Part shown: piece by piece, positions 1-57,042 of the stretch
Layout: each line of letters begins with the position of its first letter
How positions within the stretch are numbered: position 1 is the stretch's first letter
Assembly: GCA_043758065.1 (NCBI GenBank)
Contig: JAYVOE010000079.1
Coordinates: 1 to 57,042, forward strand
Direction: 5' to 3'
DNA: 57,042 nt
Source: Spartobacteria bacterium
GTDB lineage: Bacteria; Verrucomicrobiota; Verrucomicrobiia; Chthoniobacterales; DASVRZ01
Notes under the pieces: model-generated
What the model was told of the DNA's origin: nothing
The model's input: only the letters and a program-made list of their open reading frames with translations
The model's database searches: none
Made by a program: the position numbers and the translations under genes

Positions 1-215
1 CAAACACAGTTTGGGAACGAGGAAATTCCAGGCTGCCACTCGTGCCCTCGTTCCCAAACTGTGTTTGGGAACGCACTTGGTGGCCCAACTGTGTTGGGCT
101 GGACGTCCGCACTCACCTGCTGCGTCAAAGGCATGCCCCCGTTCCCAAGCTGCCCCTCGTGCCCTCGTTCCCAAACTGTGTTTGGGAACGCACTTGTCCC
201 GGCAACTGCGTTGCC
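1..215. repeat. REP family A cluster downstream of RAYT
   Basis: Palindrome CGTTCCCAAAC-TGT-GTTTGGGAACG at 1-21 (partial), ~45-76 and ~162-193; the two full copies are followed by secondary hairpins (83-99, 201-215). Confidence 0.92.
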
Positions 216-230
216 TTCGTCGCTCCGCTT

Positions 231-764
231 TCACCTCCAGCCGTCGCATTTCAACACAGGCTGCGCACCTGCCAGCCATTCATGTGCTGACGAGTAGCGC
301 CAGTGTTCCGGGTGCGTGACCCACCCGCGCTTGACCGGGTTTTCGTGAATGTAGGCGAGCTTTTGTTCCATCATTGCGTCGCTGGAGATGGACTGCGGAT
401 GCACGCCTTCCTGCCAGACTTGATGGCGGCTGGCGACTTTGTGCGCCGCTTTGTAGTAGCCGAGTTGGTTGAGAAGCCAGTCGCGTCCCTCGGCGCGGAG
501 TTGTTCGAGGAGGACACGGGCGGTGTGGCGTTTAAGGGCGGTGATGGTATCTGCGAGGTTTGGTCCGCTCACGATGGCGTGGAAGTGGGTGTCGAGGATG
601 ACCCAGGCGTGGAGTTGCAGGCCGCGATGTTCCCGGCAATGGAGGAACGAGGCGACGAGGAGGTCGGCACAGGCGCTGGTGGCGAGGACGGGCAGCCATT
701 CGACGATCGTGCCGGTGATGAAGTGGGACCGGTGCGTTTCGTTAAAGCGATAACGCGTGCGCAT
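231..764 (-). mobile_element. REP-associated tyrosine transposase (RAYT, HUH/Y1 family)
   Basis: From ATG 764: FITGTIVEWLP, HUH motif (DTHFHAI), YIHENPVK..W..WRYSS; REPs on both sides. The longer track ORF (to 890) reads through REPs. Confidence 0.9.
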
Positions 765-780
765 GCGGACCAGAGTGAAG

Positions 781-885
781 GGCAACGCAGTTGCCGTGAC
801 AAGTGCGTTCCCAAACACAGTTTGGGAACGAGGGCACGCAGTTGCCGTGACAAGTGCGTTCCCAAACACAGTTTGGGAACGAGGG
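781..885. repeat. REP family A tandem pair upstream of RAYT
   Basis: Two ~51-bp units (GCAGTTGCCGTGACAAGTGCGTTCCCAAACACAGTTTGGGAACGAGGG), inverted relative to the 162-215 copy. Confidence 0.92.
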
Positions 886-1070
886 GGCACGAGGGGGCGG
901 GAAGCCAGACGAGAAACGCTCGGCGAGTGCCGCGCACGACGCCCAACTCATGGATGATTTGGTAGCCGGTGAGTGCGTTGGCCGTGGTAGTGAGGATGGT
1001 TGGCTGGGCGGGGTTCTTGAGTCGAATGAAAGTCGGGTCTGTTTTTTAGCCGAATTGTTCCGACCACCGC

Positions 1071-2078
1071 TCAGAGCTGTTCGAACTGGGTCATGGCTCG
1101 GAAGAGGTGGTAGCGGGTGTCGATGTCGGGGTAGGCCAACGTGCGGAGGCGTTCGAGGGAAAAAGCTTCGACGTTGTAGCTAGCCAACGCGCTGCCGTAG
1201 ACGACGGCGCGTTTGAGGTCGGTGAAGGGGACGCTGCCGGGGGCGCAGCTCGGGTCGGCGGGAAGGCTGGCGAGGTAGCCAGCGACGCCTCCGGCAAAGG
1301 TGTCCCCCGCGCCGGTGGGGTCGTGGATGTCTTCGAGGGGGTAGGCGCCGCAACTGAAGAATTCGTGCGTTGTTTTTCCCGAGGCGCTGTCGCTGGTGAG
1401 GCCGACGGGGGTGGTGGTGCTCGAGTCCGTGGAGTCAATGCCTCGGCCGAAGAGGAGGCAGCCGTGTTCGCCTTTTTTGATCGCAACGTAACTCGGCCCT
1501 AGTTTTTGGATGGCGCGTCCAGCTTTGATGAGGCTGGTTTCCTGGGTGAGGAGGCGGGCTTCGCTGTCGTTGAGGATGAGGAGGTCGACGCGCCGCAAGA
1601 GGTCGAGCAAGTCCGCATGGGCGATGTTGATCCAGAGGTCCATGGTGTCGGCGATGATGAATCGGGGCCGCTGGATTTGGTCGAGGACGCGACTTTGGAG
1701 CGCCGGGGCGATGTTCGCCAATAGGACGATGTCGGGGGTGCGGTAGGCGTCGGGGATGGTGGGGGTGTAGGTTTCAAATACGTTGAGGGCGATGGAGCGG
1801 GTGTGGCGGATGTTGAGGTCCCACTCGTATTCGCCGGTCCAGCGCATGGTGTCGCCGGGGGCTTTTTCCAATCCAGTAAGATCGATATGGCGGGAGCGGA
1901 AGTAGTCGAGGTGGGCTGGGGGAAAGTCGGCCCCGACGATGCCGACGAGGTGGACGGGGGCAAAGAAGCTGGCGGCGACGGCGGCGTAGGAGGCGGAGCC
2001 GCCGAGGAGGTCGTCGTGTTTTTCAACAGGGGTGATGACGGAGTCGAGTGCGATGGAGCCGACGATGAGGATAGACAT
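1071..2078 (-). CDS. PfkB family carbohydrate kinase
   Basis: GSIALD, GGSASYAA, C-terminal DPTGAGDTFAGG signature. Confidence 0.9.
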   Translation of the reverse strand: MSILIVGSIALDSVITPVEKHDDLLGGSASYAAVAASFFAPVHLVGIVGADFPPAHLDYFRSRHIDLTGLEKAPGDTMRWTGEYEWDLNIRHTRSIALNVFETYTPTIPDAYRTPDIVLLANIAPALQSRVLDQIQRPRFIIADTMDLWINIAHADLLDLLRRVDLLILNDSEARLLTQETSLIKAGRAIQKLGPSYVAIKKGEHGCLLFGRGIDSTDSSTTTPVGLTSDSASGKTTHEFFSCGAYPLEDIHDPTGAGDTFAGGVAGYLASLPADPSCAPGSVPFTDLKRAVVYGSALASYNVEAFSLERLRTLAYPDIDTRYHLFRAMTQFEQL

Positions 2079-2083
2079 GGGAG

Positions 2084-2716
2084 TTAGATGGGATTCAGGA
2101 GTTGTTTAAGAGAGCGGGCGTAGTCGGCGAGGTCGGGGGCCTGGAGGAGGCCGGAGACGATGACGACGCGGCGTGCTCCGGCAGCGAGGACGGTGGGGAG
2201 GTTGTCGAGTTTGATGCCGCCAATGCAGAAGATGGGAGTGGCAGTGGATTGGTGGACGGCGAGGATGTCGTCGAGGCCGATGGGGGTGTAGTCGGGTTTG
2301 GTGGGGGTGGCGAAGAGGGGTCCGAAGCCGATGTAGTCGGCCTCCGCCCCGGGTGCTGTGGCGACGATGGCTTGGGCGAGGGAGTGGGTGGATTTACCGA
2401 TGAGAGCGCCGGGTCCGGCGAGGGCGCGGGCTTCGGCGACGGTGAGGTCGTCCTGTCCGACGTGGGCGCCGGCGGCTCCGGTGGCGGGGACGAGGGCGGG
2501 GTGGTCGTTGAGGATGAACGGGATGCCGGCGTCGCGAAAAACAGGGGCGAGTTGCAGGGCTATCTCGGCAAATTGGTCAGTGGGGAGTTGTTTGGCCCGG
2601 AGTTGAACGATGTCGATGCCACCGGCGATCATGGCCTGGGCGACGGGTTGGATGTCGCTGAGTGCGATGTAACTCAGGTCTAAAATCCCGTAGAGCGTGG
2701 CGTCGGCCAGAGTCAT
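2084..2716 (-). CDS. thiE: thiamine-phosphate synthase
   Basis: VQLRAK, ILND, HVGQDD, STHS, DYIGFGPLFATPTK, IGGI motifs. Confidence 0.93.
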   Translation of the reverse strand: MTLADATLYGILDLSYIALSDIQPVAQAMIAGGIDIVQLRAKQLPTDQFAEIALQLAPVFRDAGIPFILNDHPALVPATGAAGAHVGQDDLTVAEARALAGPGALIGKSTHSLAQAIVATAPGAEADYIGFGPLFATPTKPDYTPIGLDDILAVHQSTATPIFCIGGIKLDNLPTVLAAGARRVVIVSGLLQAPDLADYARSLKQLLNPI

Positions 2717-2729
2717 GCCGCTCTGTTTT

Positions 2730-4085
<1,356 letters not shown>

Positions 4086-4123
4086 CGGGGCTACTTTTGA
4101 TGCGAGTGCGAGTGCAATGGGCG

Positions 4124-4576
4124 CTACTTAACGCGGAAAAGCGTCTGCCCGAACTGGACGGGTTTGCCGCCTTCCGCTGCAATTTCGGTGATCGTGCCGC
4201 GACATTCGGCTTTGATTTCGTTCATCACTTTCATCGCCTCGATGATGCAGACGACGGTGTCCTCGGTGACTTCGTCGCCCACGGTAACGAAGGGAGCGGC
4301 CTCTGGCGACGAACAGGAATAAAACGTGCCGACCATGGGCGAAACGATTTCTTTTCCGGTGAAAACGGACTTGCTCTCCACGGCCAGAGCGGAGGCTGCG
4401 GGTGCCGATGCGGCGGGCGCAGCGACTGGTGCGGGAGCCGGGGCGGCGGTGTAAGTGACAGCGCCTTCGGAGCCTTTCTTCAGCGTGATTTTGAACCCTT
4501 CGTTCTCCATTTTGAAGACCGAGAGGTCGTTTTTCTTCATTAAATCGATGAGGGCTTTGATGTCTTTGAGTTCCAA
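4124..4576 (-). CDS. accB: biotin carboxyl carrier protein
   Basis: [17 protein letters not shown] biotinyl motif, Ala/Pro linker; probable TTG start at 4576. Confidence 0.95.
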
Positions 4577-4698
4577 AATGTGTTCTCCGGTTAAAAGTCG
4601 AATGGGGAGGTTAAAGGGCAATTAGTTGGCAGGTCAAGAGTTTCGCTTTTAGAGGGGATGACGGCCGGTTTTTTCAGTCGAGTTAGAGTGAAATCTGC

Positions 4699-5586
4699 CT
4701 ATTGAGCGGAAGGCGGAACTTTGAAAACAACGACCAGCGGACGATGATCGCTCGCCTCGTTCCAATTTGGCGGCGATGCGATGTGCGATTTCGCCGCAAG
4801 GACATTTTTGGTAGCAGCTGGACTCGTGAGCACGTAATCGATCCGCGAATAGCTGTCGGCGATCTTCCAATAGTGCGTCCATTTTTCGCCGTTGGCGTCG
4901 CGTAAATCGACTGGTTGGAGGTAAACGGGCGTGCGTTTCTGGCCGATGATCTCGCGGATCGGAGCTTCGTTCGGCGTGTCGTTCAGATCGCCATAAACAA
5001 TCAGGCGCGCGGCGGGGTTTTCCTGGAGAATGGCCTTCGCGTGCAGTCGCAAAAGATGCGCTTCGCTCCGCCGAATGAGCGATTGATCCTCGGGAACGTC
5101 GCGCCGACTTTTCAGGTGAGTTCCAACGAAATGAAGCGAATAGCTAGGAGCCACGTCGACGGTGACGTCGAGAATTCCACGTTTGAAATACTGCTTTTGC
5201 CCACCGAGATCGAAGGAAAGATGGGCTTGGGAATTCCGCGAGGAAATGGGGAATCGACTGGCGAGGGCGACGTGACGATCGGGGTCGAGCGCCTGGACGT
5301 ATTCGATGTGAGGAAGATCGACGCCAGCGGTTTTCAGTCGAGTTAGAAGGTTATGAAAATCATCCAGTGAGCCCATTTCGCAGACGCCGATGATGTCGGG
5401 CTTTTCCGAAGCGATGATGCCGACGAGTGCGGCGATGGCGCGATCGGGTTTCGGAATATTCGCCGAGGAGTTGTCGCCAGATTTGGACGTGAAATAGTTC
5501 TGGAGATTGTAGGCGAGAAAGCGGATTTCCTCGGCAGATGCCGTGCTAACAACTAACGCGACGAGTAGGCAAAGGAGTTGTCTCAT
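4699..5586 (-). CDS. secreted endonuclease/exonuclease/phosphatase family protein
   Basis: Signal peptide; YNLQNY, HLKS, GDLND, RIDY, SDHRP motifs. Confidence 0.88.
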   Translation of the reverse strand: MRQLLCLLVALVVSTASAEEIRFLAYNLQNYFTSKSGDNSSANIPKPDRAIAALVGIIASEKPDIIGVCEMGSLDDFHNLLTRLKTAGVDLPHIEYVQALDPDRHVALASRFPISSRNSQAHLSFDLGGQKQYFKRGILDVTVDVAPSYSLHFVGTHLKSRRDVPEDQSLIRRSEAHLLRLHAKAILQENPAARLIVYGDLNDTPNEAPIREIIGQKRTPVYLQPVDLRDANGEKWTHYWKIADSYSRIDYVLTSPAATKNVLAAKSHIASPPNWNEASDHRPLVVVFKVPPSAQ

Positions 5587-5588
5587 GC

Positions 5589-5617
5589 AAAAAAGGCTCG
5601 TTAAAAAACGAGCCTTT
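5589..5617 (-). terminator. intrinsic terminator after tatA
   Basis: AAAGGCTCGTT-loop-AACGAGCCTTT hairpin with T-tract on the minus strand. Confidence 0.75.
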
Positions 5618-5652
5618 GAGCGAGAAAAAAAGTGAGCGGAGTTAGATCGAAC

Positions 5653-5892
5653 TCAGGAAGGCTTGACCGTGGCTTCCTGATCTTTCGCAGGTTGAGCAGC
5701 CACCTCAGCCGGTGGTGGATTGTGAAGCTCGCGCTGAAATTCGTCCTTGGCCTTTTTAAATTCATGCATGCTCTGGCCGAGGCTGCGGGCGAGTTCCGGG
5801 AGTTTCTTGGCCCCGAAGAAAACGAGGACGAAAAACATGATGACCATGATTTCGGGCCAGCCGGGAGCGGAGAGTGCGAGGAGTGAGTTCAT
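5653..5892 (-). CDS. tatA: twin-arginine translocase TatA/E
   Basis: PGWPEI..VFFGAKKLPELARSLG..EFKK; start could be 5907. Confidence 0.92.
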   Translation of the reverse strand: MNSLLALSAPGWPEIMVIMFFVLVFFGAKKLPELARSLGQSMHEFKKAKDEFQRELHNPPPAEVAAQPAKDQEATVKPS

Positions 5893-6014
5893 AGGGAAGG
5901 TTATCATGGGTCAGGGGTTTGAAAAGCGGGATTGTTACAGAGTAGTTCGCAGCCATTCCGGGAATGGACGCCTTATTCCATTTGAAGGAATGCTAGTAAC
6001 TGCCATGCACTCGG

Positions 6015-7157
6015 TCAGGGAGCTCCCGCATGCACGGCACGGAAGACAGCCACTTGATTCGAGAGTATTCTCAGTGAGACCGAATAGAAAGCCCCAGACC
6101 TTGCTGGGATCCGCCATACTCGAGATGCCTTGGCCGCTTGAGCATTGAAGTTGGAATCCGGCACAGAGGCAAAACTGCTGTAGAGATACAGATTGCAGGC
6201 CGTCGTTTGATCGATAATCTGCACCGTCGCTTTCACCGTTAGTTGCCGCGGGGCAGGCGCTCTCGCAGACCCCTTTCTTATGGCGGGCGTCTCACTCGTC
6301 ACGCTGGTCGAGAGTCTTACCGGCAACGTGTCGTGATAATGATCCTTCACCCCTGTTATTGCCATTCCGTAGTTACGGCAATTGCTATTGAGCGAATAGA
6401 CGGGGCTCCGCGGATCGTTAGCCACCATCCGAGTCGCCGCGAATGATCCAAACATCGAACTGAAAGCAAAGGGCGGCACAGAGGTTGGAGCCCACAAGCC
6501 GTTGTCGCTGTAGTAGAGCGTATCAGTGGCGGTATAAACGCCGGAGGTCGGAAGCAACGGCGACAACGATACAATGCCATTGACCGGAACGATGTGATCG
6601 TAATCACTGTCACCCGCAGTTACATCCGGGTCACCGTAGAAATGATACTGATTCATCAGCAGTCCCATCATCACCGGATGCCCCTGCAGCACCTGCTGTT
6701 TCACCCAAACCAAAAATTGCCCGGTTGTCGATTGAGCAGCAGTATTCCATTTGTTTGCTTGCAAACGCATCCCTGATGCCGCTCGCGCCGCATTCACGCC
6801 AAGCAGGAGCTGGCTGTTGATGTCGTTTTGGGCAAGCCTTGGGGACGCCAAGGCGCGCGCCTGATACTGCGAGCAATACTGACCGAAGAACAGGCCCGCA
6901 CTGATGAGCGACACCTCCCCGCAATACCCATAGTTCGCATCCCATTGCAATCTCGGCGGCATGTCCAGCGAAACGGAGACCCCTGCGTCCACGGCCTGTG
7001 CCGAGGAAGCTCCGAGGATGAGGCTGCTCCAGCCGATGCAGCGAAGAATCAGACACCTCGAAATCCAAGTCCTCCATCGGCCGTCGTTAGCGGCTCGCAC
7101 ACGCTTGATTCCGACTGGGCTAAGGTTGTTCAGGGCTGTGGTGAGCTGTGTTTTCAT
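6015..7157 (-). CDS. hypothetical secreted protein, possible papain-like (Cys-His) peptidase
   Basis: Hydrophobic segment ending SSAQA; QW..NYGYCGE and DYDHIVPV motifs; start uncertain. Confidence 0.6.
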   Translation of the reverse strand: MKTQLTTALNNLSPVGIKRVRAANDGRWRTWISRCLILRCIGWSSLILGASSAQAVDAGVSVSLDMPPRLQWDANYGYCGEVSLISAGLFFGQYCSQYQARALASPRLAQNDINSQLLLGVNAARAASGMRLQANKWNTAAQSTTGQFLVWVKQQVLQGHPVMMGLLMNQYHFYGDPDVTAGDSDYDHIVPVNGIVSLSPLLPTSGVYTATDTLYYSDNGLWAPTSVPPFAFSSMFGSFAATRMVANDPRSPVYSLNSNCRNYGMAITGVKDHYHDTLPVRLSTSVTSETPAIRKGSARAPAPRQLTVKATVQIIDQTTACNLYLYSSFASVPDSNFNAQAAKASRVWRIPARSGAFYSVSLRILSNQVAVFRAVHAGAP

Positions 7158-7676
7158 GCGGTAATATATGGTCGATCGACGGGGTGTCCGTTGAACCGTT
7201 AAACCCATTATGCGGATGGTTGGTGATTTGTAACTAGGCAAATCGCGGCAGGCAGCGGCACTCGTGGGTGGATTAAGCATTTTTTCCGCCCTGCTCCGGG
7301 AACCAGCCACGACCGCACTCTCTTCATCAGCCAGTTTTACAGGCTGTATGCATAATGCTTCATCTTTCATTTGGACGGGGGTGTTCCCCGCCATCACTAC
7401 GCAAATGCACCGCGATGGCCGGCTGATCTCGACGCCACGGCTCGTCATGCCGAGGCACATAAGAAAGAATGCGCTGCGCCCGGAAAAGATTTCGTGTTTT
7501 TCTTCAGAATCCACTTGCGCACGATTCCTTTGCATCTATTATTTCGGCCCCCGCGCTTGGTGGGCAGAGTAAATCAGAGCCGCCAAGGCGGTCTTTTTGT
7601 CTCTGGACGCCAGCCCGGAAACGAATTTCATCAAGCCATTTTAGTCACCTCAGTCACTACCCACACCAGTTAACAG

Positions 7677-8096
7677 ATGCCAACCATCAACCAGCTCGTC
7701 AGAAAAGGCCGTTCCAAGGTTACGGTGAAATCCAAATCACCGGCGCTCGTGAATTGCCCGCAGCGTCGTGGTGTTTGTATTCAGGTGATGACTCGCACGC
7801 CCAAGAAGCCGAACTCCGCTCTCCGTAAAGTGGCCAAGGTTCGTCTCACCAATGGCCAGGAGGTCATCGCTTACATTCCAGGTGAAGGTCACAACTTGCA
7901 GGAGCACTCGATCGTTCTCGTTCGCGGTGGCAAGGTGAAGGATTTGCCGGGTGTTCGTTACCATATCGTTCGCGGAACGCTGGACGCTCTCGGGGTGGAC
8001 GGCCGTCGCCGTAGCCGTTCCAAATACGGCGCGAAACGTCCGAAGCCAGGTCAGCCAGAAGCGACCAAGGGCAAAGGCGGCAAGGGTAAAAAATAA
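7677..8096 (+). CDS. rpsL: 30S ribosomal protein S12
   Basis: [19 protein letters not shown]. Confidence 0.99.
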
Positions 8097-8142
8097 GCGG
8101 AGTTCCAGCGCACTCTAGTTTCTCACTTTCAATTTTCTAACA

Positions 8143-8616
8143 ATGTCTCGTCGTCGCAAAACCATTCATAAAGAAGTCAAAGCAGATGGCCGTTATGGTT
8201 CTTCTGAAGTGGCTGCACTGATCAGCACCATTATGACTGGTGGCAAAAAATCAGTGGCCGAGCGCATCGTTTATGGTGCGATCGACAAGAGCCGCGAAGG
8301 TTCGGATATTGTCGATCCGCTCGAAACGCTCCACAAGGCGCTCGAAAACGTGAAGCCTCGACTCGAAGTCAAATCCCGCCGCGTCGGTGGCGCGACCTAT
8401 CAAGTTCCGATGGAAGTTCCTCAAGCCCGTCAGGTCGCTCTTGCGATGCGTTGGATTGTTGGTTTTGCGCAAAAGCGCCGTGGTATTTCCATGACGGAAG
8501 CTCTTTCAAGTGAACTCAAGGATGCAGCCGCTGGTCAGGGCAACGCCATCAAAAAGCGCGACGACACTCATAAAATGGCTCAAGCCAATCGCGCTTTTGC
8601 TCATTTCCGTTTCTAG
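8143..8616 (+). CDS. rpsG: 30S ribosomal protein S7
   Basis: SRRVGGATYQVP, HKMAQANRAFAH. Confidence 0.99.
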   Translation: MSRRRKTIHKEVKADGRYGSSEVAALISTIMTGGKKSVAERIVYGAIDKSREGSDIVDPLETLHKALENVKPRLEVKSRRVGGATYQVPMEVPQARQVALAMRWIVGFAQKRRGISMTEALSSELKDAAAGQGNAIKKRDDTHKMAQANRAFAHFRF

Positions 8617-8624
8617 ATTTTTCT

Positions 8625-10793
8625 ATGTCCGCCACGCTCGAAGCCAAACCAGCCTCCAATCCGAATTCTCCGGATCGCGCGTTCCCGTTGGAGCGCACGC
8701 GGAATATTGGTATTGCCGCCCATATTGATGCGGGTAAGACCACCCTCACCGAGCGCATTCTTTTCTATACCGGCATGATCCACAAGATCGGCGATGTGCA
8801 TGATGGCAATACCGCTACGGATTGGATGGAGCAGGAGCGTGAACGGGGAATTACAATTACCTCGGCAGCGACGACTTGTTCCTGGTTGCAAAAATCTGAG
8901 GAAGGCGTCTACAAGGCTTTCGACGGAATCAAGCAGCGGATAAATATCATCGACACCCCGGGCCACGTGGATTTCACGGCCGAAGTGGAGCGTTCGTTGC
9001 GTGTTTTGGATGGAGCAGTTGCCGTTTTCTGTGGCGTGGCTGGTGTTCAACCGCAGTCTGAAACCGTCTGGCGGCAAGCTACTAAATATAATGTTCCTCG
9101 CATTGCATTCGTCAATAAGATGGATCGCACGGGTGCGAATTTTGACAATGCCATTAATGACATGCGCACCAAGCTGGGTGCTATTGCGTGGCCGGTTTTG
9201 ATTCCTTACGGTAAGGAAGACTATCTCAAAGGTCAGTTCGACGTGATCAATAAGAAAGCTGTCATCTATGTCGATGACGACTCGACTGGTTCTAAATATC
9301 TAATCGAAGAGATTCCTGAGGAATTCAAAGAGTTGGTGGACTCGGCTTACGACGATCTCGTCACGGCCATGTCGGATCTCGATGATGAAATTGGCATGGC
9401 TTACTTGGAAGAGCAGCCTATCACCATTCAAATGTTGAAAGCGGCCATTCGCCGTCAGACGATTGCGAACCGTTTTGTTCCAGTGGTTGGTGGCTCGGCC
9501 TTTAAAAACAAGGGCGTCCAATTCCTTGTTGATGCCGTTGTAGATTACCTTCCAAGTCCGTTGGATATCGAAGCGACGAAAGGCCTTAATCCAGACGATC
9601 TCACGCCGATGGAGGCTGCGACCGATGATAATGGAAAATTTTGCTCGCTTGCATTCAAGCTTTGGAGCGATCCGTTTGTTGGCAAGCTGGTTTTCTTCCG
9701 CGTTTACAGCGGCAAACTTTCCAAGGGCGACACAGTATATAATCCTCGTACTAACAAGCGCGAGCGCATCAGTCGCTTGATCCAAATTCAAGCTGACAAA
9801 CGGGAAGACATTGACGTTTGTTACTCGGGCGACATTGCCGCCATCGTTGGTATCAAAAATATTACGACGGGCGATACGCTTTGCGACGAAGATTATCCTA
9901 TCCTTTTGGAGCCGCCAACGTTCCCGGATCCGGTTATTTCCATGGCGATCGAGCCAAAAACGAAGGTCGATCAGGAAAAAATGGGCAATGCTCTTCAACG
10001 CCTGTCTGAAGAAGATCCGACTTTCAAGGTATTCACTAACGAAGATACCGGCCAAACCATCATTGCAGGCATGGGCGAGCTTCACTTGGAGATTATCCGT
10101 GATCGCATGCTTCGTGAGTTCAAGGTGGAGGCTAACTCTGGTAAACCGCAGATCGCTTACCGCGAAACCATCACGAAAAAAGCTCACGGAGTTGGCAAGT
10201 TGATCAAGCAGTCCGGTGGACGCGGTCAATACGGCCATGTGGAAGTCGATGTTCGACCGGGTGAACGCGGCAAAGGCTTGGTTGTCGAAAACAAGATTGT
10301 TGGTGGGACCATTCCCAAGGAATACATCGCTCCAACTAAGAAGGGTATCGAGGAAGCGGTTCTCAACGGCATCATCGGCGGCTACCCGGTGATCGACGTC
10401 GAAGTGGATATTGTTTTTGGCAGCTATCACGACGTTGACTCGAACGAGATGGCGTTCAAACTCGCAGCTATTTTTGCGATGAAGGACGCGTTTAAAAATG
10501 CTGCCTCGGTTCTCTTGGAGCCGATCATGAAAGTCGAGAACAGCACTCCAGAAGAATTTCAGGGCGATATCATGGGCGATCTCAATCGTCGTCGCGGCCG
10601 GATTAGCAGCATCGAGAATAAAATCAATCTCAGCATCATTAATGCAGAAGTCCCGCTTGCCGAAATGTTCGGATATGCGACAGCTATCCGCTCCCTCTCC
10701 AAGGGACGTTCGTCTTACTCCATGGAGCCTTCTCACTTCGAGCAGGTCCCAGCTCAAGTTCTAGCGGCAGTCATCGACTCGAAGGAAAAGTGA
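8625..10793 (+). CDS. fusA: elongation factor G
   Basis: AHIDAGKTT, RGITI, DTPGH, NKMD, KQSGGRGQY. Confidence 0.99.
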   Translation: MSATLEAKPASNPNSPDRAFPLERTRNIGIAAHIDAGKTTLTERILFYTGMIHKIGDVHDGNTATDWMEQERERGITITSAATTCSWLQKSEEGVYKAFDGIKQRINIIDTPGHVDFTAEVERSLRVLDGAVAVFCGVAGVQPQSETVWRQATKYNVPRIAFVNKMDRTGANFDNAINDMRTKLGAIAWPVLIPYGKEDYLKGQFDVINKKAVIYVDDDSTGSKYLIEEIPEEFKELVDSAYDDLVTAMSDLDDEIGMAYLEEQPITIQMLKAAIRRQTIANRFVPVVGGSAFKNKGVQFLVDAVVDYLPSPLDIEATKGLNPDDLTPMEAATDDNGKFCSLAFKLWSDPFVGKLVFFRVYSGKLSKGDTVYNPRTNKRERISRLIQIQADKREDIDVCYSGDIAAIVGIKNITTGDTLCDEDYPILLEPPTFPDPVISMAIEPKTKVDQEKMGNALQRLSEEDPTFKVFTNEDTGQTIIAGMGELHLEIIRDRMLREFKVEANSGKPQIAYRETITKKAHGVGKLIKQSGGRGQYGHVEVDVRPGERGKGLVVENKIVGGTIPKEYIAPTKKGIEEAVLNGIIGGYPVIDVEVDIVFGSYHDVDSNEMAFKLAAIFAMKDAFKNAASVLLEPIMKVENSTPEEFQGDIMGDLNRRRGRISSIENKINLSIINAEVPLAEMFGYATAIRSLSKGRSSYSMEPSHFEQVPAQVLAAVIDSKEK

Positions 10794-10833
10794 GTCGAGT
10801 TTCAACCTAATCATTTTCTAACACCCACTTTCC

Positions 10834-11145
10834 ATGTCTACTGGCCAACGCATACGCATCCGACTTAAAGGTTTTGATTACCGGATGTTGGACCAATCCT
10901 CCGTCGAAATCGTCGAAACCGCCAAGCGCACTGGTGCGCGGGTTGCAGGTCCGATTCCTCTCCCGACTCGGATCGAGAAGTTCACGGTGAATCGCTCGGC
11001 ACACGTCGATAAAAAATCGATGGAGCAGTTTGAAATACGCACTCACAAGCGCCTTCTGGACATTATTGAGCCGACGGCAAAGACGGTGGACGAACTTCGG
11101 AAGTTGAATCTTCCGGCTGGTGTGGACATCACCATTAAGATCTGA
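10834..11145 (+). CDS. rpsJ: 30S ribosomal protein S10
   Basis: [18 protein letters not shown]. Confidence 0.99.
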
Positions 11146-11162
11146 CCCCGCTGACTATTTTT

Positions 11163-11816
11163 ATGAGAATCGGACTTTTAGGAAAGAAAATCGGCATGAC
11201 TCGTGTTTACGACGAGAAAGGACATGCTACGCCTGTGACCGTGATCGCGGCTGGCGGCAATTCCCTTTTGCAGGTGAAGACCCTCGAGAACGATGGTTAC
11301 TCTGCGGTGCAGGTAGGGTTCGACACGCAGAAGGAATCACGCGTTCCAAAAGCGCAGTTAGGCCACTTTGGAAAAGCTTCTTCCGAGCCTAAGAAAACGA
11401 TCAGTGAATTTCGCCTGGAGGATACCGACGTTGTGAGTGGTGAATTGAATTTGAATGTTTCGCGTTTTCAACCCGGTCAGTTGGTCGATGTCATTGGCCA
11501 ATCCAAGGGTAAAGGTTTTCAAGGCGTTATGAAGAGACATAACTTCGCCGGTCAACCCATGACTCACGGACATACGACCCATCGTCGTAATGGATCGATC
11601 GGTAATCGTTCGACTCCAGGTCGCGTTTGGAAAAACATGGGCATGCCTGGTCACATGGGTGACGAGCGTGTCACCGTCCAGAATCTGCGCGTTGTTCAAG
11701 TTCGCGAAGAAGATAATGTGATTCTTGTTGCCGGTGCAGTTCCCGGTGCCAATGGCGGATACGTTGTTATTCGTCCTGCAATCAAAAGCGCAACTCCGAC
11801 TGAGGTCGCTATCTAA
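11163..11816 (+). CDS. rplC: 50S ribosomal protein L3
   Basis: GKKIGMT, SKGKGFQG. Confidence 0.99.
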   Translation: MRIGLLGKKIGMTRVYDEKGHATPVTVIAAGGNSLLQVKTLENDGYSAVQVGFDTQKESRVPKAQLGHFGKASSEPKKTISEFRLEDTDVVSGELNLNVSRFQPGQLVDVIGQSKGKGFQGVMKRHNFAGQPMTHGHTTHRRNGSIGNRSTPGRVWKNMGMPGHMGDERVTVQNLRVVQVREEDNVILVAGAVPGANGGYVVIRPAIKSATPTEVAI

Positions 11817-11818
11817 TT

Positions 11819-12427
11819 ATGAGTGCAACAGTTTTCACCGTCGAAGCCGCTAAGGCTGCCAACATTCCGGTCATCGAAAATGGACGAGGCACCCAAGCCG
11901 TTCACGAAGCGATTGTCGCCATGCGCGCTGCGCGCCGCAGCGGATCTGCTAACACCAAGACTAAAGCCGAAGTCAGCGGATCGGGTTCCAAACCTTGGCG
12001 TCAGAAAGGCACTGGCCGTGCTCGCGCCGGTTATAAGTCTTCTCCAGTATGGAGCGGTGGTGGCGTAGTCTTTGGTCCCAAGCCTCGTGATTATACAAAG
12101 ACTGTTCCAAAGGCAGTTCGTCGTCTCGCTTTTCAGAAAGCTCTCAGTGCCAAGATCACCGCTGGTGATGTTCTGGTTGTAGATTCTTTTTCTGTGTCCG
12201 AACCCAAGACAAAGCAGTTTGTTTCCCTTCTTGGACAGCAGACATCCGAAGAAAAAGTGCTAGTCATTGCGTTGGCTTTTGATGAAAACACTTACAAAGC
12301 CGCGCGGAATGTTTCCTCGGCTTTGTTAAACACCGCGACCGACGTCAACACCGAGCAGCTCCTGTCGTTCCGCAAGATTGTGATTGTCAAGGATGCGCTC
12401 GCTAAACTCGCTGAAAGGGTCGCCTAA
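11819..12427 (+). CDS. rplD: 50S ribosomal protein L4
   Basis: KPWRQKGTGRARAG, FGPKPR. Confidence 0.98.
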   Translation: MSATVFTVEAAKAANIPVIENGRGTQAVHEAIVAMRAARRSGSANTKTKAEVSGSGSKPWRQKGTGRARAGYKSSPVWSGGGVVFGPKPRDYTKTVPKAVRRLAFQKALSAKITAGDVLVVDSFSVSEPKTKQFVSLLGQQTSEEKVLVIALAFDENTYKAARNVSSALLNTATDVNTEQLLSFRKIVIVKDALAKLAERVA

Positions 12428-12428
12428 T

Positions 12429-12713
12429 ATGAACGAGATCTACGATTTTATCCAAACGGTTCGCTTGACCGAAAAAGCCACGTTGCTTGCAGAAAAAGAG
12501 AACAAATATGTTTTCAGTGTCAGCCCGTCTGCTAACAAGATTCAGATCAAGACCGCCATTGAGAAGCTCTTCGGCAAAAAAGTTGTCAGTGTTAACACGA
12601 TGAACTATGCCGGCAAAAAGAAGCGCGAACGTCGTGCAGATTTTGGCCGCAAAGCCCATTGGAAAAAAGCTGTGGTGACACTTAAGGAGGGCGACAAAAT
12701 TGAGTTGGCTTAG
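12429..12713 (+). CDS. rplW: 50S ribosomal protein L23
   Basis: TEKA, ANKIQIK, WKKAVVTL; ATG at 12429. Confidence 0.97.
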   Translation: MNEIYDFIQTVRLTEKATLLAEKENKYVFSVSPSANKIQIKTAIEKLFGKKVVSVNTMNYAGKKKRERRADFGRKAHWKKAVVTLKEGDKIELA

Positions 12714-12738
12714 AGCCTAATCTCAATCGCACAATACT

Positions 12739-13584
12739 ATGGCACTCAAAACTTTTAGACCGCTTACCCCGGTACAGCGCTTCCAGGCTCTTCCGACGTT
12801 TGACGAAATCACGACGAGCAAGCCCGAAAAGAGCTTGCTCACTACCAAGAAAAAAACTGGTGGACGCAACAATAACGGTCGCATTACCACCCGTCATATC
12901 GGTGGAGGTCACAAAAAAAAGCTTCGTTTGATTGATTTCAAACGCGCGCTCCGCGGAGTTTCTGCAGAGGTAATTTCAATCGAGTACGATCCTAATCGGT
13001 CTGCCCGCATCGCATTACTTTCCTACACCGACGGCGCCAAGGCTTACATTCTCGCACCAATCGGCCTGATAGTTGGCGCGAAAGTTTCGGCCGGTGAAAA
13101 TGCCGCTCCGGAAATTGGCAACGCGCTTCCTTTGAAGACCATCCCGCTCGGCACAACGATTCATAACATTGAATTGGTCCCTGGTCGTGGCGGCCAAATT
13201 GCCCGCAGCGCAGGTCAAGCGGCCGTTTTGAGCAACCGCGAAGGTGGTTACGCCCTCGTTCGGATGCCTTCCGGCGAAGTTCGCCAGATCATTGATGCCT
13301 GCTACGCTACTATCGGCCAGGTGGGAAACATCGATCATATGAACGTCTCCAGTGGTAAAGCGGGTCGCTCACGCTGGTTGGGAATTCGCCCTACTGTCCG
13401 CGGCATGGTTATGAACCCGGTGGATCACCCGAACGGTGGTGGCCAAGGTAAATCCAAAGGCGGTGGCGGACGCCATCATCCGATGAGTCCGTGGGGTCAA
13501 CTCGCGAAGGGTTTCAAGACTCGTCGCAAGCATAAGCCTAGCAATCGGTTCATCGTCGAGCGCCGCAAATCCAAGAAGAAATAA
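12739..13584 (+). CDS. rplB: 50S ribosomal protein L2
   Basis: [25 protein letters not shown]. Confidence 0.99.
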
Positions 13585-13587
13585 TTT

Positions 13588-13866
13588 ATGGGCAGATCTC
13601 TTAAAAAAGGACCATTCGTTGACGTCAAGCTTCTCGAGAAAATCGATAAGCTCAACGATTCCTCCGTCAAAAAACCGATCAAGACCTGGTCGCGTCGCTC
13701 CATGATTACGCCGGACTTTGTAGGCCATACCTTCCTGGTCCATAACGGTAAAATTTTTGCCTCCGTTTTTGTCACAGAAAACATGGTAGGCCACAAACTT
13801 GGTGAGTTCTCTCCGACTCGTGTCTTTAAAAAACACGGATCGCACACCGCCAAGGTTTCCAAATAG
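13588..13866 (+). CDS. rpsS: 30S ribosomal protein S19
   Basis: [19 protein letters not shown]. Confidence 0.99.
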
Positions 13867-13917
13867 TTTCGGGTGGCTCCGTTTGCCACTGCTATCTAAC
13901 TCCGCTCAATTTTTCAA

Positions 13918-14706
13918 ATGCGTGGCGTTATTCTGGCAGGGGTTATGGGGTTACTCAGCGAGTGCGGACTGTTTTCACAGACGGTCGACACTCAAAGTTC
14001 TTTCTCAGATACATTTGAATTAGCGGACTCCAAATCGGTCATAGCCGATGCGGTGTCAGACACGGAAGATTTGCTCAAGCAGAATTTGATTCTGAAAGAG
14101 CAGGTCCAATCTCTCTCAGACGCGGTTATTACCGCGAAGAGCGAGTCCGATGCTGCCACGACGGAGAATCGCGAGCTGAAAGCTCGAATCGAAGCACTTG
14201 GTGTAAACGCGATGGGTAACGATCGTTCCAAACTAGAGCAACGACTGATCAAAGCCGTGAGCGACCTAAGTTCGTCGCAGACTGATCTGGCTACCCACAA
14301 GCAAATTTTGGCTGGCCTCACGGAAGCGGTTGTTTCGTTGCTTAAGACGTCGAAGGATGTTTCTCCGGAAGCACGCCTGACGGTGGAAGCCGAACTTAGA
14401 AATGCGAGCCAAAAACTTGGAGTCGACTCTAACTCGGTTGAAAAAGCCGAACCGTCTGCGGTCAGCCTAAATAATGCTCGCGTCATCAGTCTTAAACCAG
14501 AAATCGGTTTGGTTGTAGGAAACATTGGCACTCAGGACTCTGTCAAAGTCGGGATGCCATTCCGAGTCTACGACGGACAGAATCCAATTGCACTGGTGCG
14601 AGTGGTCGATGTCCGTGAAAAGCTGTTCGGCGCTCTAATTCAAGAAACCTTATCTGAAAAAACAACTGTGAAAATCGGGCATCGACTAAAAGTTGCCGCC
14701 AATTAG
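13918..14706 (+). CDS. hypothetical exported coiled-coil protein inserted in the S10 operon
   Basis: Signal-like N-terminus, heptad coiled coil, beta-rich C-terminus (LVVGNIG..VKVGMPF..VRVVDVRE); fills the rpsS-rplV gap. Confidence 0.8.
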   Translation: MRGVILAGVMGLLSECGLFSQTVDTQSSFSDTFELADSKSVIADAVSDTEDLLKQNLILKEQVQSLSDAVITAKSESDAATTENRELKARIEALGVNAMGNDRSKLEQRLIKAVSDLSSSQTDLATHKQILAGLTEAVVSLLKTSKDVSPEARLTVEAELRNASQKLGVDSNSVEKAEPSAVSLNNARVISLKPEIGLVVGNIGTQDSVKVGMPFRVYDGQNPIALVRVVDVREKLFGALIQETLSEKTTVKIGHRLKVAAN

Positions 14707-14716
14707 CCACATCAAC

Positions 14717-15181
14717 ATGCAAGTTAAATCCATTTACAAATACGCGAAAATCTCGGCCTTCAAGGCTCGTGAAGTCACGCGTGAAATTCAAGGTCTGTCA
14801 GTTTCGGCAGCTCTCGACATCGTCACGTTTAGCCCTAAAAAAGCGGCTGGATTGATTGCGAAAACCTTGAAAAGCGCAGTGGCCAATGCGGAAAACAACA
14901 ACGATCTCCGCGCTGAAAACCTGGTCGTGAAAGAAGCGGTTGTAGGTGAAGGCACGACGATCAAACGCTCACGTCCACGGGCTCGCGGCAGTGCCAGCCC
15001 GATTCGTAAGCGCACATCCCACATCCGTATTATTTTAACGGACGAAATTTCCATTCCAGTTAGAGACAAATCTAAGAAATCTACCAAGCCGTCGACGAAA
15101 GCTAAAAAGGCCACTCCCAAAGCTGAGGCCAAACTGGCTGCTGCGAAAATCTCCGAGACTCCTTCAGAAACCAAAGAATAA
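14717..15181 (+). CDS. rplV: 50S ribosomal protein L22 with Lys/Ala-rich C-terminal tail
   Basis: SAVANAENN, RPRARGSA..IRKRTSHI; ATG at 14717. Confidence 0.98.
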   Translation: MQVKSIYKYAKISAFKAREVTREIQGLSVSAALDIVTFSPKKAAGLIAKTLKSAVANAENNNDLRAENLVVKEAVVGEGTTIKRSRPRARGSASPIRKRTSHIRIILTDEISIPVRDKSKKSTKPSTKAKKATPKAEAKLAAAKISETPSETKE

Positions 15182-15187
15182 TTATTT

Positions 15188-15853
15188 ATGGGTCAAAAAG
15201 TTAATCCAATCGGATATCGCCTCGCTCTGAGCCGCGACTGGCGCTCGCGCTGGTATGCCAACCGTCAGGAGTTGCCTGGTTTCTTAAAAGCCGACATTGA
15301 GATTCGCGCTTACGTGAAGAAGAAGCTCGCCCTGGCGGCTGTTTCCAAAATCGTCATCGAGCGCGCCTGGAACAGCATTCGCACTACCATTTATACCGCT
15401 CGTCCAGGCATCGTCATCGGCCGCAAAGGCTCTGAGATCGAAAACATGACCAAAGAGATCGCTGAGATGTCTGGCGGCAAACAGGTCAAAATTGATATTC
15501 AGGAAATTAAAACGCCAGAACTCGATGCACAGCTCGTTGCAGAAAACATCGCTCTGCAAATTGAGCGCCGCATTTCTTTCCGCCGCGCGATGAAGAAAAC
15601 TGTCCAGCAGACGATGGAATTTGGTGCACTAGGAATCAAGGTACGCTGCGCGGGTCGTCTTGGTGGCGCTGAAATCAGTCGCTCAGAGGCTTATCGTGAG
15701 GGAAAAGTTCCTCTCCACACACTGCGTATGCCAATCGATTATGGTTTCGCCGAGGCAAATACTGTTTACGGAAAGATCGGCATCAAATGCTGGATCTGTA
15801 AAAAAGACGAAGCTCCGGTTGCTGAGGCGTCGAAAAAGGAAGCCAGCGTTTAA
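15188..15853 (+). CDS. rpsC: 30S ribosomal protein S3
   Basis: MGQKVNP, GRLGGAEI, VPLHTLR. Confidence 0.99.
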   Translation: MGQKVNPIGYRLALSRDWRSRWYANRQELPGFLKADIEIRAYVKKKLALAAVSKIVIERAWNSIRTTIYTARPGIVIGRKGSEIENMTKEIAEMSGGKQVKIDIQEIKTPELDAQLVAENIALQIERRISFRRAMKKTVQQTMEFGALGIKVRCAGRLGGAEISRSEAYREGKVPLHTLRMPIDYGFAEANTVYGKIGIKCWICKKDEAPVAEASKKEASV

Positions 15854-15867
15854 TTTAAGGAGACTTT

Positions 15868-16290
15868 ATGCCATTGATGCCCAAAAGAGTGAAGTATCGT
15901 AAGACCCAGCGGGGTAGCCGCAAGGGGACTGCTTCACGAAATATTAAAGTCGATTTCGGTGAATTTGCACTGCAGACGCTGGAACGCGCTTGGATTACTA
16001 ACATTCAAATCGAAGCTGCCCGTGTTGCGCTCACCCGCAATATGAAACGCAAGGGTAAGCTCTGGATCCGCATTTTTCCTGATAAGTCAGTGACGGCACG
16101 TCCGCCTGAAACTCGAATGGGTAAGGGTAAGGGACAGCCGGAGTATTGGGTTGCCACGGTTCGTCCAGGCAACATCCTCTTTGAGCTCGATGGAGTTCCT
16201 GAATCGGTGGCACGTGAGTCGCTTCGTTTGGCTGCTACGAAGCTGCCGATTCGCACACGTTTCATTTCGCGTCACCACGTAGCGACCTAA
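15868..16290 (+). CDS. rplP: 50S ribosomal protein L16
   Basis: [17 protein letters not shown]. Confidence 0.99.
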
Positions 16291-16302
16291 CTATTTCACT
16301 GT

Positions 16303-16488
16303 ATGAAAATCAAAGAAGCCCGTGATCTTAGCCCAGATGAGTTGGTTGCTCGTAAATCCGAACTCCGCAAAGAAGCCTTTCAGCTCCGTGTCCAGCAGCA
16401 GACCGGTCAGTTAGAAAAACCGAGTCAGCTAAAAAATATTCGAAAAGATGTGGCTCGCATCGAAACAGCCCTTTCGGAACGCAAATAA
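16303..16488 (+). CDS. rpmC: 50S ribosomal protein L29
   Basis: GQLEKP..IRKDVARIET; operon position. Confidence 0.96.
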   Translation: MKIKEARDLSPDELVARKSELRKEAFQLRVQQQTGQLEKPSQLKNIRKDVARIETALSERK

Positions 16489-16525
16489 CGGTGTATTATC
16501 ACCACCCCAATAATCGACCCGCCAA

Positions 16526-16813
16526 ATGAGCGAATCCCTTTCTACTATCGAAAAACCTGTCGTCGAAAAACACGCTGTCCGTAAGACGCGCGTCGGCCAG
16601 GTGGTTTCCACCAAGGCTGCGAAGACGGCCGTCGTTGAGACGACTGTCCGCGTTCCCCATCCGAAGTTCGGCAAAATCATCAAGCAATCCAAAAAATTCT
16701 ACGTTCATGACGAAGATGGTGCAGCCCAAGTTGGCGATACTGTTGAGATTGTGGAAACCCGTCCCTTGAGCAAGCTGAAACGCTGGCGCCTGGTGTCCGT
16801 CATTAAACACTAA
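16526..16813 (+). CDS. rpsQ: 30S ribosomal protein S17
   Basis: HPKFGK, ETRPLSKLKRW. Confidence 0.98.
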   Translation: MSESLSTIEKPVVEKHAVRKTRVGQVVSTKAAKTAVVETTVRVPHPKFGKIIKQSKKFYVHDEDGAAQVGDTVEIVETRPLSKLKRWRLVSVIKH

Positions 16814-16834
16814 CTCCGCTCACATTTTTTAGGT

Positions 16835-17200
16835 ATGGTCCAGATTAGATCCAGATTAGACGTTGCTGATAACACCGGTGCCCGCATGGCCACTATGATT
16901 GGTGTGATCGGCAAGGCCACCATGACCGCCGAGGTTGGCGATGTCATTACTGCCAACGTGAAGGAAGCGGCTCACAATGGCACTGTCAAAAAAGGCGATG
17001 TTGTTCGTGCAGTCATTGTTCGCACCCGCCAAGCCATTCGTCGTAATGACGGTTCTGCTCTTCGCTTCGATAACAACGCTATTGTTATTATTGACAAAGA
17101 CTTGAACCCACGAGGAACCCGTATCTTTGGTCCCGTGGCTCGTGAGCTGCGTGAGAAAAATTTCATGAAGATCGTTTCTTTAGCTCCGGAGGTTGTATGA
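16835..17200 (+). CDS. rplN: 50S ribosomal protein L14
   Basis: [20 protein letters not shown]. Confidence 0.99.
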
Positions 17201-17475
17201 GCGCTTTGAAGACTCACGTTAAGAAAGGCGACGACGTCGTTGTCATTTCTGGAAACCATCGCGGTTCCACAGGTAAAATATTGCAGGTGCTTACCAAAAA
17301 GAACCAAGTGCTTATTGAAGGTGTCCGCCTAATCAAAAAGCACGTTAAGAAATCCCAAGAACATCAAAACGGGGCAATCATTGAGCGTGAGGGTCCATTG
17401 CACATTTCCAACGTGAAACTGGTCACCGCGCCGGTTGTAGAAGCTCCAAAGAAATCTTCGCGGAAGAAAAAATAG
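17197..17475 (+). CDS. rplX: 50S ribosomal protein L24
   Basis: [16 protein letters not shown]. Confidence 0.98.
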
Positions 17476-17479
17476 TTTT

Positions 17480-18052
17480 ATGGCCGCTACTCTTTACACA
17501 GAATACAAGGAACGCGTTGTTCCCGCCCTTCAGGCGTCTCGTGGGTATTCTAATATTCATCAGATCCCACGAATTCAGAAAGTGGTCATCAATACCTGCA
17601 TAGCATCCCAGTCGGATGTGAAGCAGGCATTGGAAGATGCCAAGAATGAACTATCGATGATCACTGGTCAAAAGCCGGCTGAAACGATCGCTAAAAAGAG
17701 CATCTCCAACTTCAAGCTCCGTGAAGGTCAGGGTATAGGTGCAAAAGTTACGCTTCGTGGGGATAAGATGTATGAATTCCTAGAGCGTCTCATTCGCACT
17801 GCGCTTCCCCGTATCCGCGATTTTCGTGGAATCTCGGCGAAAGCATTTGATGGGAATGGCAATTATACCTTGGGTGTTCCCGATCAATCGATCTTCCCTG
17901 AGATCGAACTTGACAAGATCAAGCGCAACATTGGATTTGATGTAACCATCGTTACGAGTGCGAAAACCAACGACGAGGCTAAGGCATTGTTAACTGAACT
18001 TGGTGTTCCTTTCACCGACAAGGCGAAGAAGGCTCCTGCAAAAACCGCCTAA
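17480..18052 (+). CDS. rplE: 50S ribosomal protein L5
   Basis: ITGQKP, LPRIRDFRG, FDGNGNY. Confidence 0.99.
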   Translation: MAATLYTEYKERVVPALQASRGYSNIHQIPRIQKVVINTCIASQSDVKQALEDAKNELSMITGQKPAETIAKKSISNFKLREGQGIGAKVTLRGDKMYEFLERLIRTALPRIRDFRGISAKAFDGNGNYTLGVPDQSIFPEIELDKIKRNIGFDVTIVTSAKTNDEAKALLTELGVPFTDKAKKAPAKTA

Positions 18053-18056
18053 TATT

Positions 18057-18455
18057 ATGAGCACTGTTACAGACCCTATCTCTGATTTTCTTACTCGAAT
18101 TCGCAATGCCAGCGCTGCTCGCAAGGCTTTGGTCGAGGCTCCGTATTCCCGAATCAAGGCGGACATTGCCAAGATCTTAAAGGAAGAAGGCTACATCTCG
18201 GATTATTCAGTGGAGACTGAGATCACTCAGGCTCAGATCAAAGTTACCACCAAGTTTGTTAATCGCACCGCAGCGATCACGGGCGTCAAGCGTGTTAGCC
18301 GTCCAGGTTTGCGCAAGTACGTAGGGGCCACTGAAATTCCACGGGTGCTGGGCGGGTTAGGCGTTGCTATCTTATCGACACCCAAAGGTGTGCTGAGTGG
18401 TCAAAAAGCTAAAAAAGAAAATGTTGGCGGCGAAGTTCTCGCTTACATCTGGTAA
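18057..18455 (+). CDS. rpsH: 30S ribosomal protein S8
   Basis: TDPISDFLTRIRNA, SRPGLRKY, GGEVL; ATG at 18057. Confidence 0.99.
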   Translation: MSTVTDPISDFLTRIRNASAARKALVEAPYSRIKADIAKILKEEGYISDYSVETEITQAQIKVTTKFVNRTAAITGVKRVSRPGLRKYVGATEIPRVLGGLGVAILSTPKGVLSGQKAKKENVGGEVLAYIW

Positions 18456-18466
18456 AGGATTTTACA

Positions 18467-19006
18467 ATGTCACGTATCGGAAAAAAAGCAGTCGTTCTTC
18501 CCGCAAAAGTCACCTTCGGAGTCAATCTCGATGGCGGCGTGAGTGTCGAAGGACCGAAAGGTAAGTTGGAGTGGGTTCTGCCCAAGCAGATTAAAGCACG
18601 CGTCGATGGCAGCAATGTGATCATCGACCGAGAAAGTGAGGTTCGCCAAGTCCGAGCTTTACATGGCCTTAGTCGAGCATTGGTTGCCAACATGGTGACG
18701 GGTGTTAGCATTGGCTTTAAAAAAGATCTGGAAATCCAGGGAGTTGGTTTCAAGGCCGCTGTGCAAGGCTCAGTGCTTAACCTAAGTCTCGGTTTTTCTC
18801 ATCCCATTAATTTCCCAATTCCCCAAGGCATCAAGGTAACAGTAACCGAAAATACCAAGATTTCAGTGGAAGGCATCGATCGTCAGTTAGTCGGGCAGGT
18901 CGCGGCCGATATCCGAAACTTCTATCCACCTGAGCCTTATAAGGGCAAAGGCGTTCGCTATGCCGGCGAACAAGTCCTCCGCAAGGAAGGCAAAACTGTC
19001 CAATAA
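18467..19006 (+). CDS. rplF: 50S ribosomal protein L6
   Basis: MSRIGK, PEPYKGKGVRY. Confidence 0.99.
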   Translation: MSRIGKKAVVLPAKVTFGVNLDGGVSVEGPKGKLEWVLPKQIKARVDGSNVIIDRESEVRQVRALHGLSRALVANMVTGVSIGFKKDLEIQGVGFKAAVQGSVLNLSLGFSHPINFPIPQGIKVTVTENTKISVEGIDRQLVGQVAADIRNFYPPEPYKGKGVRYAGEQVLRKEGKTVQ

Positions 19007-19007
19007 T

Positions 19008-19367
19008 ATGTCTGCTCGTAGCAATATCCAACTTCGTCATACCCGCATTCGCAAGCGAATCTCCGGCACTCCAGAGCGTCCGCGTCTTGCGGTCCATTTT
19101 TCTGGGAAAAACGTCTATGCTCAAATCATTGACGACACATTAGGGCAAACCTTGGTTGCTGTTCAGACAACGGAAAAAGCTTTTCGTTCGGAAAACAAAG
19201 CTGTCCACGCTAATCAGGCAATTGCTGAAAAAGTTGGTTCTCTGATCGCTGAACGCAGTAAAGAGAAGAATGTAACTGCGGTCGTTTTTGATCGCGGTGG
19301 TTTTATGTATCACGGCAAAGTCAAAGCCCTCGCCGACGCAGCACGCGCCGGTGGTCTCCAATTTTAA
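19008..19367 (+). CDS. rplR: 50S ribosomal protein L18
   Basis: [20 protein letters not shown]; ATG at 19008. Confidence 0.98.
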
Positions 19368-19368
19368 T

Positions 19369-19917
19369 ATGCCAAATCCTAATCAAGGTCGCAGAAATGA
19401 TCGTGATCGCGCTGACAAGGGCGGTCCGAAGTCTGACACCACTGAAAAAGTTGTTTTCATCAATCGATGCGCGAAGGTCGTTAAAGGCGGTCGTCGTTTT
19501 AGCTTTAGCGCGCTCATTGTCGCTGGCGATCACAAGGGCAAAGTGGGCTGTGGATTTGGCAAAGCCAATGAAGTCTCCGAAGCTATTCGAAAGGCTTCCG
19601 ACGCAGCGCGCAAGTCCATGGTTGCCGTCGCTCTTCGCGAGAATTCGATCCCGCATGAAGTCATCGGTGAATACGGTGGAGGTCGAGTCCTTTTGCGCCC
19701 GGCATCTCCTGGAACTGGGATCATTGCTGGTGGCGGGGTTCGGGCCGTCGTTGAAGCAGCCGGGATCAAGGACGTGCTTGCCAAGTCTCTTGGTTCCGAT
19801 AACCACGCCAACGTCGTCAAGGCAACCATCGAAGCGCTCCTCGCTCTGCGCCAGAAAGATCAAATTTTGACCCTGCGCGGCATTAAAACCTCCGCTCCGG
19901 AAGTCGCAGCTGTCTAA
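19369..19917 (+). CDS. rpsE: 30S ribosomal protein S5
   Basis: [19 protein letters not shown]; ATG at 19369. Confidence 0.98.
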
Positions 19918-19928
19918 CCTTTATTCTC

Positions 19929-20390
19929 ATGCAACTCCACACCATGAAGCCCCGTCCGGGCTCTCGTCATCGCACCAAACGCCTCGGTATTGGCGAAAGC
20001 AGCGGCCACGGCAAGACTAGCGGTAAAGGTCACAAAGGCCAAAAGGCACGTTCCGGCGGAAGTATTCGTCTCGGTTTTGAGGGCGGTCAGATGCCATTGA
20101 TCCGTCGTTTGCCAAAACGCGGCTTCAACAACGCCAATTTCAAAAAGAACTACGCAATCGTCAATCTTGATGACTTGGCAGTTTTTGACGAGGGATCGTC
20201 AGTGAATGAAGCTTCGTTGCTGGAGAAAAAACTGATTCGCGGAAAGTACGTTGGTTTAAAAGTTCTGGCTCGTGGCGAGATTTCCAAAAAACTCGTCATT
20301 GAAGCGGACAAAGTGACTGACGCTGCCCGTGCTAAAATCGAAGCTGCTGGGGGTTCCGTCACGATTCGGAGCGGTGCGGCCGCCAAGTAA
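19929..20390 (+). CDS. rplO: 50S ribosomal protein L15
   Basis: GKGHKGQKARSG, FEGGQMPL.RRLPKRGF. Confidence 0.99.
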   Translation: MQLHTMKPRPGSRHRTKRLGIGESSGHGKTSGKGHKGQKARSGGSIRLGFEGGQMPLIRRLPKRGFNNANFKKNYAIVNLDDLAVFDEGSSVNEASLLEKKLIRGKYVGLKVLARGEISKKLVIEADKVTDAARAKIEAAGGSVTIRSGAAAK

Positions 20391-20416
20391 TCGCGGTCGG
20401 TCCTCTTCAAGCGTCG

Positions 20417-21925
20417 ATGATTTCCGCGTTCGTTAACATTTTCAAAATCCCGGAGCTCAAGCAGCGTGTGCTTTTCACGTTGTGGATGCTGGTAATCGTC
20501 CGCATTGGTGCGGCGATCACGACTCCAGGCGTCAATGCTCACGTCTTGCACGAATGGTTCCGGACGGCCGTGGATCCTCAAGCCGGGGGAAACGTAGCAG
20601 CGCTGTTTAGCTTGTTTAGCGGTGGAGCGTTGGAAAACTGCGCGATTTTTTCGTTGGGTGTGATGCCCTACATTAGCGCTTCCATCATGATCCAACTGCT
20701 TACGGCAGTGGTTCCCCAATTAGGAAAGTTGGCGCGTGAAGATGGCGGCCGCCAAAAAATTACCCAATACACGCGGTATGCGACGCTGATTCTTTGCATT
20801 TTTCAAGGCTATCTCCTCTCGCTATCATTCATTAATCCCGAGACGAGTCCTTTCCTCCCAGGCATTGCCGATACAATTCGTCGCGTTGGGCCTCTGGTTA
20901 TCTTCCCAAGCGCTTGGGGTTTTTCGGCTATTACGGTGATTACACTGACAGCAGGGACGATGCTTTTGATGTGGATTGGCGATCAAATCACGGAGCGTGG
21001 AATTGGTAACGGGATGTCAATGATCATCACAGTCGGAATCGCGGCCAGACTCCCGGCTGCCATGGTTCAGGCGTGGAAAACCTTTGTCCCGTCCGAGCCT
21101 GGACAGGCCAGCCAGGTAACGCCGTTTTTGCTGGTTGTTATGGTCCTTTTCCTCGTCTTGGTAATCGCTGGTGTTATCGCGATCACTCAGGCCCAACGAA
21201 AAATTAGCGTTCAATATGCCAAGCGTGTGGTGGGTCGGAAAGTTTACGGCGGGCAAACTCAATATATGCCGCTCAAAGTCAATTACGCGGGTGTGATGCC
21301 GATTATTTTCGCGCAAGCTATCCTTCTCTTCCCGAGTTCCATTTTGGGCTTTTTATTCAAGGGCCAAAGCTGGGCACTTAATCTGTCGCAAATGTTGGTG
21401 GATGGATGGCTGCATTACACGTTGTTCGCTGCGATGATCTTTTTCTTCAGCTATTTCTGGGTCGCAACCCAGTTCCAGCCGAATCAAATTGCAGACGACT
21501 TAAAGAAATATGGCGGCTACATCCCAGGCGTTCGTCCAGGTAAGCCGACGGCCGAGTTTCTTGATTTCACTATGAGTCGGCTCACTTTTGCTGGTGCGAT
21601 CTTCCTAACGCTGATCGCGATTTTTCCCCAAATTTTGATGGAGGCCATGCACGTCCCGCGGGTCGTTGCGGGCTTCTTTGGCGGAACCAGCCTGCTCATT
21701 CTGGTCGGCGTCATGCTCGACACCATGCGCCAGGTGGAAACACATCTTATCCAACGGCATTACGACGGATTTTTGCGCAAGGGTAAAATACGCGGTCGCT
21801 TTGAACGTGCCGCCTACAACAAAGGCACCACCATCAACGACAGCACCATGGTCTGGCTCTCGACCTCCATGGCCGTGCTGGTCCTGGTCGCGGTCGTGAT
21901 CTTGTTGTTCCTCCAAAGCAAATAA
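20417..21925 (+). CDS. secY: preprotein translocase SecY
   Basis: LGVMPYISASI, GIGNG, IPGVRPG, GGTSLLI, YDGF; extra hydrophobic C-terminal segment. Confidence 0.99.
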   Translation: MISAFVNIFKIPELKQRVLFTLWMLVIVRIGAAITTPGVNAHVLHEWFRTAVDPQAGGNVAALFSLFSGGALENCAIFSLGVMPYISASIMIQLLTAVVPQLGKLAREDGGRQKITQYTRYATLILCIFQGYLLSLSFINPETSPFLPGIADTIRRVGPLVIFPSAWGFSAITVITLTAGTMLLMWIGDQITERGIGNGMSMIITVGIAARLPAAMVQAWKTFVPSEPGQASQVTPFLLVVMVLFLVLVIAGVIAITQAQRKISVQYAKRVVGRKVYGGQTQYMPLKVNYAGVMPIIFAQAILLFPSSILGFLFKGQSWALNLSQMLVDGWLHYTLFAAMIFFFSYFWVATQFQPNQIADDLKKYGGYIPGVRPGKPTAEFLDFTMSRLTFAGAIFLTLIAIFPQILMEAMHVPRVVAGFFGGTSLLILVGVMLDTMRQVETHLIQRHYDGFLRKGKIRGRFERAAYNKGTTINDSTMVWLSTSMAVLVLVAVVILLFLQSK

Positions 21926-21933
21926 TCGCCGTC

Positions 21934-22578
21934 GTGAAGCGTCGGCTTGTTTTGCTCGGTCCGCCCGCTTCTGGAAAAGGAACCCAGGCGCAATTGATTT
22001 TTGCGAAATATCAGATTCCGGCTGTTTCCACGGGTCATCTTTTGCGTGACGAAGCGGCGGCAGCAACCGATCTCGGCCAGCAAGCGGCCTCCTACACATC
22101 GAAAGGGCAACTCGCTCCCGATGATTTGGTCATGGCGGTGTTGCAGAAATGGCTGGGCAGTGGCCGCGACTCATTTGTGTTCGATGGATTTCCCCGAACG
22201 TTGGAGCAAGCGGTTCATCTGAAGCCCCTCTTAGAGAACGCGCAGATACCGTTGGAACTCGTCTTGTTTTTGGAATGTGACCTCGCCACGATTGAGCAGC
22301 GCGTCCGCGGTCGTGTGACCTGTTCTGGCTGCAAATCGATATTTTTGATTGGCCTGCACGTGTCGTCGATCGATCAACCTTGCCCGAGCTGCGGAGGAAC
22401 GCTCGTGCGCCGAGCTGATGATGAACCGGAAGTTCTGGCGCATCGCATGGTGCAATATGCGGAGAAGACGGCGCCGCTGATCGAATTTTATCGAGCCGAA
22501 GGTCTCCTGCGAAAAATTCATGCGAGTCAGAATGCAATGGACGTTTTCTCGGAAATCGAAACTGCGTTGAAATCATGA
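21934..22578 (+). CDS. adk: adenylate kinase (zinc-lid type)
   Basis: GPPASGKGTQ, DGFPRT, CxxC..CxxC lid, RADD. Confidence 0.96.
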   Translation: MKRRLVLLGPPASGKGTQAQLIFAKYQIPAVSTGHLLRDEAAAATDLGQQAASYTSKGQLAPDDLVMAVLQKWLGSGRDSFVFDGFPRTLEQAVHLKPLLENAQIPLELVLFLECDLATIEQRVRGRVTCSGCKSIFLIGLHVSSIDQPCPSCGGTLVRRADDEPEVLAHRMVQYAEKTAPLIEFYRAEGLLRKIHASQNAMDVFSEIETALKS

Positions 22579-23357
22579 TCCCGATCAAGACAGCGAAAGA
22601 GATTGACCGCATGCGCGAGGCCGGACGTCGCGCTGGCGAGATCATCGGCAAAGTCAGCGGTCTCGTCCGACCAGGAATTACGACTGGTGAAATCGATCAG
22701 GCGGCGGCTGATTTCACGGCTCAACTCGGCTGCAAAAGCGCTTTCCTCGGCTACCGCGGATTTCCCGGCCACATTTGTATCTCACTCAATGAAGAAGTGG
22801 TGCATGGGATCGGCGGTAAACGTCGCATCCAATACGGCGACATCGTCAAGCTGGACATCGGCGTTTTTTACGATGGCTACGTCGGCGATACCGCGACGAC
22901 CGTTCCGGCTGGTATGGTGGATCCAAAAATACAGCGATTGTTAGAAGTCACCGAAGGTTCGCTTTACCTTGCGATCCAACAAGCGGTCGCGGGCAATTGC
23001 GTCGGGGATATTAGTTCGACCGTCGAAGACGAGATTGTGGCGAATGGATTTAGCGTGGTCCGGGAATTTGTCGGGCACGGCGTCGGGAAAAAACTTCACG
23101 AAGAACCTCAAGTCCCTAATTTCGGTCGTCCGAAATCCGGAGCGAGATTAAAACCCGGGATGACCCTCGCCATCGAGCCGATGGTTAACATGGGCACTTC
23201 AGCTGTAAAAATCCTCGCTGACGGATGGACCGTCGTTACGGCCGACAAGCGTCCGTCCTCTCACTTTGAGCACACCGTTTTGATCACGCAAGGCGAGCCG
23301 GAGATTCTTACGTGGCGAGAAAAATCATCGCTGGTTTCGGCCGCGAATCCGCTCTAA
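22575..23357 (+). CDS. map: methionine aminopeptidase type I
   Basis: NEEVVHGI, GHGVG..HEEP, AIEPM, HFEHT. Confidence 0.98.
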   Translation: MIPIKTAKEIDRMREAGRRAGEIIGKVSGLVRPGITTGEIDQAAADFTAQLGCKSAFLGYRGFPGHICISLNEEVVHGIGGKRRIQYGDIVKLDIGVFYDGYVGDTATTVPAGMVDPKIQRLLEVTEGSLYLAIQQAVAGNCVGDISSTVEDEIVANGFSVVREFVGHGVGKKLHEEPQVPNFGRPKSGARLKPGMTLAIEPMVNMGTSAVKILADGWTVVTADKRPSSHFEHTVLITQGEPEILTWREKSSLVSAANPL

Positions 23358-23571
23358 CTCGGCTCACTTTTTCCTTATGCTGCCTGTTTCCAATAAAATC
23401 CGCTGGCGAATACGAGAAAACACGTTTTTCTCCACATTCCCGCCTTGCCAGTGGAAAAACTTGTGTTAGAGATGTTCCCCCTGCGAAAACGGAAACCCCA
23501 TTTTACAGTTAAAGCCGCCTAGACTGCTGAAAAACGAACGAGACGGCACCGCAACCCAAAAACAATTTACC

Positions 23572-23685
23572 ATGAAAGTTAGAGCCTCAGTTAAAAGACT
23601 TTGCGAGCAATGCCGCATCGTGAAACGCCAGAACGTCGTCCGCGTCGTTTGCAAAAATCCGCGTCACAAACAAAAACAAGGTTAG
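23572..23685 (+). CDS. rpmJ: 50S ribosomal protein L36 (C+ zinc form); not in ORF track
   Basis: Manual translation [37 protein letters not shown]. Confidence 0.97.
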
Positions 23686-23703
23686 CCTCATCCATTTTCC
23701 ATT

Positions 23704-24081
23704 ATGCCAAGACTCCTAGGTGTTGAAATTCCCGGCGACAAACGCATCGAAGCCTCCCTTCCGTATATTTACGGCATCGGACCGACGACCGCCAAGCGCA
23801 TCCTCGAACAAGCTAATATCGATCCGAATATCCGGGCGAAAAACTTGAGCAGCGAGCAAATGGGCGAGTTGATCCACGCGATCACGGCCAGCAAATTGCC
23901 GATCGAAGGCGATCTTCGCCGCGAGATTCAGGGCAACCTGAAGCGCCTTCAGGCGATCAACTGCTACCGCGGCATCCGTCATCGTCGCAGCCTGCCCGTT
24001 CGCGGCCAGCGCACCTCCACCAATGCCCGCACTCGCAAAGGCCCTCGCAAGACGGTCGGCGTGCAGAAAGCCAAAGCGTAA
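23704..24081 (+). CDS. rpsM: 30S ribosomal protein S13
   Basis: [23 protein letters not shown]. Confidence 0.99.
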
Positions 24082-24097
24082 TTTCACGTAACGAATC

Positions 24098-24712
24098 ATG
24101 TCCGAAGAAACCAATTCACCCGCCGAAGAACCCGCTGTAACTCCCGTGGAAAACGCGGATCCAGCGACCACTGAGGCTCCTGCTACTGAAGCCGCCGCTG
24201 CCGAAGCGCCTGCCGCTGCTGAAGCGCCTGCGAAAAAAGCTCCGAAAGCTAAAGCCGTCAAGGCCAAGAAAGAAGCCGCACCTGCGGAAGAGAAGAAAGA
24301 AAACCTTTCGCTCGACAACAACGACATCGAAAAAGTCAAAGTCGTTCGCGCCAAGGGAGCCAAGAACATCCTCGTCGGCGTCGCCCACGTATTGGCCACC
24401 TTCAACAACACCATCGTCTCCATCACCGACCAAAACGGTGCCGTCATCGGCTGGTCCAGCGCTGGCAAAGTCGGCTTCAAAGGTTCCCGCAAAAGCACCG
24501 CTTACGCCGCCCAGATGGTTGCGCAGGACGCCTGCCGTCAGGCCATGGGCCACGGGCTGAAAGAAGTCGAAGTCCGCGTCAAGGGTCCCGGTTCAGGCCG
24601 CGAATCCGCTGTCCGTGCGCTGCAAGCGGTCGGATTGGAAATCAGCGTCATCAAAGACGTCACCCCGGTGCCGCACAACGGCTGCCGTCCACCGAAACAA
24701 CGTCGCGTTTGA
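24098..24712 (+). CDS. rpsK: 30S ribosomal protein S11 with long N-terminal extension
   Basis: [34 protein letters not shown]. Confidence 0.98.
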
Positions 24713-24750
24713 TCGAAACTGATCCGAGTTACATTCCTATCTAATTTACT

Positions 24751-25362
24751 ATGGCAAGATACACAGGCCCCAAATCGAAGATCAGCCGCCGTTTCGGCGT
24801 CGCTATCTTTGGCCCGAGCAAAGCTCTCGAACGCAAAAACTACCCACCCGGCATGCACGGCCCGAAAGGTTCCCGTCGCAAAACCTCGGAATACGCCCTC
24901 GCCCTCGCTGAAAAGCAGAAGCTGCGTTACCAATACGGCGTCCTCGAGCGTCAATTCCGCCGCTATTTCGAGATCGCACTCACCCGTCGCGGCATCACCG
25001 GCGAAATCCTTCTGCAACTTCTCGAGACCCGTCTCGACAACGTCGTTTTCCGCCTCGGCTTTGCGAATTCCCGCAACGCTGCCCGCCAGATGGTTGGCCA
25101 CGGCCACGTTACGGTGAACGGCAGAAAGGTGGACATCTCCTCCTTCAACTGCCGCGCTGGCGACGTCGTCACGATCAAGGACAAGCCCGCTTCCCGTCGT
25201 TTGGGTGCGAAGTTTGTCGAGCTGACCCAGATCGCTCCGATCCCAGACTGGCTCACGGTGGACAAGGAAAACTTCACCGGCTCTGTCTCCCGCATCCCGA
25301 GCCGCGAGGAAATCGCCCCGATCGTCAACGAGCAGTTGATCGTCGAGCTCTACTCCCGCTAA
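24751..25362 (+). CDS. rpsD: 30S ribosomal protein S4
   Basis: MARYTGP, LETRLDNVVFR, LIVELYSR. Confidence 0.99.
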   Translation: MARYTGPKSKISRRFGVAIFGPSKALERKNYPPGMHGPKGSRRKTSEYALALAEKQKLRYQYGVLERQFRRYFEIALTRRGITGEILLQLLETRLDNVVFRLGFANSRNAARQMVGHGHVTVNGRKVDISSFNCRAGDVVTIKDKPASRRLGAKFVELTQIAPIPDWLTVDKENFTGSVSRIPSREEIAPIVNEQLIVELYSR

Positions 25363-25422
25363 TTCGGTATCGAATTCCGCCGGAAAACTGAGCGGAGTTC
25401 CATTCGATTCACAAAGAAATCC

Positions 25423-25456
25423 AAAAGCCCCGCCCTGTTCGCAGAGCGGGGTTTTT
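25423..25456 (+). terminator. intrinsic (possibly bidirectional) terminator after rpsD
   Basis: AAAAGCCCCGCCCTG-TTCG-CAGAGCGGGGTTTTT. Confidence 0.8.
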
Positions 25457-25662
25457 CGTATTCTGGAACAAGCGAGGAGAGCTTGAGAAACCACACACCA
25501 ATGACGACTTCACCTCAACTCGCTCTCCCCGGTGCCGGATTGCAGACGACTCTGGGCCTTGCCCATCCCTGGGTTGGCGCGCTCAATGTCGTCGGATGGC
25601 ACGCGCTCGCCAGGGTGCATCTTCGCCTGCATCGCGTCCAGATCGAGCGGATTCTGGCCGGG

Positions 25663-26712
25663 CTAAAAAAGACGGTGGAGTTGCATCGCTATCTCCGCCA
25701 ACGCGAGCGCGGCGGGGTTTTGCGGTTCGCTCAGGACAATCGGCTGTCCGCGGTCGCCGCTTTCCCGAGTCGAAATATCGATCGGCACCTCGCCGAGAAA
25801 TGGCACGCCGAGCCGAGTCGCCTCGCGCCGACCGCCGCCCGTGCCAAAGATGTCGTAACGTTTCCCATCGGACGGTGACTCGAAGAAGCTCATGTTCTCC
25901 ACGAGGCCGAGAATGGGGACGTTCACCTTTTGAAACATCGTCGCCGCCTTGCGCGCATCGATCAGCGCGACCTCCTGCGGCGTGGTCACGATCACCGCGC
26001 CAGCGAGCGCGACCGTCTGCACGATGGTGAGTTGAATATCGCCCGTGCCCGGCGGCAGATCGAGAATCAGGAAATCCAGCTCGCCCCATTCCACCTGACG
26101 CAGAAACTGCTGCGTGTAACGCGTCACCATCGGCCCGCGCAGGATCGCCGGGGAATCGTCATCCAGGAGGAAACTCATCGACATCAATTTGATCCCATAA
26201 CGCTCCAGCGGGATGATCTGGTTTTCATCCGTCGCCGCAGGCCGTTCGCGCGCGCCAAACATCACACCCAGACTCGGCCCATACATATCGCAGTCGCACA
26301 GGCCGACGCTCGCGCCTTGTAACGAGAGCGCGGCGGCCAGATTTGAGGCCACCGTCGATTTTCCCACGCCGCCCTTGCCCGACGCCACCGCAATCACGTG
26401 CCGGATGCCCGGAATCGCCGTTGTTCCCGTCGCGCTCGCACTCGGCGGTGCCGAAATATCGATCACGACCTGCACTTTTCCCATGCCGGGGAGCGATTTC
26501 AGCGCGGCTTCGGTGTCGGTTTTGATCTTCTGCGGAATGGCGGCTTCATTGGTGGCGAGCGCCATTTTCACCGTCACATCCTTGCCGTCCAACGTGACTT
26601 CCCGAAGAATTCCAAACGAAACTATGTCGCGCGAGAAGCCGGGATATTTAACAGTTTTCAGTTGAGTGCGAATCGACTCTTCGGTGGGCGGCGTTGAGGA
26701 AAAAAAAGACAT
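25663..26712 (-). CDS. mrp: Mrp/NBP35 (ApbC) Fe-S cluster carrier ATPase
   Basis: N-terminal DUF59-like domain, SGKGGVGKST, LRGPM, DLPPGTGD, VTTPQ, ENMS; likely ATG at 26712. Confidence 0.93.
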   Translation of the reverse strand: MSFFSSTPPTEESIRTQLKTVKYPGFSRDIVSFGILREVTLDGKDVTVKMALATNEAAIPQKIKTDTEAALKSLPGMGKVQVVIDISAPPSASATGTTAIPGIRHVIAVASGKGGVGKSTVASNLAAALSLQGASVGLCDCDMYGPSLGVMFGARERPAATDENQIIPLERYGIKLMSMSFLLDDDSPAILRGPMVTRYTQQFLRQVEWGELDFLILDLPPGTGDIQLTIVQTVALAGAVIVTTPQEVALIDARKAATMFQKVNVPILGLVENMSFFESPSDGKRYDIFGTGGGRREATRLGVPFLGEVPIDISTRESGDRGQPIVLSEPQNPAALALAEIAMQLHRLF

Positions 26713-26796
26713 GGGAGTTAAAGAGAAATGGGGCACCACTAATGAACCGGAAACGTCCCGAATCAAAGCAGGATCTCAGCAAAAGCCATTCGTCTT

Positions 26797-26870
26797 CTGA
26801 AAATAGCCCAGCGCTTCAGCACTGGGATGAAAAAGGGCAGCAATCCACTTAGTCCGCAGGGACGACAGAA
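26797..26870. repeat. REP family B half element
   Basis: CTGAAAATAGCCCAGCGCTTCAGCACTGGG plus GTCCGCAGGGACGACAG; matches 44572-44645. Confidence 0.8.
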
Positions 26871-26892
26871 CTCCAAGTCGTTGCAAGCCAAC

Positions 26893-27136
26893 CTCCGGCT
26901 GAGTGCGTCACACTCCCCAAGCGCCTCCGCTCTGGTCTCCGGGTCGCGCCATAACGCCTCCGGAATTTTCCATACGACTTCCAACGGACTGCGACCCAGC
27001 CTCCGGATGATTCCCACATGGCCTCCGGGTCGATTCCTGCGCGTCTCCGGGTGCATCCCACCGACCTCCGGTGAGTGCAAGTCGGTCTCCGGGTAGGTGC
27101 AAGTCGGTTTCCGGAAAGGTGCAAGTTCACCTCCCG
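26893..27136. repeat. degenerate 21/22-nt periodic array (CTCCGG core)
   Basis: (C/T)TCC cores at 26937, 26958, 26979, 27001, 27023, 27045, 27066, 27087, 27109, 27131. Confidence 0.8.
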
Positions 27137-27292
27137 GCATGGCAAACACCGCAAAACAGCCCGGTTTCCGCCCAAAAACCGCGTTTTTCTGTTAAAACAG
27201 CCCCAAAACAGTGATTTCCCAGCATTGAAGCTTGTCAGCAGACATCGGCTCCGGCATTCTTCTCCTGCCCATTCCCAACCAACTCAATTATT

Positions 27293-28009
27293 ATGAACGA
27301 CCGCGATATCCTCCGTGAAGACCGACTCACCCGCACCCAAACCTTCGGCCGCGCAAACGCTGCCGACTTCGTCGCTGGCAGCAAAGCCCCGGCGCTTTTC
27401 GCCAACATCACCCAAATCCTCCTCGACCTCGCCGCCGCCAAGATCGGCCAGGTCCCCGGACGCGCCTCCAAGGCCGCCTTGCTCGACGCTCTCTGGCTTG
27501 ACTACAAAAACATCGCCCGCACCTCACGCAGCATCGGGGCAGCAGCCCTCGGCGGCTCCATCGTGGATTACGCCGTTCCCGCAGATTTCACTGAAGCTCT
27601 GATCAAAATTCAGGCCGAAAAACTCCTCAGCCTCCTCGAAGACAACATCGCGCCGGTCGGCGGCGACACCCCCGAGCAACTCGCCGCCAAAGCCGCCCGC
27701 TGCGCATTGTTTCTCGAATGGGAAATCCAGGCCGACTTCGTCGAAGACCTCCGCTCCGATTACGACGCCCTCATCGCCGCCAACCAGCTCAACCAGGCAG
27801 AAAATCAGGACGGCGTGGAAAACACCGCCGCCATCGGCGTCCTCCTCCTCAGCGGCGGACAAACCGTGTCCGACCTCGACACCATCATGCAGAACAAATA
27901 CGCTAGGCAGCCCGAAAAACTCCGCGCCTGGGAAAGCGCCAGCCGAGTATACCGCAGCCCGGTTCGGAAAAAGGATGTTCCAACAGTAGGGACTCCTCTG
28001 CGAACTTAA
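27293..28009 (+). CDS. uncharacterised alpha-helical protein next to the repeat array
   Basis: 238-aa ORF with host-like codon bias; amphipathic helices; C-terminal LDTIMQNKY..PEKLRAWESASRV. Confidence 0.82.
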   Translation: MNDRDILREDRLTRTQTFGRANAADFVAGSKAPALFANITQILLDLAAAKIGQVPGRASKAALLDALWLDYKNIARTSRSIGAAALGGSIVDYAVPADFTEALIKIQAEKLLSLLEDNIAPVGGDTPEQLAAKAARCALFLEWEIQADFVEDLRSDYDALIAANQLNQAENQDGVENTAAIGVLLLSGGQTVSDLDTIMQNKYARQPEKLRAWESASRVYRSPVRKKDVPTVGTPLRT

Positions 28010-28139
28010 GGGCGTCGCGATCCTTTCTTAGTTAAACATTTATCCTTAGACCATATAGGAACTGCTTCGGATATAGATCCATGATCTAGTTTTATTTAGG
28101 GTCTTTTGATTGAACGCCGGTGGCATTTGGTCACTCTGA

Positions 28140-28331
28140 ATGTTTGTGAATCAACTTTCAAAAAACAAAAAGCGCTACACGTATGCCGAAAATCTGGATG
28201 CCTATGAGGCGCTCAAAAGGATTGCCGCAAGAGAGCGACTCGATATGGCGGATATAGTGAGGCGTGCCACCCGGAATTTCGTCGAAAATTACCGATGCCA
28301 TCCCCGCCACAACCTATCTTCGTCTGAGTGA
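28140..28331 (+). CDS. small putative ribbon-helix-helix/CopG-like DNA-binding protein
   Basis: KRYTY..YEALKRIAARERLDMADIVRRATRNFV pattern. Confidence 0.55.
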   Translation: MFVNQLSKNKKRYTYAENLDAYEALKRIAARERLDMADIVRRATRNFVENYRCHPRHNLSSSE

Positions 28332-28414
28332 CACCGGTTATTGCAATAACGCTGGTTCTAGAAATCTGATTTTAACTCGTTTCTAACAGAACAGACAATC
28401 CGCCGCTTATCAGT

Positions 28415-29242
28415 TCAATATCCAAAGGTTTTAAGGCGTAATGCCTCGGCTTTTGCTTGTTGTGCATCCCTCGAAGCAGAGTCCGCTTCCGCTCGAGCAG
28501 CGTCCACTTCCCGCTTTAGCTTATTAAGAGGGTCGTTATATTCCTCCTCTCGTTTGAGACGGCGCTGCTTAACCTTGTTCGCGTGTGTATTATTTAGCTC
28601 TCTTAAAAGTGTTATCAAATTAGGTGTGAATCCTCCGGTTGATAATGATTCGAAGGTTTGGTCTGAATCAACCTCCGAGCCATGGCTTATCTTCGCATCA
28701 TTGATTGCCGTGCCGGCAACTCTCCGATTGAGAGCCTCCTCTCGTGCTACTAAGTCCCTTTCCCTTTTGTCTAAAGCTATTTTATCTGCAGCAACTTTCT
28801 CTACTCGAGCTTTCGTTTCGAGGGCTTTCGTATTTTGCCGCTCCTTCTCACAGTCTACCATGAACTGCCGAGCGAATGCTTTGGACCGCTGGTCTTCCTT
28901 CTCCCATTCTTCTTTATAGGTTTCGAAGGCCTTGCGTGCCGCGTATTCTGGCGTGTCCCTCGCAAGAACGGTATCGTAATGATATTTTTTTTGAAGAGCA
29001 TCTGGTAGATCTTCGAAGGGAATCAAATCTTCTCCCCAGTTATGCACAACAAACAAACCTGTAGGTGTCACCTGAGTTACGATCGATTCTCTGTATGTTT
29101 TACCACTTCTTGTAGTGATTGTCTCTTTGGCAAACGCGCTAGAATGCATTAGTGCTAGAAACCAAAAGACGAAGGCTGCGCGCTTTACCCAATTAACGAA
29201 AGACAGCAGATGTGGCGGAGGAACTGTCGGGATCGTATTCAT
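28415..29242 (-). CDS. hypothetical exported coiled-coil protein (AT-rich segment)
   Basis: Signal/TM segment then ITTRSGKTY..IPFEDLPDALQKKY, followed by a charged coiled coil. Confidence 0.65.
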   Translation of the reverse strand: MNTIPTVPPPHLLSFVNWVKRAAFVFWFLALMHSSAFAKETITTRSGKTYRESIVTQVTPTGLFVVHNWGEDLIPFEDLPDALQKKYHYDTVLARDTPEYAARKAFETYKEEWEKEDQRSKAFARQFMVDCEKERQNTKALETKARVEKVAADKIALDKRERDLVAREEALNRRVAGTAINDAKISHGSEVDSDQTFESLSTGGFTPNLITLLRELNNTHANKVKQRRLKREEEYNDPLNKLKREVDAARAEADSASRDAQQAKAEALRLKTFGY

Positions 29243-29337
29243 ATGACGAAGGTAATCAGATTTGCCTAGATTGGAAACGCCAATCCTCAGGCCCCACCTT
29301 TGAATGTTCGCACGACATCCGATCCCATATCTGTTTC

Positions 29338-31308
29338 TCAAGGCAGACGCAGGTCGTAGGTGAGGTGGTTGGGGGCGGAGCGGCGGCATTCATGGCCGGG
29401 TTTGGAGATGGATTTTGGGAAGGGGCCGACAAATTTCGACTGGCCGGTTTGCAGTTGGTAGGTGAGCGTTTTCCTGCCTTGCGAGAAAGAAATTTCAAGC
29501 GGCATCTGGGGCAGGATGCCCGGGTGCAGGCTGGGGTAAAGCGCCGTTTTGCGGAAGCGCAGTCCGGCTCCGTGCAGATTCGCGGGGAAACTTTCCAGCG
29601 GCAGTGATCGCCCTTGCACTCGGATGGAAATTGGCACGTCGGTGGTGATCTCCAGCCGCTCGATGCTAGTATCGACGAAGCGCGAGGTGCTGCCGCCTTC
29701 CAGCGGTTGCTCGCAAAGGAGTGGCCAGCTTTCCAGCGCTTTGCGGATCGTGATGTTAGCAGAATCGAGCTGCGTTTCTAACAAGACCGGAAACCGCCAT
29801 TCCCAGATGTCGCGGAAAACTTTTGAGGGGAGTTCGATCCCATTCTGAGCTAGAAAACCTAACACTTCTGTAAGGTCGTCCCAGAGAAAGCTTGGTAGAA
29901 AAAAGCGGTCTTGTAATTGCGAACTCAGGTCGCGCAGCGGCTCTGAAAACGGCGATGTTAACAAGACGGCGGCTAGCGCGCGCCAGAGCAACGCGACGGC
30001 CGAAGTCCACTCTGCGCTTGGCAATGTTTCGATGGCGCGAAACTCCAATATTCCATGCGCACCGCCGGGAAAACTCACATTCCAAAACTTGTCGAAACTA
30101 ATCTCGCTGCGATGGGTATTTCCGGAACCATCGATGTGGAGGTGACGCAGCGTTTCGTTGATAATCTGCCGGTGATCTCCGCGGCCGAGCGATTCGAGAT
30201 ATTGATAAGCCATCTCGAGATCGTAGAGGCTGCGGGCGGATTCGTCCGTGCGCGGCGCTTGTGAGCTAGCCCCGACATAAGCGCCGGTGAAGAGATAACT
30301 CAGACTCGGATGATGCTGCCAGAAACGCAGAATGCTAGTGACCCAGCTGGGATGCGTGAAGAAGGCGTTTTCCTCCGTGCTCGGTCCGCCCAGACAGATG
30401 TGATTTCCACCACCCGTGCCTGCTTCCATGTCGCCGCTGATTTTTAGCGAACGCAATCCCGTCGCGGTGCCGCACGTCTCGATCGCTTCCATCCAATCGG
30501 CATATTCCGACCAGGTTTCGCAGGGTGGAATATTGATTTCCAACACTCCGGGATCAGACGCGATTCCTAGCTTGGACCAAGTGTTAGCATCGTCCGATGG
30601 GACGTAGCCTTGAAGCCTAACATTGGAAATTTTCAGTCGAGTTAGAACCGATTCGATGTGCTTCAACAGCTTGAGAAATGGCTCTTGCAGCAGCGGCGGA
30701 AAGAAGATGGCGAGCGCATTCGACTGCAACTCGACTGTTAGTGCGCGGCGGCTCAGTTTTTCTGGCACCAGGTTGAGCGGCAACCGTAACCCAGCGGGCG
30801 CGTCCAGCTGCAGCAACTTCATCGACTTCATCTTCCAATCGGCGGAAACGAATTTCTTCCCGTTGTGATCGAGTGGCAGAATCGCCACGCTGGTGGGTTG
30901 CCCTTTGATCCAGCTGGTTTTTAAATGTAATTCCGCGAGAAGCTCGGCGCAGAATCGTTTGTAACTCGACTGAGAAACGGGTTGATCGGAGAACGGAAGT
31001 TCTAACAGTGGCTCGCTGCTTCTCAGGGTTAGAACATTGAGCACCCAACGCGGATTCACTTCACCCGGATAAGTCTTTCCCGGAGAATAAAACATCACGC
31101 TGCCGGGCGCTTTGGTGCGAATCATTTCATCGGCGAACTCGTAGGCGTAACGCAGCTTCGTCGGGCCGACGGCAGTGATCGACCACTCGGGGCCTTCGGG
31201 ATTGTTAGGAACCAGCGTGGGTTCGCCGCCTTGGGTGAGGCGGACGCGTTTTCGCCTGAGAAGAGTTTCGACTTTTTTGGCCGGAGTTAGAAGCGTATCA
31301 GGGATCAT
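29338..31308 (-). CDS. DUF2126-type putative amidoligase (transglutaminase-associated)
   Basis: LTQGGEPT, PDPGVLE-like SDPGVLEIN, GTGGGNH, HPSLSYLF, GNTHRSEI..DK, EFRA, FVDTSIER. Confidence 0.88.
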   Translation of the reverse strand: MIPDTLLTPAKKVETLLRRKRVRLTQGGEPTLVPNNPEGPEWSITAVGPTKLRYAYEFADEMIRTKAPGSVMFYSPGKTYPGEVNPRWVLNVLTLRSSEPLLELPFSDQPVSQSSYKRFCAELLAELHLKTSWIKGQPTSVAILPLDHNGKKFVSADWKMKSMKLLQLDAPAGLRLPLNLVPEKLSRRALTVELQSNALAIFFPPLLQEPFLKLLKHIESVLTRLKISNVRLQGYVPSDDANTWSKLGIASDPGVLEINIPPCETWSEYADWMEAIETCGTATGLRSLKISGDMEAGTGGGNHICLGGPSTEENAFFTHPSWVTSILRFWQHHPSLSYLFTGAYVGASSQAPRTDESARSLYDLEMAYQYLESLGRGDHRQIINETLRHLHIDGSGNTHRSEISFDKFWNVSFPGGAHGILEFRAIETLPSAEWTSAVALLWRALAAVLLTSPFSEPLRDLSSQLQDRFFLPSFLWDDLTEVLGFLAQNGIELPSKVFRDIWEWRFPVLLETQLDSANITIRKALESWPLLCEQPLEGGSTSRFVDTSIERLEITTDVPISIRVQGRSLPLESFPANLHGAGLRFRKTALYPSLHPGILPQMPLEISFSQGRKTLTYQLQTGQSKFVGPFPKSISKPGHECRRSAPNHLTYDLRLP

Positions 31309-32152
31309 TCTCGATAGTTAGTGAGGACGTCAGACGGGCGGCGATCATTTCGTTGCCATAGTAACTGCCGGAAGTCGGAGAAATATCGTCGGGGTGCAAA
31401 CCGACGGCAGTTGGAATGAAATGGTGGTCGCAAAGCACGCCATTGGTTGGATCCATTCCTAACCATCCGGCACCGGGAATGTAGGCCTCGATCCAGGCGT
31501 GAAGACTGCCCTCGGCGCGTCGATCTTCCTCGGCTTTATCGAACTCGGCGACATAGCCGCTGACGAGTCGAACGGCGACTCCCGCGCTGCGCAAAAGGGA
31601 TGCGGCTAACCTGGAAAAATCGCGGCAGGCTCCCACTTTCGTGCGTAAGGTTTCCGATGGCAGCATGGCTTGACCTTCCTCGCGGCGTTCGTAGCTAATG
31701 TTAGCAAACAGGGCGCGGTTCAGTTCTAGCAAAGCGTCCAGCGTGGGCATGTCCTTTTCGTAATTCCACAAGTCCTGCGCTTCGGCTTTTTCGGAGTCGG
31801 GCTGTTGTAAGTAGGGTGTCAGGACGTGCTGTTCTGCAGGTTTGTAAATGAACGGAAAACGAATCGCATGGGAGTCGATGAGAAAGTCGAACGCGCTGCG
31901 TTCTTCTAACATTAGGATCAAACTCAAATCAAAATCCAGCACGGTGCCTTTGTTAGGAAAAAAACAACGCGCGACCTGGTTGTCGAAGAGATCACGGCGA
32001 TGATTGACGATGGCATCGTCGGCCGTTTTGAAGTGAGTCTCAAGAATTTGGATGAAGCTTTCCTGCCTGGGAAACAGTCGAACGAGATGCGGCGAAAAAC
32101 TGGCGAGCCGCTCGTATTCGTAACGGGTCTGACTGTGAATGCAAAGCTTCAT
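31298..32152 (-). CDS. transglutaminase-like protein
   Basis: GACRDF, RLVSGY, LHAWIEAYIPGAGWLGMDPTN (Cys-His-Asp). Confidence 0.92.
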   Translation of the reverse strand: MKLCIHSQTRYEYERLASFSPHLVRLFPRQESFIQILETHFKTADDAIVNHRRDLFDNQVARCFFPNKGTVLDFDLSLILMLEERSAFDFLIDSHAIRFPFIYKPAEQHVLTPYLQQPDSEKAEAQDLWNYEKDMPTLDALLELNRALFANISYERREEGQAMLPSETLRTKVGACRDFSRLAASLLRSAGVAVRLVSGYVAEFDKAEEDRRAEGSLHAWIEAYIPGAGWLGMDPTNGVLCDHHFIPTAVGLHPDDISPTSGSYYGNEMIAARLTSSLTIENDP

Positions 32153-33033
32153 ACCCTGGCCGCGCGGGCGGATGTTAGCTGTCGCACGAGGACTTTTACT
32201 TTCATGTTCTGCGCGCCGGTTCCTTTAAAGGTTCCACGCAACGGCGTCGCGTCGCGAAAGTCGCGTCCGTAAGAGACGGTGATGTGACGTTCGCCGCACC
32301 ATTGATTGTTAGTCGGGTCGAGTGCGACCCAGACCTGGCCGGGCAGTAACACTTCGATCCATGCATGGGTGGCCAGGGCACCAACGAGGCGTTTGCCATT
32401 GGCGTTGACGGGGTTGGCGTCGATGTAGCCGCAGATGTAGCGCGAGGGAAATCCGGCGGTGCGCAGGATGGCTAACATGATGTGGGCGAAGTCCTGACAG
32501 ACACCTTTGCGGTCGCGCCAGACGGCTGTTAGTGGAGTGGAATTATCGGTGCTGCCTTTGCGATAGTCGAAGGTCTCGTAGATGGCTTTGTTGAGATTTT
32601 CCAGACTGCTGCGGAGCGTGCCTTTGCCGGGAAAATAACGCTTGGCCCATTGGAGGGATTCGCGTCCGATTTTCACGGTTTCGGTGGGTTGCAGATAGTC
32701 GTAGATATCGGTCAAACTCGAACCTAAAATTTGCTTGGCTTCCTGGACGCTGGCGGAAAGGATGTCGTCGGGCAGAAGTTGCGGTAACGTCTCGACGACC
32801 GCATGATTCACGACAGTGAGCCGCTTGTGACGATAGGGCAGGGAAAGGAAGTCCACGGTGTTTCCGCAGAAGTCGATGTAGCGGGAAGTCGGCGTGTTAG
32901 GATTGATCTTTAGATCGTGTCGGATCACTCGCTGTCCACGTGCGGTCGGCGGTGTTAGTCGTGCTTCGAGATAGGCTTCCGCGGCGGGCGTGGCGTAGGC
33001 GTAATCTGTGCTATGAGTGATGTCGAAAAACAT
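32149..33033 (-). CDS. transglutaminase-like protein
   Basis: GVCQDFAH, RYICGY, HAWIE..DPTNN, YGRDF; ATG at 33033. Confidence 0.92.
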   Translation of the reverse strand: MFFDITHSTDYAYATPAAEAYLEARLTPPTARGQRVIRHDLKINPNTPTSRYIDFCGNTVDFLSLPYRHKRLTVVNHAVVETLPQLLPDDILSASVQEAKQILGSSLTDIYDYLQPTETVKIGRESLQWAKRYFPGKGTLRSSLENLNKAIYETFDYRKGSTDNSTPLTAVWRDRKGVCQDFAHIMLAILRTAGFPSRYICGYIDANPVNANGKRLVGALATHAWIEVLLPGQVWVALDPTNNQWCGERHITVSYGRDFRDATPLRGTFKGTGAQNMKVKVLVRQLTSARAARV

Positions 33034-33034
33034 G

Positions 33035-35623
33035 TTAGCGCAGGCTCGGGAACAGCATTTGTTCGCGCTGAGAAATGATCGCTTGATGGTTGAGAAAACT
33101 ATCAGCGATGACGTTATGAATGTTAGCGGTTTGCCGCAGCAGATCATTGAGAGTTCCCGAGAGTTTCTTCGACGGAATGACTGGTGTCGCCAAGCCTGAT
33201 ATCGATGCAACTCCGATCTCGTCTTCGGGCATGGAGACGAAGAATTGCTGCCAGTTAATTTGCTCGATGCGAAACATGAGTTCTTCGACGGAGATGACGA
33301 CTTGCGCTGGGTAATGCGAGTTTTGCCCCATGGATTCGCGGAGGAGGTTGGCGCATTTTTTCATGCAGCGAACGACGGAGCGGGGGACTTCGGAATTGCG
33401 CCAGAGCAATTCGAGAACGTGGCCCGGCGATGTGCGCATTTGATAGACGCGTCGGTAGGCGTCGCGGCTTCCTAACAGACGCAGAAAAGCGGAGAGTTCT
33501 ATCTCACTCGAATGAAGACTTCCGCGAGCGGATTGCGCGGTGAGTGAAGCCTCGATGGAAACGATGGCGTTGGCCGTGACAATCGCGCGCTCCATCATTT
33601 GTCCGATCTCGCAGAAGTTCCAGCCGTTGTCTGCTAACATGGAGCCTTGTGCAATGGCGAAAAACTGGGGAATGAGGTTGACTACAAGGTCTGCCACGCG
33701 GCGGGTAGTTCTAGCAAAAGCGGCGTCTTCCTGGTCGAGGTTGAATTTTATTTTTTCCGTGAGTTCCTGAATCTTAACCAGTGTGCCCCAGGCTTCGGGC
33801 GAGAGACTTTCCTGGAGAGATTCTGCATTGGACAACGCGCGGCGCAACGTGCCGACAACGGTGCCCGGAATGACGGGGTCGAGCATCAGGCGGTAGCGTT
33901 CCAATGCACTCGCGATACTCCGGCGGCCGGTGGCGCCAGCGACGGGCTCGAGTGGAGGCAAAATGCGATTCCACATCGGGCGATAGAGTTTGCGCTCGGC
34001 GGAGGTGAGTTCCTCGAGTTCGAGCGTTTCCACGACCTGGATCATATAGGCCATGCTGAGCGCGCGCTCGAGGTAGCGGCCCATCCAATAGAAGCCGTCG
34101 GCGACGCGGCTGGTGACCTGACGCGAGGGAGGTAAATAATCGCTGGTGTTGATCTGCGGCGGCGGATTGATTTCCTCTCCGGCGGCTCGTGCAGAAACCC
34201 AGGAATCTTTACTGCCGCTGCCGAAAAACGAGGCGGTCAATCGGCTTCCCGCCGGGGCGACGCGGGTCAGTGCGCCCGGAAAAATCTCGTAGGACGATCC
34301 ACGGCGTAGCGCGAAAACGATGTGATCCTGTAGGCGCTCGGTGAGTTTTCCGCCAGTGAAACACGGGGCGTTTTCTCCGTCGCCACCGATTTGGGCGACA
34401 AACGCGTGGGGATGTTTGCGGACTTCGAGTCGGATCGCAGCGAGCTGTTCTTCGGTGGGCGCGAGGCCGAGCGGATGGCCGAGGATGCGTTCGCCAGTGA
34501 GTGGGCGGATGCGGTATTTTTCGGGTTGGGCAAGAACCATTTCGCGCTGGTCGATGTCGCCGAGCCAGTAAGTGGGCAGGCTGGGAAGAATCGGGTTTTC
34601 GCCGAGGTAAAAGCGGATGATTTTTGCGGAGAAATCGAGCAGGCTGCGGTCGTCGGCGAGTTGGCTGCCGATGCCGTTGACGAGGGAAACGGTGCCTTTG
34701 CGAATGCAGTTTACAAGGCCCGGAACGCCGAGGCGAGAGTCGCGGCGAAAGACCATCGGGTCGAGCCATGCGTCTGCAACTCGCGTGTAAATTGTTTCCA
34801 CCTTTTCGAGGCCGGAAACTGTCTTCAAGAAAACGCAATCGTCGAGCACGAGCAGGTCGCCTCCTTGAACGAGCGGAATGCCCATGCGCCGCGCCAAAAA
34901 GCTGTGCTCGGAATAGACCGCGCTGGTCGTTCCTGGCGAGAGCAAGACCACCACGGGGTCGTGTGTTTTGGGGGTCATCGCGCGGAGTTTTTCGAGGATG
35001 TCGAGCGGCGTATTTGCGATTGAACTGACCGGGAAATCGCGGAAAATTTCCGGCACCACGCGAGCGAGCACGCGGCGGTTTTGCATCATGTAAGCGACGC
35101 CCGAGGCATGGCTGAAGTAATGGTTTTTCGCGACGAGCCGCCCATGTTCGTCCCGAGTAATGGCCAGCCCCGCGAGGTGCAAATACGCGCCATCCGCCGG
35201 GCTCAAGCTCGGGCAGACGCGTTGATAATGCGGACTCCCGAGCACGCTTTGCAGAGGCAGCACGCCTGAGCGGAGGATCTCTTTTTTCCCATAGACGTCG
35301 TGCAGAAACATCTCAAAAGCCCGCAGCCGCTGGCGAAATCCCTCACCGATGATTTGCCAGTCGTCATCGCTAAAAATGTGCGGAACAATGTCGCAGACCC
35401 ACGGCGTTTCGGCAGGTTCGCCACGAACGAAATCAAAGCTGACGCCCATTTCGCGCAAAGTCGCATCCATCCGCTCCTCAAGATTGCGGATGTCGGCCGC
35501 TTTTCGGCCCGTGAAAAAGCCGAGCGCCGGGTTTTGCAGACGAGACGACGCGGGCAGATCGGCAGCAACCGTTTTCGGCCGTCCCATCAGTGTGTTTCCC
35601 AAAGCCGGATCTTCCAATTTCAA
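33035..35623 (-). CDS. circularly permuted ATP-grasp type 2 fused to alpha-E domain
   Basis: SGVAYMMQNR, LDPMVFRRDSRLGVPGL, GSGSKDSWV, then SRVADGFYWMGRYLERA (alpha-E). Confidence 0.9.
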   Translation of the reverse strand: MKLEDPALGNTLMGRPKTVAADLPASSRLQNPALGFFTGRKAADIRNLEERMDATLREMGVSFDFVRGEPAETPWVCDIVPHIFSDDDWQIIGEGFRQRLRAFEMFLHDVYGKKEILRSGVLPLQSVLGSPHYQRVCPSLSPADGAYLHLAGLAITRDEHGRLVAKNHYFSHASGVAYMMQNRRVLARVVPEIFRDFPVSSIANTPLDILEKLRAMTPKTHDPVVVLLSPGTTSAVYSEHSFLARRMGIPLVQGGDLLVLDDCVFLKTVSGLEKVETIYTRVADAWLDPMVFRRDSRLGVPGLVNCIRKGTVSLVNGIGSQLADDRSLLDFSAKIIRFYLGENPILPSLPTYWLGDIDQREMVLAQPEKYRIRPLTGERILGHPLGLAPTEEQLAAIRLEVRKHPHAFVAQIGGDGENAPCFTGGKLTERLQDHIVFALRRGSSYEIFPGALTRVAPAGSRLTASFFGSGSKDSWVSARAAGEEINPPPQINTSDYLPPSRQVTSRVADGFYWMGRYLERALSMAYMIQVVETLELEELTSAERKLYRPMWNRILPPLEPVAGATGRRSIASALERYRLMLDPVIPGTVVGTLRRALSNAESLQESLSPEAWGTLVKIQELTEKIKFNLDQEDAAFARTTRRVADLVVNLIPQFFAIAQGSMLADNGWNFCEIGQMMERAIVTANAIVSIEASLTAQSARGSLHSSEIELSAFLRLLGSRDAYRRVYQMRTSPGHVLELLWRNSEVPRSVVRCMKKCANLLRESMGQNSHYPAQVVISVEELMFRIEQINWQQFFVSMPEDEIGVASISGLATPVIPSKKLSGTLNDLLRQTANIHNVIADSFLNHQAIISQREQMLFPSLR

Positions 35624-35721
35624 AGCGGGTCAGTGTTTCTTTGATTGCCGCCCAAATCAAGCTACGAATCGCGCCGCAACCGCGTTTCCATCCGAGGAAA
35701 AATTTTCATCGGAGTTAGAGC

Positions 35722-36195
35722 CTAATCTTCGTCGGGAAGGTCGTCGTCCGTATTCTGCGAACGCGCCATTTTTTCCAAGATCTCGCTCATGTCGTCCACT
35801 TGATTCCAGACGTCTTCGACGACATAAATCGGGGCGTTTTGCTGGACGGCGAGCGCAATGCAATCACTCGGGCGCGCGTCGATTTCCACGATTTTGCGGT
35901 CGTGCAGCTCGTTCTCGGCACTGAGGATTAACCGGGCGAAATACGTTCCTTCCTTGAGGTCGTTGATGATCACGCGTTCCACTTTCGCGCCCAGCGAAGT
36001 CAGGATGTGAGCCATGAGGTCGTGGGTGAGGGGACGCGCCTTGGCGGTCTGACGCATGAACATCGAAATCGCCTGGCCGACGCCGCTGTCCACGTAGATA
36101 ACGAAGCATTTTACCTGATTTCCCAAAAAGACGGCACTGCCTCCCTCGGTGGGGAGGACGGCCCGGGGATGAATTTCGACGACGGATTTGCCCAT
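35722..36195 (-). CDS. bifunctional nuclease family (DUF151)
   Basis: RPLTHDL, YFARL, IDARPSDCIALA. Confidence 0.92.
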   Translation of the reverse strand: MGKSVVEIHPRAVLPTEGGSAVFLGNQVKCFVIYVDSGVGQAISMFMRQTAKARPLTHDLMAHILTSLGAKVERVIINDLKEGTYFARLILSAENELHDRKIVEIDARPSDCIALAVQQNAPIYVVEDVWNQVDDMSEILEKMARSQNTDDDLPDED

Positions 36196-36342
36196 AACAG
36201 GAGATTACTACCTAACCCGAATGAAAATAATTCGCGAGCACAAACAGAAAATTCACACCCTTTTTTCCGCTTGCACAGCCGTTGAATAGCCATTAAATAC
36301 CCGCCTCCCAAATCCGGCTCAGCCCATTTTTCTTCCCTATTT

Positions 36343-36924
36343 ATGCCCAAGACCAAGATTGTTAAATCATCCCCCAAGCAATCGAGAAACGATGTTTTTG
36401 AGGTGGACGAGTCTGTAACTATCCTCCCCGGCGATCAGCCCGATCCTGATGCGGGTCTCTCGCCGTTTTTGAAAAAGCAGAAAGCCCGCCTCGTTGCCCT
36501 CCGCGACACGATGGTCGACTCCATGATGGGTGTCGCGAAGGACAACCTCCGCGCTCGTGCCGAAGGCAGTGAAGCCTCTGCGTTCGGTATGCACCAGGCC
36601 GATGCTGGCAGCGACGCATACGATCGTGATTTCGCTCTTAGCCTGCTCTCCAGCGAACAGGATTCCCTCAACGAAATCGAGGAGGCTCTCCGCAGAATCG
36701 AATCCGACTCCTATGGAATTTGCGAGATGTGCAACAAGCCAATCCCGCACGTTCGCCTCGAAGCGATCCCGTTTACCCGCTACACCGTTGATTGCCAGTC
36801 GAGCCTCGAAAAGCAGAACAAAATGACCCGCGTTCGCCAGTCGGTCACCTCGCTCTTCGGCCTGACCGACGAGGAAGGCAACGAGACCGAGGAAGAAGAA
36901 TCCACGGTTGATACTAAGGAATAA
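36343..36924 (+). CDS. TraR/DksA family transcription factor
   Basis: Coiled coil HQADAGSD, EIEEALRRI..YGICEMC..RLEAIP..C. Confidence 0.88.
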   Translation: MPKTKIVKSSPKQSRNDVFEVDESVTILPGDQPDPDAGLSPFLKKQKARLVALRDTMVDSMMGVAKDNLRARAEGSEASAFGMHQADAGSDAYDRDFALSLLSSEQDSLNEIEEALRRIESDSYGICEMCNKPIPHVRLEAIPFTRYTVDCQSSLEKQNKMTRVRQSVTSLFGLTDEEGNETEEEESTVDTKE

Positions 36925-36947
36925 CTAGCGTATAACCCACGTCCACC

Positions 36948-37121
36948 ATGGCCCAAGACATCATCACTCTCGAATGCACTGAGGCGAAAGCCGAAGGCAA
37001 ACCCGCTTCCCGTTACATGTCCACCCGTAACAAAAAGAGCCCAAACACTCCGACTCGTCTGGAGAAGAAAAAATACAATCCTTTCCTCCGCCGTCACACG
37101 CTTCATCGCGAGACCAAGTAA
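36948..37121 (+). CDS. rpmG: 50S ribosomal protein L33 (C- form); not in ORF track
   Basis: Manual translation [51 protein letters not shown]. Confidence 0.95.
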
Positions 37122-37157
37122 TCCGGTCATTTCGCTCTAACTCGACTCACTTTTTTT

Positions 37158-37397
37158 ATGCAGCCAAAAACCGCTCAACGCCGCTCCAATTTCCGCCGTG
37201 CGAACCGCATCATGCCTCGCCGCCGGATGGACATCACCATCGACGCGATCGATTATAAGAACCCGGATATCTTGAAGAAATTCGTCACCGAAAGTGGCAA
37301 GATTCTTCCGCGCCGCCTCACCGGCATGCCCGCGCATTTCCATCGTAAGATCACTCGCGAAATCAAGAAAAGCCGTTCGGTTCTCTTGATGGCATAG
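37158..37397 (+). CDS. rpsR: 30S ribosomal protein S18
   Basis: IDYKN..LKKFVTESGKILPRRLTG. Confidence 0.96.
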   Translation: MQPKTAQRRSNFRRANRIMPRRRMDITIDAIDYKNPDILKKFVTESGKILPRRLTGMPAHFHRKITREIKKSRSVLLMA

Positions 37398-37429
37398 TCG
37401 CAGAAATTTTGAGCTTTGCTGCTCGAATG

Positions 37430-37466
37430 AAAGGACGTCCCCGGCCCGCCGGCGGCGTCCTTTTTC
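37430..37466 (+). terminator. putative intrinsic terminator after rpsR
   Basis: AAAGGACG..CGTCCTTTTT stem with T-tract. Confidence 0.65.
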
Positions 37467-37569
37467 TTTGAGAAACGATAGGTTCGTCCGATAAAGCGAC
37501 GAAGAAGCACCCGCAAAACGATGAGGTGTGGAGTTGACTACACCCGACGTGTGATACAAATAGTATTAC

Positions 37570-37809
37570 ATGAAAACAATTTCCACCCGTGAACTGGCAC
37601 ACCGGACTAAGGCTGTGCGAGAGTTTTTAGAAGCAGGAGAACCGCTGGCGTGGATGGCGAACGGCAAGGTGGTCGCTTATTTACGGCCTGCTGAAAACAC
37701 GGCACCGATAGCTGATTCCCACGATTGGCTTTCTCGCGCCAAGGCATCGGGTGCGGTGAACAACTCAACAACCAATGTGAGTTCTATGCTCTACGACGAC
37801 CGTGGGTAA
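37570..37809 (+). CDS. Phd/YefM-like antitoxin
   Basis: MKTISTREL..GEPL..NGKVVAYL; overlaps the downstream PIN gene. Confidence 0.8.
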   Translation: MKTISTRELAHRTKAVREFLEAGEPLAWMANGKVVAYLRPAENTAPIADSHDWLSRAKASGAVNNSTTNVSSMLYDDRG

Positions 37810-38248
37810 ACTCTATCTCGATACCGGCGCATTGGTAAAACTCTATATTGTTGAGCCTCAAAGCGAATGGGTTCAAAAGAAAGTATCCAAGCAAGGTCTA
37901 ATTCCTCTCAATCCACTCCAGCTATCCGAATTGACAAATGCCATTCTAGCAGCGGAAGGGCGCGGTATCATTTCAATCGCCGCCATGCAAAAAACTCTCC
38001 TCAACCTGGACCAGGACATCCACGCGGGAAGATTCGCCAGAGAGACACCATACTGGACGGATGTCTGGGATCAGGCGGACCAATTGGCACGGGCCCACAC
38101 GCAGAAGCTACTCTGTCGAACACTGGACATTCTACACGTGGCAATCGCCAGGTTAACGGCGGCGGATCTTTTCATAACTGGAGACAAGCGTCAGGCTGCA
38201 TTGTGCCGCAAAATTGGCCTAGCAGTAATGGAGATTCCTGAAAAATAA
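37802..38248 (+). CDS. VapC-like PIN-domain toxin
   Basis: YLDTGALVKLY..E, RTLDILHVA, FITGDKRQ. Confidence 0.88.
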   Translation: MGKLYLDTGALVKLYIVEPQSEWVQKKVSKQGLIPLNPLQLSELTNAILAAEGRGIISIAAMQKTLLNLDQDIHAGRFARETPYWTDVWDQADQLARAHTQKLLCRTLDILHVAIARLTAADLFITGDKRQAALCRKIGLAVMEIPEK

Positions 38249-38332
38249 AGGGGATCATCGAAGGTTTCTTCGATGATCGGCACAATTGGCCTACATCGCC
38301 AGCGAAGCGTCAATTGAAAGAGAATCTGCCGG

Positions 38333-38710
38333 TCAAGTTCCCGGCTGCAAGATAAATCCTCGAGACAAGCACCGTGAACAACCCGTGATTTTCGGAGGTT
38401 CTCCAAACACCCCATCTACTGGTTTTGGGAGCACAATTTTTTCATCGTGTCGTTCTTTTCCGCCTTCCAATAGAAGCCGTCGCCCAAAGCCCAGACAATC
38501 GGGACATAACTTCGCACCAATCGGTAGTCTCAGATTCTTCGCACCATTTCCCAAACAGAGCGGGCATGAACTACTCACATCATTGATGGTTCCTCGAACG
38601 ACTCGTCGTAGCATGATCCTTCCCTCCCCTTCACAAAGCGGACAGATCAAATGCCTGAGCTGCCTGTCTGGCGACCCGACGGATCGGATTAATCGGTGGA
38701 ACGACGGCAT
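38333..38710 (-). CDS. DnaJ-type zinc-finger-like small protein
   Basis: Four CxxCxxxG motifs: CPLCEGEG, CPLCLGNG, CPDCLGFG, CSRCLSRG. Confidence 0.65.
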   Translation of the reverse strand: MPSFHRLIRSVGSPDRQLRHLICPLCEGEGRIMLRRVVRGTINDVSSSCPLCLGNGAKNLRLPIGAKLCPDCLGFGRRLLLEGGKERHDEKIVLPKPVDGVFGEPPKITGCSRCLSRGFILQPGT

Positions 38711-39299
38711 TTGCTTCCACCGGGGTTTCCGCGGCCAACATGGCTAAATAAAGTTTCTTGATTTTTTCTTGTTTAAGCTGGGAAAATTCTGCCCAGCGCC
38801 GCTCTGGATCGATGTTATAAAATATCTTTCGGAGTGCGATCTCACGCGTCTCCAACTTTGAGCGGAAACCCTGCCACCATTTCATCATACCATCCTCATT
38901 TTTGCTCCGATAGCTCTCTGCGGCTATCTGTCGTTCGGAATCCAAGGTCTGGATCTCATTACAAAGGTCACTTCCGATTTTCCATGCTGCTTGCAACGGG
39001 GCGTCCTTTGACATTTCTACATGAATTGCCTTTTCCACCGGCTCTAGGTCGATTCGGGGAATTGCTTTTCCCGCCTGTAAGGTTCCAAGCAGAAATGGCA
39101 GATTATCAGACATAATCGGCTGTAAAATCTGCGACGGCTTTCGGTCGCCGATAAGGAACGGGGGCGGAGGATTCAACCATCGGTAAGCAAAGAATCCGCC
39201 AATTCCTATTACCGCCAAGAGGATGGTCCATTTCATCAAGACAACAACAAAGGCTGCTGTTTTCCGAAGATACTCTTTTTTACGGACGGGCGGCTTCAT
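38631..39299 (-). CDS. hypothetical membrane-anchored protein
   Basis: N-terminal TM helix, helical remainder. Confidence 0.6.
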   Translation of the reverse strand: MKPPVRKKEYLRKTAAFVVVLMKWTILLAVIGIGGFFAYRWLNPPPPFLIGDRKPSQILQPIMSDNLPFLLGTLQAGKAIPRIDLEPVEKAIHVEMSKDAPLQAAWKIGSDLCNEIQTLDSERQIAAESYRSKNEDGMMKWWQGFRSKLETREIALRKIFYNIDPERRWAEFSQLKQEKIKKLYLAMLAAETPVEANAVVPPINPIRRVARQAAQAFDLSAL

Positions 39300-39387
39300 G
39301 TCTTGGATTATTTGGAATTGGCATCGTTTTGCAAGATTATTTCACGCGGTTGCCGGCTCCGGTTCCGTTCGCTCCTTCCCCCGACTC

Positions 39388-39446
39388 ATGCTTTCCGAAA
39401 TCAATCGACGCCGCACGTTTGCGATCATCTCGCACCCGGATGCGGG
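39388..39446 (+). repeat. duplicated prfC 5' end (att-like direct repeat)
   Basis: 59 bp matching 40570-40628 with one synonymous mismatch (TCC vs TCT). Confidence 0.92.
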
Positions 39447-39512
39447 CAGGAGAAGAGGGCTTCGGGGCTATGCGCGCTTGCTCCGGAATAGAAGTTTCAT
39501 GACTCTATCGCC

Positions 39513-39731
39513 ATGCAAGCTCACCGCGCTGAAACGACATTGTCCGAGGATGGCGTGATCATTTTGCGCGATACCCCATTTCGCCGCGGAGAGTCGGTTG
39601 AAGTAATTGTTTTGCCGTTTTCAACGGGGGAGGCATCCGGTTCTCTTCACCCGCTTTGGGGCACACCCGTCACTTTGCTTTCGCCCACCGACGATGGTTT
39701 TGGCGGAATGAATGTCGAGTCCCGCACTTAG
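39513..39731 (+). CDS. small hypothetical, antitoxin-like protein
   Basis: ETTLSEDGVIIL..PFRRGESVEVIVL beta-rich pattern. Confidence 0.55.
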   Translation: MQAHRAETTLSEDGVIILRDTPFRRGESVEVIVLPFSTGEASGSLHPLWGTPVTLLSPTDDGFGGMNVESRT

Positions 39732-39830
39732 TTTTTGAGCCGAGTTGCAGTGAAATCTGGATGCCTGCGGTTGTGAGGCGCAACTCGTGCTCGGGTTGAC
39801 CGAAGCGGTCTGAGTAGCTATTTTTTCGCC

Positions 39831-40061
39831 ATGTCGACACAACAACTCACCATCGAGGCGATGGCACTTCCACTCTCCGAGCGGGTTTCGCTCGCACAAA
39901 CGCTCTGGCAGAGCATCGATGCCGGGTTGGCCGACACTGATGAAAGCGATGCTTTGCGTGAGGCCATTCGCCGCGCTGAGGAGCTTTCTTCCGGTGCGGT
40001 GCTGGGTCGAACTCACGATGATGTCATGCAGGCTGCCCGGCGTGCCATCGGATGCGCCTGA
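39831..40061 (+). CDS. addiction module antitoxin
   Basis: AMALPLSERVSLAQTLWQSI..EAIRRAEEL..G pattern; overlaps the toxin. Confidence 0.85.
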   Translation: MSTQQLTIEAMALPLSERVSLAQTLWQSIDAGLADTDESDALREAIRRAEELSSGAVLGRTHDDVMQAARRAIGCA

Positions 40062-40342
40062 TTCATCACCCCGATGCCGAAGCGGAACTCATCGAAGCGG
40101 CTCAGTTTTACGAGCGCAGAGTTCCCAGACTCGGCGCGCAGTTTCTCGACGCCGCCGACGTCGCAATCCGCGTCATTCAGGAGACTCCTGAGCGATGGAG
40201 CATCATTGAGGCGAATGTCCGGCGCTACCTGATGCCACGCTTTCCTTATGCGATTTATTACTGCGTATTGTTCGACGAGCTTCGCATCCTCGCGTTCAAA
40301 CACCACAGCCGTCATCCAGACTATTGGCGTTACCGTCTTTGA
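40052..40342 (+). CDS. RelE/ParE family toxin
   Basis: HPDAEAELIEAAQFYE, RFPYAIYY, HHSRHPDYW. Confidence 0.88.
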   Translation: MRLIHHPDAEAELIEAAQFYERRVPRLGAQFLDAADVAIRVIQETPERWSIIEANVRRYLMPRFPYAIYYCVLFDELRILAFKHHSRHPDYWRYRL

Positions 40343-40569
40343 GTAATCGCAACGCCTCGCTCTCTGAAAGGCATCAATAGCTGAGTGGAATTGGTGAATC
40401 GGTGCGTGTCACTTGTCCTGCTGCAACTTTCACTCGATCCATTTCGCCTCGCTGAGCTTGGAAGCCCAGCGATCTTCCCCAGTCGGACTGGCGCGGGTGA
40501 GCGAGGTGGCAGATTCCGCTGCATTTTCTTCACCCGTTGGCGGCGAATACTGTAAGGTGGTCGGCCTTT

Positions 40570-42156
40570 ATGCTTTCTGAAATCAATCGACGCCGCACGT
40601 TTGCGATCATCTCGCACCCGGATGCGGGTAAGACTACGCTCACGGAGAAGTTGCTCCTCTACGGCGGTGCAGTGCAACTGGCTGGGTCGGTGACTTCGCG
40701 GAAAAACCAGCGGGCGGCGACCTCCGATTGGATGGAACTCGAACGGAAACGCGGAATCAGTATCAGCTCGACGGTTTTGCAATTCGAGTACAATGGATAT
40801 GCGGTCAATCTGCTCGACACGCCGGGCCACAAAGACTTTTCCGAGGACACTTATCGCGTGCTGACGGCGGTGGATGCGGTCGTGATGGTGATCGACGCGG
40901 GCAAGGGCATTCAGGCTCAGACGCGCAAGCTTTTCGAGGTCTGTCGTCGTCGTGGCGTGCCCATTTTTACCTTCATGAACAAGCTGGACCGCCCGTCGCG
41001 GCCGCCGCTGGATTTGCTCGATGAACTGGAAAGCGTCCTTGGCATCGGCGCGTTTCCGATCAACTGGCCGCTTGGCGAAGGCGTTCAATTCAAGGGTGTC
41101 TATGATCGACAGAAACGCGAAGTGCATCTCTTCGAAAAAACGCCGCACGGAGCCTATCGCGCCCCGGTTTCCATCGCCGGAATCGACGATCCGGTTGTCG
41201 CGGAGAAACTAGATGCCGACGTTTACAGTCGAGTTCGAGAGGAATTGGAAATGCTCGAAGGCGCTGGGGAAGACTACGATCACAACCGAGTGCTCAACGG
41301 CAAACAAACCCCGGTTTTCTTCGGCAGCGCCATGAATAACTTCGGCGTCCAACTCATGCTCGACGCGTTTTTAGCTGAGTCCACGCCACCCGGACCGCGC
41401 ATCAGCCACGGCGAATACGTGCCGACCGATTCCCCGAATTTCTCCGGTTTCATCTTCAAGATTCAGGCGAACATGGACCCGCGCCATCGGGATCGCATCG
41501 CGTTTTTGCGCGTTTGCAGCGGGAAGTTTACCCGCGATATGGCGGTCATTCACGAGCGCACGGGAAAAAAAGTCCGGCTCTCAAATTCGCACAAACTCTT
41601 CGCCCAGGAACGCGAAACCGTCGATACCGCCTACGCCGGCGACATCCTCGGGCTCGTCGGCTACTCGGAGTTTGGCATCGGCGACACGCTCACCGAGGAA
41701 CCGGGCGTCGTTTACCATGAAATCCCGCGATTCCCGCCGGAATGCTTTGCGTTTTTGCAAAATCCAAACACGGGAAAATACAAACAGTTCCGCCAGGGCC
41801 TCGAGCAGCTTCTCCAGGAAGGCGTCATCCAGGTTTTTCATCTGAACGACTCGATCATCAAAGTCCCGCTGCTGGCGGCGGTTGGCCCGCTGCAATTTGA
41901 AGTCGTGCAATACCGCCTCGAAACCGAATACGGCGCCGAATCGCGCCTCGAAACCGCCACCTGGACCGTCGCCCGCTGGCTCGCGCCTGATACCGATCTC
42001 ACTCAACTGAAACTTCCGACCGGCGTGAAACTCGCTACGGATGCGAGCGGTCTGCCCGTCGTCCTCTTTCCCTCCGCCTGGACGCTGAAATACTTCGGCG
42101 AAACCAACGCTGGCGTCGAGTTGTTCGAGATTCCTGAGCAACCGATAGCGGTCTAA
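40570..42156 (+). CDS. prfC: peptide chain release factor 3
   Basis: RRTFAIISHPDAGKTTLTEK, SDWM..RGISI, FKIQANMD..HRDR. Confidence 0.98.
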   Translation: MLSEINRRRTFAIISHPDAGKTTLTEKLLLYGGAVQLAGSVTSRKNQRAATSDWMELERKRGISISSTVLQFEYNGYAVNLLDTPGHKDFSEDTYRVLTAVDAVVMVIDAGKGIQAQTRKLFEVCRRRGVPIFTFMNKLDRPSRPPLDLLDELESVLGIGAFPINWPLGEGVQFKGVYDRQKREVHLFEKTPHGAYRAPVSIAGIDDPVVAEKLDADVYSRVREELEMLEGAGEDYDHNRVLNGKQTPVFFGSAMNNFGVQLMLDAFLAESTPPGPRISHGEYVPTDSPNFSGFIFKIQANMDPRHRDRIAFLRVCSGKFTRDMAVIHERTGKKVRLSNSHKLFAQERETVDTAYAGDILGLVGYSEFGIGDTLTEEPGVVYHEIPRFPPECFAFLQNPNTGKYKQFRQGLEQLLQEGVIQVFHLNDSIIKVPLLAAVGPLQFEVVQYRLETEYGAESRLETATWTVARWLAPDTDLTQLKLPTGVKLATDASGLPVVLFPSAWTLKYFGETNAGVELFEIPEQPIAV

Positions 42157-42162
42157 CTCGAC

Positions 42163-42882
42163 TCAAAAACTGGCCGCGATCTCCCGCGCGGCTTGCACTG
42201 GATCAGCGGCTTCCAGAATCGGACGTCCAATCACTAAAAAATCCGCTCCAGCTGCGACCGCTTCGAGCGGAGTCATCACGCGCTTTTGATCCTGCACCGC
42301 CGCTCCCGCCGGCCGGATCCCGGGAATGACGAGCTTCATTTCGCTGGGAATGTGACGCCGCAAAAGCCCGATTTCGTGCGCGCTGGCGACGAGTCCGCCC
42401 AGACCGGATTCAGCGGCGATTTTCCCCAAGGCTTCGACTTGATCGGGCACCGTCCGCTGCACGCCCATTTCGCTCAAAGTCCGCTCATTCGAACTCGTCA
42501 GCACCGTCACGCCGAGCACGATGCAACTCGAATCTCCTGCGCCAGCCGTCGCCGCGACCAGCATTTCGCGTCCGCCGCCGGCGTGAACCGTCAGCATTTG
42601 CACATCGAGCGCCACCGCCGATTCCACCGCGTGCCGCACCGTGTTCGGGATGTCGTGAAACTTCAGATCGAGAAAAACTCCGCCGCCCAGCGCACGAATT
42701 TTCCGCACAATCGACGGCCCGCACGCCGTGAAAAGCTGCAAGCCGACCTTGAACAACCCCACTTCGCCGGTCAGTTGCTCGACCGCCCGAAGGGCCGACG
42801 CTTCATCGGGCAAATCGAGCGCGACGATGATTTTGTCCTTGGTTTTCTCTTTTGCCGACGATGGGTTTGCGGAAGACTGCAT
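42163..42882 (-). CDS. pyrF: orotidine-5'-phosphate decarboxylase
   Basis: IVALD, FLDLKFHDIPNT, PGIRP, DQKRV, GRPI. Confidence 0.97.
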   Translation of the reverse strand: MQSSANPSSAKEKTKDKIIVALDLPDEASALRAVEQLTGEVGLFKVGLQLFTACGPSIVRKIRALGGGVFLDLKFHDIPNTVRHAVESAVALDVQMLTVHAGGGREMLVAATAGAGDSSCIVLGVTVLTSSNERTLSEMGVQRTVPDQVEALGKIAAESGLGGLVASAHEIGLLRRHIPSEMKLVIPGIRPAGAAVQDQKRVMTPLEAVAAGADFLVIGRPILEAADPVQAAREIAASF

Positions 42883-42888
42883 CGTCCT

Positions 42889-43713
42889 ATGAAGCGACTT
42901 GCGCCCGCGAAAATCAACCTCTCACTTGAGATTCTCGGTCGGCGCGTCGATGGATTTCACGATTTGCGCAGTCTGTTTTTGCCGATCTCGTTGACGGACA
43001 CAATCGAATGCAACTCCGCTGAAAACTTTGCCTTCACCTGCACCGATCCGACGATTCCGACCGATGACGGCAACCTCGTGGTGCGGGCGGCGAGGCTTTT
43101 TGGAAACGGCACGCTGCCCAAGGTTCGCCTTCACCTCGAGAAAAACATCCCCCACAGCGCGGGGCTCGGCGGCGGCAGTTCCGATGCGGCGACGACGCTG
43201 CTTTTGCTCAATGAATCGACTGCAACTCCGCTCAGTTTTTCGGAATTGGAAACCATCGCGGCGCAACTCGGCTCCGACGTTTCCTTCTTTCTCCATCAGA
43301 GTGCCGCCTGGTGCGAAGGCCGCGGCGAAATCGTCCGCTCGATCGCGACGCCAATGGACTTCCACATCCTCCTTTTCAAGCCGCCGTTCGGCGTCCCCAC
43401 GCCGTGGGCTTACCAGCATTTGGCCGGCAGCCGCAACCTCCCGGGCATCCCGATGGAACCTCAATCGACTTCCATCGGAATGCTCGTCAACGACCTGGAA
43501 CGCCCCGTTTTCGAGAAATATCTGCTTCTCGCCTTGGTCAAACAATTCCTCCTCGCCCAGTCGGAAACGCTCGGCGCGCTGATGTCCGGCTCCGGCTCGA
43601 CGATGTTCGCCCTCACGCGCACTCAGGCCGACGCCGAGACGCTTCGCGACCGACTCCTCGAAGAATTTGGCCCCGACAATTGGACTTTCATCGGAGTTCC
43701 ATTCGATTCATGA
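42889..43713 (+). CDS. ispE: 4-diphosphocytidyl-2-C-methyl-D-erythritol kinase
   Basis: APAKINLSL, AGLGGGSSDAA, LGSDV, NDLE, MSGSGS; ATG at 42889. Confidence 0.96.
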   Translation: MKRLAPAKINLSLEILGRRVDGFHDLRSLFLPISLTDTIECNSAENFAFTCTDPTIPTDDGNLVVRAARLFGNGTLPKVRLHLEKNIPHSAGLGGGSSDAATTLLLLNESTATPLSFSELETIAAQLGSDVSFFLHQSAAWCEGRGEIVRSIATPMDFHILLFKPPFGVPTPWAYQHLAGSRNLPGIPMEPQSTSIGMLVNDLERPVFEKYLLLALVKQFLLAQSETLGALMSGSGSTMFALTRTQADAETLRDRLLEEFGPDNWTFIGVPFDS

Positions 43714-44375
43714 GTTGGAACCCCACCAACTGGCTGGCTGCCCTGCTTGTGAGCCTTTCCCCGGCACCGCCGAAGCCCGATTCTTCCAAGCCCGCCGTCG
43801 TCCTGATTCATGGGATTTACGATTCGGGTGACAAAATGACCTGGCTCGCCCACCAGTTTCAACGCGAGGGCTACGAGACTTTTTGCCCATCGCTGACGCC
43901 TTCCAATGGCACGCACCGACTGGAAGAATTGGCCGCGCAGCTCGATGCCGCGGTGCTCGCGCAATGGGGAAATCACCGTCCGCTGCACATCGTCGGCTTC
44001 AGCATGGGCGGGCTGATTTCCCGTTATTGGGTGGCGCATTATGCGGTCCGCGAACGGGTCGTGAGCTATGCGACTTTGAGCGCGCCGCACCATGGGACGG
44101 CTTTCGCTTACACCAGTGAAAAACCCGGCGTGCTGGACATGCGCCCGCTGAGTCCGTTCCTCCAGGATTTGGAAAAAAGTGATGCGAGTTTCAGCGGACT
44201 CTCGCCGCTCTCGATCTACACTCCGCTCGACCTGATCATTCTGCCGCCATCCAGTTCGCGATGGGCTGTGGCCACCAACGAACCCCGCTGGAAACTCTTC
44301 CACCCGCTCCTGGTCTTCAGCCCATCCGTCGCCCGCCGACTCCTCCGCAACATGCACGAAGCGGAGAGTCGCTGA
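43710..44375 (+). CDS. alpha/beta hydrolase (lipase/esterase)
   Basis: VVLIHG, GFSMGG nucleophile elbow, PHHGT; ATG at 43710 overlaps the ispE stop. Confidence 0.88.
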   Translation: MSWNPTNWLAALLVSLSPAPPKPDSSKPAVVLIHGIYDSGDKMTWLAHQFQREGYETFCPSLTPSNGTHRLEELAAQLDAAVLAQWGNHRPLHIVGFSMGGLISRYWVAHYAVRERVVSYATLSAPHHGTAFAYTSEKPGVLDMRPLSPFLQDLEKSDASFSGLSPLSIYTPLDLIILPPSSSRWAVATNEPRWKLFHPLLVFSPSVARRLLRNMHEAESR

Positions 44376-44571
44376 TTGCTAAGATTTTCATCGGAGTTCC
44401 AATGGATTCTGCGGGCCGGTCCGCTTTGGCGACGGGCCGGATGAGGAATCAAAGACCACTAATTGAAGCCGAAACACCGGACGAGTCATTGGCACTAATC
44501 TGAAGGGGGGAGAGGTGGTTTTCTCATCACTGGAAAGCTCCCGACATGGCCGCGTCAGCCGCCAACTTCCC

Positions 44572-44741
44572 CTGAAAATAGCCCAGCACTTCAGTGCTGG
44601 GTCGCCCCCTCGTAAGGAGCAGCGGAGTCCCATGAGGGACGACAGACTCTTCGGCGTCCGGGCGATCCTATCGTCCCTCACGGGACTTGGCCTGTTCTGT
44701 TGGCCGGTGTCCCCAGCCTTGAAAGGCTGGGCTATTTTCAG
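44572..44741. repeat. REP family B inverted doublet (REPIN-like)
   Basis: CTGAAAATAGCCCAGC..GCTGGG / GTCCC-N4-GGGAC ... GTCCC-N4-GGGAC / CCCAGC..GCTGGGCTATTTTCAG. Confidence 0.88.
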
Positions 44742-44845
44742 AATACAGCATCATACTCCATGATCGCGTGGACATCGGAGCGGACCTTCGGATGCAGGAC
44801 CAGCCGCATCAGCGTCGGCGGGCGCTAATCTGCTGGTCGAGTTTT
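44738..44845 (-). pseudogene. TA-pair fragment (antitoxin C-terminus plus RelE/ParE-like toxin N-terminus)
   Basis: ..KLDQQISARRR* overlaps via TGATG with MRLVLHPKVRSDVHAIMEY, which stops inside REP B. Confidence 0.55.
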
Positions 44846-45011
44846 CCCTCGTTCCCAAACTGTGTTTGGGAACGCGCTTGTCTGCGAAACTCTGTTTCGT
44901 CCCGGTCCTCAAAGATGAACGCTGGAACTCGGGGAAATCTCACCGCTCTCCGCCGCCTGCAACCCAGTTGCAGCCACAAGAGCATTCCCAAACGGAGTTT
45001 GGGAACGAGGG
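44846..45011. repeat. REP family A inverted doublet (REPIN)
   Basis: REP A at 44846-44876 and inverted at ~44981-45011, with internal secondary hairpins. Confidence 0.9.
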
Positions 45012-45040
45012 GGTAGGCGTTGCGGTTGATTGGGAAAGAC

Positions 45041-45556
45041 TCACGAGCGTAGGATGCCGCGAAGGCGGTGAATGAGCGAGAGCAGAAGTGGGAGGCTCTG
45101 CGCTGCCCACCAGTAAAGACCGAGCGGCACGAGTAGCACGAGAAACAGAACACCGAAGCCCACCGAAACGCCGTGGAGCGTGGGCTGTGAACCAACTGCC
45201 GACGCGATGCTGACGGCGATGAGACAAAGCAAGGCGAGGACGGCAACGCTGACGGGAATCTGCGCGAGAATGGGAAAGCCGCGACGACGGGAAAACCACT
45301 CGGCAAGCGCGGTGGATGGGAACAACAGAATGAGACTGGCGGCTGTGGTAGCGACGAAAAAGAAAAGCAGTCCGGCGGGATACGCCAATGGGCCACCAAT
45401 GCCGCTGTTGGTGAACACAGCCCAAAGAAGCAGAGCGAAGTAAGTGACCGTCCAGACCAAGCAAGCCGCCGCAACGGTGACGCCCAGCGCGAGGAAATGC
45501 CGGGCGCAAAAGCTGCCGATGCGTCCTGCTGTCTGGATGGCTTGGCTTCCGTTCAT
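45041..45556 (-). CDS. hypothetical multi-pass membrane protein, probable integron cassette gene
   Basis: About four TM segments; ATG lies ~17 nt after the GTTAGGC of an attC-like site. Confidence 0.72.
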   Translation of the reverse strand: MNGSQAIQTAGRIGSFCARHFLALGVTVAAACLVWTVTYFALLLWAVFTNSGIGGPLAYPAGLLFFFVATTAASLILLFPSTALAEWFSRRRGFPILAQIPVSVAVLALLCLIAVSIASAVGSQPTLHGVSVGFGVLFLVLLVPLGLYWWAAQSLPLLLSLIHRLRGILRS

Positions 45557-45569
45557 GCTGAGCGCGTAG

Positions 45570-45631
45570 CAACGCCTAACGACCCCAAGCTCCGCCTCCG
45601 CGGTGCGCTGCAGCGCATGATTTAGGCGTTG
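45570..45631 (-). mobile_element. attC-like site (degenerate)
   Basis: Minus strand GCCTAAA-TCATGCGCTGCAGCGCACC..GGAGCTTGGGGTC-GTTAGGC: R''/R' boxes, R'' with a C>A change. Confidence 0.62.
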
Positions 45632-45634
45632 TGG

Positions 45635-45875
45635 TCATTCGGAGGCATTGTCTGCAACTGTCCTCGAGAGAAGCTTGCCTGTCTTGAGTTCACGTATCTC
45701 ATTGATTGTTTTCCTGCCTGTAATGGTCACGCAAATCTTGTCTTCATTCATTTGCACGGATGCATCCTGTCGATAGGCGGATATAGAGTGTGTGACATGG
45801 AACAACAAACGATGAGAAGAGACGTTACAAATCCAGTCTAACAGAGGTTTTTGCACCCTTCCTCTGATCTTTTTT
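45635..45875 (-). pseudogene. 3' remnant of an upstream cassette-like ORF, cut by a REPIN
   Basis: Lower-GC ORF ending just before the attC-like site; its 5' part runs into REP A. Confidence 0.4.
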
Positions 45876-46060
45876 CCTCGTTCCCAAACTGTGTTTGGGG
45901 ACGCACCTATCTTCGAAACTCGGTTTCGCGGACGCTCCCCTTGATAGGACAACGCTGGAACCCGATTGAAAAATCCAGGTCAGGTCCCTCACCGCTCCCC
46001 GCCGCCTGCAACCCAGTTGCAGCCACAAGTGCGTTCCCAAACACAGTTTGGGAACGAGGG
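45876..46060. repeat. REP family A inverted doublet (REPIN)
   Basis: REP A at 45876-45906 and 46029-46060; spacer similar to the 44846-45011 element. Confidence 0.9.
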
Positions 46061-46071
46061 GGTCATCCTGC

Positions 46072-46140
46072 CGTCCCTCACGGGACTCCGCACTTTCCCG
46101 TCGCCGAAGCCCCAGCCTTGAAAGGCTGGGCTATTTTCAG
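46072..46140. repeat. REP family B half element
   Basis: CGTCCCTCACGGGACT..CCCAGCCTTGAAAGGCTGGGCTATTTTCAG, motifs identical to those in 44672-44741. Confidence 0.88.
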
Positions 46141-46187
46141 AACACCACCCGCAACCGGAGCGAAGTTACCGGCCTACCAACGTTACC

Positions 46188-46481
46188 CTCCAACTTCCAG
46201 GCGACATCCTCCGGCATCTAGGCGCGGCCCTCCGACGCCCAGGCGGATGTCTTTAGCGGCTAGGCGTGGCTTTCCGGCATCTAGGCGGCACCCGGCGGCA
46301 TCTAGGGGAAGGTCTTCAGCATCCAGGTAACGCTCTCCATCACGTAGGCGTGATCTTTCGGCATTTAGGCGGTGTTCTCAGACCGCCAGGCCGATGTCTC
46401 CAGCGTCTAGGCGGCAGTCTCCAACACATAGGCGGCGGCCTGCGGCGTTTTGAGCGGAGTTCCAAGCGTATCGACGACGGC
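46188..46481. repeat. 21-nt periodic degenerate array (consensus CTCCGGCATCTAGGCGGNNNN)
   Basis: YAGG exactly every 21 nt from 46198 to 46429 (12 units), plus 2 decayed units. Confidence 0.88.
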
Positions 46482-46498
46482 TTTCGGCAGCAAATCCC

Positions 46499-46773
46499 AT
46501 GGCTTCGGCGCAAAATGTTACGGCGTTTCAAGCGCAGGTCGAGAGTCTGCCCGGCCTTCAGCAGAGCGTCGAAGACAAGGAAGCCGCCTTGCGCGATACC
46601 CGCAGCGCGTCCGGCTCCTGTCGGCCACCGTGGATAAAAACAACAAACGCTGGTATGCCGCTTGGGAGGGCGAATTCCCGGTGAACACCCCCGCCAACGA
46701 CGCCCTCTCCCAGATCGACACCGAATCCGGCGGCCAGAATCCACCAGCGCCTCCGACCCCGCCGACGCCGTAG
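46499..46773 (+). pseudogene. frameshifted C-terminal fragment of an uncharacterised helical protein
   Basis: ..FQAQVESLPGLQQSVEDKEAALRDTRSA / frameshift near 46610 / VRLLSATVDKNNKRWYAAWEGEFPVNTPANDALSQIDT..PPTP*. Confidence 0.55.
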
Positions 46774-46973
46774 GCTTACCGGCCTAGACACCGAGAGAAA
46801 AACAGCGTCGAGTTTCAGTCGATTCAGAAAGAAGGGATGGATCGAACATTTTTTTGGAGCGTGGGTTGGCGCTGACGGCTTCGTCGTGAGGGCGAACGAG
46901 GCATTTGCGGACTCGGCGTGGTTATATTTATCCAGAATTGCACGCCGGGCGGCTGGAAATGGATAACAAAAGC

Positions 46974-47246
46974 CGATTCATGGCTGCGGATTCCCGATCA
47001 ACGGCGGATAAATGGCGATGAAGGGCTGCGGGAGCGCGACGACCGTGTGCGAACTTGCGATGTGGATCTGCGAAGTGCCGATGGGCGTTTGCGCTGAAGC
47101 GAAAAGTGGCGACGGAAAAGCGATGGGTGGCTGCGGAGTGGCGTTGAGCGGCTGCGGATGGACGATGAGCGGCGGCGAACCGGCGATGAGCGGCGGCGAA
47201 TGGACGATGAGCGGCGGCGGAGGAGCGATGAGCGGCGGCGGAGGAA
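46974..47246. repeat. 21-nt periodic degenerate array (consensus CGATGAGCGGCGGCGRANNRR)
   Basis: CGATG-like start exactly every 21 nt from 46974 to 47226 (13 units); right-hand units near-identical. Confidence 0.88.
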
Positions 47247-47342
47247 CAGGAAGTGGCTGCGGTTTCCCAATGGATTCTATGGAAACCACTTATCTCCACT
47301 GATTTTCATTAATCCAGAGGGGAGAGAGGTTCCGGTCTTCTT

Positions 47343-47496
47343 CCTCGTTCCCAAGTTGCACTTGGGAACGCACTGGTCCCGGCAGTTTTACTGCCAAAAG
47401 CTATTCCCTCAATCGGACATCCGTCTAAGTACGGAACGGCCAGCAGCCAAGCTGCCAAAAAGTAAGTGCGTTCCCAAGTGCAACTTGGGAACGAGG
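47343..47496. repeat. REP family A variant inverted doublet
   Basis: CCTCGTTCCCAAG-TTGCA-CTTGGGAACGCAC at 47343 and its inverse at 47466. Confidence 0.9.
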
Positions 47497-47544
47497 AAGA
47501 TGGATCAACGATGGCTGGCTTCCGATTGAGTAAAAAACGGCCAG

Positions 47545-47615
47545 GTAGGGACATGCGGCCCGCATGTCCTCGGTAGTTTGTGGGAACAGCGGACGAGCCA
47601 GCGGCTCATCCCTAC
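47545..47615. repeat. GTAG-type REP doublet (family C)
   Basis: GTAG-GGACATGCG-GCC-CGCATGTCC and inverted GGACGAGCC-AGC-GGCTCATCC-CTAC. Confidence 0.78.
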
Positions 47616-47707
47616 CGGGGAGCCGGCCCGATTTTGCGGCGCTCTTTGGAATTGCCAGTTGCAGTGGTATGCGAAAGGGCGCTGCGGAGATATCGCCCTA
47701 ACTCCGC

Positions 47708-50032
47708 TCACTTTCCCGTGGTGCGGGTGCGTTTAACGGGGGTGGAAGTCGGGGTTTTGACCGCGCTGGCGAGTTTGATGGGACCTTTTTTTTGCAAAGT
47801 GGTGATTTTCGGGACGTTTTTCATCAGCGGCGTGACGTGGGAGAGGGGACGGGACTGGCCGTTTTTGCTGGTGGGATGCGGGACGATGGCGTCGAGGCAG
47901 GAGCGAACGGCGGCGGCGAGTTTGGACGGCGGATAGGGTTTCGGGAGGAAATTTTGGCCGTCGCGCAGGGCGTATCCTTTGGCGATGAGGTCGATGCTGT
48001 AGCCGCTGGTGTAGATGACTTTGAGGTCGGGGCGGGTTTTTAACATGCGCTCGGCGAGTTGCAGGCCGGAGATGGCCTCGGGCATGACGATGTCGGTGAG
48101 GAGGAGGTCGATCTGGCGCTGTTTTTTCGCCCAGATTTTAAGGGCTTCGACTCCGTTTTCGGCGCAGAGGGTTTTGTAGCCTTGCTCGGTGAGGATGGTA
48201 TCGACGAGCAGGCGAAGGTTTTCTTCGTCCTCGACGATAAGAACGGTTTCGCGTCCACGCGGGAGGATTCCGGGGGTGCTGGTGGCAGTGAACTCGGGCT
48301 GCGCGATCTGCGAGCTGGTGGGCAGATAAACGTGGAAGACAGACCCTTTGCCGGGCTGGCTGGTGACGTCGATCCAGCCGTTGTGCTGCTGGATGATGCC
48401 GTAAACGGTGGCGAGGCCCATGCCGGTGCCTTTGCCGACTTCCTTGGTGGTGAAGAACGGCTCGAAGATGCGACTGCGAGTCGAATCATCCATGCCGGTG
48501 CCGGTGTCGCTGACGGAGAGGCAGATGAATTTGCCAACGAGCGCCTCGCGATTGGCGCGGCAATCGGCTGCGGTGACGTTTTTTTCCTCGGTCTTAATGA
48601 CGAGTTGTCCGCCGTCGGGCATGGCGTCGCGGGCGTTAACGACGAGGTTCATGATGACTTGCTCGATGCTGCCCTGGTCGGCGTGAACTGGCGAAAGGTC
48701 GACGCCGAATTCGGTTTTGAGCTTGATGTGTTCGCCGATGAGGCGGTTCAGCATCGAGAGGAGGCCGTTGATGGCGTCGTTCAGGCCGAGAGCGCGCAAT
48801 TGCATGATCTGTTTGCGGCTGAAGGCGAGAAGTTGACGGGTGAGGGCGGCGGCGCGGTCGGCGGCGACGGAGATTTGGTCGAGCGATTCCTTGGTGCGAC
48901 CGTCGATGCTGGTGGAGAGCATGCTCAGACTCGCGTGGCCCTGGATGACGGTGAGAATGTTATTGAAGTCGTGTGCAACTCCCGCGGCGAGCTGGCCGAC
49001 GGCTTCCATCTTTTGCGACTGACGGAGCTGCGCTTCGAGGCGAAGACGTTCGGAAAGATCCTGCCAGATGAGGATGGCGTAGGCGTCGTCGCCGAGGGCA
49101 AACGTTTCGCCGGAGAGCAGGGTGGAACGATGCGGACCGGATTTGTCGAGGACGTCGCGTTCGAGATTCGTGATGGAACGGTCCGTCTCCAGCTTCTGGC
49201 GGAGGAGTTTCGGAGTTTCTTTGTCGGACCAAAGCTCGAAATCGGCTGAGGTGTGATCGAGCACGCTGTCTCGTTCTTGAGACGTCATTTTCAAAAATGC
49301 GTCGTTGCAGTCCTCAAATTTGTCGGTGTCCAGATGGAGAATCGCCATCGGGAATGGGCTGGCGCGGAAGGCTTTGGAGAAGCGTTCTTCGGAAACTTTC
49401 AGCGAGGCTTGGACGGCGGTGCGCTGGGTGGTTTCCTCCTGGAGATGGCTCAGAGTGCGATGTAAGTCCGCTGTCTTTTCGGCGACGAGTTTGTCGAGGT
49501 TTTCAAGGGAAAGCTTGGCCTGTTTGGCGAGCGTCCATTTTTTCGTGAGCGCGTGGGCAAGCTGCACGACTTCGATGTTGTCGAAGGGCTTTTTGAGGAT
49601 GAGCAAATTATCGGCGTGCTGCGGATCGCCGGTCATTTCCTCCCATGAGTAGTCGGAATAAGCGGTGCAAATAACGATCTGGATTTCGTGATCGACCTTC
49701 CAGATGTGGCGGATGGTTTCGATGCCGTCCCAGCCGGGCGGCATACGGACGTCCACGAAGGCCATCGCGTAGGGACGCCCCTCGGCAATGGCTTTTTCGA
49801 CGAGCGCGAGGCCTTCTTTGCCTTGGTGCGCAGAGTCCATCTCGAAGGCCTGAGTCGGCTCTAACTTGGATGAATTTGTTGGTTCTTCGCCAAAAAGAGA
49901 GGCTTCGGCATCATCCAGGGCCGCGTTGGAGCTGCGGCTGCGGCAGAGGATCTTGTTAAAATCCTCATGAATCGCCGGATTATCGTCGATAATCAGGATG
50001 CGTCGATTGGTCTCTGGCGGGCTGGAGTTCAT
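47708..50032 (-). CDS. hybrid sensor kinase (REC-PAS-HisKA-HATPase-REC)
   Basis: [50 protein letters not shown]; ATG at 50032. Confidence 0.93.
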
Positions 50033-50033
50033 G

Positions 50034-52073
50034 TTATTTCGCGGCAATCGGCAGTTCCAGGATAAAGGATGCGCCGTGGCCAGGTCCTTCGCTCTCGGCG
50101 AGCAACGACCCGCCCATTTCTTGAGCAGCCAGCGCGCCAATGTGCAAGCCAAATCCGTGGCCGTCCGTTTTCGTGGTGAAGCCGTGGGAGAAAATACGGG
50201 TCAAATTATCCGGCGCGATGCCGCAGCCTTCGTCTTTGACGATGATTTTGACTCGATTATTGCCGTTCGGGCTGACGCTGACGGTGATTTTGCGGTCTTT
50301 TCTGGGGACGTCTTCCATCGCATTCTTCGAGTTGCGCAGGAGGTTGACGAGGATTTGCAGGACCTTGTGTTTCTCCACGGAGACGTTTGGCAAAGAATCG
50401 GCGTCTTTTCGGACGATTTTGATTCCATTCCGCGTAAATGACGGGGCGTTAATCTGAAGCGCGTCCTCGACAAGATCCTTCGGCGGAACGGATTCCACCA
50501 TGCCGGAAACCTTCGCGTAGCTCTGTTGCATCGAGACGATGTGTTTGATGTGCTCCACGTTTTTGATGAGCATGGTGAGCTCGTTGACCATGTCGACGTG
50601 CTCTTCGCTGAGATGCTCGGTGAGGCTGACGAGATAGGTCGGGAGCTGTTTTCCTTTTGGATCGCTCGACATGTATTTGCCGAGGTCGGCGCTGTTATCG
50701 CGCAATAATGCGGTGACTTTGATCAGGCTCGTGAGCTTCGAGTTTTTAATGAGATCGCCGAGGATGGTGGAGGAAACGTTGACGCTGTTCAGGACGTTGC
50801 CGACGTTGTGCAAAACGCCCGTGGCGACCTCGGCCATGCCGGCCTGACGCGAGATGTCGAGGAGCTGAAGCTGGAGCGTGTCGAGTTCCATTTCGGCCTG
50901 TTTCTGTTCGGTAACGTCGAGCAGAAAGCCGTGGGTGTAAGTATTTTTTTGAACCGGGTCACGGACGATTGCAGCCTGATCGCGGAACCAGTGTAACCGG
51001 CCGTAGCGGTCGTAAATGCGATACTCGCAGATAAACTGGTCGCCGTTGCGAGCCATCAATTCCGCCTTCGCGTCGAAAGTCTCGCGATCATCCGCATGGA
51101 GGCGTTCTTCCCAGATTTCCTTGTTACCGACAAATTCTTCCTGGGTAAAACCAAGGATTCCCTCGATCTGCGGGCTGACGTAGAACCAGTCTTTCGGATC
51201 GTCGCTCCGGGCGTTGTAAGTGATCATCGGCAGCTGCTCGACGAGCGTGCGATATTTCAATTCAGCGCTCCGCAAATCTTCCTCGACGCGTTTCCGCTCC
51301 GAGATTTCGTGCTCCATGGCGGCCACCTTTTTGTTCAATTCCTCCGGCACTTTTTGTAATGCCGCATCCTGGCCCTGCACTTCGTCCAGCATCCGGTTGA
51401 AAGCGTTCGTAAACGCTCCAATCTCGTCATTGCCGCCTTTGGGAGCGCGCAGGGAAAAATCCCGGCGCTCCGTGATCCCCTGGGCCGTTTTGAGTAATTC
51501 GAGAATCGGCTCGGAGATGATTCCTTGCAGACGCGAACCCAAAAAAAGCGACAATCCCACGGCCAGCGCCAGGATGACCAGGGTCGCACCCAGGTGAAAA
51601 TCAATCAGTTGCTGCGTGTTAAACCGGAAATCATAGACCAGTAAAAGTGATCCGAGTTGCAGTGTATTCTGCGTGATAGGCTGCCGCAGGATAAGGAATT
51701 GTTCCTTCCGCACCGAGCCATCTTGCGGCTCTTGCAAGGCCAGCGTTTTCGCATTGCCGAGATTGCCGGATTGAGAAAAAACCGTGTGGTTCGCGAGCTG
51801 GACCTGCGCAAAAATGACGCCCGGTCGATCCGTCAAGGCGTGCAGCAGATTCGTGCACGCCACAACATTCTTCATCTGGATCAATGGCGACGCACTGGCA
51901 GAAGTGATCCGCCCGAGGATTTCCAAGTCCCTCTGCGTCTCGCTCCGAGAGGTCAACCATTGATAGGAAAAAAAACAACCCGAGGCCAACACAACGGCTG
52001 CGGTGCTGGTCAATACCAGCATCAGCATCAGCTTTTTCGCCAGCGGAACGTTTCTAAAAATATGCATGCTCAC
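50034..52073 (-). CDS. membrane sensor histidine kinase (HAMP, PAS)
   Basis: Two TMs, HAMP (DEIG..AFNRML), PAS, GVLHNVGNVLNS, FTTKTDGHGFGL. Confidence 0.93.
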   Translation of the reverse strand: MSMHIFRNVPLAKKLMLMLVLTSTAAVVLASGCFFSYQWLTSRSETQRDLEILGRITSASASPLIQMKNVVACTNLLHALTDRPGVIFAQVQLANHTVFSQSGNLGNAKTLALQEPQDGSVRKEQFLILRQPITQNTLQLGSLLLVYDFRFNTQQLIDFHLGATLVILALAVGLSLFLGSRLQGIISEPILELLKTAQGITERRDFSLRAPKGGNDEIGAFTNAFNRMLDEVQGQDAALQKVPEELNKKVAAMEHEISERKRVEEDLRSAELKYRTLVEQLPMITYNARSDDPKDWFYVSPQIEGILGFTQEEFVGNKEIWEERLHADDRETFDAKAELMARNGDQFICEYRIYDRYGRLHWFRDQAAIVRDPVQKNTYTHGFLLDVTEQKQAEMELDTLQLQLLDISRQAGMAEVATGVLHNVGNVLNSVNVSSTILGDLIKNSKLTSLIKVTALLRDNSADLGKYMSSDPKGKQLPTYLVSLTEHLSEEHVDMVNELTMLIKNVEHIKHIVSMQQSYAKVSGMVESVPPKDLVEDALQINAPSFTRNGIKIVRKDADSLPNVSVEKHKVLQILVNLLRNSKNAMEDVPRKDRKITVSVSPNGNNRVKIIVKDEGCGIAPDNLTRIFSHGFTTKTDGHGFGLHIGALAAQEMGGSLLAESEGPGHGASFILELPIAAK

Positions 52074-52212
52074 TCTCTTTATCAGGGAATAGCAGCTTTG
52101 AAGCCAACGTATCCCCGGCAGCGATCATTTTAGAAGAATCGGTTCAAACTGCGGTGAAAACTCCCGCAATCGCAGATGCTCCGGGCTAAACGAGCCGAGC
52201 CAGTCGGTCTGG

Positions 52213-52512
52213 CTATTCTTCTTTTCCGCCATTTCGTTGGCGGTCCGCTGCAATTTTGAGAAAAACCGCCACGGCAAGTCCGAGAGCGACCAGCAGATAC
52301 GCAAAGGGACGCGTTCCGACGCTGGCAACCACTTGTTCTTCCAAATCGGCCGCGCGACTCGCTCCATTTCGCAGTCGATACCGCGCGCGCTTGGCCAGTT
52401 TTCCGGAGTTAACGATCAGCTTTTCCGCCACCTGCGCGCTCAGTTTTTGCAATTGCGTGAGGTCGTCACCGAGACATTCTGCGGCGCGTTCGATCAGTTT
52501 GGAACTCTGCAT
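52213..52512 (-). CDS. DUF883/ElaB-like tail-anchored protein
   Basis: Helical region then RPF..LVALGLAVAVFL C-terminal TM. Confidence 0.5.
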   Translation of the reverse strand: MQSSKLIERAAECLGDDLTQLQKLSAQVAEKLIVNSGKLAKRARYRLRNGASRAADLEEQVVASVGTRPFAYLLVALGLAVAVFLKIAADRQRNGGKEE

Positions 52513-52553
52513 AGTCCACCCATATCGCTCGAACTCGCATGGAGCAAACCGAA

Positions 52554-53051
52554 TTAGCCGATAACGTCCGGCAGCGGCGGCGGACTCTGCAAGGCGGGCG
52601 GAACTTTCCGCAAATAGTGAAATGCCATCCCGCCTTGATAAAGAATCGAAACGAATGCCAGCAGCGCGTAAGTGATGCGCAACATCGGCAGCAGCGTGTC
52701 CGCGGCATCGCCGTCGTAGGTCGGCAAAAGCGTAAGCAAGCTCGTGATTTCCTCAGGCAAAGCAGGAAGTGTCGGCGGATGCGCCAGACTGCGCAGGCAA
52801 TAAGAAAGAATCACGAAAAGCAGGCCAAGCTGCGAACCGACCAGCCAGCGCGTCGCCGCCAGATTTCCCGCGAGCAAAAAACGGCGACCCTGCAACTCGA
52901 TTCCGCCGAGTGATAGCAATGCAACTCCGATCAAAACCCCAGTCAGATCCCACCAAACCAAGGCGCAAACGAGACTAAGCACGCCCATTGCAATGAGACT
53001 CGCCCCATCAAAAAACGACAGCCGCGAAAGTTTGCGAAGTGAGCTGGACAT
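52554..53051 (-). CDS. hypothetical membrane protein
   Basis: About four hydrophobic segments, Pro-rich tail. Confidence 0.65.
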   Translation of the reverse strand: MSSSLRKLSRLSFFDGASLIAMGVLSLVCALVWWDLTGVLIGVALLSLGGIELQGRRFLLAGNLAATRWLVGSQLGLLFVILSYCLRSLAHPPTLPALPEEITSLLTLLPTYDGDAADTLLPMLRITYALLAFVSILYQGGMAFHYLRKVPPALQSPPPLPDVIG

Positions 53052-53094
53052 CCTGTCCAGTAGTAAGACCCCGGCCTCGGGGAATCACGAAAAA

Positions 53095-53168
53095 TCGGGG
53101 CGAAAGGATTCGAACCTTCGACCTCCTGGTCCCAAACCAGGCGCTCTACCAAGCTAAGCTACGCCCCG
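53095..53168 (-). tRNA. tRNA-Pro(TGG)
   Basis: CGGGGCG acceptor stem, D-loop TGGTA, anticodon loop TTTGGGA, GTTCGAATC T-loop; CCA not encoded. Confidence 0.97.
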
Positions 53169-53281
53169 ATATCTCTGATATTCAGCACTTTTGCCGAATG
53201 GCAGTTACTATGCCCGTCAGAAACGTAATGGCAAGCAGATTTGGGAAAGTCTTGAGACTATGTGGTCCGAGCGGTTCTTGA

Positions 53282-53914
53282 TTAGGATTTCCTGCAACGC
53301 GTGGACGAACTCGCCGTTATGCTGGGCATAGAAGACGGGTCGTTCAGATTCAGAAAAAAGGGTTTTTCCTCGTCCTTCAAATCGTAAACCGATGTTAGTT
53401 CGGAATTTACCATTTGAGTTAGATAGGATTGTAGGCTGCGTTCCCCGGATTCTAACATCGCCTCCAGCAATGTTAGACCGCCCTTGGCATAGACGGCGGC
53501 AAGTGGCTCGAAATAGCCGCCATTTCTGGGAACAATGGGGCGATTAAATGTTAGAAGCTTGCCGAGAAACCTAGACGACATCAGTGGGAGATCCACCGCC
53601 AGGACCACCACGCGGGGAGTGGTTACGTTGGTTAATACATTCGCAATCGCAGCCATGGGTCCTGCACTTTGCCTCACGTCCTGAACGACCCGTATTCCGC
53701 TCCCTTTCCAAGGGCCAGCTTCTGGACCGGAAATTAAAACTTCCATTGCGCCTAGCTCGCGCAACGTCTCGATCTGGTGCAGCCACAATGGCCTGCCATT
53801 CACATGAAGGAGCGCCTTGTCGAAACCCATGCGCCGAGATTTTCCGCCAGCTAACAATACCGCAGAAAAGGGATTATTCGCTCCGTCATGGACGTCATTG
53901 GAATGCTCATCCAT
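53282..53914 (-). CDS. mobA: molybdenum cofactor guanylyltransferase
   Basis: LAGGKSRRMGFDKA, GPMA, AVDLP, EPLAAVY, NLN; start uncertain. Confidence 0.88.
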   Translation of the reverse strand: MDEHSNDVHDGANNPFSAVLLAGGKSRRMGFDKALLHVNGRPLWLHQIETLRELGAMEVLISGPEAGPWKGSGIRVVQDVRQSAGPMAAIANVLTNVTTPRVVVLAVDLPLMSSRFLGKLLTFNRPIVPRNGGYFEPLAAVYAKGGLTLLEAMLESGERSLQSYLTQMVNSELTSVYDLKDEEKPFFLNLNDPSSMPSITASSSTRCRKS

Positions 53915-53924
53915 AGTGTTATCC

Positions 53925-54410
53925 ATGAATAGCAGAAGACCGGCCATTCGGCACATCTTCATCTCGCCTGAACATAACTTTTTTGGGCATCACAATCAGG
54001 AACCTGGACAGTGGCCGGCGCAGAGTTGTCTGGAAGTCGAATGCAAAAAAGGCAGCGGCCTGGTGGGCGACCGATATTTCAACCACAAGCCCGATTACAA
54101 AGGACAGATCACCTTTTTTGAATGGGAGACGTTCGTCCGGATCCGGGAGGAATTTGCCGTTCCCCATCTAGTTTCATCGGACTTCCGACGAAATGTAATC
54201 ACGTCGGGCTTGGATTTGAATGGGTTGATCGGGATTGAATTTGAACTGCAAGGCGTTCGATTTCTCGGAACCGAAGAGGCGCGTCCCTGCCATTGGATGA
54301 ACCGCGTGATCGCTGAGGGTGCCAAGGAAGCCCTGGAAGGAAGTGGAGGGCTGCGAGCAAAAATCCTCAGCGACGGTCGCTTGAGAGTGGATGCCTCGGA
54401 CGTTTCTTAA
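53925..54410 (+). CDS. MOSC domain protein
   Basis: GLVGDRY, FRRNVITSG, PCHWM, GGLRAKIL. Confidence 0.85.
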   Translation: MNSRRPAIRHIFISPEHNFFGHHNQEPGQWPAQSCLEVECKKGSGLVGDRYFNHKPDYKGQITFFEWETFVRIREEFAVPHLVSSDFRRNVITSGLDLNGLIGIEFELQGVRFLGTEEARPCHWMNRVIAEGAKEALEGSGGLRAKILSDGRLRVDASDVS

Positions 54411-54484
54411 CGCATCGCTGAATTACGAAGTGGGATTTGACTCTCACTCGAATGAAACAAAATTTCATCGGAGTTGCAGTGGAT

Positions 54485-55243
54485 TCAGAGGTTGAGTTGC
54501 TTTTGGCGGTAGTGTTCGTCGATGCGGTTGGCGATGCGGAAAACGTTGTCGGGTGTGAGTGAAATGGGGCCGCCGAGCGCGGCTGCGCCGACGTAGATGC
54601 GGGCCGATTTCTCGAGCATGAGCATGGCGGCCTCGGCAGCTTGTGGACTGGCGCCGAGCGTGATGGTGCCGTGATTTTGCAGAAGAATCACGCGCGGCGG
54701 CAGGCCGTGTTTTTGCAGAAACGCCTCGGTCTTTTCACGAATCAATTTGGCGAGGGTCAAGCCGGGATCGGTGTAAGGAATAAGGACGGATTCGCTGCCG
54801 CAACAGACGATTTCATCGGGAAAAAGCCGGGTGCTGGCGAAGCGTTCGGCGTGCGGCGAACAGAGGATCTGATTAACGCTGACCGGGTGGGTGTGAGCAA
54901 CGAATCGAATACCGGGCAGGGTGAGTAACCAGCCATGGAAAAGGCATTCGACACTGGGCTTTTTCGCGGTGTGATCGACCCGGCTATCAAGGAGATGTTC
55001 TTCGATTTCTTCGTCGGAAAACTCCGTTTCGCCGAAGAGGCGGAGGATGCGTTTGGTGGCGCATTCCACGAGGCCGGACTCGGCCAAAGTCGCTAGATTG
55101 GTCCCGCTGGCTTTGACCCAAAAGGAGTCGTCGCTGATTTTTCCCGAGGTGTTGCCTTCACCGAGAATGGCCAGTCCATGGGCAGGCGAGCCAACGGCAT
55201 GGGACAGGCCGAGAACGGCGTCGCGGATTTCGCTTTTTGTCAT
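54485..55243 (-). CDS. class II aldolase/adducin family protein
   Basis: GEGNTS, KASG, PSVE..FH, HTHP, LQNHG. Confidence 0.9.
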   Translation of the reverse strand: MTKSEIRDAVLGLSHAVGSPAHGLAILGEGNTSGKISDDSFWVKASGTNLATLAESGLVECATKRILRLFGETEFSDEEIEEHLLDSRVDHTAKKPSVECLFHGWLLTLPGIRFVAHTHPVSVNQILCSPHAERFASTRLFPDEIVCCGSESVLIPYTDPGLTLAKLIREKTEAFLQKHGLPPRVILLQNHGTITLGASPQAAEAAMLMLEKSARIYVGAAALGGPISLTPDNVFRIANRIDEHYRQKQLNL

Positions 55244-55254
55244 CGGAGTTAGAG

Positions 55255-56877
55255 TCAAATGTCACCGCAGAACGACACGTCGAGACCGAGCTCGTGCATG
55301 GCGGTGGCCTTGGCGTAAAGCCCCTTGATCGCACCGCGTTTGTCCGGTGCGTAAACGACCTGGATGTGATTCGCCGGGTGGCGCGCCATCATTTGATCGC
55401 GGGTGATGCCTTTCAAAACGGCGTGCATAATCGGCCATTGCGGCGTGGTCAGGTTCCAGCGATCCTGCGTTTCCTCGGGCGGAAGCTCGACGACTTCAGC
55501 GAGGCCGGTGTCGTATTTCAGCTCGCCATCGGCCACGAAAACGCGGCTCCAGACGATCCAGCCGGGTTTGCTGATGCCTTTGACCGTGCCGCCGCCGAGT
55601 CGGAAATACATCGACGGTTGACGTTCGCTCGAAGTGCCGGCCCAGCCGCCGACGAAATGTGCGGGTGGAGCAGCGCCGGAAATGAGGAAGACCCAGACGT
55701 AGGCGTTAAGATCTTTTTTCCCCGGGCCCGTGTAATGGCGGCCCCAACGGAGGTCGTGCAAGGTATTTTCGGGAGCGAAACCGAGTTCGCGCCAGAGTTT
55801 GTAAGTGATGAGCCCGTCGAGGCCGGCGCATTCGTCCACTTCGTTGAAATGCGGCAGCGCTTCGCCACGGTAGAGTTCGATGGAAGTCCCCTCACGAAAC
55901 ACCGGCGGCCGCTCGCAGTTGTTCAAGGTGCCCTCGACGAGATCGGATGCAGGCGCGAGATCTTTCAGCCCCTGCTGATATTGGATGCCGATCGTATCGC
56001 AGCCAAATTCATCGGCGATGCGGAGCGCAGCGATATACATTTTGCACTGCTGCAAGACTTGCTTCTCAGTCAGATCATTTTCCTCGCTCTTGCCGAAGTG
56101 AAATTTGACGCCGCGTTTGACATACCACTGGTAAACTTTCTTCGCCTCGACGTCGCTGACCGTCAGCATTTTCGCGTAAAGCGCCGACTGGCTGAGACGC
56201 TCTTTGAAGACGCCGGTTTCGTGCAGCAATTCGTCGGGAATAATCGCGTTATACATTCCCATGCAACCCTCATCAAAAACGCCCATGATGGCTTTATGCT
56301 CGCGGAAATGTTCGGCAAATTTCTTGCCAATCTTCTTCGCGCCTTCGGGAACCGTGACTTTTTTGTAGGACGTGACGTGATCGCAAGCGTGCTTCACCTG
56401 ACCTTTTTTCAGCCAGGTTTTGAGGCCGTGGAGAAAGGATTCGTCGTCGAAGTGTTCGCTCCAGAGCGTGGAAAATTTCACGCCGGCTTTGATCAGCGAG
56501 CCGTTCAGATTCAGCATCCCAACGAGTCCGGGCCAAGTGCCGCTCCAGTTGGCCACAGTCAAAATCGGGCCTTTATGCGTCAGCAATCCGTGCAAAATGT
56601 GATGCGAATATTGCCAGACGGCCTCGGCGACGATGAGTGGCGCATCTTTCGGGATATTGCGAAAAACTTCCATACCATATTTCTGGCTGTCGATGAAGCC
56701 GTGGCCTTTTTTCGGGTCGAATTTGTGCGCGCGCAGGACGTGATGACCGAGGTTTTCCACTGCGGAGATCAGCTGTTTTTCCATCGCAGTTTGAGCGGAT
56801 TCACACTTCTGGTTGGCCGCGGCGCGCAGGTCGCCGTTGGCGATGAGGTAGATGGTCGATGAATGAGACGTGGTCAT
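55255..56877 (-). CDS. L-fucose/L-arabinose isomerase-like protein
   Basis: WPGLVG, GIQYQQG, HFNEVDE, QWPIMH, ANHI. Confidence 0.75.
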
Positions 56878-56904
56878 ATTTTTATAGAGAAGTTAGCCAG
56901 CGAA

Positions 56905-57042
56905 TCAGCGCCCGTAAAGACACTGCGTGAGGTAGCCGGAGATTGCAGTCGCGCGATTTTCTGAGCGGAGTTGCAGTAGTTTCTGGCGATCCACTGCGAG
57001 GGCGCGTTCCCAGAGCCAGCTGAGGTTGTCGCCGCTGACGGT
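56905..57042 (-). CDS. 3' end of a gene extending beyond the window
   Basis: Open frame TVSGDNLSWLWERAL..TQCLYGR* co-oriented with the downstream genes. Confidence 0.4.
   Translation of the reverse strand, partial: TVSGDNLSWLWERALAVDRQKLLQLRSENRATAISGYLTQCLYGR

What the first reader, a model, noticed from the sequence alone, without database searches (positions are those of the whole stretch)
26797..28009. REP-B + 21/22-nt periodic array + uncharacterised helical protein: possible array-associated system
Seen: at least 10 units with a fixed CTCCGG core and variable ~15-nt remainder, spaced 21,21,22,22,22,21,21,22,22. The mixed spacing breaks any reading frame, so the array is unlikely to be coding. 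Gene-proximal units share GTGCAAGTCGGT while distal ones diverge, a polarised pattern. A ~155-nt spacer then leads to an intact 238-aa helical protein of unknown function. A similar layout recurs at 46.1-47.3 kb. Inference: an array RNA, or two-helical-turn-phased binding sites, paired with the protein. It is not CRISPR: the core is too short and no cas genes are in the window.
Basis: partly seen in the sequence, partly recalled or inferred. Interest (0 to 1): 0.75.

Follow-up and report, generated by a model that had tools for sequence, protein, structure and literature searches.

The report
Phased repeat array tied to helical-protein gene
A non-coding row of twelve 21/22-base units really does sit in front of an unannotated all-helical protein gene, and the same pairing recurs beside most relatives of that gene in several bacterial phyla, so the two form one undescribed functional unit whose job is still unknown.

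Summary
Window 26893-27152 holds 12 units spaced 22,22,21,22,21,22,22,21,21,22,22, with a CTCCGG core. The 238-aa ORF at 27293-28009 is confidently all-helical and matches no Pfam, PHROG, NCBIfam, PADLOC or PDB entry.

The pairing is not chance. 26 of 35 usable homologue loci carry a 21/22 (or 42-44) nt periodic array within 900 nt, against 5 of 600 random genome segments. Four of 6 more distant metagenome loci do as well. Unit sequences differ between paralogues, but they keep the period and an oriented GTGC(A/G)A box.

Same-genus genomes have other DNA at this site, with no array and no gene, so array and gene travel together. A near strain differs by exactly one 22-nt unit.

The array has no RNA fold signal and no spacer-like matches. 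In Accumulibacter it lies downstream of the gene and is inverted.

Best reading (about 0.45): a double-stranded-DNA platform of sites phased every two helical turns, probably bound by the module's own protein. An array RNA remains possible.

The protein family is large: 2398 clusters at 50% identity. The host genome holds about 60 such periodic regions.

The parts
26788..26826 (-). REP-B: a dispersed hairpin element that looks like a terminator on the minus strand. It is a neighbour of the module, not a constant part of it.
   Evidence: It gives a sub-threshold Acido-Lenti-1 match (28.3 bits against a cut-off of 37). There are 17 such sub-threshold matches in the genome. The terminator-like stem is at 26826-26807 on the minus strand. 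Contig depth is 245-784 at this spot against 6-19 around it. Four of 13 BLAST copies lie within 150 nt of a periodic array.
26893..27152 (+). Non-coding array of 12 units of 21 or 22 nt. Box 1 is CTCCGG at the start of each unit. Box 2, GTGC(A/G)A, is clear in unit 1 and units 9-11.
   Evidence: In a near strain, one 22-nt unit is missing at 27109. The RNA fold z-score is -0.41 on the plus strand and -1.73 on the minus strand.
27162..27181 (.). Weak hairpin followed by a T-run on both strands, lying between the array and the gene.
   Evidence: Terminator-like hits on both strands. A similar A-run/T-run junction element follows the array in several homologue loci; I read this by eye.
27232..27260 (+). 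Weak candidate sigma-70-type promoter, TTGTCA-N17-CATTCT. It is not established.
   Evidence: I read it by eye; it is not called by the scan. TTG(G/C/T)CA-N17 boxes stand at the same relative place in many homologue loci. In L070 a TGGACA-N16-TATAAT site (11 of 12 matches) follows the array directly.
27293..28009 (+). Gene for a 238-aa all-helical protein of an unannotated family, here called family A.
   Evidence: ORF. There are 140 or more homologues and 2398 representative clusters at E<=1e-3. AF2 gives pLDDT 89.3 with seven helices. No Pfam, PHROG, NCBIfam, PADLOC or PDB sequence match.

Best explanation
The array and the 238-aa gene form one heritable, self-contained module. The array acts as double-stranded DNA. 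It is a row of short recognition boxes: box 1 (here CTCCGG), then 8-9 nt, then box 2 (GTGC(A/G)A). The row repeats every 21-22 bp, which is two helical turns, so all the boxes face one side of the helix and can carry a cooperative protein assembly next to the gene's promoter.

The most likely binder is the module's own helical protein, acting in self-control or building a local nucleoprotein structure.

The array evolves by gain and loss of whole units and by point decay outside the boxes.

Shown: the module, its period, its boxes and their orientation, its joint presence or absence, and its unit-number polymorphism.

Inferred: that it works as DNA, that a protein binds it, and which protein.
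For: 1. Association. 8 of 9 strong homologues in the genus have an upstream array. Under a uniform test, 26 of 35 loci pass against 5 of 600 random 900-nt segments, and 4 of 6 distant metagenome loci pass. In the own genome only two periodic regions have lag 22, and they are the ones beside the two family-A paralogues.

2. No other conserved neighbour exists. In same-genus genomes G002 and G001, the interval between the same flanking genes holds other DNA, no array (maximum 0.35 and 0.42) and no family-A gene.

3. The period is kept while the unit sequence changes. It is 21 in some loci, 22 in others, mixed here, and 42-44 as a super-period elsewhere. This fits helical phasing better than a coding unit or a fixed RNA unit.

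4. An oriented shared box. GTGCRA occurs 35 times sense and once antisense in 23 upstream arrays (present in 15 of the 23). That is 0.17 per unit, against 0.02 in the genome's other arrays and 0.012 genome-wide.

5. The module crossed phyla. Accumulibacter proteins are 45-49% identical, and the arrays there still carry the box (0 sense, 31 antisense), although they lie downstream of the gene. A cis site that works on either side of its gene, as plasmid centromeres do, fits this. Because only the gene travels with the array, a module-encoded binder is the economical reading.

6. There is no RNA structure signal on either strand.

7. In L070 a near-consensus promoter follows the array directly and points at the gene, which places the array upstream of the transcript in that locus.

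8. The near strain X4 lacks exactly one 22-nt unit. It shows at least 18 substitutions in 26952-27135 but at most 12 in 27136-27732.
Against: - The protein is acidic to neutral (pI 5.1-7.0 in seven family members).
- It shows no recognisable DNA-binding fold. Foldseek finds nothing below E 0.3. VIA gives only generic helical bundles, best Z 9.5 with 94-114 residues aligned.
- The gene can exist without an array (L003, L024, L039).
- The own genome has about 60 regions with this period. Roughly 36 are intergenic and show no preference for lying upstream of genes (17 tandem, 10 divergent, 9 convergent). Most are not beside such proteins (based on a crude gene caller). Arrays of this period may therefore arise or persist for a reason unrelated to the adjacent protein.
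- For this window's locus the promoter is only a weak guess.
- The exact GTGCRA hexamer is missing from 8 of the 23 upstream arrays.
- The loci counted are related to each other, so the counts overstate independence.
Confidence: 0.45

Rival explanations
1. The array is transcribed, and the repeat RNA is the partner of the protein. It would be cut into 21-22-nt units, or coated along its length by protein protomers, in the manner of ToxI-ToxN, TIGR-Tas or Vipr-vrRNA.
For: - The layout of repeat array, then weak hairpin with T-run (27162-27181), then gene copies the type III toxin-antitoxin layout (recalled).
- The box has a fixed orientation relative to the gene, 35:1.
- TIGR arrays are reported to lie upstream, downstream or on both sides of tas, and Tas proteins are built on a helical Nop domain with a coiled coil (passages of 10.64898/2026.09.09.750476).
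- Some arrays show a conserved 11-nt part and a variable 10-nt part (L057).
Against: - No fold signal (z -0.41 and -1.73).
- The period floats between 21 and 22 inside one array, which is awkward for a fixed protein-RNA register.
- In several loci the units are 87-93% identical including the 'variable' part (L026, L029, Accumulibacter), so they are not diverse guides.
- The variable parts match nothing in the genome, in phages or in plasmids beyond chance.
- No Nop, ToxN or Cas family hit.
- In L070 the strong promoter lies after the array.
- In Accumulibacter the array would be transcribed antisense to the gene.
Confidence: 0.17
2. The array is an upstream control region read by a host factor or by DNA shape (phased bending, wrapping of RNA polymerase), not by the adjacent protein. 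The protein is simply the regulated cargo.
For: - The array lies just upstream of the likely promoter in Verrucomicrobia-like and Acidobacteria-like loci.
- Many units carry one short A-run per 21-22 bp (L026, L036, L067, L070).
- The protein looks like a scaffold bundle, not a regulator.
- Similar arrays stand beside ordinary genes in this genome.
Against: - Each protein family has its own unit motif, so one global factor does not fit.
- The box survives transfer into a different phylum.
- In Accumulibacter the array is downstream, inverted, and lies between convergent genes.
- This window's own units have no A-tract.
Confidence: 0.2
3. The array is a functionless minisatellite that hitch-hikes with the gene, in a lineage whose replication or repair favours 21-bp tandem duplications.
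For: - Fast turnover and a unit-number difference between near strains.
- About 60 periodic regions in a 2.5-Mb genome, with intergenic ones placed as if at random relative to gene direction.
- DNA similarity between orthologous modules stops at the coding sequence.
Against: - 26 of 35 against 5 of 600.
- The association persists at 37-57% protein identity and in Verrucomicrobiota, Acidobacteriota-like and Accumulibacter records.
- Boxes and their orientation are conserved while the remainder decays.
- The same 21-22 period appears in hosts from different phyla.
Confidence: 0.13

Closest known systems
Plasmid iterons and centromere-like repeat arrays with their cognate binding-protein gene (R6K/RK2 iterons at about 22 bp; R1 parC upstream of parM; F sopC, 12 x 43 bp, downstream of sopB). 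Recalled, not tested here.
   Same: Tandem units at about two helical turns (21-22 bp, with 42-44 bp super-units). A short conserved core within each unit. The array lies beside one particular gene, upstream or downstream. Unit number varies between strains.
   Different: The loci are chromosomal, with several paralogous modules per genome. No replication or partition genes are linked. There were no matches in the plasmid or phage collections with P0028. The protein has no winged-helix, RHH or ParB fold and is not basic.
Type III toxin-antitoxin systems (ToxIN, CptIN, TenpIN). Recalled.
   Same: The order is a tandem direct-repeat array, then a terminator-like hairpin, then a single protein gene. 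The module stands alone.
   Different: Units are 21-22 nt rather than about 36 nt and are often degenerate. No pseudoknot or fold signal. The protein is an all-helical bundle, not a ToxN-type fold. No PADLOC hit. In Accumulibacter the array is downstream and inverted.
TIGR-Tas arrays (36-nt tigRNA units with an 18-nt half-period; Nop-domain Tas proteins). From passages of 10.64898/2026.09.09.750476 and section 2.3 of 10.64898/2026.10.21.760802.
   Same: A short-period array with poorly conserved sequence. Its position around a compact helical protein gene is flexible. Two alternating conserved elements occur per unit or super-unit.
   Different: The period is 21-22 (42-44), not 18/36. The inter-box segments are 3-6 nt, or identical between units. 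No Nop domain appears by Pfam at E<=1, and no Nop or Tas chain is among the fold matches listed. The hosts are free-living Verrucomicrobiota-like, Acidobacteriota-like and Accumulibacter genomes rather than phages.
Bacterial intergenic minisatellites (VNTR loci). Recalled.
   Same: Whole-unit gain and loss between near strains, and rapid sequence turnover.
   Different: The link to one protein family is stable across phyla, and oriented boxes are conserved.

Membership tests
CRISPR-Cas | Repeats of about 23-55 nt separated by unique spacers of similar length. | tested here: not met
   Units are 21-22 nt in all, with a 6-nt core. In several loci the units are 87-93% identical.
CRISPR-Cas | Adjacent cas genes. 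| tested here: not met
   No Pfam or PADLOC hit to Cas families for the 238-aa protein or the two ORFs beside it. No conserved neighbour across 9 loci.
TIGR-Tas | Tas protein built on a Nop domain. | tested here: inconclusive
   No Pfam family at E<=1. No Nop or Tas chain among the listed Foldseek or VIA matches for the family A and family B models. A family that is not listed is not thereby excluded.
TIGR-Tas | 36-nt units with two variable 8-10-nt spacers (18-nt half-period). | tested here: not met
   The period is 21/22, or 42-44. Variable stretches are 3-6 nt between the boxes, or up to 15 nt of decayed sequence here.
Type III toxin-antitoxin (ToxIN-like) | ToxN/AbiQ-type endoribonuclease toxin. 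| tested here: inconclusive
   No Pfam or PADLOC hit. The model has no strands at all, and ToxN is recalled to be a beta-rich fold. Fold lists are not proof of absence.
Type III toxin-antitoxin (ToxIN-like) | Near-identical repeats of about 36 nt that fold as pseudoknots, always upstream of the toxin gene. | tested here: not met
   Units are 21-22 nt. z-scores are -0.41 and -1.73. The array lies downstream in 5 of 35 loci.
Iteron-controlled replicon | An adjacent Rep initiator (winged-helix Rep_3-type) and a plasmid or phage context. | tested here: not met
   No Rep family hit. The model is all-helical. The context is chromosomal, between Mrp/ApbC and a conserved 656-aa gene. No plasmid or phage matches.
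Partition centromere (parC / sopC / parS type) | A linked partition NTPase and a centromere-binding protein (RHH, HTH or ParB). | tested here: not met
   The upstream ParA-like hit is the housekeeping NUBPL/Mrp type with an FeS_assembly_P domain, and it is conserved in 5 of 5 genus relatives irrespective of the module. The weak RHH ORF at 28140-28331 is not a conserved neighbour.
Acido-Lenti-1 RNA motif (for REP-B) | A score at or above Rfam's gathering threshold of 37 bits. | tested here: not met
   28.3 bits here. The best of 17 matches in the genome scores 31.7 bits. It resembles the family but does not qualify as a member.

The most novel reading that the evidence does not exclude
The array is transcribed and supplies a periodic RNA on which the helical protein assembles, one protomer or pair per 21-22 nt. 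This would be a further, previously unseen class of array-plus-effector system alongside CRISPR, TIGR-Tas, VIPR and ToxIN. It would be spread over at least three phyla in a protein family of more than two thousand clusters, with sister families (B, C, D) using their own arrays.
Probability: 0.12. Interest if true: 0.95.

Novelty: new variant of a known kind. Interest (0 to 1): 0.78.

Why it matters
If the pairing is functional, it defines a widespread cis-element/protein module that no catalogue lists. The protein family has 2398 representative clusters at E<=1e-3, and none of the 53 I scanned has a Pfam family.

The module occurs in Verrucomicrobiota-like, Acidobacteriota-like and Accumulibacter genomes. 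At least three further small helical-protein families in this genome show the same arrangement.

It may also explain why this 2.5-Mb genome carries about 60 regions with 21/42-nt periodicity.

A recent large survey of periodic intergenic arrays reports periods of 60-79, 18 and 5 nt, plus a few of 10, 8 and 7. In the section I read it does not mention 21-22 nt, and its method discards some periods that are multiples of three. This class may therefore have been filtered out of systematic screens.

Whichever reading proves right (DNA platform, RNA partner or shape element), a testable molecular function would be assigned to a large block of 'hypothetical proteins' and to a conspicuous class of bacterial repeats.

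Tried and rejected
Sequence-family searches:
- Pfam, PHROGs, NCBIfam, PADLOC and the PDB sequence search gave no family for the 238-aa protein.

Fold searches:
- Foldseek against PDB and BFVD found nothing below E 0.3.
- VIA wide search for models A and B returned only generic helical bundles, best Z 9.5 and 9.0. No Nop, Tas, HTH or recombinase chain was listed.

Other protein look-ups:
- The ESM Atlas returned only unnamed look-alike clusters and a weak DUF6261 lead at 0.88. Pfam did not confirm that lead.
- The homodimer prediction gave no verdict (score 0.05).

Expression data:
- No RNA holder was listed for the stretch, so expression could not be examined.

The array itself:
- It gave no match in phages or plasmids and nothing better than E 0.14 in the own genome.
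- Rfam returned only the sub-threshold REP-B match.

Family A in mobile-element collections:
- P0028 found no relatives in viral contigs, phages or plasmids.

Calls that needed a second attempt:
I used the single protein P0028 instead.
- One script for array boundaries crashed and gave crude limits. Searches replaced it.

Ideas considered and dropped:
- Heptad-repeat coding sequence: a 22-nt period cannot encode a repeat.
- CsrA-type GGA sponge: the motif is absent from most arrays.
- Sigma-54 promoter spacing: it does not fit in this locus.
- A tyrosine recombinase or ECF sigma identity for the protein: no fold support.
- Consistent GC skew of the arrays relative to the gene: it ranges from -0.41 to +0.24.

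Organism names:
- Names for close relatives could not be obtained.
Full report
**What is in the window**

Between the divergently oriented Mrp/ApbC-type gene (25663-26766, minus strand; PF10609 at 6.8e-96) and a 238-aa ORF (27293-28009, plus strand) lie three features.

- A run of 12 units at 26893-27152.
- A 141-156-nt leader.

The units are spaced 22,22,21,22,21,22,22,21,21,22,22. Eight of them begin with exact CTCCGG. CTCCGG-N15-16-CTCCGG is found 5 times in the 57-kb window, all here, against 0.02 expected. Information is concentrated in positions 1-6 of the unit, with a second, weaker patch at positions 12-14. The three gene-proximal units share GTGCAAGT. Tandem Repeats Finder detects only these proximal units (27066-27126, period 22).

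**The protein**

The ORF has no hit in Pfam, PHROGs, NCBIfam, PADLOC or the PDB sequences.

It is nevertheless a member of a large family.

- 2398 representative clusters at E<=1e-3 in the 50%-identity library, of which 1076 are at <=1e-10 and 145 at <=1e-30.
- 53 of those representatives scanned in Pfam gave nothing above noise.

The AF2 model built on 49 sequences is confident (pLDDT 89.3, pTM 0.54) and purely helical. It has seven helices, one of 54 residues. Foldseek against PDB and BFVD returns nothing below E 0.3. VIA returns generic helical bundles, best Z 9.5 with 94-114 residues aligned, which the tool's own guidance treats as uninformative for helical proteins.

The protein is acidic to neutral, pI 5.1-7.0 in seven members, with mildly basic ends. 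The first five residues (MNDRD) and several Arg, Lys, Tyr and Trp positions are invariant or nearly so.

**The array follows the gene**

- *Genus relatives.* In 41 related genomes the protein was found in 5, including the window's own genome. There were 9 strong places and one weak partial hit, L005, which I dropped. Eight of the 9 have an array with period 21, 22, 42 or 43 ending 54-270 nt before the start codon. L003 has none, although its leader is homologous to that of L007.
- *Genome collection.* A scan of the species-level collection with P0028 gave 29 loci. They come from records named Chthoniobacter, Chthoniobacterales, Luteolibacter, Prosthecobacter, Akkermansiaceae, Limisphaerales, Oleiharenicola and, unexpectedly, Accumulibacter.
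- *Phylum sample.* A sample of 401 genomes gave matches in only 4, including G000, so the family is patchy. That search added 4 new full-length loci.
- *Uniform test.* I asked for identity of at least 0.50 at lag 21, 22, 42, 43 or 44 in a 168-nt window within 900 nt of the gene. 26 of 35 loci pass: 21 upstream and 5 downstream. 28 of 35 reach 0.48.
- *Rows dropped before this count.* These were L005; the seven partial matches L037, L038, L040, L042, L045, L046 and L047; the fragments L059 and L063; and the duplicates L056 and L060.
- *Non-passers.* These are L003, L019 (0.48), L020 (0.42), L023 (0.49), L024, L031, L032, L039 and L043 (0.43). L031 and L032 have only 349 and 210 nt of upstream DNA.
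- *Control.* Of 600 random 900-nt segments of the own genome, 5 pass, and the 95th percentile is 0.42.
- *Distant branch.* A branch represented by P0223, whose cluster carries a Pyrinomonadaceae name, was fetched from metagenome contigs. Of 6 loci with at least 575 nt of upstream DNA, 4 pass and a fifth reaches 0.49.

The loci are related to each other, so these counts are not independent trials. The contrast with the control is nevertheless very large.

**Array and gene come and go together**

No protein-coding neighbour is shared among the genus loci. The weak RHH ORF at 28140-28331 is therefore not part of the module.

All five same-genus genomes have the Mrp gene and the 656-aa gene that flank the locus here. 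In G002 and G001 these two genes lie on one contig, and the interval between them contains unrelated DNA. There is no periodic array (maximum 0.35 and 0.42) and no family-A gene. Similarity to the window stops at about 26686 on one side and 29338 on the other.

The 72%-identical orthologue in G005 sits in a different neighbourhood. It shares nucleotide similarity with the window only across the coding sequence. Yet its array units resemble those here.

**Anatomy shared by the arrays**

Unit sequences differ widely between paralogues, but the plan is common. A 5-6-nt box 1 (TCCGG, TCTGG, GCCGG, CCAAA and others) is followed, 8-9 nt from its start, by a box 2 of the type GTGC(A/G)A, with variants GTGTCA, GTGACA and GTGCGC.

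The exact hexamer GTGCRA occurs 35 times on the gene's sense strand and once on the antisense strand in 23 upstream arrays. It is present in 15 of them. That is 0.17 per unit, against 0.02 in the genome's 58 other periodic regions and 0.012 genome-wide.

The two boxes are about one helical turn apart and the unit spans two turns, so all boxes would lie on roughly one face of B-DNA. This is an inference from geometry.

The period is 22 in some lineages, 21 in others, mixed in this window, and appears as 42-44-nt super-units where two unit types alternate.

**The Accumulibacter arrangement**

In four Accumulibacter loci the gene has its own promoter-like TTGCCA-N17-TAATTT box and no upstream array; I read this by eye. 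A very regular 21-nt array (0.88-0.93) lies about 150-380 nt past the stop codon by the windows, beyond a hairpin in L028. In L028 it lies between convergent genes; the far gene is of the Uma2 type.

There the box is on the opposite strand: 0 sense and 31 antisense. The array is therefore inverted as well as moved. Neighbouring genes differ between these loci and include an IS91-type transposase in L028 and a Mut7-C RNase in L034.

A site that functions on either side of its gene argues against a simple 5'-leader role. Retention of the box at 45-49% protein identity in another phylum argues that whatever reads the box travels with the module.

**DNA or RNA**

- The array has no thermodynamic fold signal on either strand (z -0.41 and -1.73).
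- A weak hairpin with T-runs on both strands follows it at 27162-27181.
- For this locus I can offer only a weak promoter guess, TTGTCA-N17-CATTCT at 27232-27260, which the scan did not call.
- In L070 a TGGACA-N16-TATAAT site (11 of 12) follows the array directly and precedes the ATG by 168 nt. L067 has a TATAAT at the same relative place, read by eye and not called. L075 gave no call in its upstream region.
- No RNA run holds the stretch, so transcription is untested.
- Variable parts of the units match nothing elsewhere. In several loci the units are almost identical throughout. A guide-array reading is therefore unlikely.

**Turnover**

In one public run (X4), a contig about 95% identical spans 26655-27732. 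It lacks exactly 22 nt at 27109, which is one proximal unit. It shows at least 18 substitutions in 26952-27135. At most 12 of its 50 differences can lie in 27136-27732. One substitution destroys a CTCCGG core (27002) and one creates a core (27135).

The array thus changes by whole units and by rapid point change, faster than the leader and the gene.

**Wider context in this genome**

A uniform scan finds 60 regions with this periodicity in 2.5 Mb. With my crude codon-usage gene caller (2221 genes, 85% coding), they divide as follows.

| Placement | Regions |
|---|---|
| In called genes | 19 |
| Between tandem genes | 17 |
| Between divergent genes | 10 |
| Between convergent genes | 9 |
| At contig ends | 5 |

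Among the 19 in called genes, some are genuine protein repeats, such as the 42-nt repeats in a 1331-aa ORF on C93. Several others are weak calls made of the repeat itself. The intergenic proportions are close to those expected without any orientation preference.

Only two regions have lag 22, and they are the two beside the two family-A paralogues.

Other arrays precede further unannotated proteins.

- *Family B* (237-246 aa): C78:38699-39412, C82:31792-32511 and C51:2035-2775.
- *Family C* (about 255-275 aa): C20:479-1246 and C124:10566-11393.
- *Family D* (47-61 aa): window 46630-46773 and C136.

Family B is also predicted all-helical. Its confidence dips at the same places as in family A. 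Several of the generic fold hits are shared. Profile comparison aligns the C-terminal 82 columns colinearly, but weakly (E 0.01, probability 4%). Families A, B and D all end in a Pro/Thr-rich tail after an 'AW/AY...R-V/I' helix. A common origin is plausible but not shown.

**REP-B**

REP-B resembles the Rfam Acido-Lenti-1 motif but stays under the threshold (28.3 against 37 bits). The genome has 17 such matches, best 31.7 bits. It is very abundant in the metagenome contigs.

Four of 13 BLAST copies lie within 150 nt of a periodic region, whereas 1.4% of the genome does. Its orientation relative to the array differs between the two loci in the window. I therefore treat it as a frequent neighbour, not as part of the module.

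**Comparison with the literature**

Two full-text searches for such arrays in Verrucomicrobia or for helically phased intergenic repeats listed nothing relevant (listings only).

In the preprint 10.64898/2026.10.21.760802 I read 'find' passages and section 2.3. It surveys periodic intergenic arrays and reports periods of 60-79, 18 and 5 nt, plus 66 other clusters (period 10 A-tracts, and periods 8 and 7). Its methods passage says that some periods that are multiples of three are removed. No 21-22-nt class is mentioned in what I read.

From 10.64898/2026.09.09.750476 I read passages only. TIGR arrays can lie on either side of tas, and Tas proteins are built on a helical Nop domain. This is the closest RNA-level analogue, but the period, the spacer lengths and the lack of any Nop signal do not fit.

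Earlier notes of this scan describe 21-bp and 42-bp phased arrays beside small helical-protein genes and before pheT in other Verrucomicrobia genomes. They agree with what I see, but they are unchecked AI notes and not independent evidence.

**Verdict**

The array, the gene and their linkage are real. The module is undescribed in every source I could search.

My best reading is a helically phased DNA binding platform tied to its own protein (about 0.45). Alternatives are a host-read or shape-based upstream element (0.20), an array RNA (0.17) and a hitch-hiking minisatellite (0.13).

Noticed in passing
window 46111-46540: A REP-B copy is followed by a strictly 21-nt periodic array of about 17 units, with consensus close to TCTCCGGCATCTAGGCGG. 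A homologous REP-B plus array lies at the end of contig C139 (20256-20580).
   Followed up: partly
window 46630-46773 (+); G000:C136 about 6529-6346 (-): A possible small protein family of 47-61 aa, ending in a PPxPPTP tail. Each member lies downstream of a 21-nt array. The C-terminal motif resembles the C-termini of the 238-aa family and of family B.
   Followed up: partly
window 46961-47275: A third array, strict 21-nt period, about 15 units (GGCKGCGGA....CGATGAGC). It overlaps a weakly scoring 96-aa ORF (47012-47302) that may be an artefact of the repeat.
   Followed up: no
window 28140-28331 (+): A 63-aa ORF with sub-threshold ribbon-helix-helix / ORF56 copy-control-like matches (Pfam RHH_1 at 0.0044; NCBIfam NF041793 at 8e-5, under its cut-off). 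It lies in the strain-specific block 26690-29338 and is not conserved beside other family-A genes.
   Followed up: partly
whole genome G000: About 60 regions with 21/42-nt periodicity in 2.5 Mb, most of them intergenic, with many different unit motifs. Examples are CTAATTA on C1 and C139, and palindromic AACGAC...GTCGTT on C101.
   Followed up: partly
G000:C78:38699-39412, C82:31792-32511, C51:2035-2775; C20:479-1246, C124:10566-11393: Two further unannotated protein families of about 240-275 aa. Family B is predicted all-helical. Each gene is preceded by its own 21-nt array. Paralogues B1 and B2 share a TTCGCA(A/C)CGG(A/C)CC-like unit in the same orientation as the gene.
   Followed up: partly
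window 779-885, 46020-46060, 47340-47500: A second dispersed palindromic element (GTTCCCAAACACAGTTTGGGAACG type) occurs repeatedly in the window, sometimes in tandem.
   Followed up: no
G000:C93:50254-50687; C134:7568-8015; C84:9941-10437: Periodic 42- or 21-nt repeats inside long ORFs of 1331, 1178 and 698 aa. These look like genuine coding repeats and should not be pooled with the intergenic arrays.
   Followed up: no
L080 (G002:C38:39500-40900): The interval syntenic to the module in a same-genus genome instead holds small ORFs, one of which reads like a HicB-type antitoxin. The Mrp-flanking interval therefore looks like a variable insertion spot.
   Followed up: no
L028 3808-4075 and other Accumulibacter arrays: Units vary only at four fixed positions, each with two or three alternative bases in different combinations. 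This looks like shuffling between a few unit types rather than random decay.
   Followed up: no
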